Shown here: piece after piece, positions 1 to 64,000 of the stretch
Numbering within the stretch: the first letter of the stretch is position 1
Layout of the letters: each line of letters begins with the position of its first letter
Assembly (NCBI GenBank): GCA_964533825.1
Contig: CAZHMU010000005.1
Coordinates: forward strand, 31,599-95,598
Direction: 5' to 3'
DNA length: 64,000 bases
DNA from: an uncultured Oscillospiraceae bacterium
GTDB taxonomy: Bacteria > Bacillota > Clostridia > Christensenellales > CAG-314
The notes under the pieces: model-generated
Databases searched by the model: none
Told to the model about the DNA's origin: nothing
What the model saw: only the letters and a program-made list of their open reading frames with translations
Made by a program: the position numbers and the translations under genes

Positions 1-297
1 ATCACCAAAAACAAGCAAGAGTACTATGCATTTAGTGACGAAGAGCGCGATGCAAAGCTTGCTGAACTGGGCAGTAAGGGCGTGGAAGTATCACGCTACA
101 AAGGTCTTGGCGAAATGAACGCCGACCAACTTTGGGAAACAACAATGAACCCAGCAACACGCGTTATGTTGCGTGTAACAATGGAAGACGCAATGGAAGC
201 AGACCAAATTGTTTCCTTGCTTATGGGTGACGACCCAGAACTCAGACGCGAGTTTATCGTAGAAAATGCAAAACTCGTAGAAGATTTGGACGTATAG
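1..297 (+). CDS. gyrB: DNA gyrase subunit B, C-terminal end (gene starts upstream of window)
   Basis: The frame is open from base 1. The tail ...[20 protein letters not shown]...[13 protein letters not shown] is the conserved GyrB C-terminus, and gyrA follows directly. Confidence 0.9.
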
Positions 298-310
298 GAG
301 GCTACCTACA

Positions 311-2809
311 ATGGCAAAAAAAGCAGATAACATCAATATTGACTATATCGAGGCTTTAGCCAACACCAAGGTTAAGCCCATCAAGATGGAAGACGAAATG
401 AAAAAGTCTTTCATATCCTACGCAATGGCAGTAAACGTATCACGTGCCATCCCTGACGTACGTGACGGCCTAAAGCCTGTTCACCGTCGTATTTTGTACG
501 CAATGGGCGAACTCAACTTGTACAACGACAAGCCTTACCGCAAGTGCGCGCGTATTGTCGGTGACGTTTTGGGTAAGTATCACCCCCACGGTGACAGTGC
601 CGTTTACGAAGCGCTTGTTCGTCTTGCACAAGACTTTTCCATCCGTTGCCCCCTAGTTGACGGTCAAGGTAACTTTGGTAGTGTGGATGGCGACCCAGCC
701 GCTGCTCAACGTTACACTGAAGCTCGTTTGTCCAAGATTGCCAGCGAAATGCTCCGCGAAATTGACAAAAACACAGTAGACTACTACCCCAACTTTGATA
801 ATACTTTGATGCAACCGGTGGTATTGCCAAGCCGTTTCCCCAACTTGCTTGTAAACGGTGCCGATGGTATTGCCGTTGGTATGGCAACAAACATCCCACC
901 CCACAACCTTTCGGAAGTAATTGATGGCGCAATCGCCGTAATGGACAACCCCGACATCACTGTGGAAGAATTGATGAAGTATGTGCCTGCTCCTGACTAC
1001 CCAACTGGTGGTATCATGATGGGTCGTGTGGGCGTTCGCAACGCTTACAAAACTGGTAAAGGTAGCATTTTGGTGCGCGCAAAGACGGACATCGAAGAAC
1101 ACAACGGCCGTGAGCGCATCATCGTTACTGAACTGCCTTACCAAGTAAACAAGGCAAAACTCATTTCCAGCATTGCCGACATGGTCAAGGACAAGCGTGT
1201 GGAAGGCATTTCCGACATCCGTGACGAATCCGACCGCCATGGTATGCGCATTGTGTTTGAACTCAAACGTGATGCAAACGCACAAGTTGTTTTGAACACA
1301 CTCTTCAAGCACAGTCAACTGCAAGTTAGCGATGGTATAATTTTGCTTGCCTTGGCTGATGGCGAGCCAAAGATTTTGTCCTTGAAGGAAATTCTCGTTC
1401 ACTACAACGCTCACCAAAAGGAAGTTGTAACTCGTCGTACAAAGTACGATCTTGAAAAAGCCGAAGACCGCTACCACATCATCGAAGGTTTGGTAATTGC
1501 TCTTGATAACATCGACAGAGTCATTGCCATCATCAAGGGTAGCGAAGACAGACAAACAGCTCTTCAAGCGTTGATGCAAGAGTTTGGTCTGAGCGAACGC
1601 CAATCCAATGCTATTTTGGAGATGAAGTTGTCACGTCTTACCCACTTGGAAGTGGAAACACTGCGCAACGAGCTGGCTCAACTTGCAGCTTTGATTGCTG
1701 ACCTCAAGGATATTTTGGCAACACCTGCTCGTATCGAACAAATTGTCAAAAACGAACTTGTGGAAGTAAAAACCAAGTACGGCACACCACGTCGTACGGA
1801 AATTTGCACCGACTACTCGGAAATCGACATCGGCGACCTTATCGAAAAGGAAGACGTTGTAATTTCTATGACACACCTTGGCTACATCAAGCGTTTGCCA
1901 GTTGCCGAGTACCGCACACAAAAACGTGGTGGCAAGGGTGTAACAGCACACAAACCTCGTGAAGAAGACTTTGTTACCAATATGTTTATCACAAATACCC
2001 ACGATGATTTGTTGTTCTTTACCAACCGCGGTAAGGTGTACTGCATCAAAGGTTACGAAGTCCCCGAGGCAGAGCGTACCGCTCGTGGACGTGCTATTGT
2101 CAACCTCCTTCAACTTGACAACGGCGAAAAGGTCACAACTGTCATCCCACGTAAGGAAGACAGTCGTGGTAATCTTGTAATGGCAACTCGCAATGGTCTC
2201 ATCAAAAAGACAGCTCTTACCGAGTTTGAGTCCATCCGTAAAACTGGTAAAATTGCCATCTCCTTGTTGGAAGGTGACGAACTCATCGGTGTGGATATGA
2301 CCACTGGCTACGATGAGCTTATCGTTGCCAGCCACGAAGGTAAATGCATCCGCTTTGCCGAAGAAGACGTCCGCAACATGGGCCGTGAAGCACAAGGTGT
2401 CAAATCTATGGATTTGGCCGAAGGCGACTACGTTGTAGATATGGCAGTTGTTCGCAATGGCTTGGAAGCTGTAACCATTTCCGAAAAGGGCTACGGCAAG
2501 CGTAGCGATATGATTGACTACCGCTTGCAATCTCGCGCTGGTAAAGGTATCAAAGCCGGCGTATTCACAGAAAAAACGGGTAAACTTGTCAGCTTGAAAC
2601 TGATCGATCCAAACAACGACTTGATGCTCATTGCCGACAACGGCATCGTTATCCGTATCAAAGCCAAGGAAATCTCCAAGATTGGTCGTGATACAATGGG
2701 CGTAAAGGTTATGAACATCAAACGTGGCGAAGAAACAAAAGTTGTTTGCGTTTCCGAAAGCCCCGCTGCGGAAGAAATCGACGACGAGTCTGGCAACGGA
2801 GAAGAATAA
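311..2809 (+). CDS. gyrA: DNA gyrase subunit A
   Basis: 832-aa ORF with AGGAGG about 10 nt upstream. The conserved N-terminus is present ([48 protein letters not shown] with the catalytic Tyr), followed by C-terminal beta-pinwheel repeats. Confidence 0.97.
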
Positions 2810-4506
2810 TGATTGACTACAAAAAACACATAGCTAACTTAATCAATGTGTCACTTGACAAGGACGAGCTTGCCAACCTTATCACACCAACTGCCGACGA
2901 CAACTTTGGCGACTACGCTTTCCCTTGCTTCAAATTGGCACGTGAAATGCGTATGTCCCCAGTGATGATCGCACAAAAACTCGCTGGCGAAATTGCTTGC
3001 GATGACGTTGTGCCCAAGGTAGAGGCGGTCAACGGCTACTTGAATTTTTTTGTCAACCGCAATGCGCTTTGCACCGAAGTTCTTGACCAAGTAAACAGCC
3101 AAAACCAAAAATATGGCGACAGTGACGAAGGCGCAGGTAAAACAATCTGCATTGACTACAGTTCTGTAAATATTTGCAAGTCCTTCCACATTGGACACCT
3201 TTCCACAACAGCCATTGGTAGCGCATTGTACAAAATCTACAAAGCCCTTGGCTACAATGTGGTAGGTATCAACCACCTTGGCGACTACGGTACACAATTT
3301 GGTAAAATGATTGTTGCTTTCAAGCTTTGGGGCGACCGCAAAACAGCCGAGCGCGAAGGCGTTGCCGAACTGCAAAGATTGTACGTCAAGTTCCACCAAG
3401 AGGAGGAAACCCACCCCGAACTCACAGATATGGCTCGTGAGTGGTTTGTAAAGATTGAAAAGGGCGACGAAGAAGCTCAAGAACTGTTCCAATTTTTCAA
3501 AAAGGTAACTTTGGCTGACGTTATGGAAATCTACAATCGCCTTAACGTCAACTTTGACAGTTGGAACGGCGAAAGTTTCTTCAATGACAAAATGGACGGT
3601 CCACTGCAAATGCTCCGCGACAAAGGTCTTGTAACGGTAAACCAAGGCGCACAAATCGTTGACCTTGCAGATTACGATATGCCTCCTTGCTTGCTCGTAA
3701 AAAGTGACGGCAGTAGCTTGTACGCAACTCGTGACATTGCCGCTGCAATTTGGAGAAAACAAGAGTACGACTTTGATAAATGTTTGTACGTTGTTGCGTA
3801 CCAACAAAATCTTCATTTCAAGCAATTTTTCAAGGTGCTTGAACTTGCTGACCTTCCTTGGGCAAAGGACCTTGTTCACGTTGCCTATGGTATGGTAAGT
3901 TTGGAGGATGGCGCAATGTCCACACGTAAGGGCAACGTTGTGCTTCTTCGTGACGTAATCAACAAGGCGGTAGCAAAGTCGTTGGAAATCATCACAAACA
4001 AAAACCCCAACTTGGACAATCGCGACAAGGTTGCCGAGCAAGTTGGTGTTGGCGCAGTGTTGTTCTCTGCTCTGGAAAACTCCAAAATCAAGGATATCAC
4101 CTTCACTTTCGACCGCGTGTTGAACTTTGATGGCGAAACCGCACCATATCTCCAATACACTTGCGCTCGTTGTAACTCCATCGTGGCAAAGGCAGGCTTG
4201 TCCGCCAATGCAAAAATCGCAGTGGATACAAGCGCATTTGACAATATGGAAACATTGCGTTTGTGCAAGCTTTTGAGAGCTTTCCCACAAGTTGTCAAAG
4301 ATGCAGCTCACAAGTACGAACCAAGCTTGTTGTCTGGCTTGCTCATTGATATTGCCCAAGCCTTCAACCGTTTCTACATCGAGCACCGCGTAATTTGCGA
4401 CGACTTGGCAGTGCAAAACGCCCGTTTGCAAGTGGTACAAGCAACAGCAACCGTTCTCAAAAAAGGCCTTGCATTGCTTGGCATCGAAACACCAGAGAAG
4501 ATGTAA
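2809..4506 (+). CDS. argS: arginine--tRNA ligase
   Basis: The track ORF is 2746..4506, but its first 21 aa are Arg-rich read-through of the gyrA 3' end. The conserved protein starts at Met22 (ATG 2809, forming TAATG with the gyrA stop). Motifs SFHIGHL (HIGH) and MSTRKG are present, with a DALR-type C-terminus. Confidence 0.93.
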   Translation: MIDYKKHIANLINVSLDKDELANLITPTADDNFGDYAFPCFKLAREMRMSPVMIAQKLAGEIACDDVVPKVEAVNGYLNFFVNRNALCTEVLDQVNSQNQKYGDSDEGAGKTICIDYSSVNICKSFHIGHLSTTAIGSALYKIYKALGYNVVGINHLGDYGTQFGKMIVAFKLWGDRKTAEREGVAELQRLYVKFHQEEETHPELTDMAREWFVKIEKGDEEAQELFQFFKKVTLADVMEIYNRLNVNFDSWNGESFFNDKMDGPLQMLRDKGLVTVNQGAQIVDLADYDMPPCLLVKSDGSSLYATRDIAAAIWRKQEYDFDKCLYVVAYQQNLHFKQFFKVLELADLPWAKDLVHVAYGMVSLEDGAMSTRKGNVVLLRDVINKAVAKSLEIITNKNPNLDNRDKVAEQVGVGAVLFSALENSKIKDITFTFDRVLNFDGETAPYLQYTCARCNSIVAKAGLSANAKIAVDTSAFDNMETLRLCKLLRAFPQVVKDAAHKYEPSLLSGLLIDIAQAFNRFYIEHRVICDDLAVQNARLQVVQATATVLKKGLALLGIETPEKM

Positions 4507-4651
4507 TTCTGTCAACCAAAACGCACTTTCCCCACTTCGGCACAAAAAACTAACTTTTGCAATTTTCTTACAATGCAATCTCTTTGACGCGATTTGCCGT
4601 CAACGTAGTTTTGTTCAAAAGGAATTTGTCCTAACTAAAAAAATACCATAA

Positions 4652-4684
4652 AAGCAGTCGAAAGAAACATCGACTGCTTTTTTG
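4652..4684 (+). terminator. intrinsic terminator after argS
   Basis: Stem AAGCAGTCG / CGACTGCTT followed by a T-run. Confidence 0.7.
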
Positions 4685-4770
4685 CATGATTTTTTTGCAC
4701 AAAGGAAAGCCAATCTCAATTTTTGGCAATAATATGTTATATTTGCGCATTTATTTATTGACAACTATTA

Positions 4771-4799
4771 TTGACAAACGCATCCACTTGGAGTAAAAT
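4771..4799 (+). promoter_or_regulatory. sigma-A-type promoter for the DUF4097 gene
   Basis: TTGACA, 17-nt spacer, TAAAAT. The track TTG start (4771) is this -35 box, which argues for the downstream GTG start. Confidence 0.55.
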
Positions 4800-4836
4800 A
4801 GACCAAAGAACCAAACTCAAAAAAGGAGTATCACTT

Positions 4837-5727
4837 GTGAAAAAACTTCTTGTAATACTTTTGCTTGTAGCTCTTTGCTTACTGCCTATGGCATTTTCGG
4901 CATGTAGTATTGATGTAACAGTAATATCTGCCGAAGAAATGTTGCCTCATTGCAACGATAGCCTTACTACAAACCCATTGGAAGGGGCAACAAACATTCA
5001 TATCGAAGCTGACTTGTATTCGGTGGCAGTGCACAACGTCCTTGGCGACAAGGTTACAATCGACTTTACTCAACACGAAAAGTCAAAGGTAACAACAAGC
5101 CTCAAGGATGGCACTTTGTACATTGTACAGGAGTGGGAATCCCTTATCGCAAGTGCCGCGAGAAAGTTGTATTTGGTTGTGGGAATTCCTGAAAGTTGGC
5201 AGAGCTACAAGCTTAGTGCCGATTTGGATGTTGGCGCGCTAAGTATTGAACAAATCAATGCAGATACCATTGATGTAGAAATGGATACAGGTGCTTGCAT
5301 GGTTACCACCCAAATTGCATCTGCCGTGAATTTGGAGTCAGACACAGGTGCCATTATTTTCCAAGGCAAAACAGGCGTTTTGACTGTCGATGTAGACACT
5401 GGCGCTGTCAAGCTGGAAGGCCAAGCGGATGTTGTCGCGGTAACTAGTGATACAGGTAGTATCAAGGTGGATATGCTCGCAACGGAGGTTGATCTCCAAA
5501 CAGACACAGGTAGCATTGTTTTTGAAATTGGCAACAACAACACAATCAAGGTGGAAAGTAGCACTGGCTCTGTTATTGGCACAATCGATGGAGTAAAGAG
5601 TAAGTATTCCATTTCGGTAGACGTTGATACAGGCAGCTGCAATGTTTACGACCAAATTGGCGACAGTGTCCATTTGTTGCAAATCAAAATCAACACAGGC
5701 GCTGCAAAAATAACTTTTACAAACTAA
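4837..5727 (+). CDS. DUF4097-family lipoprotein (beta-helical repeat protein)
   Basis: GTG start 7 nt after AAAGGAG. Signal peptide VKKLLVILLLVALCLLPMAFSAC with a lipobox. About 8 tandem ~20-aa repeats of the form xxDTG(A/S)xxV. Confidence 0.7.
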   Translation: MKKLLVILLLVALCLLPMAFSACSIDVTVISAEEMLPHCNDSLTTNPLEGATNIHIEADLYSVAVHNVLGDKVTIDFTQHEKSKVTTSLKDGTLYIVQEWESLIASAARKLYLVVGIPESWQSYKLSADLDVGALSIEQINADTIDVEMDTGACMVTTQIASAVNLESDTGAIIFQGKTGVLTVDVDTGAVKLEGQADVVAVTSDTGSIKVDMLATEVDLQTDTGSIVFEIGNNNTIKVESSTGSVIGTIDGVKSKYSISVDVDTGSCNVYDQIGDSVHLLQIKINTGAAKITFTN

Positions 5728-5740
5728 CAGGAGAAAAACT

Positions 5741-6280
5741 ATGCAAATACTTGACTATATCATCATCGCTTGCGCAGTAGTATCATTGGTACTTGGCATT
5801 GTCAAAGGCTTTTTGACACCCGTTGTAAACATTGCCGGCTTTTTTGTAGTGCTGTACGCTGGTGGCGCATTTTCTTCCACACTGTTCCCACTTTTGGCAA
5901 ATATCATCCCAGACGAAGCAACCTGCTCCCTTGCAAGCGCAATCGCATCCATGTTGCTTGTGTGGTTTATTTACTTTTTGATTTCTCGCTTGATTGTAAA
6001 AATCATCCAAAAGAGCAAAGCTTTGGGTGTAGCAAACCGCCTTATCGGTGGTGCGCTTGGCGTTGTGATGGTGTACCTTGTTGTGTCCATCGTGACGGCG
6101 TTCATGCAAAACGAAAACACCTTGTTTGCCTCTGTGCGTGAGCAATATGGCGAAGCTTTCAACCAAAGCTGGGTGGTTCAAAACATCTACAAGACCAACC
6201 CCATTGGCGAAGGCTTGGTAAACAGTGCCTTCCAAAATCTCATTGACCTGTTGCAACAAGCTTTGATCCCACAAGCGTAA
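5741..6280 (+). CDS. CvpA-family membrane protein
   Basis: About 4 TM helices. The N-terminus MQILDYIIIACAVVSLVLGIVKGFL is typical of the colicin V production (CvpA) family. RBS AGGAGA is present. Confidence 0.75.
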   Translation: MQILDYIIIACAVVSLVLGIVKGFLTPVVNIAGFFVVLYAGGAFSSTLFPLLANIIPDEATCSLASAIASMLLVWFIYFLISRLIVKIIQKSKALGVANRLIGGALGVVMVYLVVSIVTAFMQNENTLFASVREQYGEAFNQSWVVQNIYKTNPIGEGLVNSAFQNLIDLLQQALIPQA

Positions 6281-6301
6281 AACCAATTTTTGAACAAAAA
6301 A

Positions 6302-6330
6302 GGGAGTATCCATATCGATACTTCCTTTTA
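6302..6330. terminator. bidirectional hairpin between convergent genes
   Basis: GGGAGTATC / GATACTTCC stem flanked by A-run and T-run. Confidence 0.6.
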
Positions 6331-6633
6331 TTTGTTTGCAGATCGCTTATCATTGATTTTTTTAACAACAATGGGAATTACCCATCCCAACGCGCACATT
6401 ACCATCATTGCAATTGTGTAGAAGATAAAAAACAACGCGCCTATTTTGTCCCATCCCAAAGTTGTAAAGAACAAAATTACCATTACAATCATTGTAACTA
6501 CCGACAAAGCAATGGGAATTAATTTAAGGGGCTTTCTTTTAGCTTTCAAACAGAGAAACATCTGCAATATCAACAGTATTGCGAGAAAGGCGGAGTATAC
6601 AATTGCTGGTTTTATGAGCATTGTGCTAAGCAT
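6328..6633 (-). CDS. small membrane protein (3 TM), function unknown
   Basis: 101-aa hydrophobic ORF with a basic C-terminal tail (KKINDKRSANK). RBS GGAGG is upstream. Confidence 0.5.
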   Translation of the reverse strand: MLSTMLIKPAIVYSAFLAILLILQMFLCLKAKRKPLKLIPIALSVVTMIVMVILFFTTLGWDKIGALFFIFYTIAMMVMCALGWVIPIVVKKINDKRSANK

Positions 6634-6659
6634 GTGATACCTCCATTCTTTGTTTGAAA

Positions 6660-7268
6660 TTATTTACTAAAAACACAACCACAGTAGTGCTGGGTGTACA
6701 AATTGTACTTTTCTGCAAGGCGCAAACTTTCGTCAAAACCGCCAAGCTTTTTGAAGTCGGCACACAGCCAAGCTACGTCGCTTTGCAGCTCAAGACCAAT
6801 TTGGTTGATGACGGTGCTGTTTTTTCTGCGAGATACAGTCAAAGTTGTGCCAAAGTAGGCAAATCCGTTTGCTTGGGCGTAGGCAAGGGTATCTGCAAGG
6901 CGCAACTTGAAACACTCGCTGCAACGCGCTCCACCCTCTTTGGCTTGTTCTAAACCAGTTGCCACGTCAAAAAATCTGTTTGCATTGTGCTGATGCACAA
7001 CAAGTTTAACTGGATACTTTGGTTGCACTTCAAACTGTCCGTTGTTGACAATTTTGACAAGTTTTTGCACTTCGCAAAGTCGCTTTTGCCACTCGACAAA
7101 ATCTGTGACGTTGTCATTTGCGTAGTACAACGTTACGTCAAATTTGTCCAAAAGCCTTGTCAAGCAGTAGGTGGCGCAGGGTGCGCAACACACGTGCAGG
7201 AGTAGCTTTTCTCCATCTTTGATGCGTTTTTTGCCTTGTCTAAACGCCAAATCGTAGTTGTTTATCAT
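6660..7268 (-). CDS. queH: epoxyqueuosine reductase QueH (DUF208)
   Basis: LLHVCCAPCATYC and the C-terminal HYCGC Cys motifs are characteristic of QueH. There is a 4-nt overlap with the upstream radical SAM gene. Confidence 0.8.
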   Translation of the reverse strand: MINNYDLAFRQGKKRIKDGEKLLLHVCCAPCATYCLTRLLDKFDVTLYYANDNVTDFVEWQKRLCEVQKLVKIVNNGQFEVQPKYPVKLVVHQHNANRFFDVATGLEQAKEGGARCSECFKLRLADTLAYAQANGFAYFGTTLTVSRRKNSTVINQIGLELQSDVAWLCADFKKLGGFDESLRLAEKYNLYTQHYCGCVFSK

Positions 7269-7858
7269 TCTTTTGCGCGTACGCGAAGGGGTACGCCCAC
7301 CTTTTCAGCAAGCTTTTTGCAGGCCTCAACATCAGCATAACCAATGCTATCCACTACGGAAAACACAACGTTGCCCCCCTTTTGCAGGCACAGTGTTGCA
7401 AACTCCAGCAAAGCATCAAAGGCCTTTTCACCGTAGATACTCTTGCAGTGCGCTTGGTATTTTTTTGCGTTGCACTCGTTCAAGGAAATGTTGATAACGT
7501 CGCAACTTGTAACGATAACGTCGCTCACATCTTGCTTGTGGATGAGATTTGCCTGTCCGTTGGTGTTGATGCGAGTTTTTTTGTCAATGCAGTGCAGGTA
7601 GCTTGCCACTTCGTCGAGAGTGTCCAAGTTGTAAGTAGGCTCGCCAAAACCGCAAAAGACAATTTCGTCATCGTAGTTGTCAAGGTCAGTTGGTAGTTGG
7701 TCCAAGATGTCTTGCACCTCTGGCTCTGCGTCTATCCAAAGACGTTGATTTTCCATACCATCACGGCTCTTGCGGATGCAAAAATCGCAGTTGTTGGAGC
7801 AACGATTGGTAAGATTTATGTAAATTTTGTTTCCAATGGTGTAAACGTAGTTGTTCAT
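7265..7858 (-). CDS. TatD-associated radical SAM protein (function unknown)
   Basis: CSNNCDFC is a CxxxCxxC motif near the N-terminus. At 197 aa and next to tatD, it fits the TatD-linked rSAM family (TIGR04038, from memory). Confidence 0.8.
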   Translation of the reverse strand: MNNYVYTIGNKIYINLTNRCSNNCDFCIRKSRDGMENQRLWIDAEPEVQDILDQLPTDLDNYDDEIVFCGFGEPTYNLDTLDEVASYLHCIDKKTRINTNGQANLIHKQDVSDVIVTSCDVINISLNECNAKKYQAHCKSIYGEKAFDALLEFATLCLQKGGNVVFSVVDSIGYADVEACKKLAEKVGVPLRVRAKE

Positions 7859-7954
7859 CTTTTTTTATTTTAACCTATATTTTTTCAAATTATAGCCGTA
7901 ATTGTGGACGAATTTGATATCTATCCGCATTACGGCTACTTGTGTTTTTATTGA

Positions 7955-8737
7955 TTATTTATCGAGATACTGCCCAATTTTGGGGAACATTTGCAAGGTG
8001 TTCTTGCGCACTTGTTCTTCCACTTGTTGTGGCGTTTTACCAAGTATAAGTGCAATTTTGTCCACAATCAAGGGGATGTTGAAGGGTGTGTTGGTTGTTC
8101 CGCGCAAAGGTACAGGCGCCATGTAGGGCGCATCCGTTTCCGTCAAAATGCGGTCAAATGGGATGGATTGGATGACATCTTCCTTTTTGGCATTTTTGAA
8201 GGTAATCGCCCCACCAAAAGCAAAGTAATGCCCAAGTTTTACGCATTGCTTTGCAAACTCCGCCGAGCCACTGTAACAGTGCCACAACACGTTGTTGTTG
8301 AGATACTTCTTTTGCGCAGTAAGCACATCCATCGCATCGCCGTAGGCATCGCGGATATGCAAGGTCAATGGCAAACCAAGTTTGTCGGCAATCTCAATTT
8401 GCTCGGCAAAAACATCGCGTTGGATGTTGCGTTCACTCAGATCGTAGTAGTAGTCCAACCCAATTTCTCCAACGGCAACAACCTTTGGATGAGTGGCGCA
8501 CTCGCACATCAGTTTGACAAAGTTTTTGTCAAATTCCTTTGCTGTGTGCGGATGCATACCCACCGTTGCAAACACCTTTTGGTACTTGTTTGCCAACTCA
8601 AAGCTTGCAATCATGCCAGCGAGATCTGAGCTGTTGTTGATGACAAAGTCGATGTTGTGATTGTCCAATTGGGCAACAATTTGCTCCACTTGTCCCACAA
8701 AACGCTCATCATCAAGGTGCAAATGACTGTCAATCAT
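7955..8737 (-). CDS. tatD: TatD-family metal-dependent hydrolase/DNase
   Basis: MIDSHLHLDD N-terminus with conserved His/Asp/Glu positions (GEIGLDY, HIRDA, ETDAPY). The position downstream of metG is the usual Firmicute arrangement. Confidence 0.9.
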   Translation of the reverse strand: MIDSHLHLDDERFVGQVEQIVAQLDNHNIDFVINNSSDLAGMIASFELANKYQKVFATVGMHPHTAKEFDKNFVKLMCECATHPKVVAVGEIGLDYYYDLSERNIQRDVFAEQIEIADKLGLPLTLHIRDAYGDAMDVLTAQKKYLNNNVLWHCYSGSAEFAKQCVKLGHYFAFGGAITFKNAKKEDVIQSIPFDRILTETDAPYMAPVPLRGTTNTPFNIPLIVDKIALILGKTPQQVEEQVRKNTLQMFPKIGQYLDK

Positions 8738-10686
8738 TATCTTACTTCCTTACCGCTGTCAATGTCCTTTTCAGGTGTTACAAAAATAACCGATTTGTCG
8801 TCAGCAGCGCACAAAATCATACCGTTGCTTTCCACTCCGCGGATTTTTGCAGGTTTCAAGTTCTTGACAAGCACAACAGTCTTGCCCACCATGTACTCAG
8901 GAGTGTAGTGTTGCGCAATTCCGCTAACAACTTGACGCACTTCGTCGCCAACTTGCAGTTGGAAGCAAAGTAGTTTGTCGCTCTTTGCAACCTTTTCGCA
9001 ACTAAGCACCTTTGCGGTGCAAAGTTTTACCTTTGCAAACTCGGTAATGTCAATCAATTCTTCTTGTGGTTTTTCGCTTTGTGGTTCTTGCTTTTTGTTT
9101 TGAGCTTGCGCTTCAGCAACTTGTTTTGCGTGCAATTCTTCCAAAACTTTCAGTTCCTTTGCGATGTCAATGCGGTCAAACAAGTTTGCGCCCTTGGTTA
9201 CAGGTGTACCTTCGGCAATGCCACCAAATGTTTGGATTCCGTCAAAGTTTGTTGGAACTTCCACACCAATTTTACCAAAGATTGTCTTTGCAGTCTTGGG
9301 GATGAAAGGCAGCAACATGGTCGCAGCAAAACGGATGCATTCGCACAAAACGTACATTACTGTTGCCAAACGCTCTTTGTCACCGTTTTTGTTGAGAGCC
9401 CAAGGCATTGTTTCGTCAATGTACTTGTTGGCACGTTGAACAATCTTGAAGATGTTTGCCAAAGCATCTGGTGCGGAAAGGTTTTCGATGTCGGCACGAA
9501 CTTTTGCAAGAGTGCCTTCGCAAAGAGCAATAATTTCCTTGTCCAGCTCGGTGTAAGCGTTTGGTGCTGGGATTGTGCCACCAAAGTATTGTGTTACCAT
9601 TGCGGTGGTACGACTTACCAAGTTACCAAGGTCGTTTACAAGGTCGGTGTTGGTGCGAGTGAGTAACGCCTCGTTTGTGTAGTTGCCATCACTTCCAAAT
9701 GGGATTTCGCGAAGAAGGAAGTATCTGATAGCATCCACTCCGTAACGCTCCGCAAGGAAAAATGGATCAACAATGTTGCCTTTGGATTTACTCATCTTGT
9801 CGTTGTCAAAGAGCAACCAGCCGTGTCCGTAAACCTTCTTTGGCAGTGGCAAATCAAGCGCCATCAAAAGTGCCGGCCAAATGATGGTGTGGAAACGTAC
9901 AATTTCCTTGCCCACCATGTGAAGGTCAGCTGGCCAAAACTTGTCAAAGTTGGCGTGGTCTTCTTGAAGGTAGCCCAAAGCTGTGATGTAGTTTGTAAGC
10001 GCATCCACCCAAACGTATGCAACGTGTTTTGGATCAAATGGCAACTTTACACCCCAGTCAAATGTGGTACGAGATACGCACAAGTCTTTGAGACCGGGCT
10101 TGATAAAGTTGTTTATCATCTCGTTCATACGCGCCTTTGGACTGATAAAGTCGGGGTTTTCTTCGTAGAACTTGATGAGTTTGTCTTGATACTTGGAAAG
10201 ACGGAAAAAGTAGCTTTCTTCCTTGGCAAGCTTAACTTCTCTACCGCAGTCAGGGCATTTGCCGTCTACAAGTTGGCTTTCGGTAAAGAAAGATTCGCAA
10301 GGTGTGCAGTACCAACCTTCGTAGCTGGATTTGTAAATGTCGCCATTTGCAAGCAATTTTTCGTACACTTTTTGTACGGTTGCTTCGTGGTAGTCGTCAG
10401 TAGTGCGGATGAATTTGTCGTAGCTGATATCCAACAACTTCCAAAGCTCAATGATTTGGTCGTACAAGTCGTCAACAAACTTTTTGGGTGTTACGCCCTT
10501 TGCCTCTGCCTTTTGTTGTACCTTTTGGCCGTGTTCGTCGGTGCCGGTAAGGTAAAACACGTCAAAGCCATCCATACGCTTGAAACGCGCAATAGCATCG
10601 CAAATGATGGTTGTGTAGCAGTGACCAATGTGGAACTTGCCGCTTGAGTAGTAGATTGGAGTTGTGATGTAGTATGGTTTTTTCAT
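8737..10686 (-). CDS. metG: methionine--tRNA ligase with C-terminal tRNA-binding domain
   Basis: FHIGHCYT (HIGH), KMSKSKGN (KMSKS), a CPxC...CPDC zinc knuckle, and a Trbp111/EMAP-like C-terminus. Confidence 0.95.
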   Translation of the reverse strand: MKKPYYITTPIYYSSGKFHIGHCYTTIICDAIARFKRMDGFDVFYLTGTDEHGQKVQQKAEAKGVTPKKFVDDLYDQIIELWKLLDISYDKFIRTTDDYHEATVQKVYEKLLANGDIYKSSYEGWYCTPCESFFTESQLVDGKCPDCGREVKLAKEESYFFRLSKYQDKLIKFYEENPDFISPKARMNEMINNFIKPGLKDLCVSRTTFDWGVKLPFDPKHVAYVWVDALTNYITALGYLQEDHANFDKFWPADLHMVGKEIVRFHTIIWPALLMALDLPLPKKVYGHGWLLFDNDKMSKSKGNIVDPFFLAERYGVDAIRYFLLREIPFGSDGNYTNEALLTRTNTDLVNDLGNLVSRTTAMVTQYFGGTIPAPNAYTELDKEIIALCEGTLAKVRADIENLSAPDALANIFKIVQRANKYIDETMPWALNKNGDKERLATVMYVLCECIRFAATMLLPFIPKTAKTIFGKIGVEVPTNFDGIQTFGGIAEGTPVTKGANLFDRIDIAKELKVLEELHAKQVAEAQAQNKKQEPQSEKPQEELIDITEFAKVKLCTAKVLSCEKVAKSDKLLCFQLQVGDEVRQVVSGIAQHYTPEYMVGKTVVLVKNLKPAKIRGVESNGMILCAADDKSVIFVTPEKDIDSGKEVR

Positions 10687-10777
10687 ATTTTTCCTCTATT
10701 TTTCCAAAAGAACGAATGAGCTCTTTTGTTAATTTGACTTTTTGCAAACTTTAGTTGATTGTAATACTGTTAGATTC

Positions 10778-10803
10778 CGTAGGGGAGGGTTGCCCCTCCC
10801 GCA
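10778..10803 (+). repeat. GTAGGGG-hairpin repeat (H family) copy
   Basis: cGTAGGGGAGGGttgcCCCTCCCGCA; it shares its ends with 8 other copies in the window. Confidence 0.75.
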
Positions 10804-10929
10804 ATCAAGCGGTCAAACATATTTTGCCTGTATATTATATCAAGATAAATACAATTTGTAAACTATAAAAAACACCCATTTTAGCAATGTGGACGTAATA
10901 GTTGGCAAACTTTGTGCGTAAGATACCCT

Positions 10930-11532
10930 ATGAACGCAATTTGGACAACCTTGATAGTGGTGTGCTTTGTGACAATCACTTTGACAAATCCTAACGAGTT
11001 ACTCGCTTTGTGTGTGCAAAGTGGCACGCAAGCGTTGGAGTACGCACTTGAGCTTGTTGCAATCTACGCCCTTTGGCAGGGGGTATTTTGTGTTGCCGAA
11101 AGGTGCAATCTTGTGGAAAAACTTGCAAGGCTTCTCAAAAAACTGAACAATTTTTTATACGGCAACATCACACGAGAGGCACGCCACTACATCTCGCTAA
11201 ATATGGCAAGTAATCTTGTTGGTGTGGGCAACGCCGCAACACCATCGGCAATGGAGGCAATCAAGGAGATGGAAAGGGGCAACACACTTTCTCGCGGTGG
11301 TGCAATGCTGTTTGTGCTTAACGCTTGTGGCATACAACTTGTGCCCACAACAGTTATTGGACTACGTGCAAGCCACAACTCGCAAGACCCATCAGCGGTG
11401 CTTTTGCCCACCATCATTTGCACTGTGGTGTCGGCACTTTTGGGGGTACTTTTGGTGCATTGGGCCTACCCCAAAAACGCAACAGAGCCAAATGCAAACG
11501 GAAACTCTACAAAAGGAGCAATCACGCTGTGA
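10930..11532 (+). CDS. spmA: spore maturation protein A (nucleoside-recognition-domain membrane protein)
   Basis: Polytopic membrane protein starting MNAIWTTLIVV, with NMASNLVGVGNAATP (Gate-domain type motif). It is paired with spmB. Confidence 0.75.
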   Translation: MNAIWTTLIVVCFVTITLTNPNELLALCVQSGTQALEYALELVAIYALWQGVFCVAERCNLVEKLARLLKKLNNFLYGNITREARHYISLNMASNLVGVGNAATPSAMEAIKEMERGNTLSRGGAMLFVLNACGIQLVPTTVIGLRASHNSQDPSAVLLPTIICTVVSALLGVLLVHWAYPKNATEPNANGNSTKGAITL

Positions 11533-12032
11533 CCTACGCAATACCCATTTCGCTAATTGCATTGTTTGTGTATGCAAGTATCAAAAAAGTCAACGTCTAC
11601 AACGGTTTTGTCGATGGCGCAAAGCAATCGTTGCCAACTGCTGTTGCGGTGTTCCCCTACCTGTTTGCCACATTTTTGATGGTAAACGCACTGCACGCAA
11701 GCGGTGTAGGCAAGGTGGTTGTCAACTTCGTTGCGCCACCATTTGAGATGCTCGGCATCCCAAAGGAAGTGTTGGAACTGATGCTTATCAGGCCATTCTC
11801 CGGCAGTGGAAGTTTGGCAATTTTGGATGACGTGTACAAAACTTACGGAGTGGATAGCTATGTTGGCAGGTGCGCATCCGTCATCATGGGCAGTAGCGAA
11901 ACGGTGTTTTACATTTCCGCTTTGTACTTTTCCCAGACCCCAGTCAAGCGCCTTGGATGGGCCATCCCCATTGCTCTGTTTTGCAATTTTGTGGGTGGCA
12001 TTTTGGGTTGTATGCTTTGTCGCTGGATGTAG
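11529..12032 (+). CDS. spmB: spore maturation protein B
   Basis: In-frame GTG overlaps the spmA stop (GTGA). The conserved core is FVDGAKQSLPTAVAVFPYL...IRPFSGSGSLAIL. The upstream part of the track ORF (11325) overlaps spmA out of frame. Confidence 0.7.
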   Translation: MTYAIPISLIALFVYASIKKVNVYNGFVDGAKQSLPTAVAVFPYLFATFLMVNALHASGVGKVVVNFVAPPFEMLGIPKEVLELMLIRPFSGSGSLAILDDVYKTYGVDSYVGRCASVIMGSSETVFYISALYFSQTPVKRLGWAIPIALFCNFVGGILGCMLCRWM

Positions 12033-12275
12033 CTTTTTATAAGATTTTTCGCACATTTTTCAATTTTTCCAGCTTTTTATAATTTTTCACAGCGCATTTT
12101 ATAACTTTTTTTGCCGCCAAATGGTGCAAATTGCCTTTGTAAGGATATGGTAAAATGCGACAAAGTTTTTGTAATTATTTCAAAATTATTTGGCATTTCC
12201 GCTTTATCATAAGGTGACCAACAGTTTTTGTTGGATTTTTGTCACGCGCAAAATGTTGCGCCAAGCGGAGTTTTT

Positions 12276-14537
12276 ATGAAAAACGGAAAGTTATCTGCAA
12301 ATCTAATTTTGTTTTACGTTGTCTACACGGCAATGGTGGTACTGTCTGGCGGGGTGTTCGATGGACAATTTGCCTTTGGTACTTTTGTAGGTGCGTTGTA
12401 TGCTGGCAACCCACTGCTTGTGGCATTGTTGTACCTTGCGAGTAGTGTTGTGTATGGTATGGCAAACCTGTTGCAATGCGCAGTCAAGGTGGGCGTGATG
12501 CTACTTTGCTGGGGCATACATTTTTGGGCAAAGCGAAAAATCGGCAAGTTCCATTTGCTGTTGTATCTGCTACTTGCCAACGTTTTTTACCTTGCTTACC
12601 AAACTACCGACTACACGCTGTTGTTTGACAAAATTATGTACGCAACCTGTGGGGTGGCATTTAGCTTTGTTGCCTTGTATGTGTTTCGCGCTGTGTTTGT
12701 GCGGGGACTTGCCTATCCACCACAAGTGGGCGAGCGCATTTGTATTGCATTGTTTTCCATCGTGGCAACATTTTGTCTTTCCAAACTGACAGTGGTCACG
12801 CTCGAAGTCGTCTACTTTGTGTTGCCCTTTGTGCTGTTGTTTTGCAACAGTTGTTTTGACGAGAGAACAACACTTTTGGCAAGCGTCATTTGTGGCATTG
12901 GCAATTTGCTTGCTACTGGCACTTTGGAAGGTCTGGCTTTTTGTGCTCTTTCCGCATTGGCTATTGTTGCATTTGGCACAATTTCTCGTTATCTTTCGGC
13001 AGTGGGGGTTGTGGTTGTGGACGTTGCAATGAGCTATTTTTTGGGATTGCACGGCAACTTTTACGCATTGTTTTTTGCACCCACGCTCACGTCAGTGTTT
13101 GTGTTTGTGGTAATTCCGTCATCAGTGTACAAAAAACTCAACGATAGCTTTTGTGGCAACACCACACGTTACACCACAAAAAGCCTTTCTGGCAAACTAA
13201 CCCAAGACCTGACTCGCAGGCTGTTTCGTTTGTCGGATATCTTTATGTCTATCAAAAATGCCTTTTACACACTGTCCATTGGCAAAGTTTCCCAAGAACA
13301 AGTTGTTGGTTCCATTGTCAAACAGTGCAGTCAAACTGTGTGCCAAGCTTGCCCCAATCGTGCTTACTGTTGGCGACAACAGTTGCACATCACCGAAAGA
13401 GCACTGTTACAGCTTTCAGAGCGAGCGCTATCTGCTGGCAAATGCACCATTTTGGATATCCCCCAAACACTGTCCGCAAGGTGCGACCGATTGTCAATGA
13501 TACTTTCCCAAGTCAATTCGCTGGCGGAAACGCACAAGCAGTTTGTGGACAAAGCAGAAGACCGCTACCAAACAAAACTGCTTGTTGCCGACCAAATGGC
13601 GGGTGTTTCGTCACTACTGTTGCAACTTGCCACCGACTACAAAAGTAACGTAACCTTTGACACTTCTCGCGAAAGGGAAATCAAGGAAAGTCTCATTTTC
13701 CACAACGTGCTTTGTTCGGATGTTACAATGGTAACCCACGGCGGATGTTTGCTGGTGGTGGTAACCGTTGCCAAAAGCGACCTTGACGAGCCCACAATCG
13801 AGCAGTGCGTGGGGCTTGTTGTCAAACAAACTATGGCAACGCAAAAAGTAGAGCTTACCGACAACTCCAGGTGGGTCAACGTCTACCTAAACGTCAAACC
13901 GCGGTTCGAAATGTCCTTTGGCATTGCATCCGTTGCCAAGTCTGGCAGTGACGTTTCAGCAGATACCCACAGCCAAATTGCCACCGACAACGGCAAAAGC
14001 ATCGTCACTCTTTGCGATGGTATGGGCAGTGGGCAAGAGGCGGAGCAAATGTCCGCAACAGTCATCAATTTGGTGGAAAGTTTCTACCGCGCGGGGTTCG
14101 ACTCCGACACAATCTTGTCCGCTATCAACGGCTTGCTCACTCAAAGTGGCAACGAAATTTTTTGCGCTGTGGATATGGTTGTTGTTGACCTTTACAATGG
14201 CTTTGCAGATTTTGTAAAACTGGGAGCGCCAGTGGGGCTTGTCAAGTGTGGAAACGTCGTTGAGATGATCCGTGGTAGTAGTTTGCCCCTTGGTGTTTTG
14301 GAAGAAATGAAACCATCCATCACCAAAAAGGCGTTGAAGCCTGGCGACATTTTGCTGCTTGTTAGTGACGGCATTGCCGATTGCTACAAGGATGTAACCC
14401 TGCTTGCTGAAGTGCTACACAACGTCACCTACACCGCGCCTCAAAGCATTGCGGAAACAATTTTGGCCAAAACGCTCAAGCAATGCAACAACACCCCACC
14501 AGACGACATGACAGTAGTGGTTGCAAAAATTGTTTAA
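12276..14537 (+). CDS. spoIIE: stage II sporulation protein E (PP2C phosphatase with ~10 TM)
   Basis: ATG 5 nt after GGAG. The N-terminal polytopic region is followed by a C-terminal PP2C domain (LCDGMGSGQEAEQMS, LLLVSDGI, DDMTVVVAKI). Confidence 0.88.
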   Translation: MKNGKLSANLILFYVVYTAMVVLSGGVFDGQFAFGTFVGALYAGNPLLVALLYLASSVVYGMANLLQCAVKVGVMLLCWGIHFWAKRKIGKFHLLLYLLLANVFYLAYQTTDYTLLFDKIMYATCGVAFSFVALYVFRAVFVRGLAYPPQVGERICIALFSIVATFCLSKLTVVTLEVVYFVLPFVLLFCNSCFDERTTLLASVICGIGNLLATGTLEGLAFCALSALAIVAFGTISRYLSAVGVVVVDVAMSYFLGLHGNFYALFFAPTLTSVFVFVVIPSSVYKKLNDSFCGNTTRYTTKSLSGKLTQDLTRRLFRLSDIFMSIKNAFYTLSIGKVSQEQVVGSIVKQCSQTVCQACPNRAYCWRQQLHITERALLQLSERALSAGKCTILDIPQTLSARCDRLSMILSQVNSLAETHKQFVDKAEDRYQTKLLVADQMAGVSSLLLQLATDYKSNVTFDTSREREIKESLIFHNVLCSDVTMVTHGGCLLVVVTVAKSDLDEPTIEQCVGLVVKQTMATQKVELTDNSRWVNVYLNVKPRFEMSFGIASVAKSGSDVSADTHSQIATDNGKSIVTLCDGMGSGQEAEQMSATVINLVESFYRAGFDSDTILSAINGLLTQSGNEIFCAVDMVVVDLYNGFADFVKLGAPVGLVKCGNVVEMIRGSSLPLGVLEEMKPSITKKALKPGDILLLVSDGIADCYKDVTLLAEVLHNVTYTAPQSIAETILAKTLKQCNNTPPDDMTVVVAKIV

Positions 14538-14621
14538 TTATATACAAGAAAGCTCGATATATCAACAATCTTATTATTGATGTTGTTTGTATAAGCGATA
14601 GTGCGTATTTGGTAGATAAGA

Positions 14622-14667
14622 GACTCTCACTTTGGGAGAGCTGGCACGATAGTGCCTGAGAGGAGTG
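14622..14667 (+). repeat. nested-hairpin repeat (S family) copy
   Basis: CTCTCACTTTGGGAGAGCT-[GGCAC gata GTGCC]-TGAGAGG; same frame as the copy at 24630 but with a different inner stem. Confidence 0.7.
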
Positions 14668-14756
14668 CTTGGTAAAGATGCATTGGCCTAATACCCCAAA
14701 ACATTGTATCAAAAAATATTCCTTTGACATAAACTATCTTGTCAAAGGGAGACACA

Positions 14757-15362
14757 ATGGACTACATTTTGGATAGCACCGTCAAGGTGGGACGTAACGT
14801 CACAATCGAGCCGTTTGCCGTTGTAAAGGGCAATACGGTTTTGGGAGATGGATGTGTTGTGGGCAGTTTCAGTTATCTTGTGGATGCCACAGTTGGGCAA
14901 AACACAGTAATCAAGAGTTCGCGTATTGTAGCAAGCACAGTTGGCGCAAATTGTACAGTTGGCCCCAATGCGCATTTGCGCGACAACTCAGTAGTGGGAG
15001 ATGGTTGCAGGGTAGGCAACTTTGTGGAAATCAAAAACAGCACTTTGGAAAGTGGCGTCAAAGCCAGCCACCTTGCCTATGTTGGCGATGCGTTCGTTGG
15101 CGCGGACACAAACATTGGCTGTGGTGTAATTTTTGTCAACTACGATGGCAAACACAAGCACCGTACCACCGTTGGCAAAAACTGTTTTATTGGGTGCAAC
15201 ACCAACCTTGTTGCTCCTGTGACGGTTGGCGACAACTGCTTTGTTGCCTGTGGCACAACTGTGGATAAGGATATCCCCAACGGCACCTTTGGCATTGGCA
15301 GAAGCTACCTTGTTTTGAAGGAAGGTCGCGCCATCCACTACCTAAAAAAGCCCCCAGAGTGA
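14757..15362 (+). CDS. left-handed beta-helix acetyltransferase equal to the C-terminal half of GlmU only
   Basis: Hexapeptide repeats and the GlmU C-terminal signature (VNYDGKHKHRTTVGKNCFIGCNTNLVAPVTVG) are present. No uridyltransferase domain exists; only ~200 nt of non-coding DNA lies upstream. Confidence 0.75.
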   Translation: MDYILDSTVKVGRNVTIEPFAVVKGNTVLGDGCVVGSFSYLVDATVGQNTVIKSSRIVASTVGANCTVGPNAHLRDNSVVGDGCRVGNFVEIKNSTLESGVKASHLAYVGDAFVGADTNIGCGVIFVNYDGKHKHRTTVGKNCFIGCNTNLVAPVTVGDNCFVACGTTVDKDIPNGTFGIGRSYLVLKEGRAIHYLKKPPE

Positions 15363-15375
15363 GCAAACATTAAAA

Positions 15376-15400
15376 AAGGAGAGCCGCGGCTCTCCTTTTG
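15376..15400. terminator. bidirectional terminator at left edge of AT-rich islet
   Basis: AAGGAGAGCCG / CGGCTCTCCTT perfect palindrome flanked by A-run and T-run. Confidence 0.75.
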
Positions 15401-15403
15401 GTA

Positions 15404-16414
15404 TTAGTTGGATTTTGAAAATGCTTTTTCGCAAAGCTGTTCAATATATTCACGCTTAATAAGAGCATCTCTCCATTCTTGTGGGATAGATTTGTAGCCA
15501 TAAGCTGCACCAGCTAATGTTCCTGCTATTGCTGCAACTGTATCGGTATCGTCACCCAAATTTACCGCTTTCAAGACGCAATCTTTGTAGTTGTTGGTTG
15601 AGAGTAAACACCAAATGGCAGCTTCCAATGTATGCACAACGTAGCCATCACTAACAATGTCGTCTTCCGTTGCTTTGGGTAAAGTTTCCAAACATTGTGG
15701 AACTGTTTCGGGAATGTTATCCACATCCGCCACTTGATGTACCAATTTACCAAAGTGAACTAATTCCATATTGCCAGCATAGTATTTGCGTGCGTTATCT
15801 AATCCTTTGCATACAGTAAATTTAACATCGGCGTTAACATCATTTGATAATAACTCCCACAGCACGAACGCAAAGAATCCACAAGCCATCTTTGAGCGCG
15901 GATGAGCATGTGTCAAAGCTGACGCAAGCTCTATTATTTCGATTTTTGTTCTTGTATTGGTATCCAAAGCGAATGTGTACAACACAAATGGATGAATTCT
16001 CATTAGCGAGCCATTACCATTATCCATTTCACGAGATAGCCCACATTCCTGCCAAGACATCCGATTTTTGACATATCTCTCAATCGCCATACTGCAAGTG
16101 TTGCCAACGTCAAACATTTCGCCAGTTGGGGTGTATTCGTCTTGGTAGTACCACTTTGTAAAGTTGACCATTACTTTGTCAAAATTAAGTTTGTTGCCAT
16201 CAAAGGCATCCAATGCGCAAAGTGCCATACTGGTGTCGTCCGACCAAGAACCTCTGGGCATAGGATATGTTCCATAACCTATCATTGTTGTAACAGGTGT
16301 TTCTCGTAGCTCGCCCCTACTCATAAATTCAACTGGTACACCCAACGCATCTGCAACAGCGTGACCAATTACTACGGCTTTAACTTTGTTGATAAAGTCT
16401 TTTTTGTTAATCAT
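15404..16414 (-). CDS. ADP-ribosylglycohydrolase (DraG/ARH family)
   Basis: GHAVADALGVPVEF, WSDDTSMALC, GNGSLMRIHP and LGDDTDTVAAIAGTLAGAAYG are the family metal-site motifs. I prefer ATG 16414 (AAGGAG upstream); the track TTG at 16444 is an alternative start. Confidence 0.85.
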   Translation of the reverse strand: MINKKDFINKVKAVVIGHAVADALGVPVEFMSRGELRETPVTTMIGYGTYPMPRGSWSDDTSMALCALDAFDGNKLNFDKVMVNFTKWYYQDEYTPTGEMFDVGNTCSMAIERYVKNRMSWQECGLSREMDNGNGSLMRIHPFVLYTFALDTNTRTKIEIIELASALTHAHPRSKMACGFFAFVLWELLSNDVNADVKFTVCKGLDNARKYYAGNMELVHFGKLVHQVADVDNIPETVPQCLETLPKATEDDIVSDGYVVHTLEAAIWCLLSTNNYKDCVLKAVNLGDDTDTVAAIAGTLAGAAYGYKSIPQEWRDALIKREYIEQLCEKAFSKSN

Positions 16415-16436
16415 TTGATTGAATTTCTCCTTGTAT

Positions 16437-16625
16437 TTAGTCAAAACAGATTGCTACTTCCAATATTAGACAAACAATTAAAAGTAATATTAACAAGGGG
16501 TTCACCCCAGGTTTGTTTTCGCTGTTAGAGTTATTAGAGTCATCGTCACACTGTGACGAACTAATTACATTGTTGTAAAAGGCATCATCTTGCCAATCGT
16601 GTTTACCATCACCGTTCCAATCCAT
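16437..16625 (-). CDS. 62-aa tail-anchored peptide with N-terminal DxNxDGxxDxxD calcium-loop motif
   Basis: RBS AAAGGGGA is 6 nt upstream. MDWNGDGKHDWQDD is followed by an acidic Ser/Asn linker and a C-terminal TM (PLLILLLIVCLILEVAICF). It sits between two co-oriented genes with 17-nt and ~22-nt gaps. Confidence 0.55.
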   Translation of the reverse strand: MDWNGDGKHDWQDDAFYNNVISSSQCDDDSNNSNSENKPGVNPLLILLLIVCLILEVAICFD

Positions 16626-16642
16626 AGTTTTTCCCCTTTGTT

Positions 16643-17026
16643 TTAAGATAACTTGTGTTTGTTCAATGCTATCAAGCTTTCAATAAATTGATTGCGACAT
16701 TTTTCACTCAACTGTTCGTAACCAAATTCGTAAATTCTCACACGTATTTCAGTGCGGCTCTTGTTGCCAAGGTTGCGGATTCTCAACAATGTATCTTCTT
16801 GTATAGCATCAATGAGCTGCTCGACAGTTTGTATGCCTGCTCGCATCAAACAGTTTGTGCTTCGTACCGAAAGGTCGAGTTCTGTTATGCTGGTTTTGCA
16901 AGCGGATTCCGAAAAAGGCAATTGTATTTTTGTGCCAATGCCAAAATACTTTTTGATTGTAGCTATCAAGCCATAATTTTCAATAGTGGTGTAAAGTTCT
17001 TCAACAGTAATTTGATTAATAGACAT
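16643..17026 (-). CDS. stand-alone RNA polymerase alpha C-terminal-domain (alpha-CTD) protein
   Basis: ATG 17026 is 5 nt after GGAGG. ELDLSVRSTNCLMRAGIQTVEQLIDAIQEDTLLRIRNLGNKSRTEI aligns to the RpoA CTD helix-hairpin-helix (E. coli LELTVRSANCLKAEAI...NLGKKSLTEI). There is no alpha NTD. Confidence 0.75.
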   Translation of the reverse strand: MSINQITVEELYTTIENYGLIATIKKYFGIGTKIQLPFSESACKTSITELDLSVRSTNCLMRAGIQTVEQLIDAIQEDTLLRIRNLGNKSRTEIRVRIYEFGYEQLSEKCRNQFIESLIALNKHKLS

Positions 17027-17061
17027 TTCAACCTCCAATAAGTGTTTTTAGATAGGTCTAT

Positions 17062-17072
17062 ATTATACCACA
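17062..17072 (-). promoter_or_regulatory. extended -10 promoter (TGTGGTATAAT) for the alpha-CTD operon
   Basis: TGnTATAAT lies about 35 nt upstream of ATG 17026 on the minus strand; the -35 is weak. Confidence 0.5.
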
Positions 17073-17274
17073 AACATAAAACTCGTTTTTTTTGGTATTT
17101 TGGGCAAGCATAGACCCAAAATTCCAATTTTTTAGCAAAAATAAACCCAAAAAAGTAGTTTTCAGGATGTGGTATAATATTTGATTGGATATCAAACTTC
17201 CAAAAGATAAAAATATTGTACATAAAAATTATACTATAATTAACATAGTCATATCTACTTGGACAAAGGCTGTA

Positions 17275-17303
17275 TTGACTTTTATGTCATCATTTGATAT
17301 AAT
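17275..17303 (+). promoter_or_regulatory. sigma-A promoter for the LRR gene
   Basis: TTGACT, 17 nt, TATAAT, about 40 nt upstream of ATG 17343. Confidence 0.6.
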
Positions 17304-17342
17304 GTACACGATTTTGTCGACAGAATAATTGGAGGCACTACT

Positions 17343-19094
17343 ATGAAACAAAGTATTGGGCTTAAATATAATATTTTAAAAGACGGCACTTCCTGCGAAG
17401 TTTCAGGAATAGGTACTTGTACGGATATTGATATTATTATTCCATCAACATATAATGGGAAACAGGTTACTGGTATAGCCGGCGGTGCTTTTTATGATTG
17501 TAGCGATATTACCAATATAAAAATTCAAAGTGGTGTGATTAAAATAGGCGCCAGTGCATTTCGCGGATGCTCAAAGTTAAAAGGTATTACAATACCATAT
17601 GGAGTAAATAGTATAAGTAATCTTACGTTTGCCGATTGTTCAAGTCTAAGAATAATTTTGATTCCATCGAGTGTAGAACAGGTATGCTCTTACGCCTTTG
17701 ATAATTGTAAAGGCATCAAGTTTGTTTACTATCAAGGCTCAGAGGAGCAATGGAAAAGAATATCCATAGGAGAAGGCAATGATGCTTTAATAAATGCACC
17801 CATAAAGTATATCATCGAAGATAGTATTGAAAAAGGCAATTATTCCGTAGGATTAAAGTACACTCTTTCTAAGGATAGAACTTATTATGAAGTGTCTGGA
17901 ATAGGGGAATGCTCTGACACTTATGTTGTCATACCATCAAGATATAACAAAATACCTATAGTCAAAATAGGGAGATCTGCGTTCTATGGTTGTAAAAATA
18001 TTAAATATGTCGAGATTTCAGAAGGTATCATTGATATTGAGGATTCCGCATTTCGCGATTGTACAAATTTAATAAGTGTTGCACTTCCAAATAGTGTAAC
18101 AAGTATTGGTAATGAGACTTTTCGTGGCTGCAAAGAGTTAAATAGCATCACAATACCATATAGCGTTAAAAAAATCGGGCATTCGGTATTTTCTGGATGC
18201 AGTAGTCTGTATAGCATCAAAATTCCATCTGGCGTGACAAATATTGGCGGTTATATGTTTTTTAATTGCAATAGCCTCAATAATATCAGTATTCCATCGA
18301 CTGTTTTAAGTATAGGATCAAATGCGTTTATGTATTGTTCAAGCTTAAAAAATGTATACTATGATGGAACTAAAAAACAATGGAATAAAATTACAATGTA
18401 CTGGGGTAATTATGCGCTCGTAAAAGTAGGCATCAAATTTAAGTGTGAGAATGCTGTCGATCTTGATGGTTTGGGAACCGATATTGCCGATGCAGATGTT
18501 TGTGATGAATGTAACATTGAAGATGATAATATTCGTGCATTGAAAAAAGAAATCGAAAAATTAAAACAGCCAATTCCAGTAGAAGAGTATATTGACCCTA
18601 TTATAGAAAAACCCATAACTATTACTAATATGAAACTGCAAGATTATTATCTTGAAATTGCATTTTCTCAAAGGATTAATTCTGATTGGAGCCAGCTTTT
18701 CCTCAGTCTGTACGGAAATATTTTGGCTGAATATGAAAAACAGACCCAGACTTTAGATGACAAATCTCCCGAAAAGAAGGTGCTTTCATACGTAATCCTC
18801 ATATTCCAAGAGCCAGTGATAAATGAGCAGGGTATAAGAGTTCAAATTAAGCATAACGATATAAATATTCCTGAAATCAAGCAAATTATTAGCCAATTTA
18901 TAAAAGTGATACAAAGTGTATTAAGAAAAATCCCTGATGAATATATTGCATTAAAAAAAGCTCCATTTTTGACAGAGCGTGAAGAAAAAATAAAAGCAAT
19001 TGAGGCACAAATCCAACAGATACAAACAATCAAGAGTATCAATGATATGTTGGGAGAGATGCTATCCACTTCGCTAGATAATACAGATAACTAA
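17343..19094 (+). CDS. signal-less BspA-type leucine-rich-repeat protein with unknown acidic/coiled-coil C-terminal domain
   Basis: RBS GGAGG. Two tandem LRR_5-type modules (IPS.YN....I...AF..C..L..I.IP..V..I) are followed by a ~200-aa C-terminus with heptad-like EEKIKAIEAQIQQIQTIKSINDML. No signal peptide, lipobox or TM was seen. Confidence 0.8.
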   Translation: MKQSIGLKYNILKDGTSCEVSGIGTCTDIDIIIPSTYNGKQVTGIAGGAFYDCSDITNIKIQSGVIKIGASAFRGCSKLKGITIPYGVNSISNLTFADCSSLRIILIPSSVEQVCSYAFDNCKGIKFVYYQGSEEQWKRISIGEGNDALINAPIKYIIEDSIEKGNYSVGLKYTLSKDRTYYEVSGIGECSDTYVVIPSRYNKIPIVKIGRSAFYGCKNIKYVEISEGIIDIEDSAFRDCTNLISVALPNSVTSIGNETFRGCKELNSITIPYSVKKIGHSVFSGCSSLYSIKIPSGVTNIGGYMFFNCNSLNNISIPSTVLSIGSNAFMYCSSLKNVYYDGTKKQWNKITMYWGNYALVKVGIKFKCENAVDLDGLGTDIADADVCDECNIEDDNIRALKKEIEKLKQPIPVEEYIDPIIEKPITITNMKLQDYYLEIAFSQRINSDWSQLFLSLYGNILAEYEKQTQTLDDKSPEKKVLSYVILIFQEPVINEQGIRVQIKHNDINIPEIKQIISQFIKVIQSVLRKIPDEYIALKKAPFLTEREEKIKAIEAQIQQIQTIKSINDMLGEMLSTSLDNTDN

Positions 19095-19140
19095 TCCGAT
19101 TATCTCTCAAATTACAGACCCCTATCCCACCCCATTTCCC

Positions 19141-19169
19141 TTGCCTATTCACGCAAAAAATGGTAAAAT
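19141..19169 (+). promoter_or_regulatory. promoter for yfcE-like gene
   Basis: TTGCCT, 17 nt, TGgTAAAAT (extended -10). Confidence 0.5.
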
Positions 19170-19200
19170 GGGGGCATCTTAAAAAAGGAATTATCTCACT

Positions 19201-19743
19201 ATGAAATTGATGATAGCAAGCGATATCCACGGCTCGGCACATTTTTGCAAGCAACTTGTTGAGCGTTTTCACGCCGAAAACCCTACAAAACTGCTAATTT
19301 TGGGGGACGTCTTGTATCACGGCCCACGCAATCCGTTGCCAACTGACTACAACCCACCAAAGGTTGCGGAAATGTTGAACGAAATTTGCGACCGCATCAT
19401 TTGGGTCAAGGGCAACTGTGATGCTGATGTTGACCAAGTGATGCTCAATTTCCCAGTGGTGGAAAACGCCCTGCTGTTTGTTGACGGACGCACAATTTTG
19501 GCATCCCACGGACACGTTCACTGCAAGGATACCCCACCAGCACTTTCCAAGGGCGACATCCTTGTCAACGGACACTTCCACGTGCCCACTGCGGAAAGCT
19601 TTGGCAACGATAACTTGTACGTCAACTGCGGATCCGTTTCCATCCCCAAACAAAACAGCCCACACAGTTACCTTGTTCTGGAAGATGGCACCTTTACTTG
19701 GAAAGACTTGCAAGGCAACACTTTCAAAACACACAAAATGTAG
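19201..19743 (+). CDS. yfcE: YfcE/MJ0936-family metallophosphoesterase
   Basis: MKLMIASDIHGS, LILGDVLYHGPRN, GNCD, SHGH and NGHFH are the calcineurin-like motifs in YfcE order. Confidence 0.85.
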   Translation: MKLMIASDIHGSAHFCKQLVERFHAENPTKLLILGDVLYHGPRNPLPTDYNPPKVAEMLNEICDRIIWVKGNCDADVDQVMLNFPVVENALLFVDGRTILASHGHVHCKDTPPALSKGDILVNGHFHVPTAESFGNDNLYVNCGSVSIPKQNSPHSYLVLEDGTFTWKDLQGNTFKTHKM

Positions 19744-19947
19744 TTGACGCAATAAGTGGTGTAGATACTACTTGTAACATCAAGCGGTTGTCAAGTTCAG
19801 TTGACAGTCAATCAATTCCAGCGATTTTTTGGATGGCCCCTACAAGTCATATCTTATAAGGGATGGCGCTCTTTACGCCCCGAAAAATATGCAAAAATCG
19901 CACTGTAAAATGCAACGGCATACTAAAAAACTCAATGCATACATCAA

Positions 19948-19984
19948 AAAGACGCTTTGGTTTACCCAAAGCGTCTTTTTGTTT
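19948..19984. terminator. bidirectional terminator (yfcE / protease)
   Basis: AAAGACGCTTTGG / CCAAAGCGTCTTT stem with flanking A-run and T-run. Confidence 0.75.
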
Positions 19985-20066
19985 TAGTTAGGTATTTAGT
20001 TGTTTAGGTACATCAATGCAAATTGTTTGATGTATCAACAATGTTGCAAAATTATCTTTGCATCAA

Positions 20067-22937
20067 CTATTCTCCATCTGCAAATGTGATGGTAATTGTC
20101 AAGCTATCCGCTGTTACGCTGTCAAAGCTGATGTCAAAGTTGACAAGCTTGCCATCGTTGCGAGTGTAGTTTGGTTGAGCTTGGCTAAACACATCCCCTG
20201 TTTGCCACAGGTCATCAGCAGCCGCACAACTAAAGTAGTCACCATAGATGTCTTGCACTTGGTCGCTTTCAAAGTTGGAGTCGCCGTCCGCTTCTACAAG
20301 CTTCAATAGTGGTGTGGCAGATGTTGAGTTGTTGTTGTCCGTAAAGGAGTAGTACTCGTCCCCGTAAGGGTTGGCAATGGTTGCGTCAACGTGATAGATA
20401 CGTGCGCCAAAGCTTGCGCCATCGTAGAGATAACTGTCATCAAGGCCTGCGTGCAATGCGTTGAGCCCTGTTGCCGAGTACAAATCTATGATTAGATACT
20501 CGCTAAAGTAAGTTCCGTCGTAGTCCAACAAAACAATGACAAACTGTCCACTGCTTTCCAAACTGCTGATGGTTATTGTTTGTGTGCCAGTCACGACAGC
20601 CGTAGGCTTAACCCAGCCAAGCAACAACTTGGAGTAAGCATTGTGGTCACCCACGGTGTAGTCCATCATATCCGCGCCGCCCAAACCTTTGTCACTGCCT
20701 TGGTTTGGATTGTAGTCGTAGTAGTCGTCCAGCCCCAACATATGGCCTGTTTCGTGTATGTATGTTGTCGCGTTGAGTTTCAATCCAGCAATGGGACTAA
20801 ATTCGTTGGGGTCGCTTGTTTCAATGTCCTCGTACATAAAGTCCACGCTTGCAAACAAGTAGGTGTAGGCATCCAAGTCGCCGTAGGACAGGTCGTCAGT
20901 GTATCCAGTAACGTATGCCCAGTAGTAGTCGCCATCGTAGTCGATAGGCGCACTGTAAATGATGTACACGCCATCAATAACGCCGTTTTGGTCAACGTCG
21001 TACTTGGTAAAGTCAAAGCCGCGTGCATACAGTTGGTCAAGTGCCAGCTTCACAATGTCTCCGCCGTAGTCACTTATGCCGTTTTTGTCAGTTTCAAAAC
21101 TGCCGTATGTAGAGCTCAACGTAACCTTGTCTGCAACGTCAAATGTCATGTTGAGTTTGCCGTAGGATGATGTTTGGTAGTAGCTTGCAACACTTTCCCA
21201 ACCGGTGTTTGCCTTGTTGTTGAACACGTTGGCAATGTCGGTAAGTTCTTGCGTGGTAAACTTGTCGTTGGAAAACTCCACAGGTACAACCAAAACGTTG
21301 TAGTTGCCTTGAGATGGCAATCCAGTGGACGCAAGGTATCCTTGTTGAGTGTCGTAGTTAGTGATTGCATCGTACAAGATGTCATCGTAGTCTTGGTGGT
21401 TGGCACTGTCATACGCTTGCTCTGGCATCACTTCTTTGGATGGTGTGGACGAGTCACCTGCACCAGTTGCCGAAATGGTGATGGTCTTGAAGTAGATTGA
21501 ACCAAGACCGGATGCGTTTGTTTTTGCAGGTACAACTTCAATCACAACTTTGCCACTAACGGCAGTGGTGGATGTAAATGTCAAAATATTGTTGTTGATA
21601 TTTTGGAATACAACCTCGCTTTGTCCGTCACAAGTAAATACAGTTGAGCCTACCTTTACAGTAACAGTGATGTCCGTTGTTTTGTTTGCGGAAATATCAA
21701 TAGTGATGGATGAAACATTGTCCACGTTTGTTGTGGATGTCAACGTAATGCCACCCAGTTGCTTTTGGAATTGAACACCGCGGTTGGCATCCCAACCGTC
21801 AACTTTTCTGCTTGCAACAAAGCTAACTTCGCCTGTGCTGTTCAAAGTTGTTGCTCCAGTGGATGTCTCAAATGTTGTTGTCAGTTCTTGGTTATCTCCA
21901 CTTGGTGGTGTAACATCTTCACCAGTGTTGTCGCCACCAGTATTATCATCAGTTGTATCGCCAACAACGTTCAGGTTGCTTACGTCCACTGTAACTGTGT
22001 CGTAGTTGGATAGTTGCACTGTGTAAGTAAACACCGCATCGTAGTAGTCGTCTTGTTGTGTGGCAACAATCTTGGTAACTTTGCCATTTGCGATGTACAA
22101 ATCAACTGCGGTGTAAGTGCAACTTTCGTATTCGCCAAACAAATCATTGCCTGCGTCACTTGGGCTGGTAGCACTGTAGTGGTCGTCACTTTGTACCCAA
22201 TCGTAGTTGCCAAGCAAAGCCAAATCTACCCAATCAAGGTAGCCGTAGTATATTTCGTAAAACTCGTCATAATTGTCGTTGTAGGATAGCTTTGTGTAGG
22301 TGCCGTCCTCGTTGTCGTAGTAGTAGAGTATGTCAGTATCGGTGTACACAACGTAGTCCACAAAGTTATTTTGCTCATCTGTGTAGTAAAAGTTGTAGCC
22401 GTCATACAAGTAGATGAGCGTGTAAGCATATACGTTGGCAATGGATGCTTTGTCTGCGTCAACACTAAACTTGAGTTCAAAGTTCCATTGTTCGTAGTCG
22501 ATGTAGTTGGCAAACACGTCACTCAAATCGGCATGTGTTGTATCTCCACTTGGTGGTGTAACAGTTCCACCTTGGTCATTGTTGTCGCTTCCGCCTTGAT
22601 TTGTATTGTCGTCACCGCCTTGATTGTTGTCCTCCGCTTGAACAATAACGATGATGGACTTACTTGCTCCTTCGTAACTGCAAGTAACAATAAACGCACC
22701 CGCCTTTGTAAAATCGGCATTGGGAGCATCAATCATCTCGTCAGTGACAAGCACACCTTCACCTTTATCATTGGTAATGGTAAAGTAATCTTTCAGGTCC
22801 ACAACTTGGCCAACAGTAACGGTGTAACTGTTTTCTTCACTGGATACAGTGTATGTTGATGGAGTAATGATGTCGCACGCACAAAAAACACAACTTAGGC
22901 ACACAATCATCAACAAAACTATGGCTAATTTCCTCAT
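20067..22937 (-). CDS. large secreted lipoprotein with C-terminal HExxH zinc metallopeptidase domain (M6/InhA-like motif context)
   Basis: The true start is Met36 of the track ORF (AAAGGAGAAG RBS). Signal/lipobox MRKLAIVLLMIVCLSCVFCAC. An Ig-like N-domain is followed by two Asn/Gly/Asp linkers each ending VTPPSGD, then HETGHMLGLDDYYDY. Confidence 0.8.
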   Translation of the reverse strand: MRKLAIVLLMIVCLSCVFCACDIITPSTYTVSSEENSYTVTVGQVVDLKDYFTITNDKGEGVLVTDEMIDAPNADFTKAGAFIVTCSYEGASKSIIVIVQAEDNNQGGDDNTNQGGSDNNDQGGTVTPPSGDTTHADLSDVFANYIDYEQWNFELKFSVDADKASIANVYAYTLIYLYDGYNFYYTDEQNNFVDYVVYTDTDILYYYDNEDGTYTKLSYNDNYDEFYEIYYGYLDWVDLALLGNYDWVQSDDHYSATSPSDAGNDLFGEYESCTYTAVDLYIANGKVTKIVATQQDDYYDAVFTYTVQLSNYDTVTVDVSNLNVVGDTTDDNTGGDNTGEDVTPPSGDNQELTTTFETSTGATTLNSTGEVSFVASRKVDGWDANRGVQFQKQLGGITLTSTTNVDNVSSITIDISANKTTDITVTVKVGSTVFTCDGQSEVVFQNINNNILTFTSTTAVSGKVVIEVVPAKTNASGLGSIYFKTITISATGAGDSSTPSKEVMPEQAYDSANHQDYDDILYDAITNYDTQQGYLASTGLPSQGNYNVLVVPVEFSNDKFTTQELTDIANVFNNKANTGWESVASYYQTSSYGKLNMTFDVADKVTLSSTYGSFETDKNGISDYGGDIVKLALDQLYARGFDFTKYDVDQNGVIDGVYIIYSAPIDYDGDYYWAYVTGYTDDLSYGDLDAYTYLFASVDFMYEDIETSDPNEFSPIAGLKLNATTYIHETGHMLGLDDYYDYNPNQGSDKGLGGADMMDYTVGDHNAYSKLLLGWVKPTAVVTGTQTITISSLESSGQFVIVLLDYDGTYFSEYLIIDLYSATGLNALHAGLDDSYLYDGASFGARIYHVDATIANPYGDEYYSFTDNNNSTSATPLLKLVEADGDSNFESDQVQDIYGDYFSCAAADDLWQTGDVFSQAQPNYTRNDGKLVNFDISFDSVTADSLTITITFADGE

Positions 22938-22971
22938 AAGTAACTTCTCCTTTTGAGATTTTTCTGTGTAA

Positions 22972-23256
22972 GGCTCTATCACAAACTCTGGTTGCCCTTT
23001 GACGGCAAAACGACTGTGCAATCTCCCACATTGCTCGGTCACAGACTTTGCAAGTATGCTCCGCGTCGCAACTAACGCTACATTGTTCGCAATGATGCAA
23101 AAAAAGCATCATTGCTCACTTTTAGCGTTGTTGCTCCTTTCCCCACAAACCAAGATTTGATTTTGTGGGGACCCCATTAGTTGCAATGTAGTTCTTGCTT
23201 GCGATTTATCCACCAAACCGCCTAACGGCCAATCAACCATTTTCTGCGACATATCC
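22972..23256 (+). mobile_element. ISL3-like MITE, long form (L1)
   Basis: The 5' end GGCTCTATCACAAACTCTGGTTGC and the 3' end ...CAATCAACCATTTTCTGCGACATATCC form imperfect terminal inverted repeats. It aligns end to end with the copy at 59293. Internal hairpins include GCAATGATGC/GCATCATTGC and CCCCACAAA/TTTGTGGGG. Confidence 0.75.
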
Positions 23257-23269
23257 TTTTGTTAAACAC

Positions 23270-23298
23270 ATTATACTTGCAATTTATTGCGCTGTCAA
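23270..23298 (-). promoter_or_regulatory. sigma-A promoter driving the protease gene through the MITE
   Basis: Minus strand TTGACA, 17 nt, TATAAT. It lies just outside the MITE, about 330 nt upstream of ATG 22937. Confidence 0.6.
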
Positions 23299-23320
23299 CG
23301 ATACGCAAATATCTTTATTG

Positions 23321-23338
23321 TTGATACTTTAGTATCAA
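23321..23338. promoter_or_regulatory. perfect palindrome, candidate operator
   Basis: TTGATACT tt AGTATCAA, 23 nt upstream of the -35 of the protease promoter. Confidence 0.3.
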
Positions 23339-23545
23339 AGCACAAAAAATCTACCAAACGTAGCTTAAAACCATCTGTATTTTGGCGGACCATTGACAAA
23401 ATTTTTAGTAAATGATTTGCAGAGTTTTGTTTTGATGCTTAAACGCAAACGTCACCCAATCGCCACTTGTAATATTCGAACTTTTTGTCCACACAAAACA
23501 ATGCAAAAACACACACCAATAATTGCAACAAAGGGCAAAATACGC

Positions 23546-23574
23546 TTGAACAGTTTGGCAACTTGGTGTATAAT
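23546..23574 (+). promoter_or_regulatory. sigma-A promoter of the riboswitch leader
   Basis: TTGAAC, 17 nt, TATAAT. Confidence 0.6.
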
Positions 23575-23591
23575 ACTTTCACAACACAATA

Positions 23592-23780
23592 GTTTGCAGG
23601 TTGCGTGAAACAATCGCATTTGTGGGGGAACAATGTGCAAATCATTGACAGTCCCGCTACGGTAAGGCCTTGCCAAGTCCGAATGCCCAACTGCAACAAT
23701 TTTTAAGGATGGTCTTCGATGCAAAGATACAACTCACTTTTGCCACGCAAAAATGGTTGTATTTGCGGTGGCATTTTTTC
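23592..23780 (+). promoter_or_regulatory. cobalamin (B12) riboswitch with terminator expression platform
   Basis: The core GGGGAAcaaTGTGcAAATCattgACAGTCCCGCTACGGTAAgg matches the conserved GGGAA..GGTG.AAATCC...CAG.CCCGC.AC.GTAA segment. A B12-box-like AGTCCGAATGCCC and a closing GTTGC/GCAAC helix follow, then the terminator GCCACGCAAA/TTTGCGGTGGC plus T6. Confidence 0.65.
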
Positions 23781-23785
23781 GTTTA

Positions 23786-23947
23786 GGCTCACTCACAAGA
23801 GCTGGTTTGCTTTTTGACGGCAAAAGTTCTGCGTAGATAGCGACGTTTTGTTCAGTCGCAGATGTTCCACGTATGCTCCTTCACATCAACGACGCTCCTA
23901 CTTGCCTTTTCTTTGTCACATCGCCTAACGGCTAACCAACTATCCCA
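23786..23947 (+). mobile_element. ISL3-like MITE, diverged/truncated copy (L2a)
   Basis: GGCTCACTCACAAGAGCTGGTTTGCTTTTTGACGGCAAAAG ... CGCCTAACGGCTAACCAACTATCCC carries the same 5' and 3' modules as the other copies. Confidence 0.6.
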
Positions 23948-23948
23948 T

Positions 23949-24020
23949 GCTCTTCGCAAGGTCTTGGTTGCTTTTTGATAGCAAAATGACTCACGCAACC
24001 AAACCATCCCACAATGATTG
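23949..24020 (+). mobile_element. ISL3-like MITE fragment, 5' module only (L2b)
   Basis: GCTCTTCGCAAGGTCTTGGTTGCTTTTTGATAGCAAAATGACTC abuts L2a. Confidence 0.5.
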
Positions 24021-24069
24021 TGCCACCATTGTTGTTGTAAAAAATACATCACGAAAAGGAGAAAAAACA

Positions 24070-24573
24070 ATGAAACACACAAAAAGATTGCTAACGTGGA
24101 TTTTGGCAGTAGTGCTTGTTGTTGGCGCATTGTGTTTGGTTGCTTGTGTGGAAAAACCCACACCACAGCAACTCACGGAACTAACTGTGCCCAATCTCAA
24201 GGATGGTCAAGTGGCTGTCATCATCAAAAATGGCGACAAAGACTTTACCAGCTACGTCGTATCACTCACTGACGAAATGACAAAGGTTGCAGACGTACTG
24301 CAATATCTCAAGGATAACGGTATGTCCCTCGACTGGACAGACTCCGACTACGGCAAAATGATCAACGCCATTGGTCAAATCACTCCAGACCCATCCAAAA
24401 ACGAGTTTGTAGCATTTTTCACAAGCGTACAAGCAGACAAAGGCAACTGGGCTGGCGTGCCTACCTACACACTAGGGGACACAGAACTGCAAATTGTATC
24501 CGCACAAGTGGGTGTAAGTGATGCCACAGTGGAAAGCGGTGCAGTTTTCTACTTTGAAATTTCCACCTATTAA
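24070..24573 (+). CDS. DUF4430 (transcobalamin-like fold) lipoprotein
   Basis: The true start is Met42 of the track ORF (GGAGAAAAAACA ATG). Lipobox LCLVAC. The DUF4430-like body reads ...SDYGKMINAIGQI...W.....G.....GVSDATVESGAVFYFE. It lies downstream of the B12 riboswitch. Confidence 0.7.
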   Translation: MKHTKRLLTWILAVVLVVGALCLVACVEKPTPQQLTELTVPNLKDGQVAVIIKNGDKDFTSYVVSLTDEMTKVADVLQYLKDNGMSLDWTDSDYGKMINAIGQITPDPSKNEFVAFFTSVQADKGNWAGVPTYTLGDTELQIVSAQVGVSDATVESGAVFYFEISTY

Positions 24574-24590
24574 TATTGCAAAGTCTTCTC

Positions 24591-24618
24591 GTAGGGGGGC
24601 GAGCCGTGCTCGTCCGCA
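24591..24618 (+). repeat. H-family hairpin copy
   Basis: GTAGGGGGGCGAGCcgtGCTCGTCCGCA. Confidence 0.7.
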
Positions 24619-24629
24619 CCTTGTAAAAA

Positions 24630-24672
24630 GGCTCTCACTTTGGGAGAGCTCCCACGTAGTGGGTGAGAGGGG
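24630..24672 (+). repeat. S-family nested hairpin copy
   Basis: GGCTCTCACTTTGGGAGAGCT-[CCCAC gta GTGGG]-TGAGAGGGG. Confidence 0.7.
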
Positions 24673-24715
24673 TTAGAGACAGTCACATTGGACGCCAACA
24701 AATTTTCAAAACTTT

Positions 24716-24739
24716 AGGGGAGGCGTTTCGCCTCCCGCA
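24716..24739 (+). repeat. H-family hairpin copy
   Basis: TAGGGGAGGCGtttCGCCTCCCGCA. Confidence 0.7.
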
Positions 24740-24756
24740 CATACTCTACAATCTCT

Positions 24757-24782
24757 CGCGGGAGAGGTAAACCCTCCCCCAC
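24757..24782 (-). repeat. H-family hairpin copy, inverted orientation
   Basis: The reverse complement reads GTGGGGGAGGGtttaCCTCTCCCGCG. Confidence 0.65.
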
Positions 24783-24945
24783 AAACACTATCATACTACT
24801 GTAAGGGTAGACGCAACTATACTTCCAATCACAAACAAATTTTACAAAATAACCAACCAGCTATGAAACGCACAAAGTGCTCTATACCAACCGTGCACTG
24901 CACTTGGCGGTAATAAAATTTTTGAAGTATTCAAATTAATCAATT

Positions 24946-25512
24946 ATGCATCGCAGGAATCACGCACTTTACCTTGCCATCACTGCAATGTTTGCAGCAT
25001 TGCTCTTTGGCGGTAAACAGGCATTGGCAGTATTGCCCAATATCGAAATAGTCACTATTGTCACAGCCCTTTGCGCTTATGTTTGGGGGCTGGGTGTTTG
25101 TCTGCCGGCAGTTTTGGTGTTTGTGATGTGTCAAGTGGCTTACTACGGCATCAACACTTGGGTCATATCCTATCTTGTGTATTGGAGCTTGGTTGCCGTA
25201 GCATTTTGGTCGCTTGGAAAACTCAAACTCAACAAAGTTCTAACAGTTGTGGTCGCAACGGCTATGGCAGTTGTATTCACTGCATTTTTTGGCATGCTTA
25301 CAAGCGCAGTGGACACTTGCATCGGCTACATCCAAGGTCAAGGTTTCTACTTTGATTTTGACAATTTTGTACAGCGCTTTGTAGCAATGTACCTTGCAGG
25401 TGTATCCTTCTACGTCACACACATCTTGTGCAACCTTGCGCTGTTTGCCACCGCATTTTTGCCCCTTGTCAAACTCAACCAAAAGGCAAAACTTCGATTG
25501 TTTGGCGAGTAG
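24946..25512 (+). CDS. small 6-TM membrane protein, probable ECF-type S component (CbrT-like cobalamin candidate)
   Basis: 188 aa, all hydrophobic helices. It is the second gene behind the B12 riboswitch and the DUF4430 gene. No convincing RBS precedes ATG 24946, so the start is uncertain. Confidence 0.5.
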   Translation: MHRRNHALYLAITAMFAALLFGGKQALAVLPNIEIVTIVTALCAYVWGLGVCLPAVLVFVMCQVAYYGINTWVISYLVYWSLVAVAFWSLGKLKLNKVLTVVVATAMAVVFTAFFGMLTSAVDTCIGYIQGQGFYFDFDNFVQRFVAMYLAGVSFYVTHILCNLALFATAFLPLVKLNQKAKLRLFGE

Positions 25513-25660
25513 CATAAGTGCCATCAATGTGCAATAAAATAGTAAAACGGTACACGCTAAAAAAAATGAACATTTATCGCCAATGGGCAACGCAAACTTG
25601 CCTACAGTCAAAAATCGCGCCAAATTCTTTACGTAAAAACAAGTTTTTGGTGGTAAAAAC

Positions 25661-25689
25661 TTGACCGATAATCAATTTGGCTGTATAAT
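25661..25689 (+). promoter_or_regulatory. promoter of FMN_bind gene 1
   Basis: TTGACC, 17 nt, TATAAT. Confidence 0.6.
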
Positions 25690-25755
25690 TGTGGTACATG
25701 AAGGCTCTTTGAAACAAAGATCCTTTATAATCTAAAAATCAAGGAGAAAACAAAA

Positions 25756-26220
25756 ATGAAAAAAGTTCTTGTACTTGCACTCGTAGCTGTTATGGTATTT
25801 GCAGTATGCTCTTTGACAGCTTGCGGTGTAAACACTTACACAGGCGAATGCTCTTACGAATCTTGGGGCACAACATATGGTTGCAAAGTTGACGTTACAG
25901 TTAACGGCAAAGGCGTTATCACATCCGTAAAACTTTGGTCTGACGAAGATACTGGTTGGGTTAGAACAACTTCCGCTGACCGTTGGGATGGTACATCTCT
26001 CGGTATCGGTTACGAAGCTGCAGAAGCTGCTTACGCAGATTACCTCAAGCTCTTCAAAGGTAAGACTGTAGAAGAAGTTATGGCTATCGACGTTGAAGTT
26101 AACGCTCTCATCCAAGTGGTTGAAGACGATTGGTCCATTGCTGGTGCAACAGTATCCGCTGCACGTATCGTTGCTGCTGTTCAAGATGCTCTTAGCCAAA
26201 TCCCAGCTGACGCTGAATAA
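25756..26220 (+). CDS. FMN-binding-domain lipoprotein (flavinylation substrate), paralog 1
   Basis: Lipobox SLTAC. The C-terminal IAGATVSAARIVAAV is the S/TGAT flavinylation-site context of FMN_bind domains. Confidence 0.75.
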   Translation: MKKVLVLALVAVMVFAVCSLTACGVNTYTGECSYESWGTTYGCKVDVTVNGKGVITSVKLWSDEDTGWVRTTSADRWDGTSLGIGYEAAEAAYADYLKLFKGKTVEEVMAIDVEVNALIQVVEDDWSIAGATVSAARIVAAVQDALSQIPADAE

Positions 26221-26250
26221 TTGAATTAGCAAAACACAAACAAAAACAAA

Positions 26251-26282
26251 GGCATTTGCACAACGCAAGTGTCTTTTTGTTT
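26251..26282 (+). terminator. terminator after paralog 1
   Basis: GGCATTTGC/GCAAGTGTC stem (with G-U pairs) plus T-run. Confidence 0.5.
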
Positions 26283-26469
26283 GTGGAGCAAATCTCACTT
26301 TTACTCAAACATTTATCAATAAGCAGGGGCTATCAAATCTATGGTGCTGTTTGTCAAGACTAAAAATAGGCTCGCACTAACAATTGCCATAAACAAACCT
26401 GTCGCAATAGCATAGACAAAAATTTATACGCCCCAACAAAAAATCTATGAAAATTATGTTTTCAACCGC

Positions 26470-26498
26470 TTGACCTATGGCAAGAATAAATATACAAT
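26470..26498 (+). promoter_or_regulatory. promoter of FMN_bind gene 2
   Basis: TTGACC, 17 nt, TACAAT. Confidence 0.55.
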
Positions 26499-26551
26499 GC
26501 TAATTGTATGAAAGTCTTTTCATAACAATATTATTCAAGGAGAACACTAAA

Positions 26552-27001
26552 ATGAAAAAGATTCTTGTTATTGCTCTTACAGTAATCATGGTTGTTTCCG
26601 CTTTCGCTCTTACAGCTTGCGCACAACCACAAACAGTTACAGGCGAATGCTCTTACGAATCCTATGGCACAAAATATGGTTGCAAAGTTGACGTTACAGT
26701 TCAAAACGGCATCATCACAGCAGTTAAACTCTACACAGACGAAGAAACTGGTTGGGTTAGAACAACCGCTCCATACGGTAACTGGTCTCAAGAACAATTT
26801 GACGCTGCTGAAGGCGCTTACGCTGAATACCTTGATAAATTTGTTGGTATGACAGTTGAACAAGCAAACGCTATCGTTGCTACAGCTACAGCTGAGGGTC
26901 AATCAGTCGAAACTGAAGGTTGGGCTATTGCTGGCGCAACAGTATCTTCCGCTCGTATCATCGTTGCTATTCAAAACGCTCTTAGCAAACTTGCTGCTTA
27001 A
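26552..27001 (+). CDS. FMN-binding-domain lipoprotein, paralog 2
   Basis: The true start is Met17 of the track ORF (AAGGAG RBS). Lipobox ALTAC. IAGATVSSARIIVAI is present, and there are long nucleotide-identical runs with paralog 1. Confidence 0.75.
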   Translation: MKKILVIALTVIMVVSAFALTACAQPQTVTGECSYESYGTKYGCKVDVTVQNGIITAVKLYTDEETGWVRTTAPYGNWSQEQFDAAEGAYAEYLDKFVGMTVEQANAIVATATAEGQSVETEGWAIAGATVSSARIIVAIQNALSKLAA

Positions 27002-27028
27002 TTAGCAAACAAAACACAAACAAAACAA

Positions 27029-27060
27029 AGGCATTGCACATTGCAGTGCCTTTTTTGTTT
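27029..27060 (+). terminator. terminator after paralog 2
   Basis: AAGGCATTGCA/TGCAGTGCCTT plus T6. Confidence 0.6.
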
Positions 27061-27211
27061 TGCATATTTATTTATGTATTACCATACACAATCATTATTC
27101 TTGTTGCCAAAACACAAGTATTTGTGGTAAAATGCTATTACTGAAATTTTGGCGCTGTCTTGGTGATGTAATCAAATTGACATTGCACTTGACAATGCCC
27201 CAAAGGAAACT

Positions 27212-29224
27212 ATGAAAAAACTCTTTTTGACAATGTTGATACTTTCAATTTTGTTTGTCACGCTTGTGCCCAGTTGCGCAAGCGCACTTTCCGTTACAGA
27301 AAGCGAAAAGAGCTACCAACCCCACGAAAACGACTACACTTTGTACTCCATTGCCGACAAAGATGGCAACCCTGTGGGGGTTAGTTTTTCCAAAAGCTAT
27401 TTTGGTTCAAGCGGAATTTCCCTGTCCATCCAAATGTACTCCGACCCAAACGGCCTTGACTTGAACTTTTGGATTGGTTCACAAACGCTCACATCCACTC
27501 AACTTGCAACCCGCAACCGGGTAGTGGAGTTGTTCGATACCATCGATGCCACAACCAACCTGGTGGACTCCGTTGCCAACACCCAGTACGATGGACAAAA
27601 TGGCAAACCCACGTCCGACGTGTACCGCTACAACCAAGCAAAACAAGGCGACACATTGCAAATTGACTACCACACCTACATGATGCTTTCGCTTGGTCGC
27701 GAGATGTACGATTTGACCAACCACGCCTTCAATCCGGCAATCTACCGACTGGTGGACTTGTGGGGATTTTCCAGCCGAATCTACTCCAACGTCAACTTTG
27801 GTTTGCCTTACGACCGCCAAGTGACCCGTGCCGAGTGGTCAGCCAACGGCTATCCATTGCCTGACCAAAAGTATGTCACAGCATTTAGTAACCCCAACTT
27901 TACCGATTTTTCTCAAAACGCAGTAGTATTGACGGAGCAAAACGGCAACTACTACGTTACAAAAAACGTTGCGCCCGCCGTTGTTGATGGCGTGGAGTAC
28001 GACCAATGGATTGACCTTGGTGGTATTGCCAAAGGGTATGTCGTAGACCTTGTCAAGCAACAGATAACCGCTCTTGGACAAACTCGCTATTTGGTGGATG
28101 CTGGCACAAGTAGTCAAAGCTACGGCTATAACTATGGCGGCAACAATGTGGAAATGCGCATTGTCAACCCATTTGACGAGTACGCAAGCTTTTTCCCAAC
28201 ACCTTTGGTTGGATTTGAGCTTGCCAACAGAGCAATTTCCACAAGCGGTCAGTACGTGCGCAAATACACAACCAATGGTATCGAGTACGCCCACATCATT
28301 GACGGCACAAAGGGAGCGCCAGCACAAACAGGCATCAAGTCCATCACACTGACCATTCCTGATGACGATGGCAGTGGCTACTGGGCTTGCAAAGCTGATT
28401 GTCTCTCCACCGCAATGACAGTTTTGGGTCGTGACGGCATCGTCAACTTCTGCAACAGCGCATTTTTTGCCGAAAACAATGTGGACATTTTGGTTTTGCA
28501 CGAAACAATCGATGGGCGCAAACAAGTGCTGTCCAACATGGACCAAAGCCAGATGACCTACCAAGCGGAAGCTTTGCAAGAGTTTTCGTGGAACTTGAAA
28601 AAGGTAAATGATGTTTGGACGTATGATGGCAACGCCGAGCTAATTGAACTACCCAAAACAGACTACACTTGGCTGCTTGTTGTTTTGGCGGTGGTAGTGG
28701 TGGCATTGTTTGCAGTGGTTGTAGTTGCAAGATACACAGTCCACAAGCAAAAGAGTCAACAAAACATCCACAACGCAAAAAAGGACAAGTTTTTCAAGCC
28801 GGCGGACGTGATGGTGTACCTTGCGGTTGTGTTGGTGATTGTGGTGCTGTTTTCCGTATTTTTTGGCGAAAGTAGCAACGCTTACCAAAACATCCAAACG
28901 GTGTCCGTCGTGGATATGCATACAAACCAAGTGTTGTTTGTGTACGACACACTCCGCAATGAGTACCAAATTGCCGAAAACTCCCCTTGGGCAATCACTG
29001 TGACACCAAAAGCCGATGGCATTGTTGTCCGCCTGGAAGGGGAAATTGACGGCGAACAACACTTCAACGAAGTTACCATCACAGTTGGCTCACAGCCCAC
29101 AGCAAAAATGACAGACTCCATCTGCGGTTTCCACCAAGATTGTGTGCGCAACTTTGGCACAATGACCACCGCAGGACAATCCATCGTGTGCAGTCCAAAC
29201 TACTTAAAGGTGGTTACCGAGTAA
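27212..29224 (+). CDS. apbE: FAD:protein FMN transferase (ApbE) fused through two TM helices to a NusG_II (DUF1312) domain
   Basis: A signal peptide is followed by an ApbE body with DLGGIAKGYVVD. TM helices are LLVVLAVVVVALFAVVVVA and VMVYLAVVLVIVVLFSVFF. The C-terminal NusG_II-like part reads ...CGFHQDCV...GQSIVCSPNYLKVV. Confidence 0.8.
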   Translation: MKKLFLTMLILSILFVTLVPSCASALSVTESEKSYQPHENDYTLYSIADKDGNPVGVSFSKSYFGSSGISLSIQMYSDPNGLDLNFWIGSQTLTSTQLATRNRVVELFDTIDATTNLVDSVANTQYDGQNGKPTSDVYRYNQAKQGDTLQIDYHTYMMLSLGREMYDLTNHAFNPAIYRLVDLWGFSSRIYSNVNFGLPYDRQVTRAEWSANGYPLPDQKYVTAFSNPNFTDFSQNAVVLTEQNGNYYVTKNVAPAVVDGVEYDQWIDLGGIAKGYVVDLVKQQITALGQTRYLVDAGTSSQSYGYNYGGNNVEMRIVNPFDEYASFFPTPLVGFELANRAISTSGQYVRKYTTNGIEYAHIIDGTKGAPAQTGIKSITLTIPDDDGSGYWACKADCLSTAMTVLGRDGIVNFCNSAFFAENNVDILVLHETIDGRKQVLSNMDQSQMTYQAEALQEFSWNLKKVNDVWTYDGNAELIELPKTDYTWLLVVLAVVVVALFAVVVVARYTVHKQKSQQNIHNAKKDKFFKPADVMVYLAVVLVIVVLFSVFFGESSNAYQNIQTVSVVDMHTNQVLFVYDTLRNEYQIAENSPWAITVTPKADGIVVRLEGEIDGEQHFNEVTITVGSQPTAKMTDSICGFHQDCVRNFGTMTTAGQSIVCSPNYLKVVTE

Positions 29225-29240
29225 CGAATATATGCAATTT

Positions 29241-29266
29241 CGTAGGGGAGGGGTTTCCTCTCCTGA
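29241..29266 (+). repeat. H-family hairpin copy
   Basis: cGTAGGGGAGGGGtttCCTCTCCTGA. Confidence 0.65.
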
Positions 29267-29294
29267 TGTAGTCAAATTGTAAATATTGGTTAAT

Positions 29295-29320
29295 TACAGG
29301 GGCGAATTGTGGTCACCCAT
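29295..29320 (+). repeat. H-family hairpin copy (degenerate)
   Basis: TACAGGGGCGAattgtGGTCACCCAT. Confidence 0.5.
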
Positions 29321-29446
29321 ACAATCACCAACTCAACTACATCAAAGTTGTTACTGGCTAATATCTGCCCATTTTAGCATAATATTTTTGTTGGTTACAA
29401 TCCCGTAGGGACCACCTGCATACCTTTGCAATTTGGAGCCAATGAA

Positions 29447-29490
29447 GGCCCCCCGCTGGGGGAGCTCCTGCGTGAGCAGGTGAGAGGGCC
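29447..29490 (+). repeat. S-family nested hairpin copy (variant first arm)
   Basis: GGCCCCCCGCTGGGGGAGCT-[CCTGC gtga GCAGG]-TGAGAGGGCC. Confidence 0.65.
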
Positions 29491-29502
29491 TTTTGAAAAT
29501 TT

Positions 29503-29550
29503 ACCCTCTCCGTCAGTCTAACAACTGCCACCTCTCCCAGAGTGAGAGGC
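29503..29550 (-). repeat. T-variant nested hairpin copy
   Basis: The reverse complement GCCTCTCACTCTGGGAGAGGTGGCAGTTGTTAGACTGACGGAGAGGGT is about 90 percent identical by eye to 59539..59586. Confidence 0.75.
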
Positions 29551-29720
29551 ATAAAGCAAATACGGCCATTTGTTGTAATGCATTATGGTATGTAAAAAAA
29601 ATTGTATGCGACCAACAAATATTGATGGATACAAAATCACAATCCGTTACACGTAACAACAAACTATCACTCACAAAATTCATGCACATCAAACACTCTC
29701 ACTCCAAAGGAACAAATCCT

Positions 29721-30428
29721 ATGCCAACACTCAACACAAAAACTAAATATTTCAATGCCAAACGCATTGCAACGTTGTCGGTGTTGTGCGCAATGGGACT
29801 AATTATGTTCATGGTGGAAAGCCTGTTTCCCCCATTGTTTTTGCCCGGTGCAAAAATGGGTCTTTCCAACATCTTTTCTATGCTGACGCTGTTTTTGCTT
29901 GGCCCAGTGGATGCTCTTGTAGTTGTGGTTGTACGCACAGTGCTTGGTAGTTTGTTTGGTGGTGGCGTTTCCACACTTATGTACAGCTTGACGGCAGGCA
30001 TTGTTTCGGTGGTAGTTTCCGCATTTTTGGTAGAGTTTGTCTATCCAAATGCCAGTATCATTGCCATTTCCATTGTGTCGGCAATTTGCCACAACATCAC
30101 GCAAAACGTGGTATTTTGTTTGGTATCTAACACTCCAGAAATGTTTAGCTATATGCCTTGGCTGGCACTTGTTGGCATCTTGGCAGGACTGATTGTTGGC
30201 TTTGCCGTGAACTTGATTTTGCGCGCGTTGCCAAATGGATTGATGCTTTCCCTCTTGCCACGTATTGAGCAAACAGACCCATCAACAGTGCAAACCGCAT
30301 CAAAAAACAAGCCCAAAGTTGTAGTTATTGTTGCGCAAGACGACCCACAGACAAATGCCTCAATGCAAACCATCGACCAATCACAACCAACGGAACAAGC
30401 GACGACAGTTAACAAAATAGAACAGTAA
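29721..30428 (+). CDS. Gx transporter family membrane protein (Hpre_diP_synt_I domain)
   Basis: The true start is Met77 of the track ORF (AAAGGA RBS); the upstream part is repeat-derived. Conserved FMVESLFPP...PGAKMGLSNIF is present with ~5 TM helices and a hydrophilic C-tail. Confidence 0.7.
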   Translation: MPTLNTKTKYFNAKRIATLSVLCAMGLIMFMVESLFPPLFLPGAKMGLSNIFSMLTLFLLGPVDALVVVVVRTVLGSLFGGGVSTLMYSLTAGIVSVVVSAFLVEFVYPNASIIAISIVSAICHNITQNVVFCLVSNTPEMFSYMPWLALVGILAGLIVGFAVNLILRALPNGLMLSLLPRIEQTDPSTVQTASKNKPKVVVIVAQDDPQTNASMQTIDQSQPTEQATTVNKIEQ

Positions 30429-30471
30429 AACTGCTGGCACAAATTTCCTTGATGGCATATTTTTACCAAAA

Positions 30472-30498
30472 TGTAGGGGCGACCTGTGGTCGTCCGCA
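30472..30498 (+). repeat. H-family hairpin copy
   Basis: tGTAGGGGCGACCtgtGGTCGTCCGCA; 25 of 26 nt identical to the copy at 58632. Confidence 0.75.
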
Positions 30499-30604
30499 AA
30501 AATATGTACGAGCATAAACTTAATACAATAACAAATTATTGTTTATTTTCCAAGATTAATTATCATTTGTAAAATCAATTACTAATTGCAACAACGGGTA
30601 ATAT

Positions 30605-31420
30605 ATGAAAAAAATTCTCACCTTCAACGATATGTCTGCTCTTGGCAACTGCTCTTTGGCAGTCAATTTGCCAATTTTTTCTCACTTGGGACACACCTGT
30701 GTGCCAGTGGTGACGGCTCACTACTCGGCGCAAACCGGCTTTGGCAAGTATCACGTTTTGCCCAACCAAAGTGTGCAAATTTTTGCCGAGGACGTGTTGC
30801 AAAAAATCCAAGCGGATGCAGTGTATGTTGGCTTTTGTCAATGCACCAACACCCTTGCACAAGTCACAACAGTAGTGCGAAACATCCAAAACGCATTTGT
30901 TTTGGTAGACCCAATCATGGGCGACAACGGCAAACTGTACCCAGTTTTTGATGCCGACTATGTCGATGCGATGAAACAACTTGTCAAGTACGCCGATGTC
31001 ATTACTCCCAACCTTACGGAAGCTTGTTTGCTTGCCGACGTGAGCTACGCGGATGTGATTGCCTGCCAAAATGAACCCACATTTTTGGCAATTGTTGGCA
31101 AGGTTTTTACTGACTTCCTTGCAAAAACTGGCGCAAAAAGCGCTGTTATCACAGGAGTGCCTTGCGGAGATTTGATTGGCAACGTTGTACTCACAAAGGA
31201 TGGCGTACGTTTTGTCACAAATGCTCGCACCCACATCAACTACTCCGGCACAGGCGACTTGTTTAGCTCCGTTGTGATGGGCGAAATGCTTTGCTCTTGC
31301 AATTTGTTGCAAGCAACGCAACTTGCCGCCATTTTTGTTGGTAACTGTGCAAGTCAAACACAGCGCACCGATACCAAATTTGGTGTTGACTTTGCTCCCC
31401 TTTTGCCCACGTTGAAGTAA
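30605..31420 (+). CDS. pdxK: pyridoxal/pyridoxamine kinase (ribokinase superfamily)
   Basis: 271 aa. The PdxK-type N-terminus reads ILTFNDMSALGNCSLAVNLPIFSHLGH.CVPVVTA, with the C-terminal GTGDLFSS motif. Confidence 0.75.
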   Translation: MKKILTFNDMSALGNCSLAVNLPIFSHLGHTCVPVVTAHYSAQTGFGKYHVLPNQSVQIFAEDVLQKIQADAVYVGFCQCTNTLAQVTTVVRNIQNAFVLVDPIMGDNGKLYPVFDADYVDAMKQLVKYADVITPNLTEACLLADVSYADVIACQNEPTFLAIVGKVFTDFLAKTGAKSAVITGVPCGDLIGNVVLTKDGVRFVTNARTHINYSGTGDLFSSVVMGEMLCSCNLLQATQLAAIFVGNCASQTQRTDTKFGVDFAPLLPTLK

Positions 31421-31435
31421 CAAAAAACACAACAA

Positions 31436-31466
31436 AAGGACAGCGCAATTTTGTCGTTGTCCTTGT
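31436..31466 (+). terminator. terminator after pdxK
   Basis: AAGGACAGCG / CGTTGTCCTT stem. Confidence 0.5.
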
Positions 31467-31515
31467 TATTTCAAATTATTGTCCTTTTTTTATTTCAAAT
31501 TATTGTCAAAAGAGA

Positions 31516-31550
31516 AAAGACTTTGGTTTTTCCCAAAGTCTTTTTGTTTT
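31516..31550. terminator. second hairpin between convergent pdxK and ligase genes
   Basis: AGACTTTGG / CCAAAGTCT plus T-run. Confidence 0.55.
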
Positions 31551-31645
31551 ACCTAAATTCGATTTTTTGCTAATTGTGTGAGCTGTTGTAAACTTGCATC
31601 AGCACAAGACTACAAGTTAGATCTGACAGTAATCAAACAAACTCA

Positions 31646-32818
31646 TTACATTGCGTAGTTTTTGAAGTAGTTTTGGATGAGTACAATGGGTGTACCTTTG
31701 TCGCCACTGCCACTTGTAAGGTCGGCAAGACTTGCCAACAAGTCGGTGATTCTACGTGGTGTTGTGCCTTGGCTGAGCATATTGCCTACAAGGTTGGATT
31801 GCTTTTCAGCAATCATCTTTTTCAATGCGATTTCCGCCTCTTCTTCGCTCAGTCCCGCAAGTTTGTTGTCAGCAACGTACTTCAACTTAATTTCGTTTGG
31901 TGTGCCAACAAGTCCACTTGTGAATGCTGGCGAGCAAACAGGGTCAGCAAGCTCCCAAATGCCACCAACAGGGTCCTTGAAAGCGCCATCGCCGTATACC
32001 ATACACTCCAACATTTTGCCAGTTTTTTCAAAGATGAGTTTTTGCACGCGCAAAACAAAGCTTTCGCAGTCGCGTGGGAACAGTTTAACACTGTCTTCTG
32101 TTGCAAGGTTGCTACCCAAAATGCCGTAGTCCTTGTTGTAACCAGAGCCGTCAACAGAGTGTGTCATAAACTCGTCCAAAGAGCAAACCTTCTCTGCGCC
32201 TGCCTTCAATAGCAGTGCCTTTGTTTGCTTGCGAGTGTGGATGTCGGCATTGATCACAAACTTTGTGTGTTTCAAAATCTCGCAAGGGTTGTTTGCCAAG
32301 ATAACTTGACAGTTACCAATTTCTTGGTAGTAGTCGATGTAGTCCACTCCTGTAAACACGTGTTTTACGTCACCAAATGTGTTGTGGAACTCTTCGGCAG
32401 TAAACACGTCTGTGTAGGGGTTTACGCCCTTTTCCATCAGTTGCTCGGTGGTAACAAAGCTGTTGCCCACTTCGTCACTTGGGTAGGAAAGTTGTACAAT
32501 CAGTTTTTTTGTGCCCATACTGATAGCCTTCAACAGCATGGAAAATCTGTTGCGCGAAAGAATTGGCAACACAAGACCAACGGTTTCGTCGCCAAACTTT
32601 TCGTGTACGTCCTTGGCAATTTGTTCCAGTGTTGCGTAGTTGCCTTGCGCGCGACCAAGTACCGCTTCGGTAACGGCAACAACGTCTTTGTCGTTCAGTT
32701 CAAATCCGCCATTTACTGATGCGTTCACAATGCAATCAGCAACAATTTGTGCAAGGTCGTCGCCTTTTTTGATGATAGGTGCTCGTATTCCACGAGATAT
32801 TGTACCTTGGTAGTCCAT
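31646..32818 (-). CDS. CofE-like gamma-glutamyl ligase family protein (F420_ligase domain), substrate unknown
   Basis: The N-terminus GIRAPIIKKGDDLAQIV...VVAVTEAVLGRAQGN and the C-terminal GDGAFKDP region are typical of the family. At 390 aa it is longer than archaeal CofE. Confidence 0.65.
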   Translation of the reverse strand: MDYQGTISRGIRAPIIKKGDDLAQIVADCIVNASVNGGFELNDKDVVAVTEAVLGRAQGNYATLEQIAKDVHEKFGDETVGLVLPILSRNRFSMLLKAISMGTKKLIVQLSYPSDEVGNSFVTTEQLMEKGVNPYTDVFTAEEFHNTFGDVKHVFTGVDYIDYYQEIGNCQVILANNPCEILKHTKFVINADIHTRKQTKALLLKAGAEKVCSLDEFMTHSVDGSGYNKDYGILGSNLATEDSVKLFPRDCESFVLRVQKLIFEKTGKMLECMVYGDGAFKDPVGGIWELADPVCSPAFTSGLVGTPNEIKLKYVADNKLAGLSEEEAEIALKKMIAEKQSNLVGNMLSQGTTPRRITDLLASLADLTSGSGDKGTPIVLIQNYFKNYAM

Positions 32819-32967
32819 TGTGTACCCCCAATTGTTTTATATTACTTTAAGATTTTACAACTTTTGCACAGTTTAGTCAATAAATCTAAAATAAAAGATG
32901 TTGCAAACTTACAAAAAAAATGGACGCAACCTTTGTTGCGCCCATTTGCTGTTTTTTACAAGTTGGA

Positions 32968-34671
32968 TTAGTCGTCTGCACCGCCAAGCATTGTCATTTT
33001 GTCTTTGGGTTGTTCGGGCTTGGAGTCGCCGTGTTTTACAAAGCACATTGTCACAAATGCAATTCCTACAAAGATTGTTGCATAAGGGAACAAAATTGAC
33101 ATTGTACCAAATGTATCCATCAACCAACCGGAAAGAATTGGTGTGATAACTTGCGCTGCCATACTTGCAGTGTAGTAGTAGCCAGTGTACTTGCCGATGG
33201 TGGAGCCTTGTGCAAGCTCAACAACCATTGGGAAGCTGTTTACGTTGATTGTTGCCCAAGCAATACCAGCCAAAGCAAACAAAATTGTAATCAAAAAGTC
33301 TGGTGATGATGCAGTGATAAATGTTGCCCCAAAGAAAGCGGTAAACAACAAGCCAACGCCAATCATGATGGTCTTTTTGCGACCAAGCTTGCTTGCAATC
33401 ATACCAACAGGGATGTATGCAACAACTGCCGCTGCTTGAGCTATCAAAAGTGTTGTGTTGTAGTCTTTGTTCAAAACGTTTACCGCATAAACACTGTACT
33501 TGCTTGTTACTGCGTTGTATCCAGTAAACCACATTGCAACGGACGCAAGGATAAATATCAAAGATATCAATTTGTCCTTTGGCAATTTTTCCGACACAAC
33601 AGGAGCGTCCGCCTCTGGTTCAGATTGAGTATTTTGTTGTTCTTCGGCGTCAAGTTTTGCTTGTTCATCAAGCATTTGTTGGTTCCATTTTTTCTCTTTT
33701 ACAGTCAAAATGAACACTGTCAAAGCAATCAGCATGATTCCGCAAACGGTTGCAACAAACCAGCGGTAGTCCATCAGTTGATTTTGCACCTTGCCTGTGC
33801 CAAATACCATACCAAGTAGTAACACCAAAATACCACCAGCTGTGCCCATCAAGTTGATGATGGCGTTAGCCTTGCTACGTAGTGGTTTTACTGTAACGTC
33901 TGGCATCAATGCAACGGCAGGAGAGCGGAACGTCGCCATGCTAATCAATGTCATCAAAAGCACGATGATAAAGATTACCAACACAAACACGTTGCCTTGT
34001 GTGATGCTCTTTGCAAACAAGCTTTCCGCACCGGATACCAGTGTCGAGTAGGTATTGGTGGTGCGAACACCATCAGGTACAGCATCTTTGTTTTCGTACA
34101 CTGTGTAGGTATCGGTGTGTGTATCAAAGGAGTAAACGCTGTCGTAGTTGATACTTTCGTACCAAGCTTGGAGATCTGCCTTTTCTTGATCGGTCAAGTT
34201 GGCGTAGTCCTTGTTGTAGTACACGCGTGCGGTGTAGTCAGCCAAGGAGTACTCTTGTGCTACGTCAGCATTTGTGATGGAGTGGTACTCGCGGTTGGAC
34301 AAAACGTATTCGTCCTTTTGTTGCCAGTAGGTGGCGTTTGATCCATTTTCGTCCTTGATTTTTTTGAGCTGGGCAGCATCAACAAAGGACAAACTTACAA
34401 AGCAAACCACTGCCAAAATTGTACCCATCACAATGAAAGGTGTGCGTTTGCCGTACTTTGTGTTGGCCTTGTCGGACAATGCACCAAAAATTGGCAACAT
34501 AAACAACGCCAAGATGTTGTCCAAGGACATAACGAGACCCGACCAAGTTTGGTCAAGACCAAATTTGTTTGTGAGCATAAGTGGGATGATGGCATCATAC
34601 GCTTGCCAAAATACGCAAATCAGGAAAAATGCAAATCCCACGAGTAACGTGCGTTTACTGTTGAGTTTCAT
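32968..34671 (-). CDS. MFS transporter with a ~130-aa hydrophilic insertion
   Basis: Start is Met14 of the track ORF (AAAGGGAAG RBS). GALSDKANTKYGKRTPFI is an MFS loop 2-3 motif, and there are ~12 TM helices. The insert DAAQLKKIKDENG...ITQGN follows TM3. Confidence 0.75.
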   Translation of the reverse strand: MKLNSKRTLLVGFAFFLICVFWQAYDAIIPLMLTNKFGLDQTWSGLVMSLDNILALFMLPIFGALSDKANTKYGKRTPFIVMGTILAVVCFVSLSFVDAAQLKKIKDENGSNATYWQQKDEYVLSNREYHSITNADVAQEYSLADYTARVYYNKDYANLTDQEKADLQAWYESINYDSVYSFDTHTDTYTVYENKDAVPDGVRTTNTYSTLVSGAESLFAKSITQGNVFVLVIFIIVLLMTLISMATFRSPAVALMPDVTVKPLRSKANAIINLMGTAGGILVLLLGMVFGTGKVQNQLMDYRWFVATVCGIMLIALTVFILTVKEKKWNQQMLDEQAKLDAEEQQNTQSEPEADAPVVSEKLPKDKLISLIFILASVAMWFTGYNAVTSKYSVYAVNVLNKDYNTTLLIAQAAAVVAYIPVGMIASKLGRKKTIMIGVGLLFTAFFGATFITASSPDFLITILFALAGIAWATINVNSFPMVVELAQGSTIGKYTGYYYTASMAAQVITPILSGWLMDTFGTMSILFPYATIFVGIAFVTMCFVKHGDSKPEQPKDKMTMLGGADD

Positions 34672-34925
34672 AAAAAACTTCCCTTTCAAAATATTTGCCA
34701 CAATGGGCATAGTGGTTGCGATGATGTCAAAAACAATACAACCCCCAAATCACTTTGCAGGTGTTTTGTTTTTGCACATCAACTTGTTGCCACAACACTT
34801 TAATTATATAGGAAAACAATGCAAAAGTAAAGACCCCAACTGAAAATTGCCAGCAACTTTTTCAGTTTTTACCACTTTTTACCACATTTTGCGCATATAC
34901 TAACACGATATATCAGGAGCAACAC

Positions 34926-36128
34926 ATGGCAAAGATCAAGATAGTAAAGCCTTCCAAACCAAAACCACCAAAGAGCAACGTCAAGTTGCGAAAAATAACT
35001 CCGCAAATTGTCGCCCAAGCATTGGTGATTTTGGCAGTGTTTGGTGTGATAATTTTTTCCTTGCCCAATTTGCCACAAACTCCCACAACGGATGCAAACG
35101 TAGGCTACCAAGGTGTCATCAATTTGTGGCTTGTGGACAGCTTTGAAGGTGGCAGTGGTAGCCGTCAAAGCTGGCTTACCAAACGCTCTGCCAAATTTGA
35201 AACTCAAAACAAAGGCCTGTTTGTATGTGTGACGACGCTGACAGAAAGCCAACTGATGGACAAACTTGCTGATGGTCAAAACTTTGATATGATTTGTTTT
35301 TCACGCGGGGTGGGAGCATCCCTTTTTGACAAGCTCGCCCCTTTGAACGTAGATTTTGGCGCAGTTATGGACAACTTTCTTGAAAGTGGCAGAGTGGGCA
35401 ATACAACCTACGCAGTGCCAGTGTATGCAGGGGTGTATTGCCTTTTTGCAAGGCAAAGTCAGCAAAGTGGCGATTTGCTTTCCAACTGTCTCACAACAAC
35501 TTTCACACGAAAGGTTGGCAAAAACAAGGTGGAACTTGCGCCATTGGTGTGCGGATTTACTCCATACAACAGTCCATTGACGGCGCTTGCAATGAGCGGT
35601 GGCAAAGGTGTTTTTCAGCCAGACTACACCAAGTCACAGTATGCCGCCTACGAGCAGTTTGTGGATAACAAAACAGCCGTCACCTTGCTTGGCACTCAAC
35701 GAGATATGTACCGATTGGACAAACGTCTGCAACTGGGCAAGATGGAAAATCTTTTGTTTGCTCCCCTGACAGCCTACACCGATTTGGTTACCTACGTTGG
35801 CGTAAGTAACACCACGCAAAACACCAATGTTTGCACAAAGTTTGCGCAGTACCTACTTTCCGACACAGTGCAGCAGAGCGTTGTGGATATGTCAATGTTT
35901 AGCGTGACAAAGCAAGATTTGTACACCAAAGATTGGTACACCCTTTGCGAAAAGGGACTTGCCAATGCCTACGTGCCAAATGTTTTTGCTCATTTAGATA
36001 CCATTTCAAACTCTCGCCAAACGGCATTGGACACGCTAAAAGGACCAAGCGGAAAGGAAACACTCGGTGAGCTGAACAAACAAGGATGGTTTATTGAATC
36101 ATCCTGTTTGTCTTACGAAAAACGCTAA
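34926..36128 (+). CDS. membrane-anchored periplasmic-binding-protein-like protein, function unknown
   Basis: A Lys/Pro-rich N-terminus and one TM helix (IVAQALVILAVFGVIIF) are followed by a ~340-aa exported body with SBP-like spacing (INLWLVDSFEGG...YAVPVY). Confidence 0.5.
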   Translation: MAKIKIVKPSKPKPPKSNVKLRKITPQIVAQALVILAVFGVIIFSLPNLPQTPTTDANVGYQGVINLWLVDSFEGGSGSRQSWLTKRSAKFETQNKGLFVCVTTLTESQLMDKLADGQNFDMICFSRGVGASLFDKLAPLNVDFGAVMDNFLESGRVGNTTYAVPVYAGVYCLFARQSQQSGDLLSNCLTTTFTRKVGKNKVELAPLVCGFTPYNSPLTALAMSGGKGVFQPDYTKSQYAAYEQFVDNKTAVTLLGTQRDMYRLDKRLQLGKMENLLFAPLTAYTDLVTYVGVSNTTQNTNVCTKFAQYLLSDTVQQSVVDMSMFSVTKQDLYTKDWYTLCEKGLANAYVPNVFAHLDTISNSRQTALDTLKGPSGKETLGELNKQGWFIESSCLSYEKR

Positions 36129-36239
36129 CACGTATTGCAAAAAAACCGATATGTATTGCAAAAACTCAAACAAATATGGTAAACAAAACGCAACGCGTCT
36201 TATAAAAACACATCAAAAAATGCCACAAATACAACGCCT

Positions 36240-37202
36240 ATGAACACTCAAAAAGTAACCTCAAAAATGAAAAAATTTTCCATCCCAACAAGCGCAAATT
36301 GCACCTTTTCGCAGTTGACAACTCTTGCTGTTGGCGGTAAAATTGAGTTGACCATTTTTCCACAACAAACATCCCAGCTAATTTCTGCAATAAGGTATCT
36401 CAAGCGCAACAAGATACCTTTTTGTATCATTGGCAAGGGCAGTAACATCCTTGCAAGCGACAATCACTTTGATGGCGTTGTTGTGTCCACAAAAAACCTA
36501 AACAGCGTTGTTGCCGAAGGTCACTATGTAACTGCCCAGTGTGGTGCGCCCACTGCAAAGGTAGCACAGTTGTGCGTAGCAAAGGGGCTGACTGGTTGCG
36601 AGTTTCTTGCCTGCTTGCCCGCAAGCGTTGGCGGTGTTACCGCCTGCAATGCCGGATGTTTTGGTCAGTGCGCTAGCGATATCGTACACTCTGTCAAAGT
36701 GCTGGACAATGGTGTTGTCAAAAGATTTACTCGCGAGCAGTGTTGTTTTGCTTACCGCAACAGCATTTTCAAAAATGGCAATTTTGTTATTTTGGAAGTA
36801 ACCTTTTGCTTTCAACCATCCACACCTACCCAGGTTACACACAAAATCCAGTGGATGAAAACGCAAAAAAGCAAAACGCAACCGCTTGGCGCAAAAACGG
36901 CAGGGTGTGTTTTGTACAATGAGCAATTTGCCGTATCTCGACTTGTTGACCAAGCTGGGCTCAAGGGCTACCAAGTAGGCCAAGCAAAAGTTTCAAAAAA
37001 GCACGCAGGATTTGTCATAAATATTGACAAAGCCACGTCAAAGGATATATACTTACTAATAAGGCATATTCAGCAGGTTTTATACAAAACCTACAATGTC
37101 AATTCTCGCATTGAGCTGAATTTAGTCAACTTTACCGAGGACAAAAATGACATTTTCACAAACGACCAAACTGGAAATCCTCAAAACCCTTCGTCACATT
37201 AG
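36240..37202 (+). CDS. murB: UDP-N-acetylenolpyruvoylglucosamine reductase
   Basis: FAD-binding TTLAVGGK...IIGKGSNIL and the C-terminal AGCVLYN/GFVIN motifs. The start is possibly Met10 (36267). Confidence 0.88.
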   Translation: MNTQKVTSKMKKFSIPTSANCTFSQLTTLAVGGKIELTIFPQQTSQLISAIRYLKRNKIPFCIIGKGSNILASDNHFDGVVVSTKNLNSVVAEGHYVTAQCGAPTAKVAQLCVAKGLTGCEFLACLPASVGGVTACNAGCFGQCASDIVHSVKVLDNGVVKRFTREQCCFAYRNSIFKNGNFVILEVTFCFQPSTPTQVTHKIQWMKTQKSKTQPLGAKTAGCVLYNEQFAVSRLVDQAGLKGYQVGQAKVSKKHAGFVINIDKATSKDIYLLIRHIQQVLYKTYNVNSRIELNLVNFTEDKNDIFTNDQTGNPQNPSSH

Positions 37203-38091
37203 GAGTTGCTGTGCGACTTCCTTTTTGACTGCCGTTTTGAAAAGTATCGGCAGTTTGACGCTGGGCTACAAGAGTTTTGGTTTTGTGTTGGAAAGCGACA
37301 ACCACGAAATGCTTACCTACTGCAAACACCTTTCCGAAGTGACTTTGGGTATTTCTGCGGAGATTGAAAGCTCCAATTTGAACGTCAAAGGGGAAGCGGT
37401 GTACAGCTGTGAGTTTTTGGGCAACATTGGCGAAAAGCTTGGCCTTGTGTATCGTGATGACGATGGCACAATGCAAATCAACAACAACATTAGCGAAATC
37501 TTGCCCCAAGATGATTGTTGTAAACGCGCCTTTATGCAAGGGTTGTTTGTTGCAAGTGGCTCGGTAGTAATCCCTTTGGGTTCTGACGACCTTGCAGAAA
37601 GCGAAACAAGGGGCAAGTATCACCTTGAACTTCGTCTTGCCAACAACAACTTTGCAAAAGCGGTGCAACAACTGTTTGCCGAATGGGATTTCCACACCTT
37701 GGAGCGCAAAAACCGCACCATATTGTACCTAAAGGAAAGCGAAAAAATTGCCGACTTTTTGGTATACTTGGGTGCGATGAGCGCAAGTTTGAAGTTGGAA
37801 AACGTCATCATCGGTCGCAGTCTTCGCAACACAGCCAACCGCCAAAGCAACTGCATTTCCGCCAACATCGACAAAGCTATCCAAGCGTCGGAAAAGCAAC
37901 TCAATGCCATTGCAACCTTGCGACAAAAAGGACTGTTTGACAGCTTGCCCGACAACCTGAAGGAGATAGCTCTTCTCCGTGAAGAACTGCCCGAGGCGGG
38001 GTTGGAAGAACTTGCCAACCGCCTTGGCATATCCAAGAGTGGTGCAAACCACCGACTTACCAAATTGATACAGCTTTCTCAAAAAGATTAG
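37147..38091 (+). CDS. whiA: DNA-binding sporulation/cell-division regulator WhiA
   Basis: MTFSQTTKLEIL N-terminus, a degenerate LAGLIDADG body and a C-terminal HTH (LANRLGISKSGANHRLTKL). RBS GAGGA. It overlaps the murB 3' end by 56 nt. Confidence 0.9.
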   Translation: MTFSQTTKLEILKTLRHIRSCCATSFLTAVLKSIGSLTLGYKSFGFVLESDNHEMLTYCKHLSEVTLGISAEIESSNLNVKGEAVYSCEFLGNIGEKLGLVYRDDDGTMQINNNISEILPQDDCCKRAFMQGLFVASGSVVIPLGSDDLAESETRGKYHLELRLANNNFAKAVQQLFAEWDFHTLERKNRTILYLKESEKIADFLVYLGAMSASLKLENVIIGRSLRNTANRQSNCISANIDKAIQASEKQLNAIATLRQKGLFDSLPDNLKEIALLREELPEAGLEELANRLGISKSGANHRLTKLIQLSQKD

Positions 38092-38106
38092 CACACAGGA
38101 GACAAA

Positions 38107-41100
38107 ATGAAACCATTTGTTCACTTACACGTTCACACCGAGTACAGCCTTTTGGACGGCGAAACACGCATTGACGAAATGCTGGACAGGTGTTTAGAAT
38201 ACGAAATGCCTGCTATTGCCGTAACCGATCACGGCAATATGTACTGCGCGTGGAAATTTTTGAAAGCAGCCAAAGCCAAGGGTGTCAAGCCCATCATTGG
38301 TTGCGAAGTATATATGTGCGAGGACTTGCACGCCGAAGGTGTCACCAACCGCGAGTATTTCCACTTGATTTTGCTGGCAAAAAACAACACCGGCTACTAC
38401 AACTTGTGCAGACTCAATTCCATTGCCTTTGTGGAAGGATTCTACTCCAAGCCACGTTTGGACTTTGAAACCCTTGCAAAGTACTCCGAAGGCCTTGTGT
38501 GCTTATCCGCTTGTATCGCAGGTCAACTGCCAAGACTTTTGCTTGCCGACCGCTATCAAGAAGCTAAGGAACTTGCACGGCAGTACAAAGATTTGTTTGG
38601 CGACGACTACTACATCGAAATTCAACGCCACGGTATTGCCGACGAAGAGGCGGTAATGCACCAACTTGTGCAAATTGCACGTGAATTGGACATCAAAATT
38701 GTTGTCACCAACGACGTTCACTATCTCAAGCAAGAGGATGCCGAGCTGCAAGACATCATGATGTGTGTTGCAATGGGACGCTACGTGGACGACACCGATC
38801 GTATGAAGTTTGAGGGGGACCAATTCTATCTCAAAGACTACGACGAAATGGCAAGCTTGTTTCCCAATTTGCCCGATGCAATGCAAAACACATTGGAAAT
38901 TGCCGACAAGTGCAACGTGGACTTTGGCAGAGAAAAACTTTTGCCACTGTACACCCCACCAGGGGGGATGTCTTCCCCAGAGTATTTGAGATTTTTGTTG
39001 GAAGAAGGTCTCAAAAAGAAGTACCCAGTTGTTACTGACGAAATTCGCGAACGTGTCGAGTACGAGTACGGCGTTATTTGCGATATGGGTTTTGTGGACT
39101 ACTACCTTATCGTTTGGGACTTTATCAACTACGCCAAAACAAACGGAATCCCCGTTGGCCCTGGTCGCGGTAGTGGCGCAGGTAGCGTAATCGCCTATCT
39201 CATTGGTATCACTGACGTTGAGCCTTTCCGCTTCAATTTGATGTTTGAGCGCTTTTTGAACCCTCAACGCAAGTCCATGCCCGACTTCGATATCGACTTT
39301 TGTATGGATCGCCGTGGCGAAGTTATCGACTACGTTCACAACAAGTATGGCCACGACAACGTTTGCCAAATTGTAACATTTGGTACAATGGCCACCAAAA
39401 ACGCCATCCGCGACGTTGCCAGAGTAATGCGTTTTTCCGTTGCCGACTCCAACCGCCTTGCAAAGATGGTTCCCGACAACTTCAAGTACACACTCCGCCA
39501 TTTGCTTGGTAAAAAACCCTACAAAAAGCCGGAAGATACCTACATTTCTCAAGAGCTTATAGATGCCTACAACGACCCAGCCACCCACAAATTGTTGGAT
39601 TGCGCAATGCGTCTTGAAGGCTCTCCACGTAACACAGGTATGCACGCAGCAGGCGTTGTTATCTGTCGCGAAAAGGTAAGCGACCACGTACCCTTGCAAA
39701 CAAACGGTGGTCGTGCATCCAAGGGCGGTGTGGTAACCACCCAATACAACATGATCGAGGTGGAAGAACTCGGTCTTTTGAAGATGGACTTTTTGGGTTT
39801 GAGAACACTTACCGACATTAAAAAGGCCTGCGACTACGTTTACGAAGATCACGGTGTAAAGGTTGATTTCTCAACGGACAGTTACGCCGACCAAAACGTA
39901 TTTGCCAACATTGCCAGTGGCGACACAATGTGCATCTTCCAGCTTGAAAGTGGCGGTATGGCTGACCTTATGCACCGCATGAAGCCCACCGACTTGGAAG
40001 AAATCATCGCGGGTATCAGCTTGTATCGTCCCGGTCCAATGCAGTACATTGATGACTTTATCGCTTGCAAGTTTGACAAATCCAAAATTCACTACTTGCA
40101 CCCATCAATGGAATCCATCTTGGCGGTAACAAACGGCTGTATCGTTTACCAAGAGCAAGTTATGCAACTGGTAAAAAAACTTGCAGGCTTCAGTACAGCT
40201 CTTGCGGACAACGTGCGTTATGCCATGTCCAAAAAGAAAACGCAAATGATGCAAGACCTTGGTAAATTGTTCATCCATGGTGGTACTTGGCCGGCCAATG
40301 GCGAAACAGTTCCCGGATGTGTCAACAATGGTATTCCGGAAGAAGTTGCTCAAAAGATTTACGAGCAACTGGATGCCTTCTCTCAATATGCATTCAACAA
40401 ATCACACGCAACTTGCTACGCGTATGTAACCTACCAAACAGCTTGGCTCAAAACCTACTACCCAACGGAATTGATCTGTGCATTGCTCAATAACCGCATA
40501 AACGATATTTCCTTGATCAAAAAGTATATGGAGTATGCCAAGTCCCAAGGTATTGCCGTTTTGCAACCTTGCGTCAACAAATCTCGCGAGTTGTTCAGCG
40601 TGGAAAACGGTGCATTGCGTTTCGGCTTGGGTGGTATCCGCAACGTTGGTGTGGACGCTATCAAAAAACTTGTTGACGAACGCAACCAAAATGGCGAGTT
40701 TGCCGATACAAGCGATTTGTACGAGCGTTGTGCAACCTTCTTGAACAAGCGCATGATTGAAAACTTGATCAAGGGTGGTGCATTTGACTGCTTTGGTCGC
40801 ACTCGTGCGGATATGTTGCAATTTTATATGCAAGAGTACGACGAAGTGTTGGAGCGTGCCGAACGTCGCAAGACAGGTCAAATGTCCTTCTTCGATTTGA
40901 TGCCCGAGCTAAAATCTAACATCCGTCCTCAACACGAGCAAATCCCAGAGCTGCCCAAACAACTGCTGTACACCTTCGAAAACGAAGTTCTTGGTTTGTA
41001 CATGACGGGTTCTCCTTTGGACGACTACGACAAAATTGCCAACCAGTATCGCTTTGACTTTTCCACAAAGATCACCGCGCCCTACGTGCCCGATGGTGCG

Positions 41101-41652
41101 GAAGATGGCGAAAAGGTCTACCCCAAGGTGGAAAAACGCTCCGTTATCACTGGTGGTATTTTGCGCGATATCCGCATTGTTATCGGCAAGGACAACAACA
41201 AAATGGGCTTTGCCGTATTGGAAGACAAGTACGACTCCATCGAAGTTAGTATCTACGGTGCTAACTACGAAAGATACAAGCACCTGTTTGTAACTGACGC
41301 ATTCGTAGTAGTCAAAGGTGGCCTTTCCGAAGCGCGCGAAGGCTACAAAATTGTCATCCGCGAAATCATCAACCCCAACTCGGAAGAAAACCAAAAGAAA
41401 GCTGCAGCGGAGCTTGCTCAAACGCAATCCAAACCAAACGTTACATTGTGGCTCAAGATGGACGAGCGCAGTGACGAAAAGTTTGCACAAGTGCAAAGCA
41501 TTTTGGACCAATACCCAGGCGATATCCCTGTAAAAATCAAAATTGAAGGCAAAGCTTACACTTTGGACCAAAAGGTGCGCCGTTGCTCGGCCATCGAGTA
41601 CGAACTGGGTGGTTTGCTCGGCGACAAATGCGTTGTATTTTTTGAAAAATAG
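38107..41652 (+). CDS. dnaE: DNA polymerase III alpha subunit
   Basis: PHP domain HLHVHTEYSLLDG, the palm/fingers region (PDFDIDF) and a C-terminal OB fold; 1181 aa. Confidence 0.95.
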   Translation: MKPFVHLHVHTEYSLLDGETRIDEMLDRCLEYEMPAIAVTDHGNMYCAWKFLKAAKAKGVKPIIGCEVYMCEDLHAEGVTNREYFHLILLAKNNTGYYNLCRLNSIAFVEGFYSKPRLDFETLAKYSEGLVCLSACIAGQLPRLLLADRYQEAKELARQYKDLFGDDYYIEIQRHGIADEEAVMHQLVQIARELDIKIVVTNDVHYLKQEDAELQDIMMCVAMGRYVDDTDRMKFEGDQFYLKDYDEMASLFPNLPDAMQNTLEIADKCNVDFGREKLLPLYTPPGGMSSPEYLRFLLEEGLKKKYPVVTDEIRERVEYEYGVICDMGFVDYYLIVWDFINYAKTNGIPVGPGRGSGAGSVIAYLIGITDVEPFRFNLMFERFLNPQRKSMPDFDIDFCMDRRGEVIDYVHNKYGHDNVCQIVTFGTMATKNAIRDVARVMRFSVADSNRLAKMVPDNFKYTLRHLLGKKPYKKPEDTYISQELIDAYNDPATHKLLDCAMRLEGSPRNTGMHAAGVVICREKVSDHVPLQTNGGRASKGGVVTTQYNMIEVEELGLLKMDFLGLRTLTDIKKACDYVYEDHGVKVDFSTDSYADQNVFANIASGDTMCIFQLESGGMADLMHRMKPTDLEEIIAGISLYRPGPMQYIDDFIACKFDKSKIHYLHPSMESILAVTNGCIVYQEQVMQLVKKLAGFSTALADNVRYAMSKKKTQMMQDLGKLFIHGGTWPANGETVPGCVNNGIPEEVAQKIYEQLDAFSQYAFNKSHATCYAYVTYQTAWLKTYYPTELICALLNNRINDISLIKKYMEYAKSQGIAVLQPCVNKSRELFSVENGALRFGLGGIRNVGVDAIKKLVDERNQNGEFADTSDLYERCATFLNKRMIENLIKGGAFDCFGRTRADMLQFYMQEYDEVLERAERRKTGQMSFFDLMPELKSNIRPQHEQIPELPKQLLYTFENEVLGLYMTGSPLDDYDKIANQYRFDFSTKITAPYVPDGAEDGEKVYPKVEKRSVITGGILRDIRIVIGKDNNKMGFAVLEDKYDSIEVSIYGANYERYKHLFVTDAFVVVKGGLSEAREGYKIVIREIINPNSEENQKKAAAELAQTQSKPNVTLWLKMDERSDEKFAQVQSILDQYPGDIPVKIKIEGKAYTLDQKVRRCSAIEYELGGLLGDKCVVFFEK

Positions 41653-41690
41653 TCATTGCAAGTTCGCACAAAACGCAAACATAAACAAAA

Positions 41691-41730
41691 CACAACAGAC
41701 ATCTCAACAGCGAGATGTCTGTTGTTTTAT
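41691..41730 (+). terminator. terminator after dnaE
   Basis: ACAACAGACATCTC / GAGATGTCTGTTGT 14-bp stem plus T-run. Confidence 0.8.
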
Positions 41731-41923
41731 TGAGTAAAAAGTTCGCAAAAATACCGCAGTGCTTTGCGCCCAATTCAGTTTATTTTCATAGAAAAGTACT
41801 ATATATTACATATTGTTGCCAAGTTTTGTAACGTCTTGTTGCGTCGGTAAAATTACAACCATTAGTTGACAAATTTTGTCACTAAAGGTCAAACAAAAAT
41901 ATCAAATTGCAATAAATAGTTTG

Positions 41924-41953
41924 TTGACATCACGCAAAACTTGGGTGTATAAT
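41924..41953 (+). promoter_or_regulatory. promoter of the ABC exporter operon
   Basis: TTGACA, 18 nt, TATAAT. This places the track GTG start (41990) in the leader and supports ATG 42083. Confidence 0.55.
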
Positions 41954-42082
41954 ACTTAAGATATGGTTTTTTAGCTCCAGCGCAAAAAAGTGCGCAAACT
42001 TTGCTACAAAACCAACCTAAAAAACGTAACAAAAATTTCTCAACTGCGGTATCTCCGCAAACTGAACAAGGAAGTAAACAAA

Positions 42083-43912
42083 ATGATCAAAAAACTACTA
42101 AAATGGGCAAAGGGGTACGAAAAGTACGCAATACTTACCATTGTGCTGGTGCTTTTGGAAACAGCCTTGGAAGTTGTCCTTCCCATGTTTATGTCCAATA
42201 TTTTGAACTCGTTGCAGTCCTTTAGTACCAACAAGGGCCTCATTGCCGATGTCACTTTTTTGGAGTGGTCGTCATTTGAGATTCAAACATTGCCCAAGTT
42301 GACTGTGGTCAGTGCCGAGGCTTTGTTGGATATAGTCATCACCTACGGCATCTTGATGGTAATCTCATCCGCCATTTCTCTTACGTTTGGTGGTCTTGCA
42401 GGCTACTACTGTGCAATGGCAGGTGCAGGTTTCTCCAAAAATGTCCGCGCAAATTTGTTCAACAAAGTGCAAGAGTTCTCCTTTGCCAATGTTGATAAAC
42501 TTTCCACAGCAAGCTTGGTAACTCGTTGTACAACCGACGTAAACCACGCGCAACAATCCTTTATGATGTTGATTCGTACAGTATTCAGAGCGCCATCAAT
42601 GCTTATTTTCTCCACCATTATGGCATTTATCAACCAACCACAAATGGCTTGGGTATTTTTGATCGCTGTACCACTTTTGGGCGTTGTAATGGCTGTTTTG
42701 GCTACCAAAGTACATCCTTACTTCAAAAATATGTTCAAAAAGTACGACAAAATGAACGCTTGCGTGCAAGAAAACTTGACAGCAATCCGCGTTGTCAAAG
42801 CATTTGTTCGCCAAGATCACGAAATGGACAAGTACCAAGTTGCTACCGAAGACGTACGTCAACACCAATTCAAAGCGGAAAGCATCATGATTTTGATGAA
42901 CCCCTTGACAAGCACAGTTATGTACGGCACAATCATCGCATTGTTGCTCATTGGTGGTACAGACATTGCCAAAGGCACAATGGCATCTGGTACACTCTCC
43001 GCAATGATGAGCTACTCCACACAAATTTTGAGTAGCGTTATGATGATTTGCTTTATCGCTGTTCAACTTGTAATGAGTAGAGCGTCCATCGACCGTATCA
43101 GCGAAGTATTGGAAACACAACCAACCATTACCGATGGTCCAAGCGATGCAACGGTGGAAAGCGGTAGTATCGTGTTCAACAACGTGAGTTTCTCCTACTC
43201 CAACGACAAAGACAACCCCACCTTGGAAAACATCAACCTCACCATCAACGCTGGCGAAACCGTTGGTATCATTGGTGGCACAGGTGACGGCAAGTCCAGT
43301 TTGGTACATCTCATCCCACGTTTCTACGACGTTATGGAAGGCGAAGTGCTTGTTGACGGACGCAACGTAAAAGACTACTCACTCTACAACCTTCGCGAAG
43401 GCGTATCAATGGTTTTGCAAAAGAACGTTTTGTTTAGCGGTACAATTCGTGACAACCTGCTTTGGGGTAACGAAAACGCAACGGACGAAGAAATTTCCCT
43501 TGCTTGCAAGTACGCTTGCGCAGACGAATTCATCAACAGCTTCCCAGATGGATACCAAACCGACCTTGGACAAGGTGGTGTAAACGTATCCGGTGGACAA
43601 AAGCAACGTCTTTGCATTGCTCGTGCCATTTTGAAAAAGCCCAAAATCATGATTTTGGACGACTCCACAAGTGCTGTTGACACAGCAACCGATGCAAAAA
43701 TCCGCGCAGGTCTCAAACAACTTACAGGTATGACAACAATAATCATCGCGCAACGTATTTCTTCCGTTGCCGATTGTGACAAGATTGTAGTGTTAGATGA
43801 CGGCAAAATCAACGCCGTTGGTACGCACGAACAACTTCTCGAAAGCTGCGAAATCTATCAAGAAGTCTATCACTCTCAACAAAAAGGTACTGTAGAAGGA
43901 GGTGATAACTGA
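42083..43912 (+). CDS. ABC transporter permease/ATP-binding protein (type I exporter half-transporter)
   Basis: AAGGAAG RBS. A 6-TM domain is followed by an NBD with Walker A GGTGDGKSS, signature VSGGQKQR and Walker B IMILDD. Confidence 0.88.
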   Translation: MIKKLLKWAKGYEKYAILTIVLVLLETALEVVLPMFMSNILNSLQSFSTNKGLIADVTFLEWSSFEIQTLPKLTVVSAEALLDIVITYGILMVISSAISLTFGGLAGYYCAMAGAGFSKNVRANLFNKVQEFSFANVDKLSTASLVTRCTTDVNHAQQSFMMLIRTVFRAPSMLIFSTIMAFINQPQMAWVFLIAVPLLGVVMAVLATKVHPYFKNMFKKYDKMNACVQENLTAIRVVKAFVRQDHEMDKYQVATEDVRQHQFKAESIMILMNPLTSTVMYGTIIALLLIGGTDIAKGTMASGTLSAMMSYSTQILSSVMMICFIAVQLVMSRASIDRISEVLETQPTITDGPSDATVESGSIVFNNVSFSYSNDKDNPTLENINLTINAGETVGIIGGTGDGKSSLVHLIPRFYDVMEGEVLVDGRNVKDYSLYNLREGVSMVLQKNVLFSGTIRDNLLWGNENATDEEISLACKYACADEFINSFPDGYQTDLGQGGVNVSGGQKQRLCIARAILKKPKIMILDDSTSAVDTATDAKIRAGLKQLTGMTTIIIAQRISSVADCDKIVVLDDGKINAVGTHEQLLESCEIYQEVYHSQQKGTVEGGDN

Positions 43913-45855
43913 TGCCCCCAATGAAACGTTTTGCTACACATAAACCTAAAAATTTGAAGGGTACAGTTAGCAGAATTTTGTCCTATCTCAAGCCTCACAC
44001 AGGCAAGATGATTGCCGTGTTTGTTTGCATTTTGTTGCAGGTCAGCTGCAACATCTTGGCAACAGCAATTTTGACACCTCTGTTGAATGGTCTTTCCGCA
44101 ACAGCTGGTGCAACAATCCCTTTGACAGGTATCCCCGCATTGGACAGTTTGGCACTTTCCGGTGTGGTGGAAGACAAACTCAAGTATCTTGTAACATTGG
44201 TAATCGTTGTTGCGTGCGTTTACGCAACAAGCCTTGTTGTAAACTACATCCTCAACAGAATTTTGATTACCATCTCTACCGAAACAATCAAGCGTATGCG
44301 TAACGAATTGTTTGCGCATATGCAAAAGTTGCCTATCAAGGTGTTTGACACAAACACCCACGGCGAACTGATGTCACGTTACACAAACGACTTGGACTTG
44401 TTGAACGAGTTTTTGGCTCGTTGCATCCCACAAATGTTCAGTAGTGCATTGACAATCATCGGTGTATTTACAGCAATGATTGTTCTTTCTTGGAAGTTGA
44501 CTCTCGTAATGGTAGTAATGCTTGTTTTGATGGCACTCATTGTCAAGTTTATCGGTGGCAAGTCCAAAACAAACTTTGTCAAACAACAAGCAGCAGTGGG
44601 CAAACTCAACGGCTACATCGAAGAGCTTGTCGAAGGTCAAAAGGTTGTAAAAGTGTTCAACCACGAGCAAAAAGCTATGCAAGAGTTTGATGAAATCAAC
44701 TCCGAGTGGCAAAAAGTTAGTGGCAAGGCAAATGCTTATGCAAATATCATGGGCCCCATCATGAACAACCTGTCACACTTCTTCTATGCAGGCATTGCTG
44801 TTTTGGGCGCAATCATTGCAATTAACTCCAACGAGCCCCTTGCTTACGTTGGTATCGTTGCCTCTTTCTTGATGTACATTCGCAACATCACAACGCCCAT
44901 CCAACAAATTTCCCAACAGATCAACACGGTCTTTATGGCAGTTGCGGGCGGAGAGCGAGTGTTTGCTCTTTTGGATACTCCAGAGGAAGTGGACGATGGC
45001 TACGTAACACTTGTAAATGCCAACATTGATCCTGACGGCACAATTACCGAAAGCGAAACACGCACAGGTCACTGGGCGTGGAAACATCCACATGGCGATG
45101 GTACAATCACCTACACCGAACTCAAGGGCGACGTTCGTTTTGAGGATGTAACCTTTGGCTACGACGAAGACAAGACTGTACTTCACAACATATCGTTGTA
45201 TGCCGAACCTGGTCAAAAAATTGCCTTTGTTGGCTCAACCGGCGCAGGCAAAACAACCATCACCAACCTTATCAACCGTTTTTACGATGTTCCCGATGGC
45301 AAAATCCGCTACGATGGCATAAACATCAACAAAATCAAAAAGGCTGACCTTCGCCGTTCGCTCGGTATGGTTTTGCAAGACACCCACCTGTTTACAGGCA
45401 CAGTAATGGACAACATCCGTTACGGACGTTTGGATGCAACTGACGAAGAGTGCATTGCAGCTGCAAAGTCGGCAAATGCTCACAACTTTATCAAGCACCT
45501 GCCCGAAGGCTACAACACAATGATTTCTCGTGACGGCGAAAACCTTTCTCAAGGTCAAAGACAACTCATTGCCATCGCGCGTGCGGCGGTAGCCGATCCA
45601 CCAGTTCTCATCTTGGACGAGGCAACCAGTTCCATTGATACAAGAACCGAGTGGCTTATCGAAAAGGGCATGGATGCCTTAATGGAAGGACGCACTGTAT
45701 TTGTAATTGCTCACCGACTTTCTACAGTTCGCAACAGCAATGCGATAATGGTGCTGGAAAAGGGCGTAATCATCGAGCGTGGCGACCACGACGATTTGAT
45801 CGCACAAAAGGGCAAGTACTATCAACTCTACACAGGTATGTTTGAGTTGAGCTAA
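43912..45855 (+). CDS. ABC transporter permease/ATP-binding protein (partner half-transporter)
   Basis: The start overlaps the upstream stop. Walker A GSTGAGKTT, signature LSQGQRQL, Walker B VLILDE. Confidence 0.88.
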   Translation: MPPMKRFATHKPKNLKGTVSRILSYLKPHTGKMIAVFVCILLQVSCNILATAILTPLLNGLSATAGATIPLTGIPALDSLALSGVVEDKLKYLVTLVIVVACVYATSLVVNYILNRILITISTETIKRMRNELFAHMQKLPIKVFDTNTHGELMSRYTNDLDLLNEFLARCIPQMFSSALTIIGVFTAMIVLSWKLTLVMVVMLVLMALIVKFIGGKSKTNFVKQQAAVGKLNGYIEELVEGQKVVKVFNHEQKAMQEFDEINSEWQKVSGKANAYANIMGPIMNNLSHFFYAGIAVLGAIIAINSNEPLAYVGIVASFLMYIRNITTPIQQISQQINTVFMAVAGGERVFALLDTPEEVDDGYVTLVNANIDPDGTITESETRTGHWAWKHPHGDGTITYTELKGDVRFEDVTFGYDEDKTVLHNISLYAEPGQKIAFVGSTGAGKTTITNLINRFYDVPDGKIRYDGININKIKKADLRRSLGMVLQDTHLFTGTVMDNIRYGRLDATDEECIAAAKSANAHNFIKHLPEGYNTMISRDGENLSQGQRQLIAIARAAVADPPVLILDEATSSIDTRTEWLIEKGMDALMEGRTVFVIAHRLSTVRNSNAIMVLEKGVIIERGDHDDLIAQKGKYYQLYTGMFELS

Positions 45856-45926
45856 CCCCAAAGGTGGATAGTAAACTCTTCGTTTCAAGTCTTTTTCTAA
45901 AATATAACTACATTATCAATATTCAA

Positions 45927-45965
45927 AAAGAGCAGATACGTTTTGCATCTGCTCTTTTATTTTTA
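45927..45965. terminator. bidirectional terminator
   Basis: AAAGAGCAGAT / ATCTGCTCTTT with flanking A-run and T-run. Confidence 0.75.
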
Positions 45966-45970
45966 GTTTT

Positions 45971-46702
45971 TTATTTGCACAACATCACGTAACGAAAAAT
46001 TGTTTTGTCGTCGCAAAGTCCTTCTATGTAGTAGCCGTAGTCTGTTTGCTTTTTGTACAGCGTTACTTGGTCGCCGTAGTACGATTGCGATATGTAAGAA
46101 ATCTGCATTTCGTCAATATGCAAATTGCCAAATTCTTCCAACGAAAAGCAATCCAACGCCATTCTGATGTAGGCAATGTTGTTTGTGTGTTGGTTTACAT
46201 CAATATCGGTCAACACGACTTTGTGCGTATGATTGTAGTCGGCATCGCAAACACTTTCCTTTGCTTGCAAAAAATCTCCAGCATTACTTCTATCTTGACG
46301 ATGGAGCATATCGTGTGGGTAGTGCACCGATTCTACTCTGCGTGGGCGTTTTGTATCGCAGTCAAGGGTGCACCATTCGCTACTGCAAGAAACCAGCAAC
46401 TGGTTTTCGTTGCAAATTGTGTAATCACGGCCAAAGCGCACTCCTTTTGCGAAAGTAGGCCAAGTCTCGATTGTTACTGTTTCTTCAAACTGCGGCATAC
46501 TATGAATTTTTACCTTCATTTTGGATATTACCCAAAATGCGTTAGACTTTTCCTGCATTGTTTTGCCGTCAATTTCCATTTCAAACGAGTGCAAACCTGT
46601 TATGTTTTGGAAGTGAGTCATTACGTGATCCAACCGCATATGATAGTTTTCGTCCACTTCAGAGAGTTTGATTTTGTGTTCGATTTTGTAGTCGTTGTTC
46701 AT
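45971..46702 (-). CDS. acyl-ACP thioesterase (double hot-dog)
   Basis: Start at Met34 of the track ORF. Family-like HKIKLSEVDENYHMRLDHVMTHFQ and a second hot-dog half with VVLTDIDVNQHTNN. Confidence 0.7.
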   Translation of the reverse strand: MNNDYKIEHKIKLSEVDENYHMRLDHVMTHFQNITGLHSFEMEIDGKTMQEKSNAFWVISKMKVKIHSMPQFEETVTIETWPTFAKGVRFGRDYTICNENQLLVSCSSEWCTLDCDTKRPRRVESVHYPHDMLHRQDRSNAGDFLQAKESVCDADYNHTHKVVLTDIDVNQHTNNIAYIRMALDCFSLEEFGNLHIDEMQISYISQSYYGDQVTLYKKQTDYGYYIEGLCDDKTIFRYVMLCK

Positions 46703-47054
46703 TTCAAGGTGTCCTTTTTTATGTTTTGCTTGCAAATGTACATATTTTTTGCAAGCCTTGTTTGTGTCACAAGTGGCAAAGTTGGTTACCATTGTACGCA
46801 CCCAATGATACCAATGTTTTGTGAACTCAAAGTCAATTTTGTATCAACTTCTCGTCAAGTTTACACCAATAATTTGAAAACTAACTTAAAACACAACGTT
46901 TGCTTTTTTTACCCAAACTATTTACCTTTTTGTAAAATTGGTATATAATGTAGACATGATAATGGGGAAGTTTACAACACAGCGCGTCTTTGGCGCAACA
47001 TTTGTTACAAACTTTGCCAAACTACACACAAAATTACTTTGGAAGGTACAAAAG

Positions 47055-47741
47055 ATGTTCAACATTTTAGTAGTAGAAGATGACAAACACACGCGCATTT
47101 TGCTCAGCAAAATTTTGCAAACCAACGGCTACAACGTCATCCTTGCAACTGATGGCGAAGACGCTTTGGGCAAGCTTGAACACAACTACATCGACTTGAT
47201 GGTAATTGACGTGATGATGCCCAAAATGGATGGCTACACGTTGACGCAAACACTGCGCGAAAATGGTAGTCAAATGCCAATGCTGATGATTTCTGCCAAG
47301 GACAAAGTGCAGGATATCAAGCAAGGCTTTTTGGTGGGCATTGACGACTATCTCACAAAGCCTTTTGATTTTGAAGAACTCATTTTGCGTATCAAGGCGC
47401 TACTTCGCAGGTCAAAAATTGTTTCCGACCACAAGCTTGTTGTCGGTCAAACCACATTGGACTACAAGTCCTTTATGGTTATCACCCCAGCTGGCGAGGA
47501 AACTCTGCCCAAAAAGGAGTTTTTGCTACTGTACAAACTACTTTCCTACCCAGAAATTGTATTCACTCGTTTGCAACTGATGGACGAAATTTGGGGTATG
47601 GATGCGGAAAGTGACGAACACACAGTAAACGTGCATATCAACCGACTTCGCACACACTTTGCTGATAACAAGGATTTCGAAATTGTCACAGTGCGCGGAC
47701 TGGGATACAAGGCGGTGCGTTATGACGAACAAAACGACTAA
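47055..47741 (+). CDS. OmpR-family response regulator
   Basis: MFNILVVEDD, phospho-acceptor context MVIDVMMPKMDG, and a winged-helix C-terminus (TVRGLGYKAV). Confidence 0.9.
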   Translation: MFNILVVEDDKHTRILLSKILQTNGYNVILATDGEDALGKLEHNYIDLMVIDVMMPKMDGYTLTQTLRENGSQMPMLMISAKDKVQDIKQGFLVGIDDYLTKPFDFEELILRIKALLRRSKIVSDHKLVVGQTTLDYKSFMVITPAGEETLPKKEFLLLYKLLSYPEIVFTRLQLMDEIWGMDAESDEHTVNVHINRLRTHFADNKDFEIVTVRGLGYKAVRYDEQND

Positions 47742-48834
47742 AAAACCAACGCTTACAGAGTCTATCCAAGAGTTTTCCAGTGAGCTCAAAGAAACAATAG
47801 TTTCCACCAGAAAACTTACCAGTCGTATCATTTTTGGACTTATCATTGTGGTATTATCGGTGGTGTTGCTCATTTTGGGAGTTATGTTCTTGATTGAAGA
47901 ATTTGCCCACATCACCGAAAACTCCAAAGCGTACCTGTGGATGTTTGCCGGCGTTTCCCTTACCGTTGGTGCTATCGTTGGCACAATTTTGTCCATTTGG
48001 TTTTCCAAAATCGTAAAAAAGGTAGTCAAACCCTACATCGACGGCTTGCAACGTGTTAGCGAAGGGGATTTTACTACTGGCATCACAGACGAAAGTGTCG
48101 TACTTCAAGGTACTCACATCGCGGAAAACTTCAACAAAATGATCAAGCGATTGAACAGTGTGGAAACACTGAGCGAAAGCTTTATTTCCGACTTCTCTCA
48201 CGAGTTCAAAACACCCATTGTGTCCATTTCTGGCTTTGCAAAGCTTTTGAAGTCTGCCGATCTTACAGAAGAAGAACGCAACGAGTATTTGGATGTTATC
48301 ATCAACGAGTCCGACCGCCTTGTCAACCTTTCGCAGAGCGTCCTGCTACTCACTCGTCTGGACGACCAAGACGTAGATATGGATGTATTTTTGTTGGATG
48401 AGCAACTGCGCCAAAGCGTGTTGATTTTTGACAAAGCTTTGAAGGACAAAAACATCCAGCTGGACTTGTCAGTAGACACTTTGCCCATCGAAAGTAGTCA
48501 ACAACTGCTTTCCCACGTGTGGGTAAACCTTATTAGCAATGCCATCAAGTTCAGTTCACAAAACAGCCAAATTGATGTTTACGCGGAAAACCATGGCGAA
48601 TTTGTCACTGTTAGTGTCAAAGACCAAGGTTGCGGCATGGATGACGAAACGCAACAAAACATCTTCAACAAATTTTACCAAGGGGACAAGTCTCGCTCTG
48701 TCGAAGGCAATGGGTTGGGACTTCCCATCGTGCAAAAAATTTTGAAAGCTGTTGGCGGAGATATAAAGGTGCAAAGTGAATTGGGCAAAGGCAGCACCTT
48801 TATAGTCATTTTGCCAGTAAGACAATCCAAGTAA
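47722..48834 (+). CDS. sensor histidine kinase (two TM helices with a short loop)
   Basis: H-box SHEFKTPI, N-box LISNAIKFS, G-box GNGLGLPIV. The start is internal Met22, overlapping the RR gene by 20 nt. Confidence 0.85.
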   Translation: MTNKTTKKPTLTESIQEFSSELKETIVSTRKLTSRIIFGLIIVVLSVVLLILGVMFLIEEFAHITENSKAYLWMFAGVSLTVGAIVGTILSIWFSKIVKKVVKPYIDGLQRVSEGDFTTGITDESVVLQGTHIAENFNKMIKRLNSVETLSESFISDFSHEFKTPIVSISGFAKLLKSADLTEEERNEYLDVIINESDRLVNLSQSVLLLTRLDDQDVDMDVFLLDEQLRQSVLIFDKALKDKNIQLDLSVDTLPIESSQQLLSHVWVNLISNAIKFSSQNSQIDVYAENHGEFVTVSVKDQGCGMDDETQQNIFNKFYQGDKSRSVEGNGLGLPIVQKILKAVGGDIKVQSELGKGSTFIVILPVRQSK

Positions 48835-49134
48835 AGGCTTGCGCAGTCTCTCAACAAACAGTAATTTTACAACGGCGCAACTACACGGAGATACAACTAT
48901 GTCAAGTTTTGAAGGCGCAAGAGAACAATGGGAAAACTACCACTTGGGCAAAATAGCAAAATGCAAGGTATTCGCTCTGATGGCAGCTACTACATGCGCC
49001 CCACCCATTGCTATGGATTCAACCTATTCTAAGGCGTAGGCGAGCAAGCCACAAGGCAAAAATTTTACAAACAGGACAACTAACTAAGCGGGAGCAAATC
49101 GCGTTAATCCCCAAAAAATACATCAGGTAACACT

Positions 49135-50475
49135 ATGCTAAAACAAAACGACAAAATTACATACACAGCCCAAGGCTACTCCAATGCGGAAACGGTTGGC
49201 GTTGTGGACGGCTATACAGTTTTTGTTGGCGGTATGATGATTGGCGAAACGGCCACTGTCAAAATTACCTACGTCAAAAAGAGCGTTGCCTATGGCGAAG
49301 TGGTGGAAATTTTGACGCCATCGCCAAGTCGTGTTACACCACCTTGCCTACACTTTGGCAAATGCGGTGGATGCTCGCTTATGCACATGACGTATGAAGA
49401 GCAACTAAAGTTTAAGACAAACAAAGTGGCAAACAACATCAAAAAACTTGCCAAACTGGATGTTAACGTGTTGCCTTGTGTGCCTTCAATGCTAACTTTG
49501 GGCTATCGCAACAAGCTTTCGTTGCCAGTAGCAGGAAAGCTCGGCAACGTCAAAATTGGTATGTACCAAAAGGGTAGCCATTTTGTAGTGGATATGGACG
49601 ACTGTCTACTTGGTGGCAAGTGGTCGCAAAAGCTCACGCAAATTTTCCGTAACTATCTCAACCAACACAACATCCCACCCTACAACGAAAAAACTTTCAC
49701 AGGCGTGGTGCGCCACTTGGTTGCAAGGTATGTGGACGAGCAATTGCTTGTAACTGTTGTTAGCAATGGCGAGTTCAAGTTTGACCTACATCCACTCATT
49801 GCCGAGCTTCAAAAGGCCTTCCCCAAGTTTGGACTTTTTGTCAACATCAACACCTACAAAAACAACGTCATTTTGGGCAAAACTACTCAACACGTTTACG
49901 GAATAGGGCAAATTGTTGGCGAACACTTTGGTGTAAAATTTTGCCTGCAACCAGATAGTTTTTTCCAAGTGAACAATGGCGTTAAAGATGCTATCTACCA
50001 AAAGGCCAAGGATCTACTTAACGTTGCAAATACCGATGTTCTCATCGATTGCTTTAGTGGAATTGGCATTTTGACAAACGCCCTTGCATCTTCCAACTAC
50101 CAAACTTACGCACTGGAAATTGTCCCAAGCGCAGTAGAGGGGGCCAACCAAATGAAGGCGCTCAACAACTCGCCAAACGTAACAAACATTTGTGGCGATG
50201 TCAACGTGGAACTGCCCAAACTTACCGCCGAGCACGCAGGCAAAACCATCACAATGGTGGTGGACCCTCCACGCAAAGGCCTTGGCGAAAATATCTGCAA
50301 CACCATTTTGCAAGCGGACGTGGACAACATTGTGTACATCTCTTGCGACTCCGCAACCCTCGCGCGCGACCTTGCCATGCTCTCGGCAAAGTACAATGTG
50401 TCCTACGTTGAACCGTACGATATGTTCCCCAATACAGATCAGGTAGAAACCATGGTTTGTCTCATAAGGAGGTAA
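49135..50475 (+). CDS. rlmD: 23S rRNA (uracil-5-)-methyltransferase, RumA/RlmD family
   Basis: N-terminal TRAM domain, Fe-S Cys cluster CLHFGKCGGC, a SAM fold (DCFSGIG, DPPRKG) and a catalytic Cys near the C-terminus (ISCD). Confidence 0.85.
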   Translation: MLKQNDKITYTAQGYSNAETVGVVDGYTVFVGGMMIGETATVKITYVKKSVAYGEVVEILTPSPSRVTPPCLHFGKCGGCSLMHMTYEEQLKFKTNKVANNIKKLAKLDVNVLPCVPSMLTLGYRNKLSLPVAGKLGNVKIGMYQKGSHFVVDMDDCLLGGKWSQKLTQIFRNYLNQHNIPPYNEKTFTGVVRHLVARYVDEQLLVTVVSNGEFKFDLHPLIAELQKAFPKFGLFVNINTYKNNVILGKTTQHVYGIGQIVGEHFGVKFCLQPDSFFQVNNGVKDAIYQKAKDLLNVANTDVLIDCFSGIGILTNALASSNYQTYALEIVPSAVEGANQMKALNNSPNVTNICGDVNVELPKLTAEHAGKTITMVVDPPRKGLGENICNTILQADVDNIVYISCDSATLARDLAMLSAKYNVSYVEPYDMFPNTDQVETMVCLIRR

Positions 50476-50481
50476 TTGTGA

Positions 50482-50797
50482 ATGGATAATTTTTTTACAA
50501 CGATTCAAAAATTTACCGAATTAAATGACTTCTACTTGGGCTTATACTTTTTTTTGTGAAAAGGAAAAAGCGGGTGAAATCGTTTTATATGCAGGAACAT
50601 ATTGTTTTGAAATTACTTTAGAGCGTTTCGGCACTTACGAAAGTGCATCATTTTGTATTTACACCACGCAATATAAGAGCGGATATTGTGTTTATGTAAA
50701 TAGAATGGGCTGCGGAATCTGTGGGGATAACAAAATCCTTAAATTTTCTCACCGTTATCCATACAACAAAAACCATTTAAGCAACTGTTTCTTTTGA
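50482..50797 (+). pseudogene. Cys-rich small ORF split by a +1 shift inside a T8 tract
   Basis: ATG 50482 lies 9 nt after AGGAGG and reads MDNFFTTIQKFTELNDFYLGLYFFL-stop. Removing one T from T8 (50548-50555) joins it to the track ORF 50525..50797 (...FFCEKEKAGEIV...). Confidence 0.4.
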
Positions 50798-50949
50798 GAA
50801 AAGGATCGTCGTTGTGGCGAATATTTTGGAAAAAGGAGTAAATAAATATACCTTTTGGAGTTTTGACCTAAGTAGAGACTGTCGTTTATCTCAAAAAACA
50901 ATGGCTTTAAAGAAAGATACTGAAGATACAAACATAGGTAGGCAAAAGT

Positions 50950-52077
50950 ATGTTAGAAGTAAGACAAGTTAAGAAAAAAAATGAACAACGTGATTTTTTG
51001 AATTTTCCACTTAATTTATATAAAGATAATCCTTATTTTGTGCCACCGCTTTATATGGATGAAAAGAAAATATTCAAAAAAGATTATCTATATTTAGATC
51101 AAGCAGAAGCTATCTATTATAATGCATATTTAGATGGGAAAATTGTTGGTAGAATATCCGGGATTATCCAAAAAGCATCAAATCTTAAAAACAATGAAAA
51201 AAGAGTTAGATTCACTAGATTTGATTGTATAAATAATCAAGAGGTGGCCAATTTGTTGTTTTCTACAGTTGAAAAATGGGCTAAAGATAAAGGCATGGAT
51301 ACGATTGTAGGCCCACTTGGGTTTTCAGATTTAGAACGTGAAGGGTTACTTATAGAAGGATTTGATCAGTTATCTACATTTGAAGAACAATATAATTTTC
51401 CGTATTATCAAGAGCTTATCGAAAACTATGGATTTACTAAAGAAGTAGATTGGGTGGAAAGAAAATTATATGCACCAAAGGTAAAAGATGAACGGTTGGA
51501 AAAATTAAGCGGATTAGTGTTAAAAAGATATAAATTGAAGTTCGGATTAGCTAAAAATACGAATGAATTTATTAAAAAATATGCTGATAAATTTTTTGAT
51601 ATTATCGATAAGACATATGTTGATATATATGGTTCCGTTCCTTTTACCCCTGCCACTCGAAAACTTATGATATCAAACTTTAAATTGATTGTTGATGTAA
51701 AGCATGTGGTAGTGATTGTAGATGAAAATGACAATGTAGTGTGTTTTGGAATATGTTTTCCTTCGTTAGCTAATGCTATTCAAAAAAGTCGTGGACATTT
51801 AACACCGGCAGCAATAGTTAGGTTGATTAAAGCAATTAAAAAACCTAAAGTATTAGATTTAGGCTTAATAGGAGTGATTCCTGAATATCAAATGAAAGGT
51901 GTTAGTTCAGCCATCATTTCTGAAGTAATGAAAATGCTAACTGAAGGTGGCATTGAATATTGTGAAACAAATTTGAATTTAGAAACAAATGATGGAATAC
52001 AAAACCAGTGGAAATCATTTGATAGTGTATTACACAAAAGAAGAAGGTGTTTTGTTAAACAAATAGGAGAAAAATAA
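50950..52077 (+). CDS. two-lobed GNAT-fold acyltransferase-like protein, function unknown
   Basis: 375-aa AT-rich gene. The N-terminus MLEVRQVKKKNEQRDFLNFPLNLYKDNPYFVPPL and the later IPEYQMKGV acetyl-CoA-loop-like motif resemble an uncharacterised GNAT family. Confidence 0.5.
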   Translation: MLEVRQVKKKNEQRDFLNFPLNLYKDNPYFVPPLYMDEKKIFKKDYLYLDQAEAIYYNAYLDGKIVGRISGIIQKASNLKNNEKRVRFTRFDCINNQEVANLLFSTVEKWAKDKGMDTIVGPLGFSDLEREGLLIEGFDQLSTFEEQYNFPYYQELIENYGFTKEVDWVERKLYAPKVKDERLEKLSGLVLKRYKLKFGLAKNTNEFIKKYADKFFDIIDKTYVDIYGSVPFTPATRKLMISNFKLIVDVKHVVVIVDENDNVVCFGICFPSLANAIQKSRGHLTPAAIVRLIKAIKKPKVLDLGLIGVIPEYQMKGVSSAIISEVMKMLTEGGIEYCETNLNLETNDGIQNQWKSFDSVLHKRRRCFVKQIGEK

Positions 52078-52118
52078 AATGAAAAAAGAAATAATAGAAG
52101 AAAAGGAGTTTGAACCTG

Positions 52119-52448
52119 ATGCTAAATCAATTTGCTGATTGCTTGACAAAGTGTCCAGCGGAAGTTGTGACATTGTTTGAGCGACTACACCAACTCATTT
52201 GCGACAGCGCGCAAACCACCCCAACCCAAACCCTGTGGGCAAAACTGCCAACCTACTCCGTTGGCGACGCCTTTGTGCGCTTGATACCTTTCAAAGACCA
52301 CATCAACATTGAGGCAAAGGCCGTGCTAAACAATAGACATTTGCTTGATGGCTACAAAGTAACTCCAAAAGGTATGTTGCAAATCCTTGTGGGACAAGAC
52401 ATTCCCACCGACACCCTTTGCAAAATCTTTGCTGAAACTTTCGAGTAA
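52119..52448 (+). CDS. small cytoplasmic protein (possibly DUF1801/YdhG-like)
   Basis: ATG 10 nt after AAAAGGAG; 109 aa. Family assignment is weak. Confidence 0.4.
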   Translation: MLNQFADCLTKCPAEVVTLFERLHQLICDSAQTTPTQTLWAKLPTYSVGDAFVRLIPFKDHINIEAKAVLNNRHLLDGYKVTPKGMLQILVGQDIPTDTLCKIFAETFE

Positions 52449-52464
52449 CCTAAAGGAAGCCCAA

Positions 52465-52752
52465 ATGAAAAACTCAAAACCTAAAATTGGTGAGACATTG
52501 CTCGAAGCCTTGATAGAAATCGTGCTTGCCGTCATTTGCTTTGGGATTGGTACACTTGTATTGAATTTGTTCGGTGTAGGCTTTTCCTTGTGGGAAGTAG
52601 ACCCAGATAGGATAATTTTGATAGGCGTGTTCGCGTTTTTGTTTGTTTTGGCACTTGTTTGCATCATTGTGCAATGGGCAAAGTCCATCGCAAAAGGCAA
52701 GCAGAGCAACAACAAGAGTGACGACTGTCAATCAACAAAAACACAAAAGTAG
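52465..52752 (+). CDS. small 2-TM membrane protein
   Basis: Internal Met27 of the track ORF. It has two hydrophobic helices and a basic tail. Confidence 0.45.
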   Translation: MKNSKPKIGETLLEALIEIVLAVICFGIGTLVLNLFGVGFSLWEVDPDRIILIGVFAFLFVLALVCIIVQWAKSIAKGKQSNNKSDDCQSTKTQK

Positions 52753-52769
52753 TGCACATTGAAACAACT

Positions 52770-53258
52770 ATGATTTATCGCAAAACAAAGGCGGAAGATT
52801 TTCCCGCCGTCATACAACTCAAAAACCAAGTCAAGCAACGCGTCATTGCGCAAAACCTTGCAATTTGGCAGGATGGCTATCCACAAGACCAACTCATTGC
52901 CGACGACATTGCCCACGGCTTTGGCCGAGTTGTGCAAATTGATGATCAAATTGTCGCCTATGCAACATTTCATTCCGCCGACTACGAGTATCCCAAGGAT
53001 ACCTTTCGCAAAAACAACGTGATGTCCTTTGGCAGAGTTATGGTTGCAGATGGCTTTGTTGGCAAAGGTATTGCAAGTTTTTTGGTACAAAGTATGATTG
53101 ACGAAGCGCGCAACCTTGGCTACGATGGCGTTGGCATTTTGGTGGACGATTTCAACGAGCGTGCCACTCGCCTTTACTACCGCAAAGGTTTTGTCAAGGA
53201 AGGTCACGCCACTTTTCCTTGGGCCGATTTGGATATATTGGCATTGTATTTTAACTAA
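52770..53258 (+). CDS. GNAT-family N-acetyltransferase
   Basis: MIYRKTKAEDFPAV... with the acetyl-CoA loop RVMVADGFVGKGIASFL and ...YRKGF. Confidence 0.8.
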   Translation: MIYRKTKAEDFPAVIQLKNQVKQRVIAQNLAIWQDGYPQDQLIADDIAHGFGRVVQIDDQIVAYATFHSADYEYPKDTFRKNNVMSFGRVMVADGFVGKGIASFLVQSMIDEARNLGYDGVGILVDDFNERATRLYYRKGFVKEGHATFPWADLDILALYFN

Positions 53259-53430
53259 GGCTCTGTCAAAAACTCTGGTTGCTTTTTTACGGCAAAACGG
53301 CTACGTAATTTCCCAGATTTTACTCGGTCACTGCCCCTACGTAACCTCACTTGCAACAATGTGGTTATTGCCCGCTTTTTATCCGTCAAACCGCCTAATG
53401 GTTAATCAACCATTTCTTTGTGGAATATCC
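53259..53430 (+). mobile_element. ISL3-like MITE with perfect 8-bp target-site duplication (L3)
   Basis: TTAACTAA (53251-53258) and TTAACTAA (53431-53438) flank the element exactly. Its ends are GGCTCTGTCAAAAACTCTGGTTGC and ...TTAATCAACCATTTCTTTGTGGAATATCC. Confidence 0.85.
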
Positions 53431-53542
53431 TTAACTAATTGCAATATTTTGGTATTTACAAATATTAGTTTGCAAAGTATAATAGTAAAAAGTAGCATAC
53501 CCTAAAAGTAAAACTGCACCTTGTGGTGCAAAAGGAGTCATT

Positions 53543-53869
53543 ATGAAACAAAACAAAGTGCTTTTTGTGCTGAATATCATCATTTTCGTAATCTTGATTG
53601 CCTGCATGGTTTTCAATGCATTTATTCTGGTGGGTGCATTTGACGCCAAAAGCGACATGAACGATTCCAACAACGAAAACATGGGCGCAGGACTTGGCTT
53701 GGCAGTTATGCTTGTTTTACAAATTTATTTGCTCATCCCCTATGCTGTCTGCTTGATTATTGCAATCATTTCCCTGTGCAAAAAGTATTTCAACTGGCTT
53801 TCCATTGCCAATGCCGTTATGTGCGGTGTGGGCGTGATTGCTACAATTGTTATGTTTTTGCTGCCTTGA
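53543..53869 (+). CDS. small 3-TM membrane protein
   Basis: RBS AAAGGAG; 108-aa hydrophobic ORF. Confidence 0.5.
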   Translation: MKQNKVLFVLNIIIFVILIACMVFNAFILVGAFDAKSDMNDSNNENMGAGLGLAVMLVLQIYLLIPYAVCLIIAIISLCKKYFNWLSIANAVMCGVGVIATIVMFLLP

Positions 53870-53977
53870 TTCCGACACAAAATGCACAATCCAACTTAGT
53901 TAAAATTTGACAACTAACAAACGTTCTTCAACTAAACAAAAGTAGTTCGTACTAACTCATTTGCTCAGAGGTAACCT

Positions 53978-54496
53978 ATGAATCAAACAATACAAACACT
54001 AAAAACTCGTCGTAGTTGCAAAAAGTACAAACCCCAACACGTCGAAAGACATCTCATCGACCAAATTGTTCAATGCGGGCTCAACGCTCCAACAGGCAGA
54101 AATTTGCAAGCGCCAATTTTTGTTATCGTAACCAAGGCGGAAACTGTCGCACGTTTGTCTGAACTTAACGCTGCAGTTATGGGCGCAAAAGGCGACCCAT
54201 TTTACGGTGCAAGAGACGTTATCGTTGTGCTCTGCACAAAGCAAGCACACACCTATGTGTACGATGGCAGTGTTGCCATGGCAAATTTGATGAACGCAGC
54301 CTTTAGCCTTGGCGTTGGTAGTTGCTGGATTCACCGCGCAAAGGAAGTCTTTTCCACGGCTGCCGGCAAACAACTGCTTACCGATTGGGGCATCACCGAT
54401 GATGTCGAAGGCATCGGTTTTTGCGTGTTGGGCTATCCAGATGGCGAGCCAGTGGCAAAGCAAATCCGGGATGACCGCGTGTACATTGTGGATTGA
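53978..54496 (+). CDS. nitroreductase-family flavoprotein
   Basis: LKTRRSCKKYK N-terminal motif and the C-terminal GIGFCVLGYP. Confidence 0.85.
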   Translation: MNQTIQTLKTRRSCKKYKPQHVERHLIDQIVQCGLNAPTGRNLQAPIFVIVTKAETVARLSELNAAVMGAKGDPFYGARDVIVVLCTKQAHTYVYDGSVAMANLMNAAFSLGVGSCWIHRAKEVFSTAAGKQLLTDWGITDDVEGIGFCVLGYPDGEPVAKQIRDDRVYIVD

Positions 54497-54530
54497 TTTG
54501 ATAAAGTTAACATCTAACTGAAAACATACA

Positions 54531-54574
54531 AAATGCACCCAAAAGTTAAATGCTTTTGAAGGTGCATTTTTTTG
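54531..54574 (+). terminator. terminator after nitroreductase
   Basis: AAAATGCACC / GGTGCATTTT plus T-run. Confidence 0.7.
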
Positions 54575-54792
54575 CGAAAAACTTGCGTTTTTGACATTTT
54601 TGTGCGCAAATTATATGTTAGCTCTCTTTCGGTTTACTTTCAGTTTATACTTCCTTGCTATATTGATATTAGTAGAGTGGATAGCAGTGGTATTCAACGC
54701 TTGACGTTTGTTAAATGTTGTTCATTTTGTTGACAAATATCCGCAGTACACCTAAATATAGTATTACGCAAAGAAAAATGAGGAGATTTTCT

Positions 54793-55638
54793 ATGAAGTA
54801 CGTAGTTTTTTACAACCCAACGGCAAACAACAAAAAGGGCTTGGAAGAAGCTCAAAAAGTTAGCGCATTTTACCCCAACGACACTTTTGAGTTTGTTGAC
54901 GTATTGCAAAACGACTACCAAACCGTCATCAACACAACTGATGCCGATGCTTGTATTTTGGTTGGTGGCGATGGCACAGTCAACTACTTTGTAAACCACG
55001 TTGATTGCGACAATCTCACGAAAGATATCTACTACTTTGGCGGTGGTAGCGGCAACGACTTTTTGACAGACGTTGGTGGCACAATCGGTGGCGAGCCAGT
55101 GCTTGTCAACAAGTATCTCAAAAACTTGCCCACAGTTTGTGTCAAAGGTCAAACTTACAAATTTGTAAACGGTATTGGCTACGGCATTGATGGTTACTGT
55201 TGTCAAGTTGCGGAAGAAATCCGCGCCAAGAACTCCACCAAAAACATCAACTACACAGCAATCGCTATCAAGGGTCTTTTGTTCCACTACAAACCCACCA
55301 ATGCGGAAGTTATCGTAGATGGCGAAAGTAAATTCTACAAAAAGGCTTGGCTTTCTCCCTGCATGATTGGTCGTCACTACGGTGGTGGCATGATCCCCAC
55401 TCCCGACCAAGATAGATTTGATGGTAATTTGTCCGTAATGACAATGTTTGGCAAAGGTCGCCTGCCAACATTGATGGTATTCCCATCTATTTTCAAGGGC
55501 GAACATGTCAAAAAAAGTTGTGTTGAAATCCGCAAAGGCAAGCAAATTACCGTCAAGTTCGACCATCCCGTTGCATTGCAAGTTGATGGCGAAGTAATCC
55601 TGGATGTTTCCGAATTTACCGCATACGCAGTAAAATAA
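54793..55638 (+). CDS. diacylglycerol-kinase-catalytic-domain lipid kinase (YegS/BmrU-like) 1
   Basis: AGGAG RBS; MKYVVFYNPTANNKKG; ILVGGDGTVN; GGGSGNDF. Confidence 0.8.
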   Translation: MKYVVFYNPTANNKKGLEEAQKVSAFYPNDTFEFVDVLQNDYQTVINTTDADACILVGGDGTVNYFVNHVDCDNLTKDIYYFGGGSGNDFLTDVGGTIGGEPVLVNKYLKNLPTVCVKGQTYKFVNGIGYGIDGYCCQVAEEIRAKNSTKNINYTAIAIKGLLFHYKPTNAEVIVDGESKFYKKAWLSPCMIGRHYGGGMIPTPDQDRFDGNLSVMTMFGKGRLPTLMVFPSIFKGEHVKKSCVEIRKGKQITVKFDHPVALQVDGEVILDVSEFTAYAVK

Positions 55639-55829
55639 TAAAATTAGTTGTTGACATTTGCCTCGCGAAATGGGATAATATTTTGCGAGGCAATTGTTTT
55701 GGTTATCCAACAAATGTAATTTGGCTTTTTTTACAAAGCAACAATTTTGCCAGTGTGTTTGTAGTAATAGTGCTACAACTATGGCAACTCTAAAGATAAC
55801 ACTTGTATTTTAGCGAGGGGGAGAAGCTT

Positions 55830-56654
55830 ATGGCGCTTTTTTCATTGATAATGTCTGCAATCACCGCAATACTTTTGCCAGTACTTTGTGGATGGGTTAG
55901 CACTTGGAACGACTGTTGGATATCACTTTTGACTTTTGTTGTTGGCTACTTTGCATGGAGCGCAATCTGTGTCATCTTTGCATTTTTAGTAACGTTGCCT
56001 GTCAATCTCAAAAAACCTGTCAAAAAACCCAGCAAGTTCTACTATTGGCTGTTCAACTTTGTAAACGGCTGGATTATCGATATGGCTGGCGTTGACGTGG
56101 TTGTTAGCGGTTGGGAAAAAATCACCCCCAACACAAGCTACTTGCTTGTATCCAACCACCGCTCCAACTTTGACCCACAAATTGTGGGCAGATTGTTCAA
56201 AAAGTTCAAGTATTTGGCTATCACCAAGCCGGAAAATCTCAAAATCCCCATTGCTGGCAAGTGCGTGCATGCAGCAGGATTTTTGTCCATCAATCGCGAA
56301 AACGACCGCAAAGCTATCGAAACAATCTTGAAGGCTGCCAACTGTATCAAAAAGGGACACAGCGTCCATCTCTGCCCCGAAGGCAAACGCAACAAGACAG
56401 GTTTGGACTTGCTACCTTTCAAAAATGGTGGTTTCAAAGCTGCTCAACGCGCCAAAGCGCCCATCGCACTGATATCCCTCGTCAACACGGAAAAAATCCA
56501 CAAAAACTTTCCATTTAGGCGCACTCGCGTGCATTTGGACATTGTTGACGTGCTTTCCGCTGAACAAGTTGTATCCATGACCACACAAGAGATTGGCGAC
56601 CACGCAATGCAAGTCATCCAAGCAAAAATTGACGAGTACAAAGCGCAAAACTGA
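55830..56654 (+). CDS. plsC: 1-acyl-sn-glycerol-3-phosphate acyltransferase
   Basis: N-terminal TM helices, the HX4D motif VSNHRSNFD, and CPEGKRN. Confidence 0.85.
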   Translation: MALFSLIMSAITAILLPVLCGWVSTWNDCWISLLTFVVGYFAWSAICVIFAFLVTLPVNLKKPVKKPSKFYYWLFNFVNGWIIDMAGVDVVVSGWEKITPNTSYLLVSNHRSNFDPQIVGRLFKKFKYLAITKPENLKIPIAGKCVHAAGFLSINRENDRKAIETILKAANCIKKGHSVHLCPEGKRNKTGLDLLPFKNGGFKAAQRAKAPIALISLVNTEKIHKNFPFRRTRVHLDIVDVLSAEQVVSMTTQEIGDHAMQVIQAKIDEYKAQN

Positions 56655-56713
56655 CAATACAATTTTGACAATACACCAACTGGACAACTTCAATAATAAT
56701 CAACAAACAGCAA

Positions 56714-56745
56714 AGAGCAAACACAGCCGTGTCTGCTCTTTTCTT
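56714..56745. terminator. bidirectional hairpin
   Basis: AGAGCAAACAC / GTGTCTGCTCT stem plus T-run. Confidence 0.6.
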
Positions 56746-57580
56746 ATTTCTTTTTTCCTTTCAAAAATGGAGTTTTTACAATTTTGATAGGGGGATTGAC
56801 GCTTTGTTTGCAAAAGTGCAACTCGCCTACGAGCGTCCGCTTTTCCCCATCCATACAAAAGTCACGCGCATTTTGCAAAGTGACCGTTGCGTTCTCAAAT
56901 GGCAAAATAAAAAACCATTTGTTTTCCGTCGGCTTGTCAATACCCAAGAAAAATATGCGAAAAAACTGCCAAAACAACCGCACTTTGTTCCACAAGTTAT
57001 CTTGTCCAAAACTGCGTACAGCAAGTAGGTACAGCCCTTTGTGTTTGTCATAGGCGCGATTGAAGTAAAACCCAAAGCATCGTTTGCTCTTCAAAGCCAT
57101 TATCAACGTGTATTGACCGTCAAATTGATTGCCATCAATGTCGATTTGCGCATCAATTTGATGGCATTTGTATGTTTTGAGTATCAACGGCAGATAGGCA
57201 AGCGCCTTGAAACGCTGTTTGTGTTTGTTGTTGGCAAGGTAGCCAATTTCCGTAAAGGTACCTGTTGCGCAAACATATCCAAATAACTCGTCGTTGACAG
57301 CGCCAATGTCGTCAATTTGTTTGCCGAAAAACTTGCTTTCGTTGAGCGTCCCGCAGGGCGCAAACACAAGCTGACGCCCTTTGCACTTGGCAAGGGCATT
57401 TTTCAACGTACCGTCGCCACCACACACCACCAAAGTGTCTTTGTCGTCACATTGCCAAGACGTGTCGCTGTTGATGTATTGCACTTCCGCAGTGGGGCAT
57501 TGCAACTGGTCAAGTAGTGCGCAAAGGTCCAATCTTTTGCAATTTCCGCTGTCGCCATTTACAATCACTTTGCAGTTCAA
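56744..57580 (-). CDS. diacylglycerol-kinase-catalytic-domain lipid kinase 2
   Basis: TTG start 7 nt after AAAGGGGA. VVCGGDGTLKN and APCGTLNE are present. Confidence 0.75.
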   Translation of the reverse strand: MNCKVIVNGDSGNCKRLDLCALLDQLQCPTAEVQYINSDTSWQCDDKDTLVVCGGDGTLKNALAKCKGRQLVFAPCGTLNESKFFGKQIDDIGAVNDELFGYVCATGTFTEIGYLANNKHKQRFKALAYLPLILKTYKCHQIDAQIDIDGNQFDGQYTLIMALKSKRCFGFYFNRAYDKHKGLYLLAVRSFGQDNLWNKVRLFWQFFRIFFLGIDKPTENKWFFILPFENATVTLQNARDFCMDGEKRTLVGELHFCKQSVNPPIKIVKTPFLKGKKK

Positions 57581-57635
57581 ACTTTAGTCCCCTTTCAATT
57601 TATGTAAAAATGGCAGTATTCGTCACTATTTTTTT

Positions 57636-57712
57636 GGCTTTGTCACAAACTCTGGTTACTTTTTGACGGCAAAACGCCTAATGGCTAATCAACTATTTCT
57701 TGTAACAGAACC
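57636..57712 (+). mobile_element. ISL3-like MITE, minimal 77-bp form (L5)
   Basis: GGCTTTGTCACAAACTCTGGTTACTTTTTGACGGCAAAACG is joined directly to CCTAATGGCTAATCAACTATTTCTTGTAACAGAACC. Flanks are ATTTTTTT / AATTTTTT (7 of 8 match). Confidence 0.75.
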
Positions 57713-57808
57713 AATTTTTTGGGGAACTCCATCGAAGAATTCTTAGGCTATATTGTAGATTTTGCTGTCGCGGCATCTTGTGCGCTCAAAGCTATTTGTT
57801 GCCTATTG

Positions 57809-57837
57809 TTGACAAACATCAACCAAAATGTTACAAT
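57809..57837 (+). promoter_or_regulatory. promoter of tcdA
   Basis: TTGACA, 17 nt, TACAAT. Confidence 0.6.
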
Positions 57838-57861
57838 TTGAGCAAATCAAAGGAGATATCT

Positions 57862-58557
57862 ATGCAAGAATTTTGTCGTATGCAAATGCTTGTAGGTGAG
57901 CAAGCTGTACAAAAATTGCAATCAAGTCACGTTGCTGTGTTTGGCATCGGTGGTGTTGGATGCTACACTGTCGAAGCTCTCGCTCGCGCAGGCGTAGGAC
58001 ATTTGACACTTGTCGATGATGACCTTTTTGCCACAAGCAACATCAATCGCCAACTGTATGCACTGCAATCGACTTTGGGACAAAGCAAGGTGGATGTTGC
58101 CAAAGCACGCATTGCCGATATCAACCCTAATTGCCAAGTTACAGCATTGCATTTGCGTTTTGATGCGCAAACTGCCCACCAATTTGATTTTGCCCAATTT
58201 GACTACGTTGTAGACGCAATCGACACAGTAACAAGCAAATTGTTGCTTGCAAAGCTCTGCAATGACAGCAACACTCCCATCATCAGCTGTATGGGCACAG
58301 GTAACAAGCTTGACCCAACTGCGTTTGAGGTCGCCGATATCTACAAAACATCCGTTTGCCCCCTTGCCAAAGTGATGCGCAAGGAGCTCAAGGCATTGGG
58401 TATCGACCATCTCAAAGTAGTGTACTCCAAGGAAATCCCCCAAACTCCCACTCAGCTGGAACGTTCCAACAAGCGTCAAACACCATCCAGCATATCCTTT
58501 GTGCCATCGGTAGCAGGGCTAATTTTGGCGGGCGAAGTTATCAAAGGTTTAATTTAA
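57862..58557 (+). CDS. tcdA: tRNA threonylcarbamoyladenosine dehydratase (ThiF/E1-like)
   Basis: AAGGAG RBS; VAVFGIGGVGCYTVEALARAGVGHLTLVDDD...NINRQ. Confidence 0.85.
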   Translation: MQEFCRMQMLVGEQAVQKLQSSHVAVFGIGGVGCYTVEALARAGVGHLTLVDDDLFATSNINRQLYALQSTLGQSKVDVAKARIADINPNCQVTALHLRFDAQTAHQFDFAQFDYVVDAIDTVTSKLLLAKLCNDSNTPIISCMGTGNKLDPTAFEVADIYKTSVCPLAKVMRKELKALGIDHLKVVYSKEIPQTPTQLERSNKRQTPSSISFVPSVAGLILAGEVIKGLI

Positions 58558-58631
58558 GGCTCGCTCACAACATCTTGTTTTCTTGAAGGAGCTTCGACTT
58601 CCTTTTTGGGGAGGCAAAATACTATACAATC

Positions 58632-58658
58632 CGTAGGTGCGACCTGTGGTCGTCCGCA
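58632..58658 (+). repeat. H-family hairpin copy
   Basis: cGTAGGTGCGACCtgtGGTCGTCCGCA. Confidence 0.75.
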
Positions 58659-58679
58659 TATAGCCCACTAATTAAATTT

Positions 58680-58703
58680 TGGGAGGGTGGTATTCTCCCC
58701 TAC
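58680..58703 (-). repeat. H-family hairpin copy, inverted
   Basis: The reverse complement reads GTAGGGGAGAataCCACCCTCCCA. Confidence 0.6.
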
Positions 58704-58737
58704 AGTTGGATAACAATTACCACAACTAATTTGCAAC

Positions 58738-58770
58738 AAAAAAGCACTTCAAATCGAAGTGCTTTTCCTT
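58738..58770. terminator. terminator after marR (minus strand)
   Basis: AAAGCACTTC / GAAGTGCTTT with T6 on the minus strand. Confidence 0.7.
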
Positions 58771-58792
58771 TTGTAAAGATGTTTGTATCAAA

Positions 58793-59233
58793 CTATTCGT
58801 CAACATTTGCAAAGTATTTTGCAAGGTAGGCAAGGCAGTTGTAAAGGTTGTCAATTTCTCCTTCTTCTTGGCGGCGCAACACGTAGGTAAGTTTGCGGTC
58901 AATTTCCGCTTTTAGTGATTGGATCACGTCATTGCCCTTTTCTGTACGCTCCACAAAAATTTGTCGATGATTATCCTTGTCGATGGAACGAGCAACCAGC
59001 CCAAAGCCTTCCAGTGTGTCCACAACCTTTGTCAGTTGTTGGTTGCTCATGGACAAACGCTTTGCCAGCGCCGACATTGTCAACTTGTCGCCCTTTTTGA
59101 TGATGGACAAACAGGTTAGCTGTGTCATAGAAATGGGCGTGTCTTTCAAAGACACAAGATGCCTAAAAACTCTGCGTATGTTTGGGTAAACGGCAACAAT
59201 CAACTCTGCCAAATCATTAGTACTTTTGCTCAT
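58793..59233 (-). CDS. MarR-family transcriptional regulator
   Basis: Start at Met45 of the track ORF; the upstream 44 aa are promoter and MITE read-through. The winged HTH reads MTQLTCLSIIKKGDKLTMSALAKRLSMSNQQLTKVVDTLEGFGLV. Confidence 0.85.
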   Translation of the reverse strand: MSKSTNDLAELIVAVYPNIRRVFRHLVSLKDTPISMTQLTCLSIIKKGDKLTMSALAKRLSMSNQQLTKVVDTLEGFGLVARSIDKDNHRQIFVERTEKGNDVIQSLKAEIDRKLTYVLRRQEEGEIDNLYNCLAYLAKYFANVDE

Positions 59234-59254
59234 AACTCTGCTCCTATTGTGGCT

Positions 59255-59283
59255 ATTATACAACTTTGCACTCGCAATGTCAA
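59255..59283 (-). promoter_or_regulatory. marR promoter
   Basis: Minus strand TTGACA, 17 nt, TATAAT. Confidence 0.65.
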
Positions 59284-59292
59284 TAGGCAAAA

Positions 59293-59616
59293 TGCTCTGT
59301 CGCAAACTCTGGTTGCTTTTTGACAGCAAAACGACTGCGCAATCATCTGTGTTTTGTTCTGTCACAGACCCTACAGGTATGATCCGCGTCGCAACTAACG
59401 CAATATTGTTCGCAATGATATAGTAACATCATTGCTTGCTTTTAGCGTTGTTGCTCGTCCTACAAATCAGGGGTTTGATTTGCGGGGGTCCATCAGTTAC
59501 AATGTGGTTCTTGCTTGCGTTTTACTCGTCAAACCACAGCCTCTCACGCTGGGAGAGGTGGCAGTCGCAAGACTGACGGAGAGGGCGGCCAATCAACCAT
59601 TTCTTGTGACAAAGTC
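59293..59616 (+). mobile_element. ISL3-like MITE, long form carrying a nested T-variant hairpin (L4)
   Basis: Collinear with L1 (22972..23256), including the GCAACTAACGC...GCGTTGTTGC long hairpin. The ~48-nt insert at 59539-59586 replaces GCCTAAC of the 3' module. Confidence 0.75.
59539..59586 (+). repeat. T-variant nested hairpin inside MITE L4
   Basis: GCCTCTCACGCTGGGAGAGGTGGCAGTCGCAAGACTGACGGAGAGGGC; inverse orientation relative to the copy at 29503. Confidence 0.75.
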
Positions 59617-59683
59617 TAACAAAAACTGAATATTCACTTTTGCGAACAAACTTAAAAGCAGTTTCCTTGCTATAAAATAGTCA

Positions 59684-59712
59684 AACGCCCCAAAGCCAAA
59701 GGGGCGTTTTTG
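59684..59712 (+). terminator. orphan intrinsic terminator with no upstream ORF
   Basis: AAACGCCCC / GGGGCGTTT plus T-run, about 70 nt after the MITE end. Confidence 0.5.
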
Positions 59713-59876
59713 TCTGCTTGGCAACCTTTATCAAAAATAAGCGCCAACTATTGTAATTTATCACTTGATAACTTTTTCATTTTGTTGTAAACTATATGTA
59801 CACAGGCATTGATGCGTAACAAGCTACTTTGGATAGTTTTCCGGTGGCAAAACGCCCAAACAAGGAGAAATTACAA

Positions 59877-60422
59877 ATGAACAAGGCGGTAGCCGTAGTA
59901 GGGATGTGTGGTTCCGGTAAAAGTGTACTTTGCAACTATTTTTGCGATCTTGGCTGGCAAAAGGTGTATTTTGGTGGCGTGACAGTAAGCCAACTCGTCA
60001 AACAAGGCATTGAGGTCAACGAGCCCAACGAACGTGCCATGCGCGAAAGCTTGCGCCAAAAGTACGGTATGGGCGCATTTGCCATCCTTTTGAAGGAAGA
60101 AATTGCAGAAAAATTGCAAAACGGCAACGTCGTTTTGGATGGTCTTTACAGCTGGGCAGAGTACAAAATTTTGAAGGAACTACTCGGTGACCAACTGGTT
60201 GTAGTTGCAGTGGTTACCAACTGCGGTATCCGCAAACAACGCCTTGCAACACGCGAATTCCGCCCATTGACTGCTGAACAAGTGGACAGTCGTGATATCT
60301 CCGAGTTGGAAAACTTGGACAAAGGTGGACCTATTGCCAAAGCCGACTACTACATCTTGAACAACGGCACCGAGTTGGAGTTCAAGCAACAGTTTGACGT
60401 ACTTATGTCACAACTTGGTTAG
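59877..60422 (+). CDS. P-loop nucleotide/dephospho-CoA-kinase-like protein
   Basis: AAGGAG RBS; Walker A VVGMCGSGKS; 181 aa with an adenylate-kinase-like layout. Specificity is unknown. Confidence 0.6.
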   Translation: MNKAVAVVGMCGSGKSVLCNYFCDLGWQKVYFGGVTVSQLVKQGIEVNEPNERAMRESLRQKYGMGAFAILLKEEIAEKLQNGNVVLDGLYSWAEYKILKELLGDQLVVVAVVTNCGIRKQRLATREFRPLTAEQVDSRDISELENLDKGGPIAKADYYILNNGTELEFKQQFDVLMSQLG

Positions 60423-60613
60423 TATGCATTTTTACGCCTGTCAGTTTTTGGCTGATGGGCGATTTTTACCAACAAATTTTGGGCTTATGCGTGCGCCTAA
60501 TCGCTTCTCAAAACGTTTTTTCCTAATTGCAATCAGCGCAATGACGGTGCTCAATAAATAGGTTAATTTACGAACAAAAAAGGACAAAGAATTGCTTTGT
60601 CCAAAGGATAACT

Positions 60614-61051
60614 ATGAAAGCAGTAATTCAACGCGTAACAGACGCCACACTGAAGGTGGACGGCCAACTTATCTCCCAAATAGGCCACGGTCTTGTTGTG
60701 TACTTTTGCGTAGAAAAGGGCGACGACCAAAGTCTGTGCAAAGTGTTTGCCAACAAACTTGCCAAACTGCGCATCTTTGCTGACGCCAATGGCAAAATGA
60801 ATCTTTCCGTTACCGATATTGGTGGCGAAATCTTGATGGTTTCGCAATTTACGTTGGCCGGCGACCTGTCAGGTGGCAACCGCCCAAGCTTTTTCGGTGC
60901 GGAAGAACCCACTCGCGCCAATCAAATGTATCTTGACACAGTGGAAATCTTGCGCCAACTGGGGCTCACTGTCAAAACTGGTGTTTTTGGCGCAGATATG
61001 AAAATTGCCCAAACAAACGATGGTCCTGTGACCATCAACTGGCAAGGGTAG
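60614..61051 (+). CDS. dtd: D-aminoacyl-tRNA deacylase
   Basis: MKAVIQRV..., SQFTL and NDGPVT motifs. Confidence 0.92.
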   Translation: MKAVIQRVTDATLKVDGQLISQIGHGLVVYFCVEKGDDQSLCKVFANKLAKLRIFADANGKMNLSVTDIGGEILMVSQFTLAGDLSGGNRPSFFGAEEPTRANQMYLDTVEILRQLGLTVKTGVFGADMKIAQTNDGPVTINWQG

Positions 61052-61640
61052 GCTTTTCGCTCATCTTGATGGCGTACAGTGTTAGCGACAGTAGTGTGGC
61101 CAAGGCAACCAGCACAACAAGCATCAACAAAATTGTTCCCAACGGAAAGCGATGCACTTCAAAAAAGAAGTAAGGCCCGCTAACCACGCCAAAGGCGTTG
61201 AGCAGATACATTGTCGTGCCGTAGCAAAGCACAGTGGCAATGGCAAGCGTTGCGCCATCCAACGTTACCCTTTTGGGTAGGCAAGTTAAGTACAAGGTTA
61301 CCATAGCAACAGGACAAGCCAGATGGTTTAGGAAATTTTCCCCCTCCAAAAACATTGCGTAGTAGCCGCCTACTTGAGTGCTTGCCCCAACAAGCGGAAC
61401 AATCAAAGCAAAAGCTAACAGGTATGTCACCCAACTGTACAATGTAACAAGATATCTCCCACGCAAGGCACACACACCGCAAATGGCACACACAACCATT
61501 GCCAAAAGATTACTCTGCACGGTAAAGTATAACAGCATACCTTGCTCTTTGTGCACAAGGCGTAGCACTATCGAAACTACTTCCCAAACAACGATGGCAA
61601 AGTTAACAGCAACAAACAAAACTCTCTTTGTATCTCTCAT
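61035..61640 (-). CDS. Pr6Pr-family (FAR-17a/AIG1-like) membrane protein
   Basis: Start at Met30. LLYFTVQSNLL motif and ~6 TM helices. The 3' end overlaps dtd by 17 nt (convergent). Confidence 0.6.
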   Translation of the reverse strand: MRDTKRVLFVAVNFAIVVWEVVSIVLRLVHKEQGMLLYFTVQSNLLAMVVCAICGVCALRGRYLVTLYSWVTYLLAFALIVPLVGASTQVGGYYAMFLEGENFLNHLACPVAMVTLYLTCLPKRVTLDGATLAIATVLCYGTTMYLLNAFGVVSGPYFFFEVHRFPLGTILLMLVVLVALATLLSLTLYAIKMSEKPTLAS

Positions 61641-61982
61641 AAAAAACCTCACACTCAACTGTTGCCAAATTGGCGCAAGGCTATACAATGCTGATTGTTT
61701 TTGAAAACAAAAAAACGCACCACACAAGTGCGGTGCGCAGTTTGAGCGTATTTAGAGGAGATTAACATGAATACAAACGAGGGGTAATTGTTGTATTTCG
61801 CTCAAACTACTCGTAGTTTAGCACGTAACATTGAAACGTGGCTGAAATAGCACTTGTTTTGATGCTTTTTAGCTACAGATTTATCACTTTTTAGCATATT
61901 TTGCCAAAAATTGTTTTCAGTTGGATTTAAGAGAAACATCGTATACTGACTGCACCTATCCCCATCACACAGGAGACTGACT

Positions 61983-62657
61983 ATGAAAATTTTGGTTGTC
62001 GATGACGAAGTAAAACTTGCCGACGCTATTGGCGAGTTGCTTGTTCGTAACAAATATATGGCCGACGTAGTTTATGAAGCTCAAGACGGCTTGTATTACG
62101 CCAAAAACGGCGATTACGATTGCATCATCTTGGACGTAATGATGCCAGAAATGGACGGCTTTGAAGTTGCCGAAAAGCTGCGCAAACAAAAGTGTAACGT
62201 GCCCATCTTGATGCTTACTGCCAAGGACGACGTTGCCAGCCGCGTTAAAGGTCTTGACTGTGGTGCAGACGATTACCTTGCAAAGCCTTTTGCTGTGGAA
62301 GAGCTACTTGCTCGTGTGCGCGCGCTAACTCGTAGAAAGACAGAAATCGTCAGCGATATTTTGACCTTTGGCGATATTTCTCTCAATACAAACAACTACA
62401 CTTTGTCCTGCGGTGCAAAAAACGTGCCACTTGGTGCAAAGGAGTACGAAATCTTGCGTATGATGCTCACCAATCCTACGCAGGTTTTTTCCAAGGATGT
62501 CATCATCTCTCGTGTGTGGGGACTTGACTCCGACATCACCGAAAACAACGTCGAGGCATATATGTCCTTTTTGCGCAAAAAGTTGTTTTTTGTGGGTAGC
62601 AAAGTAAACATTTCTTCCAAAAGACTTTTGGGATACCACTTGGAGTACAATCAGTGA
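61983..62657 (+). CDS. OmpR-family response regulator
   Basis: MKILVVDDE, ILDVMMPEMDG and a winged-helix C-terminus. Confidence 0.9.
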   Translation: MKILVVDDEVKLADAIGELLVRNKYMADVVYEAQDGLYYAKNGDYDCIILDVMMPEMDGFEVAEKLRKQKCNVPILMLTAKDDVASRVKGLDCGADDYLAKPFAVEELLARVRALTRRKTEIVSDILTFGDISLNTNNYTLSCGAKNVPLGAKEYEILRMMLTNPTQVFSKDVIISRVWGLDSDITENNVEAYMSFLRKKLFFVGSKVNISSKRLLGYHLEYNQ

Positions 62658-63883
62658 TAAACTATCTTCGCAGAAAACTTACCATCACAAACATGGTTGC
62701 AACAAGCATAGTGCTTATCATTGCCACCATCATCATCTTTTCTACGGCTATCACTCGTATGAATACCATCAGGTGGGACAATATGCAACACGCCTTGGAG
62801 TATCCATTGGAAAATGCCAATAAGGAGGAGTTTTCTCAGTTGTTTTCTGACGTGGTACTGGTTGTTTACGATGTCAACAACAAAAACCCAGTTATTGAGC
62901 TGCTGCCCGGGTCAAATGTCTCGCCAGAGTTTGTTGAAAAGATATTCCCCCAATTGCCGCAAATTGCCGAGTCCAACCAACTCCTTAACGACACATCGTT
63001 TCGTTTGCAGTACATAAAGGAATCAGTAAGCCCTGGTGTGTGCAAAATTGTATTTTACGACCCATCCAACGTACAAAGTGGATTTTTGCCCATTGTGTTT
63101 TACGCCATGGTAACCCTTGTTATTGGTATACTTGGCTACTCTGTCATCAGTATGACGTTGGCGCAGTCAGCCATTACTCCCATCGAAGAAAGCTGGAAAA
63201 AGCAACGTCAATTTGTTGCTGACGCATCCCACGAGCTAAAAACTCCCCTTTCCGTCATCATGGCCAATACGGAAATTATCGCATCCCATCCAGATGACAC
63301 CGTTGCCAGCCAAATGAAATGGATTGACAATACCCTTGCAGAAACAAAGCGCATGGCTTCCCTTGTGCAAGACTTGTTGTTCTTGGCAAAAAGTGACGAT
63401 GGCTTGAAGGTGGAAATGAGCCAAATTGACCTTTCCGAGTGCGTGCAATCTTGCGTTTTGACAAGCGAATCGCTTTTCTACGAAAGCAACAAGGTGTTCA
63501 ACAGCGACATTGAACAAGGCATTTTCGTGAGCGGTAACGAAGGTCAACTCAAACAGCTTGTGACCATCCTTTTGGACAATGCCAACAAGTACGCAGTGGG
63601 CGATGGTAACATCAAGCTGACCCTTTCGTCCACCAATCGCAACGCCATTTTGACCGTCGCAAACGACAGCAACCCTGTTAGCACCGAGCAAATAGTGCAC
63701 ATCTTTGATAGATTTTACACTTTGGATACATCTCGCAACAAAAATAAAGGTGGCAACGGTTTGGGCCTTTCCATTGCGGAAAGAATAGTGCAAACACACA
63801 AAGGAAAAATCATTGCCGAGTACAAAGATGGTCAAATGACTTTCAAGGCTATTTTGCCAATAATTCGCAAACGCAACAAATAG
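62654..63883 (+). CDS. sensor histidine kinase
   Basis: 4-nt overlap with the RR gene. Two TM helices flank a ~125-aa extracytoplasmic loop. H-box SHELKTPL, N-box LLDNANKYA, G-box GNGLGLSIA. Confidence 0.88.
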   Translation: MINYLRRKLTITNMVATSIVLIIATIIIFSTAITRMNTIRWDNMQHALEYPLENANKEEFSQLFSDVVLVVYDVNNKNPVIELLPGSNVSPEFVEKIFPQLPQIAESNQLLNDTSFRLQYIKESVSPGVCKIVFYDPSNVQSGFLPIVFYAMVTLVIGILGYSVISMTLAQSAITPIEESWKKQRQFVADASHELKTPLSVIMANTEIIASHPDDTVASQMKWIDNTLAETKRMASLVQDLLFLAKSDDGLKVEMSQIDLSECVQSCVLTSESLFYESNKVFNSDIEQGIFVSGNEGQLKQLVTILLDNANKYAVGDGNIKLTLSSTNRNAILTVANDSNPVSTEQIVHIFDRFYTLDTSRNKNKGGNGLGLSIAERIVQTHKGKIIAEYKDGQMTFKAILPIIRKRNK

Positions 63884-63886
63884 AAA

Positions 63887-63920
63887 AAGAGTAAACACAA
63901 ACCGTGTTTGCTCTTTTTTG
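63887..63920 (+). terminator. terminator after HK
   Basis: AAGAGTAAACAC / GTGTTTGCTCTT plus T6. Confidence 0.8.
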
Positions 63921-64000
63921 TTAGCTTAATTAAATTGTTGCAAGCAATGATAAAATCTTTGCTTTGTTCAAGTTTACTATTTTAGTATTCGTCGCGGAAA

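Follow-up and report, generated by a model that had tools for sequence, protein, structure and literature searches.

Systems centred on an ADP-ribosylglycohydrolase (ARG-centric systems) have been predicted computationally to counter viral ADP-ribosylation (Iyer, Burroughs, Anantharaman, Aravind 2022, Viruses 14:1977; PMC9503650, section 3.8). In the published template, an ARG without an ADP-ribosyltransferase (ART) is combined with a phosphatase, vWA and SseB chaperones, a Macro protein and nuclease effectors, and modules turn over rapidly; the hosts are actinobacteria, planctomycetes and proteobacteria, the regulators are of the Nudix or WYL type, and the phosphatases are mostly of the rhodanese type (PMC9503650). 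Tri1 and BAH are ADP-ribosylhydrolases that confer immunity, the former to the T6SS toxin Tre1 and the latter to Bxa, a toxin of a Bacteroides prophage, and DraT/DraG carry out the reversible ADP-ribosylation of nitrogenase reductase. RNA polymerase is also a target of modification, as phage T4 Alt and ModA act on R265 of its alpha subunit (PMC8120803).

The window used in this study, i.e., the whole stretch of DNA that was analysed (64,000 nucleotides), comes from a gut Clostridia bacterium with a small genome. Positions 15372-19139 of the window (3768 nt, no strand) form a strain-variable ("flexible") genomic islet in this Fimimonas-like member of the Christensenellales. A preliminary description had placed an accessory islet between a palindromic terminator and the yfcE promoter. 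That interval held, and its exact ends were set by alignment with empty alleles of the same species, whose match to the window stops at 15371 and resumes at 19140. The left flank is a core gene for a stand-alone, GlmU C-terminal-type hexapeptide acetyltransferase (14757-15362, plus strand, 201 aa; Pfam Hexapep, NCBIfam GlmU C-terminal half), and the right flank is a core gene for a YfcE-family phosphodiesterase (19201-19743, plus strand; NCBIfam PRK09453, 207 bits, over the cut-off); both are found in all strains and in the sister species. The terminator, located at 15374-15399 (no strand), is bidirectional and intrinsic, with an 11-bp stem and T-runs on both sides. It belongs to the islet, serving the hexapeptide gene and the hydrolase operon alike, and a homologous hairpin with compensatory changes is present in a related lineage (L019). 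The yfcE promoter (19141-19169, plus strand; TTGCCT, 17 nt, TG-TAAAAT) is core DNA directly to the right of the islet and is kept in empty alleles and sister species.

The AT-richness that had been judged by eye is real but uneven. The GC content of the islet is 35.9%, versus 44.0% in the remainder of the window, giving a z of -4.4 and a value below all of 1055 same-size background windows outside the islet (mean 43.7%, sd 1.8, minimum 37.1%). Tetranucleotide usage, normalised for composition, is also the most deviant (0.316; 106 other windows average 0.163 and reach 0.236 at most). The dominance of A/T at third codon positions, as previously proposed, applies to the LRR gene (GC3 0.272, z -3.3) but much less to the ADP-ribosylhydrolase (ARH) gene, which is only mildly deviant (0.375, z -1.8); GC3 is 0.386 for the alpha-CTD gene, 0.53 and 0.58 for the two flanking genes, and 0.495 +/- 0.068 for the background. 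Codon usage and composition depart significantly from the background. Most of the AT-richness sits in the 304-nt spacer between the divergent units (28-30% GC) and in the LRR gene. The long A/T run quoted earlier lies at 17368-17390.

Presence/absence polymorphism was found at this site. In four alleles of the same species (L003, L006, L007, L009), the glmU-like gene is joined to yfcE by a 162-nt spacer, a filler for which no clear origin was found, while five alleles (L001, L002, L004, L005, L008) are occupied. A further one, L010, has a right junction of the L001 type on a contig that breaks within the LRR gene, so that either five or six are occupied. In three sister species as delimited by GTDB (L011-L013), SpoIIE, the glmU-like gene and yfcE are adjacent and the islet is absent, so conservation of the block is not universal. 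A related, fourth lineage (L019-L021) carries an orthologous islet at the same site with homologous junctions.

The flanks of empty and occupied alleles within the species are 98-100% identical, whereas divergence between islet alleles exceeds that of the flanks 20-100-fold (dS 0.2-1.15 versus about 0.01). Within the species, dS is 0.21-1.15 for the ARH gene and 1.0 for the alpha-CTD gene but 0.011-0.018 for SpoIIE, and it climbs to 0.06-0.115 in the glmU-like gene between occupied alleles. Mismatches between alleles are grouped in tracts, one of which (14593 to about 15764) spans the left junction. The alpha-CTD allele of L001 is 87% identical to that of the other lineage and 70% identical to that of the window, and the C-terminal domain of its LRR protein is about 92% identical to that of L019 (a by-eye estimate). 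The population thus holds one empty allele plus several deeply diverged, mosaic alleles. As judged from the alignments and from dN/dS (0.05-0.14 for ARH, 0.17 for the 62-aa peptide), the alleles are mosaics still under purifying selection, with segments common to different lineages. The accessory character proposed for the islet is refined here: the locus is old and multi-allelic, it recombines, and it did not arise by one recent insertion.

The mechanism of acquisition had been called unclear. No recombinase domain was detected by Pfam, the window contains no tRNA, and the islet ends carry no direct repeats, as first described for integrase, tRNA and direct repeats; mobility genes are lacking from the islet itself. 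Homologous recombination through the conserved flanks is therefore the likely route by which alleles have been swapped, and it best explains the acquisition as far as the alignments indicate. The source of the alleles would be a gene pool of 31-38% GC on conjugative elements of gut Firmicutes.

The islet cargo consists of four genes in two divergent units, in agreement with the preliminary description; three have Pfam matches (ADP_ribosyl_GH, 6e-71; RNA_pol_A_CTD, 7e-19; LRR_5, 2e-61), and a 62-aa ORF is unannotated. The ORFs are intact in each allele with gene calls, with dN/dS of 0.05-0.31, and by these measures the genes are functional. PADLOC matched no known defence system. Genes for the alpha-CTD-like protein, the peptide and ARH form a tightly packed operon on the minus strand, the starts of the first and last having been corrected by ribosome-binding sites. 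A 32-nt mirrored inverted repeat (17060-17180, no strand; arms 17060-17091 and 17149-17180), a feature of sequence only, carries an extended -10 element, TGTGGTATAAT, in both arms, and its left arm is likely the promoter of this operon.

ARH (15404-16414, minus strand, 336 aa; RBS and ATG at 16414) belongs to the ARH/DraG/Tri1 family (PF03747, 6e-71). Its PDB matches include Lmo0067 (8za7, 8e-63), Tri1 as second-best (6dre, 1e-51) and 2woc (1e-25), and its catalytic motifs, GDAxG..EF, WxDDTS, FDxGNT and GDDxDxVAA, are intact and align with those of Tri1. Among family models, the Arg-specific Tri1 (219 bits) and DraG (TIGR02662, 143 bits) match best, each score falling under its equivalog cut-off (490 and 337 bits), and substrate specificity is not readable from the sequence. 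Homologs with 59% identity also occur as solitary genes in ordinary chromosomal contexts (L043). The 62-aa peptide (16437-16625, minus strand) has an N-terminal MDWNGDGKHDWQDDAFYNNV, which is a DxNxDG calcium-loop-like motif, then a linker rich in Ser, Asn and Asp and, at the C terminus, a transmembrane helix. It had no match in Pfam, NCBIfam, PHROGs or PADLOC, and 46 cluster representatives were found among 1.84 billion proteins searched.

The first gene of the operon encodes a stand-alone RNA polymerase alpha C-terminal-domain-like protein (16643-17026, minus strand, 127 aa; PF03118, 7e-19), extended by two helices at the N terminus and one at the C terminus. It is 48-51% identical to the B. 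subtilis alpha-CTD, and its AF2 model (pLDDT 87.6) has a core rmsd of 1.4 A over 64 residues versus 1z3e_B. SVRSxN and RNLG..S..E are conserved, and so are the fold and the equivalents of R265, N268, N294, S299 and E302; the G296 equivalent is lost in P0003 only, and that of K298 is variable. T and M occupy the positions of Y263 and K267, through which Spx is contacted in B. subtilis.

On the other strand, a BspA-type LRR_5 protein (17343-19094, plus strand, 583 aa; 2e-61) is preceded by a promoter-like site (17275-17303, plus strand; TTGACT, 17 nt, TG-TATAAT; 11/12 matches). Two LRR modules are followed by an orphan, 210-aa C-terminal alpha/beta and coiled-coil domain, for which neither a homolog nor a fold match was found. 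The gene is the AT-richest and most variable of the islet: allele lengths are 583, 384 (L001) and 344 aa (L019), and the C-terminal domain varies.

Related cassettes recur elsewhere, in AT-rich DNA of conjugative elements, whose markers (PcfJ/PcfK, an integrase with Xis, ImmA/XRE) lie beside them. The alpha-CTD-like protein, peptide and ARH are also together in L018 and L016/17. An alpha-CTD-like gene is found upstream of the peptide, at a distance of no more than two genes, in 9 of the 13 metagenome loci, which are not fully independent because most come from a single assembly project (JAEIGA01...). In L022-L029, peptide and ARH accompany a PHP phosphatase, Macro, vWA and a divergent LRR_5 gene; SseB-like and nuclease genes occur with related cassettes as well. 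The peptide is kept in all related cassettes, the alpha-CTD-like protein is not, and both partners appear to be undescribed. No ART gene was found in any cassette neighbourhood examined. Recurrence with Macro, phosphatase, vWA, SseB-like and nuclease genes but no ART therefore fits the predicted ARG-centric systems.

As a whole, the locus is best explained, with somewhat better than even confidence, as a flexible islet that is exchanged via its flanks and carries a protective de-ADP-ribosylation module. Gene content and relatives suggest that it is probably a "conflict" module borrowed from conjugative elements, and the operon may represent a version of the ARG-centric systems proper to Firmicutes. 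Such a module would reverse ADP-ribosylation by ARTs of foreign origin (phage enzymes or interbacterial toxins, for example), with the hydrolase stripping ADP-ribose off modified arginines. The alpha-CTD-like protein, which retains the arginine modified by T4 Alt/ModA and the whole DNA-binding surface, might act in that reaction as target mimic, sentinel or adapter, or might be the DNA-binding regulator of the module. Against this reading, the alpha-CTD-like protein could be a plain transcription factor, and the window version is without the phosphatase, chaperone and Nudix/WYL regulator of the template.

Related cassettes, in DNA of 31-38% GC, adjoin PcfJ/PcfK, YpsA, a Tn916-type integrase with Xis, ImmA/XRE and a UmuC-like gene, and Macro and ARH co-occur. 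Possibly, though with a rather low probability, the islet is stranded anti-defence cargo that evolved to shield ICE or plasmid DNA on entry, or else the transconjugant, against ADP-ribosylating host defences (such as DarT- or CmdT-type toxins), and is now a chromosomal remnant kept by recombination. However, the islet has no transfer genes, purifying selection has kept it at a chromosomal site in two lineages, and ADP-ribose enzymes are unmentioned in a leading-region survey that was consulted.

Somewhat more doubtful is an endogenous, DraT/DraG-like switch, in which the alpha-CTD-like protein would be a small DNA-binding transcription factor or anti-activator, an ART encoded elsewhere would reversibly modify its DNA-binding arginine, and ARH would be the dedicated eraser of the mark. 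The tight, conserved gene order, the largely intact DNA-binding "265 determinant" and an AsnC-type regulator often directly upstream of related cassettes are consistent with it, and the mirrored repeat could be an operator. This explanation is at odds with the lack of an ART in every neighbourhood examined, with polymorphism and allelic divergence too extreme to be typical of housekeeping regulation, and with peptide-ARH pairs that occur without the alpha-CTD.

BspA-like proteins are known adhesins, and the LRR protein has a partial NCBIfam match to HupY/LrrG. Its composition, its low identity between alleles (49-58%) and its swapped C-terminal domains might mean that a surface antigen, adhesin or intracellular sensor under diversifying selection is the selected cargo, with the ARH operon an unrelated passenger. 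We consider this improbable: neither a signal peptide nor an anchor was seen by eye, the ARH operon too is multi-allelic and under purifying selection, and at an unrelated locus (L022/23) peptide-PHP-ARH again has a homologous LRR_5 gene as its divergent partner, which argues for a functional link and not hitch-hiking. That the genes are native, with low GC due to local mutational bias or low expression, is hardly credible despite the mild GC3 deviation of ARH, as empty alleles and three sister species lacking the islet contradict it, the tetranucleotide signature is an outlier, and homologs lie in conjugative-element DNA of similarly low GC.

The proposed protective module resembles ARG-centric systems in having an ADP-ribosylglycohydrolase without a linked ADP-ribosyltransferase, relatives with phosphatase, vWA, SseB-like, Macro and nuclease-fold proteins, and rapid sequence evolution with gene turnover between close genomes. 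It differs in its Firmicute host, in the PHP/CpsB-type phosphatase of its relatives, in its AsnC-type or alpha-CTD-like regulators, and in the calcium-loop membrane peptide, stand-alone alpha-CTD and LRR_5 protein, which are missing from the published description. With Tri1 and BAH, ARH shares the DraG-like ARH fold, the catalytic motifs and, by analogy, perhaps the concept of protection by erasing arginine ADP-ribosylation; unlike for these, no ART toxin gene is adjacent. The toxin-occluding N-terminal extension of Tri1 is absent, as the ARH match begins at model position 52, and 219 bits is far under the Tri1 cut-off. DraG belongs to the same hydrolase family, as the TIGR02662 and 2woc matches show, but the islet has neither DraT nor a nitrogenase context, and the DraG score is likewise too low. 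The alpha-CTD-like protein shares the fold of the polymerase domain and largely its DNA-binding residues, including the T4-modified arginine, but it is free-standing, with no N-terminal assembly domain or linker, added helices at both ends, different residues at B. subtilis activator-contact positions, and a gene in an accessory islet instead of the ribosomal-protein/rpoA operon. Finally, the locus behaves like flexible genomic islets or replacement hot-spots, which are exchanged as flanking core genes recombine homologously: its chromosomal site is fixed, one population contains both empty and alternative alleles, integrase and att sites are lacking, recombination tracts extend into the flanks, and the composition deviates. 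With 3.8 kb and four genes, however, it is very small, and its cargo differs from the glycosylation or surface-polysaccharide genes that such islets usually carry.

The islet, at positions 15372-19139 (3768 nt) of the window, lies between the gene for a stand-alone GlmU C-terminal-type hexapeptide acetyltransferase and yfcE, encoding a YfcE phosphodiesterase (both assigned by Pfam and NCBIfam), and it is very probably a strain-variable accessory islet exchanged by recombination. Its AT-richness, which the preliminary description had judged by eye, was borne out by computation. With the 64-kb window taken as the host background, its GC content is 35.9% versus 44.0% in the rest of the window (43.5% in the window as a whole), a value not reached by any of 1055 equally long, non-overlapping windows (z = -4.4), and its composition-normalised tetranucleotide usage deviates most among 107 windows. 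In a 300-nt profile GC drops at ~15.4 kb and returns at ~19.15 kb; a 1-kb profile reads 39% at 16-17 kb and bottoms out at 32-33% between 17 and 19 kb. As GC3 differs from gene to gene (0.27 for the leucine-rich repeat (LRR) gene, 0.39 for the alpha-CTD-like gene and 0.375 for the ADP-ribosylhydrolase (ARH) gene, against a background of 0.495 +/- 0.068), the AT-richness is real but graded, and most of it comes from the LRR gene and the divergent spacer. The description had further reported no integrase, tRNA or flanking direct repeat, and we likewise found no recombinase domain by Pfam, no tRNA in the 64 kb and no direct repeats at 15372/19139; the islet therefore carries none of these signatures of mobility, transposases included, and a search for Rfam elements at the islet also returned none. 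The true start of the hexapeptide gene lies 6 codons downstream of the start of the 207-aa ORF, which explains why an exact-protein look-up with that ORF gave no match.

Elsewhere in the window, the most AT-rich gene encodes a 375-aa GNAT-like acetyltransferase (50950-52077, plus strand; 29.7% GC, GC3 0.197, z -4.4) and is a second candidate for horizontal acquisition. A cobalamin riboswitch (RF00174, 23581-23708, plus strand, 40.2 bits) is the sole Rfam match at the gathering threshold in the window. An intergenic repeat of ~60-130 nt, without a match in Rfam, is dispersed in copies ~80-87% identical (23027-23110, 53256-53331, 57636-57679 and 59291-59419) upstream of several genes, including one for an M6 metalloprotease.

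All four genes previously named in the islet were recovered from six-frame ORFs and Pfam, as three domain proteins and a 62-aa ORF. Three of them lie on the minus strand, their starts set by ribosome-binding sites: the alpha-CTD-like gene (17026-16643, 127 aa); the peptide gene, 17 nt after it (16625-16437, 62 aa); and the ARH gene, 22 nt further on (16414-15404, 336 aa), followed by a bidirectional terminator at 15374-15399. This terminator, the yfcE promoter (19141-19169) and a quoted A/T run all sit where they had been placed. The plus-strand LRR gene is separated from the operon by a 304-nt divergent spacer, which holds a strong promoter-like site for the LRR gene (17275-17303) and a mirrored 32-nt inverted repeat (17060-17180) with an extended -10 element, TGTGGTATAAT, in each arm.

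Presence of the islet is polymorphic, and the block is not universally conserved in synteny. An exact look-up showed this YfcE protein to be encoded on ten metagenome contigs of the same species, all from one sequencing project; five of them are occupied and four empty. Two occupied contigs (L004 and L008) are 100% identical to the window, two (L002 and L005) have the same four genes, and L001 pairs the ARH operon with another, shorter LRR gene; the tenth contig, L010, ends inside the LRR gene and retains only an L001-type LRR 3' end and the right junction. In the empty contigs (L003, L006, L007 and L009), yfcE comes directly after the hexapeptide gene. These alleles align with the window up to 15371 and resume at 19140; the site between is not a clean target site but is filled by 162 nt of unrelated DNA, nearly identical in four samples and without convincing homology to the islet or to sister-species spacers beyond the common yfcE promoter. 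The filler (L003, 9778-9939) contains two copies of CATATTTGTAGCAATA ~100 nt apart. A second small variable spot lies next to the islet: the spacer at 19984-20068, which separates the yfcE terminator from the 3' terminus of a convergent gene with an M6-protease domain, is swapped for a different, longer sequence in L001, L002, L003, L006 and L010.

The islet is also absent from three GTDB species with YfcE proteins 79-83% identical (a roe-deer Clostridia MAG, an 'Oscillospiraceae' MAG and Candidatus Fimimonas sp.), in which SpoIIE, the hexapeptide gene and yfcE follow one another with just ~90-260 nt in the spacers. Fimimonas corresponds to GTDB genus CAG-1435 (Christensenellales), with genomes of ~1.4 Mb and 46% GC; the genome of the present host, like those of these named relatives, is apparently very small. 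NCBI taxonomy puts Candidatus Fimimonas (taxid 2840648) in the Myxococcaceae; we rejected this placement, probably a database misplacement, as the original description gives Christensenellales, family CAG-314, and SpoIIE is encoded both in the Fimimonas genomes and in the window. The same four-gene block occupies the same site in another lineage (L019-L021; hexapeptide protein 89% and YfcE 75% identical). There, both junctions are homologous to those of the window, the terminator hairpin shows compensatory substitutions, and the islet has 34-41% GC versus 48% in the flanks.

Within the species, synonymous divergence (dS) in the flanking SpoIIE gene is 0.011-0.018, and that of ARH relative to the window is 0.21 (L005), 0.39 (L002) and 1.15 (L001). 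The dS for the alpha-CTD-like gene is 1.0 (L001), and the LRR genes of different alleles are barely alignable. Values of dN/dS between 0.05 and 0.31 in all comparisons reflect purifying selection, which argues that the islet genes are functional. The divergence comes in tracts. Relative to the window, ARH of L002 differs only in nt 50-250 and 650-1000, with an identical peptide gene and two differing positions in the alpha-CTD-like gene, while L005 differs only at ARH nt 650-1000, in a tract that crosses the left junction into the hexapeptide gene (window 14593 to ~15764) after 2.3 kb of perfect identity. Alleles are shared across lineages as well: the L001 alpha-CTD-like allele is 87% identical to that of L019 and 70% to that of the window, the C-terminal domains of the LRR proteins of L001 and L019 are ~92% identical (by eye), and L019 ARH is 86% identical to an ARH at an unrelated locus (L022). 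These results suggest that: the islet is an old, recombining, multi-allelic locus; and its alleles have been replaced, and parts of them converted, by homologous recombination through the conserved flanks, which would account for the absence of an integrase, att site and tRNA. The locus is a clean natural example of islet turnover without mobility genes: a single metagenomic population combines an empty allele with several deep ones, and shows mosaic tracts as well as alleles shared across lineages.

The first protein of the operon matches the RNA polymerase (RNAP) alpha C-terminal domain PF03118 with 67.7 bits (cut-off 23.8) and is 48-51% identical to the alpha-CTD of B. subtilis. Its AlphaFold model (pLDDT 87.6) has the helix-hairpin-helix fold of that domain, at 1.4 A rmsd to 1z3e_B (Foldseek), extended by two helices at the N-terminus and one at the C-terminus. 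The protein is not an RpoA: its match is confined to the C-terminal domain (residues 44-109 of the 131-aa ORF to model positions 250-314) and leaves out the N-terminal dimerisation/assembly domain, and every rpoA equivalog score is far under its cut-off. In the family alignment, the equivalents of E. coli R265, N268, N294, S299 and E302 never change, G296 is missing from a single member and K298 is variable. These seven positions, given in E. coli numbering, form the UP-element DNA-binding surface, the '265 determinant'. R265 itself, equivalent to Arg55 of the 127-aa protein, follows PMC8120803. All more distant copies retain the motif SVR[ST]xN as well, and by its sequence the domain is predicted to be an intact, DNA-binding-competent copy. 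Full-length relatives are rare, with 7 clusters among 5.8 billion proteins in a first search. Matches in phage collections were discarded as rpoA-like fragments, and those in PLSDB as chromosomal rpoA in mis-typed records.

The ARH protein covers profile positions 2-287 of 287 in PF03747 (239.8 bits, cut-off 26.2). Of the NCBIfam models, the arginine-specific Tri1 and DraG fit it best, though each scores under its equivalog cut-off. Among solved structures it is closest to Listeria Lmo0067 (8za7) and Tri1 (6dre), with metal-binding and catalytic motifs in register. Its VEF, WSDDTS, FDVGNT and GDDTDTVAA align with LEF, WTDDTS, FDIGNT and GDDADSVAA of Tri1, and the E-D-D metal/catalytic residues of DraG and Tri1 are defined in PMC8120803; the catalytic motifs are, as far as alignment indicates, intact. 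The protein is not a Tri1-type dual immunity protein. Whereas Tri1 has an adjacent ADP-ribosyltransferase (ART) toxin gene and an N-terminal extension, the ARH here has neither: it scores 219 bits against a cut-off of 490, its match to the Tri1 model starts at position 52, leaving out the toxin-occluding extension, and no ART gene is present in the islet or the related loci. The subfamily is large, with thousands of proteins at >55% identity. Phage collections yielded only homologs 30-34% identical, in jumbo and Streptomyces phages, and PLSDB plasmids only matches of <=44% identity, without the cassette.

The 62-aa peptide begins with MDWNGDGKHDWQDDAFYNNV, a DxNxDG calcium-binding loop pattern by eye, and continues through a Ser/Asn/Asp-rich linker into a C-terminal transmembrane helix; its family has ~46 representatives at 50% clustering. 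The LRR protein (LRR_5, 206 bits, Pfam) consists of two LRR_5 modules and an orphan C-terminal domain, and no N-terminal hydrophobic signal or anchor is visible by eye in its translation. This C-terminal domain differs in L001 and L019. A search for sequence homologs of it returned none, a weak negative in that its own cluster was also missing from the result, and a single-sequence AF2 model (pLDDT 76) had no significant fold match in the PDB.

Wherever full-length relatives of the alpha-CTD-like protein had genomic context, the peptide and ARH genes followed, which places the cassette at two further unrelated loci. One cassette (L018) adjoins a protein with a weak, sub-threshold TnsA/restriction-endonuclease-like match; another (L016/17) comes with an AsnC regulator, a weakly SseB-like protein (L016, E 0.0012) and a PHP/CpsB phosphatase, and adjoins YpsA and PcfJ. 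Starting from ARH, a small ORF immediately precedes the gene in four of five contexts sampled, and in L022-L029 it is the same peptide; L043 has a solitary ARH homolog. The partners vary: in L022/23 a divergent homologous LRR_5 gene and PHP, with a type III restriction system and an NYN protein alongside; Macro, vWA and PHP in L024/25; and Macro in L026-29. In L045/46 they are Macro, vWA, NYN, a '212-aa domain' and an alpha-CTD::DUF4391 fusion, next to PcfJ/PcfK, and the ORF before ARH encodes an unrelated 85-aa protein whose N-terminal part includes a hydrophobic segment. When metagenomes were scanned for the back-translated peptide motif, 13 loci emerged, nine with an alpha-CTD-like gene at most two genes upstream of the peptide, often in the order AsnC/alpha-CTD/peptide. 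One (L032, 373-1329, peptide on the plus strand) has a complete 318-aa RpoA paralog between the alpha-CTD-like and peptide genes, outside the usual ribosomal-protein/rpoA context, on a contig of 32.7% GC. In L038 (3742-4479), an alpha-CTD is fused to the '207/212-aa domain'. This domain follows the peptide or ARH in several cassettes (L035, L037, L038, L040 and L045), itself often followed by a 101-aa acidic protein with a second calcium-loop-like motif, FNHDGK. In L036 (666-9672), the peptide gene lies downstream of a cluster for an Hsp70-like ATPase, a CbbX-like AAA+ protein and Sel1 repeats (by eye), and a GRS-repeat protein comes next. The related loci have 31-44% GC, most of them 31-38%, matching the composition of the islet. 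The conserved MDWNGDGKHDW... membrane peptide is a handy marker for a wider, undescribed cassette family in gut Firmicutes and their conjugative elements; we found no description of the alpha-CTD/peptide/ARH cassette in the literature.

RNAP alpha R265 has been known for decades as a textbook target of phage ARTs; to our knowledge, no host counter-measure to its ADP-ribosylation has been demonstrated, and systems centred on ADP-ribosylglycohydrolases (ARGs) are only computational predictions. In phage T4, Alt and ModA modify this arginine (PMC8120803). Here, one operon encodes both an arginine-type hydrolase and a free-standing, faithful copy of the domain under attack. The genes are closely linked, turn over rapidly and are under purifying selection, and the best-fitting template is the ARG-centric one, in which ARH would erase ADP-ribosylation imposed by foreign enzymes. 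By this analogy the operon may act by reversing foreign ADP-ribosylation, a reading about which our doubts slightly outweigh our confidence. As R265 is the target of phage ARTs and an Arg-type hydrolase adjoins, the free alpha-CTD might be a target mimic, a sentinel or an adapter; it could equally be the DNA-binding regulator of the module, and a specific role in mimicking the RNAP target seems unlikely to us. Similarly doubtful is the full proposal, in which an alpha-CTD mimicking the RNAP surface attacked by phage or toxin ARTs would make up, with ARH and the calcium-loop peptide, an unrecognised three-part system that senses, absorbs and erases ADP-ribosylation of the transcription machinery, resides on conjugative elements in gut Firmicutes and passes among strains in the form of a recombining islet on the chromosome.

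Alternatively, the cassette might be cargo with an anti-defence role on conjugative elements. Related cassettes are linked to mobile elements: they adjoin PcfJ/PcfK, integrase/Xis and ImmA/XRE genes in DNA of 31-38% GC, and some metagenome loci carry Xis, ImmA/XRE, a UmuC-like gene and an integrase of the Tn916 type. The literature offered nothing specific on ARH as a leading-region anti-defence gene, on Lmo0067 or on alpha-CTD together with ARH. An origin in phages is not supported, since IMG/VR scans by ARH, alpha-CTD and peptide motif gave no matches in viral contigs and the phage homologs are distant. A second possibility is an endogenous alpha-CTD/ARH switch served by a distant transferase; no ART was detected in any cassette neighbourhood examined. 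An antigenic islet centred on the variable LRR protein, with the ARH operon as an unrelated neighbour, is weakened by the repeated pairing of LRR_5 and ARH at an independent locus. Under the preferred reading, reversal of foreign ADP-ribosylation, the locus is a compact, clonable three-gene candidate for directly testing a long-suspected host counter-measure to ADP-ribosylation of RNAP.

As an islet, the block clearly belongs to a known class, the flexible islets that homologous recombination exchanges. Viewed as a gene system, it falls outside Tri1, DraG and RpoA and matches no known defence system in PADLOC-DB 2.0, where ARH, peptide and LRR had no match and the sole match was of the alpha-CTD to an alpha-CTD-like segment of BREX PglW (E 2e-6, 24 bits). 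The closest comparison is with the ARG-centric systems of Iyer et al. 2022 (PMC9503650), predicted host systems for erasing viral ADP-ribosylation, which combine an ARG lacking a cognate transferase with a phosphatase, vWA/SseB chaperones, Macro and nucleases; the phosphatase is tightly coupled in ~55% of them and a Nudix- or WYL-HTH negative regulator in ~42%. As in those systems, the hydrolase is not coupled to an ART or sirtuin in the window or in any related locus examined, and modules are rapidly evolving, gained and lost between close genomes. The islet differs in having no phosphatase, peptide-binding chaperone (vWA, SseB, TY-Chap), ADPr-processing domain or nuclease effector. Among its relatives, however, a PHP/CpsB-type phosphatase adjoins ARH in L016, L022 and L024 and CpsB occurs in L033, L035 and L041, with vWA in L024, L035, L038 and L045, Macro in L024, L026 and L045, and NYN in L022 and L045. 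No Nudix/WYL-HTH regulator was found here, the upstream slot being taken by an AsnC-type HTH or alpha-CTD-like gene. The gut-Firmicutes cassettes are like the ARG-centric systems in principle and have several parts in common with them, but their host phylum, their regulator, the type of phosphatase and the constant partners are different; to that template they add three undescribed partners (alpha-CTD, calcium-loop peptide and LRR_5), and the islet in the window is a minimal version of the cassette.

Follow-up and report, generated by a model that had tools for sequence, protein, structure and literature searches.

The spacer at positions 24574–24945, located between two plus-strand ORFs of the 64-kb stretch of DNA analysed here (hereafter the window; G+C content 43.5%), harbours three short hairpins, at 24589–24618, 24712–24739 and, on the minus strand, 24757–24784. 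They belong to a repeat family whose unit of about 26 nt comprises an unpaired GTAG foot, a stem of 7–8 bp opening with three G-C pairs, a loop of 3–4 nt and a G(CA) tail. Using a covariance model (R1; 62 distinct copies, alignment A3, all from unrelated IMG/VR contigs) run without filters on the whole window, with matches listed up to E 10, we found six strong copies (E 1.4e-8 to 2e-4), all on the plus strand, and two weak, decayed ones, both on the minus strand. A previous sequence-only reading of this DNA had listed nine copies, intergenic and in both orientations. Both orientations do occur, and all eight copies of the 64-kb window lie between ORFs. Eight of the nine claimed copies were recovered (six of them firmly), whereas the one at 29295 (29293–29322, plus strand; ACAGGGGCGAATTGTGGTCACCCATAC) was absent from the R1 matches up to E 10 and did not fold (−1 kcal/mol, z +0.87); it is either not a member of the family or a copy decayed past recognition.

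In the 24574–24945 spacer, the 24589 copy (tcGTAG-gg-GGGCGAGC-cgt-GCTCGTCC-GCA; R1 22.2 bits, E 2e-4; DNA fold −8.1 kcal/mol) begins 16 nt past the stop codon of the ORF 23947–24573, possesses one G.T pair and two additional G separating the tag from the stem, and adjoins a second repeat element (24618–24676). The 24712 copy, with a mutated tag (TTAG-GGGAGGCG-ttt-CGCCTCCC-GCA; R1 29.6 bits, E 1e-6; DNA fold −9.9 kcal/mol, z −5.1), is the left half of an inverted dimer with outward tags, the right half of which is the decayed copy 24757–24784, 17 nt away on the minus strand (GTGG-GGGAGGG-tttac-CTCTCCC-GCG; R1 13.1 bits, E 0.11). The whole dimer (24710–24786) folds as a single long REPIN-like hairpin (−16.1 kcal/mol, z −4.5).

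Elsewhere in the window, the plus-strand copy at 10777–10803 (ccGTAG-GGGAGGG-ttgc-CCCTCCC-GCA; R1 28.6 bits, E 2e-6; DNA fold −7.9 kcal/mol) lies in the divergent spacer separating metG (minus strand, start at 10686) from the next plus-strand gene, and fits the strict pattern GTAGGGG-N12-24-CCGCA. The plus-strand copy at 29240–29267 (tcGTAG-GGGAGGGG-ttt-CCTCTCCT-gat; R1 26.3 bits, E 1e-5; DNA fold −5.5 kcal/mol), which contains two G.T pairs and no longer possesses a tail, begins 16 nt past the stop codon of the ApbE-fusion gene (27212–29224). The best copy, at 30471–30498 on the plus strand (GTAG-GGGCGACC-tgt-GGTCGTCC-GCA; R1 35.7 bits, E 1.4e-8), occupies a convergent spacer, 43 nt past the stop codon of the ORF 29493–30428. 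The plus-strand copy at 58631–58658 (GTAGGtG...; R1 27.6 bits, E 4e-6), 74 nt past the stop codon of the ThiF gene, is the left member of an inverted pair, the right member of which is the decayed copy 58678–58705, 19 nt away on the minus strand (GTAG-GGGAG-...-CTCCC; five remaining pairs; R1 13.5 bits, E 0.09; DNA fold −3.5 kcal/mol, z −0.5). The 58631 copy and 30473–30498 form the repeat family D11 (96%), and the 25/26 identity previously reported for 30473 and 58633 is correct.

The window thus contains two inverted pairs with outside tags, 24712/24784 and 58631/58705, and only the first of them folds as one hairpin; the right partner is decayed in both doublets, and the four other strong copies are singletons. 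The intact copies have DNA folds of −5.5 to −9.9 kcal/mol. The tag is GTAG in five of the six strong copies and TTAG in the remaining one, and it is GTGG and GTAG in the two weak copies. The former statement that both ends are common to all copies was too strong: 24712 starts with TTAG and 24784 with GTGG, while 29240 ends with CCTGAT and 58705 has no GCA. Three strong copies (24589, 29240 and 30471) contain G.T pairs, in place of which the other strand would have A.C mismatches. Five of the six strong copies are in the sense orientation, 16–74 nt 3' of a stop codon.

The strict pattern occurs three times in the window, as compared to 0.02 expected from dinucleotide shuffles, and the R1 matches agree with this excess over composition, the test proposed in the sequence-only reading. 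A scan of IMG/VR with a degenerate pattern yielded 109 stretches, and 132 of the 154 matches to a loose pattern (113 sources, 43–70% G+C) possess a stem of at least 7 bp. It is worth noting that the loose pattern fixes the outer pairs only, the inner pairs being partly or wholly free. At the free positions of this set, nearly all pairs are Watson-Crick: pair 4 is C-G in 95 cases and A-T in 12, with no mismatch; pair 6 is G-C in 66 cases, A-T in 40 and G-T in one; and the four orientations are all used at pairs 7 and 8. The compensatory stem changes reported earlier are also real in the lineage of the window, as seen in an alignment of 14 copies drawn from the window, L001 and L003 (two relatives described below): 94.5% of the cells are paired, five of the eight pairs change on both sides with 23 double changes, four copies have a G-U pair at stem position 3, none of 500 shuffles matches the observed covariation, and the slid-register controls pair at 47–65%. 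The covariation figures of the A3 alignment are similar. Since the 14-copy alignment was fitted to the model and A3 was selected for pairing, the pair counts of the 154 loose-pattern matches are the cleaner evidence.

What the family conserves can be seen from 530 hairpins with a GGG[CA]G stem that stand outside the selection by the scan pattern. Their most frequent 5' flank is by far GTAG (158 hairpins), and their most frequent 3' flank is CTA(C) (227 hairpins), i.e., the same tag on the other strand; the tag is one-sided, the far side being a G followed by variable bases. From this one-sided dominance of GTAG, the defining feature of the family is an unpaired GTAG beside a hairpin with a GGG(C/A)G foot; the CCGCA end found in the window is a local variant, and the wider family conserves GTAG only. 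Such tagged hairpins are abundant in gut and phage-like contigs of 36–70% G+C (447 in 1.06 Mb). In other loci with a G+C content of 58% or less, 63% of the 153 distinct copies lie outside crude ORF calls that cover 85% of the DNA, a depletion inside ORFs that bears on the second test proposed earlier.

This anatomy fits the published definition of the GTAG-tagged REPs, which carry an unpaired, sometimes degenerate, terminal GTAG (Di Nocera, De Gregorio & Rocco 2013, BMC Genomics 14:522; PMC3733652). According to the same work, the stems of these REPs are mostly 6–9 bp long and the loops 2–4 nt; complementary residues define subfamilies, G-T pairs are frequent, and the elements occur as single units and dimers (most commonly with the tags outside), near the 3' ends of upstream ORFs or flanking RAYT genes in so-called REPtrons (PMC3733652). 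This superfamily includes the SMAG repeats of Stenotrophomonas maltophilia, and those of its features that are open to testing in the window are all shown by the copies there, whose layout resembles that of the REP from Stenotrophomonas employed in vitro (GTAG with a perfect stem of 8 bp and a loop of 3 nt; PMC8266576). The REP-like reading proposed earlier is therefore supported, and the family, which had been left unnamed, finds its place in the GTAG REP superfamily. There are differences. First, the host belongs to the uncultured gut Clostridia, whereas the text of the published catalogue (24 families in eight phyla; PMC3733652) names neither Firmicutes nor Clostridia. Second, the copy number given here comes from 64 kb alone. 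Third, the GGG(C/A)G...C(G/T)CCC foot spans widely differing G+C contents, whereas most published families are bound to a species or a genus. In Rfam, the cobalamin riboswitch alone passes in the window, with no match at the hairpins even at E up to 1, and a literature search by sequence strings returned unrelated eukaryotic matches only.

Two other REP systems can be compared. The E. coli REP/BIME elements and their TnpA-REP (Ton-Hoang 2012; Messing 2012, PDB 4ER8) also associate a GTAG placed beside a hairpin with an HUH-Y1 enzyme, but the E. coli REPs form longer palindromes that are imperfect and contain a bulge required by the enzyme, whereas the window copies have short perfect stems of the Stenotrophomonas type. 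Similarly to the REPINs of Pseudomonas fluorescens (Bertels & Rainey 2011), the 24712/24784 doublet folds as one long hairpin; in contrast, most window copies are singletons or in tandem. As the inverted doublets hold only two of the six strong copies, the REPIN replication model does not clearly apply here.

The genomes nearest to the window are three MAGs of uncultured gut Clostridia, all syntenic with it, namely a goat-colon MAG (L001), Candidatus Fimimonas sp. (L002) and a roe-deer caecum MAG (L003), with ApbE-fusion proteins that are 77%, 72% and 65% identical (amino acids) to that of the window, respectively. R1 detected copies in L001 (four) and L003 (two), and none over the 22 kb of L002. 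Upstream of the ApbE gene, the window and L002 have no copy, while L001 has a REP and L003 has REPs. This is the only one of the five compared spacers covered in L003, and in the four others L002 has no copy either. Downstream of the ApbE gene, a REP occurs in the window and none in L001; after the gene 23947–24573, there are three copies in the window and none in L001; in the 30429–30574 spacer, both the window and L001 have a REP; and upstream of the hexapeptide transferase gene, the window has none and L001 two. What is observed at orthologous spacers is turnover (gain and loss), not conservation.

Within the species (contigs 99–100% identical to the window), the 30471 copy is fixed in nine of nine contigs, and it carries two different SNPs, each of which breaks one base pair. 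Neither presence/absence polymorphism nor an empty site was found among the same-species Logan contigs, in which 30471 is the sole REP site covered; these contigs stop within the second repeat element (at 29460 and about 59558). In L226, a length difference of 52 nt was considered as a REP and rejected, being a replaced spacer beyond the window. Exact-protein look-ups with the ORFs beside the 24589 cluster and the 10777 copy returned no match. Cyanobacterial small dispersed repeats, reportedly the subject of work by Elhai in 2008, were considered as well. The HIP1 sequence, GCGATCGC, is expected in excess in a Nostocaceae host. These repeats were rejected, as GCGATCGC is absent from the 64 kb and the nearest genomes are Clostridia MAGs.

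The position of the copies after genes raises the question of an RNA function. Intrinsic terminators were rejected, as the terminator scan reports none of the hairpins and their tails (GCAcc, GCAca, GCAaa and GCAta) contain no T/U tract. More generally, the hairpins could be host RNA elements (3'-end stabilisers or terminators) of local origin, shaped by selection on RNA structure and not by mobility as DNA. This possibility accommodates the sense orientation of five of the six strong copies at 16–74 nt 3' of a stop codon, as well as the G.T pairs, which favour the hairpin on the GTAG strand, and the fact that the genes ending at 24573, 29224 and 30428 lack a canonical terminator on their own strand. 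We nevertheless regard it as improbable, from the following lines of evidence. First, no copy possesses a T tract and none is terminator-like in the scan, whereas the real terminators of the window (e.g., at 15374, 19945, 31515, 41692 and 58740) are hairpins with an A-tract, a stem and a T-tract; one of them, at 58740–58766, lies just beyond the decayed copy 58678–58705. Second, RNA stability leaves unexplained the conservation of an unpaired GTAG over 36–70% G+C. Third, in a larger sample from other loci, sense copies (34) do not significantly outnumber antisense ones (24) with respect to the upstream gene. Fourth, copies are gained and lost at orthologous spacers, and the SNPs break pairs. 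Fifth, in-frame copies occur in both orientations inside RAYT genes (see below). A secondary RNA role acquired after insertion is plausible and compatible with the REP explanation. By analogy, the inserted copies probably act also as transcript 3' hairpins, a role that is plausible for the copies starting 16 nt after the stop codons at 24573 and 29224.

The second repeat element adjoining the 24589 copy suggests another origin, in which the GTAG hairpin would be a module of a composite MITE, together with the adjacent two-hairpin element of about 57 nt, and would be moved by another transposase. Indeed, the same junction, CCGCA|CCTTGTAAAA(A)GGCTC, is found in the window (24589–24676) and in L001 (12912–12996), similar tails (GCAaaggctcccc... 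and GCAatgccttcccc...) come after copies of IMG/VR contigs (e.g., L012), and both repeat families cluster within the same spacers. Yet the copies at 10777, 24712, 30471 and 58631, and most of the 447 external copies, stand alone with unrelated flanks, and the second element is also found solitary (at about 14611–14666 and 59527–59589). Since REPs are sometimes regularly associated with other repeats, as reported by Di Nocera et al., the adjacency may reflect a common preference for spacers. We consider a composite MITE very unlikely.

No RAYT/Y1 gene was found in the window or in L001–L003 (Pfam on 30 ORFs; motif, HMM and phmmer scans of all six frames). Across all fetched loci, phmmer run with E. 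coli RayT identified a 163-aa Y1 ORF in L014, with HIHLLL as its HUH motif and YIDGNP as its tyrosine motif. This ORF contains two inverted GTAG hairpins in frame: GTAGGGGCGATCATTGATCGCCC encodes VGAIIDRP and, about 170 nt downstream, its reverse complement encodes GRSMIAPT. The corresponding family of small RAYTs (about 165 aa) has 2481 homologues, most of them on contigs of about 1 kb; JGI names them RayT, and NCBI transposase [Oscillospiraceae]. In NCBIfam, the family is best matched by REP_Tyr_transpos (E 1e-18 to 1e-21), with scores of 65–75 bits that are under the curated cut-off of 80, and the sole PDB match of the family is 4ER8, the E. coli TnpA-REP (E 2e-6). As to the earlier proposal to look for a RAYT, gut Clostridia do have a RAYT family that carries these hairpins within and beside its gene, although none is encoded within the window.

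Scanning metagenomes with the alignment of this family retrieved 80 loci (36–56% identity). Tagged hairpins occur in the genes of 45 of the 75 distinct proteins, at either or both of two fixed positions (sense, +105 to +147; antisense, +252 to +318), which are both occupied in 34 genes, and the reading frames are open in 73 of the 75. The in-gene stems vary among loci with compensatory changes, and the encoded peptides vary accordingly (VGAxxxRP and GRxxxAPT). In nine of 21 distinct combinations, both in-gene stems have the same sequence (1.05 expected), and the flanking REPs share the in-gene stem in 13 of 33 cases. The hairpin density falls from 2.15 per kb in the RAYT gene to 0.79 within 400 nt on either side of it and 0.25 in the remainder of the loci. 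In L220 (MAG GCA_017631085.1, G+C 0.42) and L221 (G+C 0.45), the sequence GTAG-GGGCGACC-att-GGTCGTCC-GCA is found in and beside the RAYT gene; as compared to the 30471 copy of the window, the arms, the G.T pair and the tail are the same, and the loop alone differs. L220 was rejected as a close relative of the window, on the basis of the 45% amino-acid identity of one common protein.

The hallmarks of the TnpA-REP subclass 2.4 are in-frame REPs within the tnpA-REP gene and a foot of three G-C pairs (PMC6006769). The REPtrons of this subclass (Quentin et al. 2018, BMC Genomics 19:475), which correspond to the RAYT group 4 of Bertels et al. 2017, resemble the Clostridial system in their GT[AG]G REPs and three G-C foot, and in the double-foot variants with GTAG on both strands (e.g., L013 and L136). 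They differ in being published as abundant in Cyanobacteria and Bacteroidetes and scattered elsewhere. In addition, the Clostridial RAYT genes have one in-gene site upstream of the HUH motif, and their sites are fixed, inverted and often identical in stem. From their REP features, the Clostridial RAYTs are candidate members of subclass 2.4, and the likely cognate enzyme of the window hairpins is a small RAYT of the subclass-2.4 type, widespread in gut Clostridia.

Another enzyme has to be weighed. The larger Y1 family of about 250 aa (TIRYT, or subclass 2.1), which is very common in gut Clostridia, might mobilise or bind the hairpins or, alternatively, the copies might be relics with no living enzyme in the lineage. 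This larger family has 5499 homologues and occurs in Clostridia (PMC5581495), and E. coli strains are known that have lost tnpA-REP and kept their REPs. The genes of the 250-aa family are, however, flanked not by GTAG hairpins but by another hairpin, with the conserved loop GGGGACGGTTC, which fits the published TIR motif GGGGWSAS of TIRYT (subclass 2.1). From these flanks, the larger family was rejected as the cognate enzyme, and we view this alternative, taken as a whole, as extremely unlikely, with the relic form keeping some probability for the window genome.

Taking these data together, we propose that the repeats are most likely REPs of the GTAG-tagged superfamily, carried by an uncultured gut Clostridia bacterium related to Candidatus Fimimonas. 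The biochemistry of REPs outlines a mechanism. The TnpA-REP enzymes studied in E. coli, Stenotrophomonas and Marinomonas bind the REP as folded single-stranded DNA; their cleavage activity, which depends on the GTAG tag and an intact stem, is directed at a dinucleotide close by, and they are able to rejoin strands (PMC3333891, PMC8266576). By analogy, the GTAG strand of the window copies would fold as single-stranded DNA, the tag and the hairpin foot would be recognised by a RAYT/TnpA-REP (an HUH-Y1 enzyme), and cleavage and rejoining nearby would let the copies spread and reshuffle. We infer that, on the GTAG strand, the small Clostridial RAYT would read the tag together with the GGG foot. 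If only these are read, the upper stem can drift freely as long as it remains paired, which would account for the conserved ends and the compensatory core. The same reading would account for the tolerance of G.T pairs on one strand only, and for the gathering of the copies in the spacers after genes. A CT cleavage dinucleotide conserved beside the copies was not evident; position −1 is mostly C, in a manner biased by the scan pattern, and position −2 is a pyrimidine. In the window genome, the copies would have been mobilised in this way by a RAYT present now or formerly.

The data also lend themselves to a wider reading in three parts which, taken jointly, we regard as rather doubtful. First, the same GTAG-GGG(C/A)G foot may be used across gut Clostridia and phage-like contigs of 36–70% G+C, as one unusually broad REP/RAYT system. 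Second, the RAYT gene, with its two inverted, in-frame REPs at fixed sites, may itself be a part of the repeat economy. The stems of these two REPs vary together, and along with those of the flanking REPs, which would mean that the enzyme keeps rewriting the REPs within its gene through gene conversion or replacement; or else the stretch bounded by the in-gene REPs may act as a REPIN-like unit or a self-regulatory switch. Third, the regular fusion of the hairpin with the two-hairpin element could mark an undescribed composite element.

The practical consequences are several. The system explains one source of the assembly breaks in gut metagenomes, and it supplies simple markers for strain typing. 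Judging from the in-gene copies, many of the short spurious or odd peptide motifs (VGAxxxRP and GRxxxAPT) in annotations of gut Clostridia are probably translations of the hairpins. The system further provides biochemistry with compact RAYT/REP pairs (165 aa and 23 nt) from hosts of a new group. Work on REPs and their domesticated transposases has dealt almost exclusively with Proteobacteria and Cyanobacteria; the present results show the same GTAG-hairpin system to be common in gut Clostridia. The hairpins of the window are ordinary REPs, not a new regulatory RNA, and they represent a known class of selfish or domesticated repeats in a new host group.

The GTAG REPs, i.e., short intergenic hairpins with an unpaired GTAG tag, have various neighbors in the window. 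A cobalamin riboswitch (23581-23708, forward strand; Rfam RF00174, 40.2 bits) precedes an ORF of 208 aa (23947-24573) that lacks any Pfam domain; directly 3' of this ORF lies a REP cluster (24589-24784). Two tandem paralogous genes with an FMN_bind domain (25756-26220 and 26504-27001, both forward) share DNA blocks that are 72-94% identical, encode lipoprotein-like N-termini and are followed downstream by an ApbE-fusion gene (27212-29224). The alternative reverse-strand ORF at 25732-26298, where the first paralog lies, is probably a wrong call.

A second repeat family was noticed, whose unit of about 57 nt comprises two adjoining hairpins, followed by (T/G)GAGAGGG, as in GGCTCTC-actttg-GGAGAGC-T-CCCAC-gta-GTGGG-TGAGAGGGG; either of two GAGAG tracts can partner the 5' arm. 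The window copies are at about 14611-14666(+), 24618-24676(+), 29435-29492(+), 29500-29562(-) and 59527-59589(+). Others occur in two syntenic gut Clostridia relatives, the goat-colon genome L001 (6142-6203 and 12938-12996) and Candidatus Fimimonas sp. L002 (about 12020-12075). Rfam returned no match for this repeat. A GTAG REP adjoins it, the junction being identical in the window and L001, and the REPs of unrelated gut contigs are trailed by tails that resemble it. Breaks of same-species assemblies fall within its copies (window 29460 and about 59558). Same-species contigs also vary in a 22-nt tandem duplication (GGACAATAATTTGAAATAA..) of the spacer 31421-31645, which is short by one unit in the compared contig L128 (3623-3825).

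Another conserved module, of about 85 nt, contains ...CGTTTTGCCGTCAAAAAGCAACCAGAGTTTGTGACAGAGCC... and has five copies on the reverse strand, in regions 22940-23270, 23780-23900, 53230-53440, 57600-57760 and 59260-59640. Conservation reaches about 300 nt in three of them, reverse-strand ORFs apparently lie downstream, and Rfam again gave no match.

Beyond the window, GTAG REPs are extremely dense in some IMG/VR contigs labeled viral (L013, L027, L065, L093 and L107), with more than 20 in the 7.7 kb of L027. These contigs, which include double-foot copies (GTAG on both strands), may represent bacterial REP clusters, not phage DNA. In Oscillospiraceae, inverted hairpins lie on either side of the larger Y1 genes (about 250 aa; L113 9900-10860; L117 9920-10830 and 17210-18240); the hairpin stems vary and the loop, GGGGACGGTTC, is conserved. 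This arrangement resembles TIRYT and involves hairpins distinct from GTAG REPs.

In gut Clostridia, the genes for small RAYTs of about 165 aa harbor a pair of GTAG REPs in inverted orientation; each REP lies in frame at its own fixed site, and the two encode the peptides VGAxxxRP and GRxxxAPT (loci L014, 10247-10738(-); L220, 10001-10498; L221, 8570-9091; L130-L136 and L140-L219). In-gene REPs are already published for TnpA-REP subclass 2.4; what may be unpublished is the arrangement of two inverted sites at fixed positions, one of them upstream of HUH. The in-gene stems differ from locus to locus, and both sites carry an identical stem in 9 of 21 combinations, versus 1.05 expected. The flanking REPs often have the in-gene stem too, and this stem sharing suggests concerted replacement.

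Follow-up and report, generated by a model that had tools for sequence, protein, structure and literature searches.

A predicted extracytoplasmic flavinylation cluster with an ApbE–EetA fusion in uncultured gut Clostridia

The gene cluster at positions 25756–30428 of the window, i.e., the whole 64,000-nucleotide stretch of contig CAZHMU010000005.1 that was analyzed, represents one half of the extracellular electron transfer (EET) locus known from Gram-positive bacteria, namely the half for export and attachment of flavin. From its sequence, it is predicted to comprise PplA/Tp15-like substrates, an FmnB (ApbE)::EetA fusion protein, and EetB. The only new feature of the locus is the joining of ApbE to EetA, and this joined form is the rule in an entire clade of gut Clostridia. 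It appears moderately probable that these genes form a self-contained module that traffics and attaches flavin outside the cytoplasm and that is encoded together with its substrates.

Gene content and surroundings of the cluster

All four cluster genes of the original prediction were found at 25756–30428 on the + strand, i.e., two FMN_bind lipoproteins, the ApbE fusion, and a PF07456 protein. The features of the locus were as follows.

25661–25689, +, promoter-like site (TTGACC-17-TATAAT, 11/12 matches) ahead of lipoprotein gene 1
25756–26220, +, FMN_bind lipoprotein 1, 154 aa; PF04205 22.0 bits, exactly the Pfam cut-off
26248–26276, +, terminator-like hairpin (12-pair stem, then T run) after lipoprotein gene 1
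26470–26498, +, promoter-like site (10/12 matches) ahead of lipoprotein gene 2
26552–27001, +, FMN_bind lipoprotein 2, 149 aa (ORF opens at 26504, probable start 26552); PF04205 27.1 bits, cut-off 22
27027–27053, +, terminator-like hairpin (12-pair stem, then T run) after lipoprotein gene 2
27104–27133, +, promoter-like site with extended -10 TG (10/12 matches) ahead of the fusion gene
27212–29224, +, fusion protein ApbE::EetA, 670 aa
27212–28636, +, within the fusion, signal peptide (residues 1–27, AxA) and exported ApbE/FmnB domain (about 28–475)
28661–28864, +, within the fusion, membrane hairpin (TM1 about 484–506, K/R-rich loop, TM2 about 531–551), from hydropathy and charge count
28889–29224, +, within the fusion, extracytoplasmic EetA-type NusG_II beta domain (about 560–670)
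29225–29720, spacer of unusual length (497 nt) ahead of eetB, holding a 47-nt repeat at 29504–29550
29721–30428, +, EetB homologue, "Gx transporter" (ORF opens at 29493, probable start 29721); PF07456 119.1 bits, cut-off 30
30605–31420, +, pyridoxamine/pyridoxal-kinase-like gene; Phos_pyr_kin 75.9 bits
31514–31545, terminator-like hairpin downstream of the kinase-like gene

The promoter-like sites came from a consensus scan and are pattern matches only. Both lipoprotein genes are flanked by a promoter-like and a terminator-like site of their own and would therefore lie outside the operon of the fusion gene. The upstream genes at 24067–24573 and 24946–25512 were rejected as cluster members, since they lie downstream of a cobalamin riboswitch and a promoter-like site separates them from the cluster. 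The surroundings of the locus are conserved housekeeping synteny, i.e., ProRS, MurB, WhiA, and DnaE. The kinase-like gene scored 173 bits with NCBIfam PRK07105, under the cut-off of 231, and its membership of the flavin system is uncertain.

A Pfam scan of 39 proteins predicted in the window (most ORFs >150 aa) detected no ECF-T/A, Ndh2, Rnf/Nqr, cytochrome, or quinone-synthesis family. Within ±10 kb of the locus in 46 related species, Ndh2, quinone-synthesis, Rnf, NQR, cytochrome, reductase, ECF-T, and ECF-A genes were likewise not found as conserved families. These scans agree with the original prediction, which had seen no cytochrome, NQR, RNF, or reductase subunit nearby.

About half of bacteria carry out extracytoplasmic flavinylation, and in thousands of the genomes concerned no electron transfer system is recognized (PMC8238504). 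The FLEET/EET system is defined by a membrane-anchored type II NADH dehydrogenase (K03885) within the flavinylation gene cluster, and nine other systems by a key gene no more than five genes from apbE or an FMN_bind gene (Meheust 2021). K03885 was found neither by Pfam scan of the window nor as a conserved family in the ±10 kb regions of the 46 relatives. Among the flanking genes, none of the key families of RNF, NQR, Nos, Pce, NapH-like, MsrQ-like, PepSY-like, DsbD, and NQR/RNF-like systems was found. The cluster belongs to the "uncharacterised" class of Meheust 2021 (6,230 genomes).

The ApbE–EetA fusion protein and its distribution

The N-terminal domain of the fusion is a predicted FAD:protein FMN transferase of the ApbE/FmnB type, as judged from profile, motifs, and modeled fold. 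PF02424 was matched at residues 125–416 with 134.4 bits (cut-off 25.6), and by all of 33 homologues. Each of the ApbE motifs DLGGIAKGY (268–276), STSGQY (343), and HIIDG (361) includes positions conserved without exception in the 33 fusion homologues. By sequence, the domain matched ApbE proteins of solved structure, and DLGGIAKGY, T-S-G-x-Y, and H-x-x-D aligned with T. maritima ApbE (TM1553); the catalytic residues were assigned from a review. The predicted model of the fusion protein had a mean pLDDT of 83.9. In a Foldseek comparison, its matches to Ftp_Tp, E. coli ApbE, FmnB, and V. cholerae ApbE reached target-normalised TM-scores of about 0.8, at E values between about 1e-17 and 1e-19. 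The signal peptide is cleavable and of the AxA type. The exported ApbE domain with DLGGIAKGY, proposed at the outset, was borne out by the profile, the fold match, and the signal peptide.

Two transmembrane helices follow, and the predicted model places them at 486–518 and 530–551. The loop between them carries seven K/R and one D/E, so it would be cytoplasmic, with the ApbE and EetA domains facing outward. Hydropathy, charge count, and predicted helices are consistent with the topology suggested earlier, in which both the ApbE and the NusG_II-type domain should be extracytoplasmic.

The NusG_II domain required support from relatives. PF07009 did not match the whole fusion protein, and the C-terminal 150 aa alone scored 20.7 bits, short of the cut-off of 29.6. 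The NusG_II call of the original prediction therefore missed its own Pfam threshold. However, the assignment was kept in view of PF07009-matching homologues, profile-matched stand-alone proteins, and a match to PDB 4ESN. At E≤1e-3, PF07009 was matched by 19 of 33 full-length homologues, and a more distant fusion (P0375) reached 32.9 bits. A profile of the C-terminal region matched about 100 stand-alone proteins of 145–175 aa end to end (profile positions about 2–150), and the four of these that were scanned scored 37.7–56 bits on PF07009. Two further matches, P0311 with PKD repeats and P0350, an ABC permease, were rejected as false positives. Against PDB, direct sequence search of the C-terminal region gave nothing meaningful, and the profile search alone gave the 4ESN match, with E=0.005, spanning the common C..C..CxP motif. 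For the predicted C-terminal domain, the top two Foldseek hits in PDB were Aquifex NusG, which carries domain II.

By alignment, the fused module is homologous to stand-alone EetA over its whole length, i.e., tail, transmembrane helix, and beta domain. The loop and TM2 pair with the tail and the membrane-spanning helix at the N terminus of the stand-alone proteins, and the joint alignment shows no variation at three Cys and one Pro (Cys638, Cys644, Cys660, and Pro662 in the fusion). Like stand-alone DUF1312/NusG_II proteins (PF07009; PDB 4ESN), the module has a Lys-rich tail, one transmembrane helix, a beta domain, three invariant Cys, and C-x-P. It differs from them in its sub-threshold score and in its place C-terminal to ApbE. 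The C-x-P-H of the stand-alone proteins also reads C-S-P-N in the fusion clade, and for this reason the fused module may work differently from canonical EetA.

The full fusion was found in 46 GTDB species representatives of a clade of uncultured gut Clostridia. This survey contradicts the idea that the fusion is an unusual one-off. eetB lies directly downstream of the fusion gene in 45 of the 46 species. An FMN_bind lipoprotein gene was found upstream in 34–37 of the loci, and 9–12 had no detectable one. No mention of ApbE together with NusG in the sense of a fusion was found in the literature consulted. Members of the clade are abundant, uncultured Clostridia from the guts of livestock, rodents, and humans.

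The FMN_bind lipoproteins and EetB

Both lipoproteins are read from sequence as extracytoplasmic, with a lipoprotein signal peptide and an L-T-A-C lipobox whose Cys is residue 23 in each. The ribosome-binding site AAGGAG precedes both genes. The candidate FMN acceptors are Thr132 of lipoprotein 1 (codon 26149–26151), within W-S-I-A-G-A-T, and Thr130 of lipoprotein 2 (codon 26939–26941), within W-A-I-A-G-A-T. The FMN_bind domains and the string IAGATVS(A/S)ARI named in the original prediction were present in both proteins. The description of this string as a flavinylation-site context holds in part, since the canonical motif D-x-x-[S/T]-G-A-[S/T] was not found; its Asp and first Ser/Thr are missing and only G-A-T is kept. 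Among 26 members of the lipoprotein family, the acceptor Thr, the adjacent Gly, and the S-x-A-R after the Thr are invariant, and six residues (A, T, S, V, K, or G) occur at motif position -3. Given the non-canonical motif and FMN_bind scores at or barely over threshold, flavinylation of both lipoproteins is a prediction only. In one tested substrate, replacement of the motif Asp by Ala had a minor effect on flavinylation (review PMC12052999).

For lipoprotein 2, 164 homologues were found, and the 120 listed span 141–171 aa. In some relatives, the lipoproteins are joined to a further domain that has no Pfam match and carries an invariant T-G-A-T. With NCBIfam, neither the lipoproteins nor the EetA module and EetB received a specific name. 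One homologue bears the JGI label "major membrane immunogen", which we take to be a Tp15-type name. The view that these are free-standing lipoproteins whose function is not established stands, with T. pallidum TP0171 (Tp15) as experimental precedent (PMC4436053). TP0171 is likewise a free-standing lipoprotein of small size (about 140 aa) with an FMN_bind domain, and it is flavinylated on Thr by the Ftp/ApbE of T. pallidum itself (Deka 2015, PMC4436053). However, TP0171 carries a recognized flavinylation motif and is periplasmic in a diderm, and no EetA/EetB was reported with it.

The PF07456 protein is a predicted ECF-type FAD-exporting substrate subunit. Its match above threshold corresponds to the definition of EetB of Rivera-Lugo 2023, and the earlier call of a Gx transporter (Hpre_diP_synt_I) domain was correct. 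In Listeria, genetics and FAD pull-down showed that EetB is an ECF substrate subunit exporting FAD for ApbE-dependent flavinylation (PMC9973259). The original prediction regarded the roles of the NusG_II and Gx proteins as not established; this stands for NusG_II (EetA) but not for Gx, i.e., EetB, which exports FAD (PMC9973259). The sole solved-structure sequence match of the window's EetB was RibU (3P5N; E=7e-4, residues 12–172), and PdxU2/HmpT was unmatched. ECF_trnsprt was weak, at 23.8 bits and below the cut-off of 30.7. Dedicated ECF-T (FmnA) and ECF-A/A' partners were not found among the 39 scanned proteins or, as conserved families, in the neighborhoods of the 46 relatives. Nearby partners are not needed for membership of EetB, because ECF-T lies near eetB in only 291 and ECF-A/A' in only 796 of 4,214 genomes (PMC9973259).

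The spacer before eetB is species-specific. Related loci lack it; in them, the estimated distance from the fusion gene to eetB has a median of about 1 nt. The 47-nt repeat has a second copy at 59585–59539. Rfam found no riboswitch or other RNA in the spacer, even at E≤1.

Proposed mechanism, alternatives, and meaning

The FLEET locus of Listeria monocytogenes is said to have been described by Light in 2018 as PplA, FmnB (ApbE), EetA, EetB, FmnA, Ndh2, and DmkA/B. PplA has a two-domain architecture, whereas two separate one-domain lipoproteins are encoded here. Both loci share the FMN_bind lipoprotein, ApbE, NusG_II/EetA, and PF07456/EetB families, the outer face of a Gram-positive membrane, and the order of FAD export, ApbE, and lipoprotein (PMC9973259). 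The cluster departs from that of Listeria in joining ApbE and EetA in a single chain, in using a hairpin instead of a lipid as the membrane anchor of ApbE, in its non-canonical motif, and in lacking Ndh2, DmkA/B, and FmnA (ECF-T). PF07009 is labeled EetA in the dataset of PMC9973259. According to that paper, EetA adjoins eetB in 3,328 of 4,214 genomes, and 14 genomes encode EetA and EetB as one chain. These single-chain proteins also have EetA fused within the flavin-trafficking trio, but EetA is joined to the transporter in them and to the transferase here, where eetB is separate but adjacent.

In the proposed mechanism, EetB, with a shared ECF-T/ECF-A energizing module encoded elsewhere, would make FAD available on the outer side of the membrane. 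The ApbE domain, secreted by its cleavable signal peptide, would be held at the membrane through the hairpin to the EetA module and not by a lipid anchor. It would transfer FMN from the exported FAD onto Thr132 and Thr130 of the lipoproteins. The products would be surface-tethered one-domain flavoproteins of the PplA/TP0171 type that relay electrons at the cell surface; we infer this relay role, as well as a donor. FAD export by EetB, FMN transfer by ApbE, and flavinylation of TP0171-type lipoproteins are known from the literature. Besides the non-canonical motif and the marginal FMN_bind scores, points against the mechanism are the 497-nt spacer ahead of eetB in this window and the absence of ECF-T, ECF-A, and electron transfer genes from the scanned window proteins and from the ±10 kb regions of relatives.

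The permanent fusion of ApbE with EetA, with eetB next door in nearly all species, suggests that EetA is an adaptor that holds ApbE beside EetB, with FAD handed over directly and not released. Targeted delivery of FAD from EetB to ApbE was proposed by Rivera-Lugo et al. (PMC9973259), because no extracellular flavin differences were detected in eetB-deficient strains. Deletion of eetA in Listeria had no EET phenotype, which would fit a dispensable EetA or one with a different role. A fuller version is put forward tentatively, as a possibility on the weaker side: EetA would dock EetB to ApbE and FAD would be channeled, the three Cys would be an interaction or ligand site, and the Tp15-like lipoproteins and the T-G-A-T domain would be new surface flavoproteins with a relaxed motif.

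Other readings of the cluster were considered. The ApbE::EetA–EetB set might mainly serve flavoproteins encoded elsewhere, e.g., RnfG/RnfD of an Rnf complex, with the lipoproteins as secondary substrates or mere neighbors. If so, the cluster would be a housekeeping unit for cofactor maturation, as opposed to a dedicated redox system at the surface. Rnf is the commonest co-localization of eetB (572 Clostridia genomes, PMC9973259). The separate promoter-like and terminator-like sites of the lipoprotein genes, the related loci with no detectable upstream lipoprotein gene, and the housekeeping synteny point the same way. However, genes for invariant-Thr lipoproteins adjoin the fusion gene in most species, and the extra T-G-A-T domain of some relatives is as expected of dedicated substrates. 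This reading is rather unlikely, and it is compatible with the self-contained module. It is less probable still that the lipoproteins are not covalently flavinylated, i.e., that they are divergent surface proteins of FMN_bind fold with non-covalent flavin binding, such as scavenging, or an unrelated role. The marginal FMN_bind scores and the non-canonical W-x-I-A-G-A-T with its variable position -3 would fit such proteins, but the invariance of the Thr and preceding Gly, the small effect of the Asp to Ala change, and the adjacency to ApbE across the clade argue for covalent attachment.

The PF07456 protein could also be a vitamin B6 importer (ECF substrate subunit) paired with the kinase-like gene, its position after the fusion being incidental. 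That gene comes after eetB in 36 of 46 species, the two genes are probably on one transcript, and overlaps of 4 nt in six species suggest translational coupling. ECF B6 subunits were first predicted from such kinase contexts (PMC4860826). Against this, the protein scored well with PF07456, a family whose characterized member exports FAD, and eetB adjoins the fusion gene more constantly and tightly than the kinase-like gene adjoins eetB. Import of vitamin B6 was judged unlikely on the match to the flavin subunit RibU and not to the B6 subunit PdxU2/HmpT, and we regard it as very improbable.

If the adaptor and relaxed-motif readings fail, what remains is an ordinary module for cofactor maturation. 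If they are true, the clade has made the coupling of ApbE and EetB permanent by fusion, which complements the EetA–EetB fusions elsewhere. Rivera-Lugo et al. had no candidate for a coupling factor, and the clade-wide ApbE::EetA beside eetB supplies one. The fusion is a testable clue to the role of EetA. Lipoproteins associated with ApbE can bear a relaxed motif, which is relevant for motif-based surveys, and the locus points to surface flavoproteins in uncultured gut Clostridia.

Gene organization and distribution

Four genes were found on the + strand within 25756-30428, where the original prediction had placed the cluster. They are followed by a kinase-like gene.

Genes of the cluster and the following gene
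25756-26220, + strand: FMN_bind lipoprotein gene 1, 154 aa; Pfam FMN_bind 22.0 bits, exactly the cut-off
26552 (probable start) to 27001, + strand: FMN_bind lipoprotein gene 2, 149 aa; Pfam FMN_bind 27.1 bits
27212-29224, + strand: ApbE::EetA fusion gene, 670 aa
29721 (probable start) to 30428, + strand: Gx gene, i.e., EetB homologue; PF07456 (Hpre_diP_synt_I) 119 bits
30605-31420: pyridoxamine/pyridoxal-kinase-like gene; PRK07105 173 bits, below the cut-off of 231

The probable start of the Gx gene is preceded by AAAGGAA. Pattern matching gave a promoter-like site and a strong terminator-like hairpin for each of the two lipoprotein genes, and a separate promoter-like site ahead of the fusion gene. 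The first hairpin of this type downstream of the fusion gene was matched after the kinase-like gene.

Full-length homologues of the fusion protein number more than 260, with 45-100% identity. In a scan of GTDB species representatives, the whole fusion was found at 46 loci, all in uncultured Clostridia genomes from goat, sheep, deer, rabbit, chicken, mouse, and human gut samples. Their labels vary, i.e., Clostridia, Christensenellaceae, Oscillospiraceae, and Candidatus Fimimonas. The Candidatus Fimimonas loci (L006, L009, L011, L023, L030, and L044) are placed under Myxococcaceae in NCBI taxonomy, and some of the assemblies bear the title 'Corallococcus sp.'. The fusion locus is also found in sister records, under the labels Clostridia, Christensenellaceae, or Oscillospiraceae. 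The Firmicute genes SpoIIE and WhiA were found in the window, and WhiA in 39 related loci. The assignment to Myxococcota appears to be a mislabelling.

In 34-37 of the 46 loci, the fusion gene has an FMN_bind lipoprotein gene upstream of it. The eetB gene lies directly downstream of the fusion gene in 45 of the 46 loci, with a median estimated gap of approximately 1 nt, versus a spacer of 497 nt (29225-29720) found only in this species. No Rfam match was obtained in the spacer. Its 47-nt segment 29504-29550 recurs inverted at 59585-59539 with 91% identity and resembles a small intergenic repeat.

Clustering of neighbouring ORFs showed that only housekeeping synteny is conserved around the fusion, i.e., ProRS, MFS transporter, MurB, WhiA, and DnaE. 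Three features lie directly upstream of the cluster.

Upstream neighbours
23581-23708, + strand: cobalamin riboswitch, 40.2 bits
24067-24573: lipoprotein gene, after the riboswitch
24946-25512: 6-TM membrane-protein gene, after the riboswitch

The products of the two upstream genes had no Pfam or NCBIfam match. The genes were rejected as cluster members, being a separate unit preceded by the riboswitch, and probably encode a B12-regulated uptake pair. Members of both families were also found ahead of the flavin cluster in 21-24 related loci. On the - strand, 20067-23042 encodes a 991-aa secreted or lipoprotein-like protein with an H-E-T-G-H-x-x-G-L-D-D-Y-Y-D metalloprotease-like motif and low-complexity Gly/Asp/Asn/Thr linkers, with no Pfam match at E<=1e-4. 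Between the kinase and MFS genes, 31646-32818 (- strand) encodes a 390-aa F420-0:gamma-glutamyl-ligase-like (CofE-like) protein (PF01996, 177 bits). Only the closest relatives (L005-L008) share this gene at that location, and the organism has no evident F420 context.

The ApbE::EetA fusion protein

The ApbE domain (PF02424, 134 bits) was found at residues 125-416, with DLGGIAKGY at 268-276. T. maritima ApbE was aligned with it through the DLGGIAKGY, T-S-G-x-Y, and H-x-x-D motifs, and residues inside the ApbE motifs are invariant across 33 fusion homologues. Modelled with AlphaFold using 33 homologues (mean pLDDT 83.9), the protein consists of an ApbE domain at approximately 30-475, long helices at 486-518 and 530-551, and an all-beta C-terminal domain at 563-669. 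Superposed on solved ApbE, Ftp, and FmnB structures, the modelled ApbE domain gave target-normalised TM-scores of approximately 0.8.

The protein starts with a signal peptide that has an A-x-A-type end, and no lipobox Cys is conserved across homologues. The ApbE anchor is predicted to be a helical hairpin, not a lipid. The loop joining the two hydrophobic helices carries seven K/R versus one D/E. Because of the signal peptide and this K/R-rich loop, both globular domains should sit outside the membrane, which agrees with the outward orientation proposed originally.

The NusG_II domain (PF07009, DUF1312), i.e., EetA, was not matched in the whole fusion protein, and the isolated C-terminus scored 20.7 bits versus the threshold of 29.6. 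PF07009 was matched at E<=1e-3 by 19 of 33 full-length fusion homologues. A search of 1.84 billion representative proteins with a profile of residues 520-670 gave 374 matches at E<=1e-3. Among the best 150 of these, 35 were full-length fusions (593-699 aa) matched at the C-terminus, and approximately 100 were stand-alone proteins (145-175 aa) matched end to end. All four stand-alone matches that were scanned showed PF07009 at 37.7-56 bits. The profile also matched PDB 4ESN over the C..C..CxP motif, and Cys638, Cys644, Cys660, and Pro662 are invariant in a joint alignment of fused and stand-alone proteins. The original assignment, which was to fall if the region failed domain searches, would, on a strict reading, fall for the window protein itself, but stands on the homologue matches, the stand-alone relatives, the 4ESN match, and the invariant residues. 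In Foldseek against PDB, the best two hits of the predicted C-terminal domain were Aquifex NusG, which contains domain II, with low TM-scores. The C-terminal 150 residues are thus a divergent version of the entire stand-alone protein, i.e., Lys-rich tail, transmembrane helix, and beta domain.

In stand-alone EetA, three invariant Cys are followed by C-x-P-H, whereas the window fusion clade shows C-S-P-N (residues 638-663); the His is kept in some more distant fusions. Located on the outer face, three Cys together with a His might form a metal or redox site.

FMN_bind lipoproteins

The two lipoproteins are 57% identical to each other and share an L-T-A-C lipobox and an AAGGAG ribosome-binding site. 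The originally quoted IAGATVS(A/S)ARI string was found in each. Homologues number 164, and among the 120 listed, all are single-domain proteins of 141-171 aa. One is named 'major membrane immunogen' by JGI, which we take to be a Tp15-type name. T. pallidum TP0171 (Tp15) is likewise a free-standing FMN_bind lipoprotein, and its flavinylation on Thr by Ftp/ApbE is an experimental precedent (PMC4436053).

Next to the ApbE::EetA gene, relatives encode a domain of approximately 230 aa, either as a lipoprotein of a third type or as a C-terminal extension of the FMN_bind lipoprotein.

Third lipoprotein type or domain in related loci
L005, 8817-9572
L006, 8646-9710
L021, 8480-9802
L038, 8527-9801
L032, 7853-8566
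L042, 3144-3872
L025, 82-510

In six aligned sequences, i.e., all except L025, D-x-x-G-V-x-T-G-A-T-W-x-D is invariant near the C-terminus. The domain, which does not occur in the window, gave no Pfam match. It is a candidate for a new ApbE substrate domain.

Relation to FLEET and proposed function

PF07456 is the definition of eetB in Rivera-Lugo et al. 2023 (PMC9973259), and NusG_II (PF07009) is labelled EetA in Data Set S1 of that study. The window cluster is therefore composed of PplA-like substrates, FmnB::EetA, and EetB, i.e., the flavin-trafficking half of the Listeria FLEET locus. Listeria EetB is needed for PplA flavinylation, binds FAD, and resembles RibU; with the ECF-T protein FmnA and EcfA/A' it forms a FAD exporter supplying the ApbE enzyme FmnB (PMC9973259). 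The original statement that the roles of Gx and NusG_II proteins are not established is thus outdated for Gx. It is only partly true for NusG_II. A clean eetA deletion gave no EET phenotype, and the authors left the role of EetA open (PMC9973259).

In Pfam scans of 39 of the predicted window proteins, no gene for Ndh2, quinone synthesis, Rnf/Nqr, a cytochrome, ECF-T, or ECF-A was detected, in line with the predicted lack of cytochrome, NQR/RNF, or reductase subunits nearby. Unbiased clustering of all neighbouring ORFs in the 46 related loci gave no conserved oxidoreductase. None of the ten named flavinylation systems, as defined operationally in Meheust et al. 2021, matches the cluster, which groups with the 6,230 genomes showing extracytosolic flavinylation but no recognised system.

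Three other explanations were considered. The machinery may mainly serve flavoproteins with genes elsewhere, such as Rnf. The PF07456 protein may import vitamin B6 for a coupled kinase. The pyridoxamine-kinase-like gene follows eetB in 36 of 46 loci and overlaps it by 4 nt in six, which suggests that the two are co-translated. As to flavin specificity, window EetB matched a single solved structure by sequence, the riboflavin subunit RibU (E=7e-4).

The lipoproteins may also lack covalent flavinylation. The canonical motif is D-x-x-[S/T]-G-A-[S/T] (review PMC12052999), and the window lipoproteins carry W-S-I-A-G-A-T and W-A-I-A-G-A-T. Among 26 family members, the Gly, acceptor Thr, and following S-x-A-R are invariant, the residue at position -3 is A, T, S, V, K, or G, and the Asp of the canonical motif is lacking. 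Although the Asp is absent, its change to Ala has minor effects only (review PMC12052999), and with the invariant Gly and Thr flavinylation is plausible.

The best-supported reading is FAD export by EetB, FMN transfer by the tethered ApbE, and flavin-carrying lipoproteins. EetB and an ECF module encoded elsewhere would present FAD on the outer face of the membrane, and the membrane-tethered ApbE domain would transfer FMN onto Thr132 and Thr130 of the lipoproteins. These would be surface-bound flavin relays similar to PplA or TP0171; we infer an electron-relay role.

The components and logic of the cluster are already known. The fusion architecture, hairpin-anchored ApbE, relaxed motif, and lack of a linked electron-transfer gene together set this variant apart. 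No published mention of an ApbE-EetA (NusG_II) fusion was found in the literature covered, which included part of the 2023 dataset. In that study, eetB adjoins eetA in 3,328 of 4,214 genomes and apbE in 2,169, and EetB and EetA are fused in 14 (PMC9973259). EetA is therefore physically linked to both ApbE and EetB by the present and reported fusions. ApbE joined to a full EetA module, with eetB next in 45 of 46 loci, and the EetA-EetB fusions suggest that EetA may be the adaptor behind the targeted FAD delivery proposed by Rivera-Lugo et al. The main value of the cluster is this concrete, testable hypothesis for EetA.
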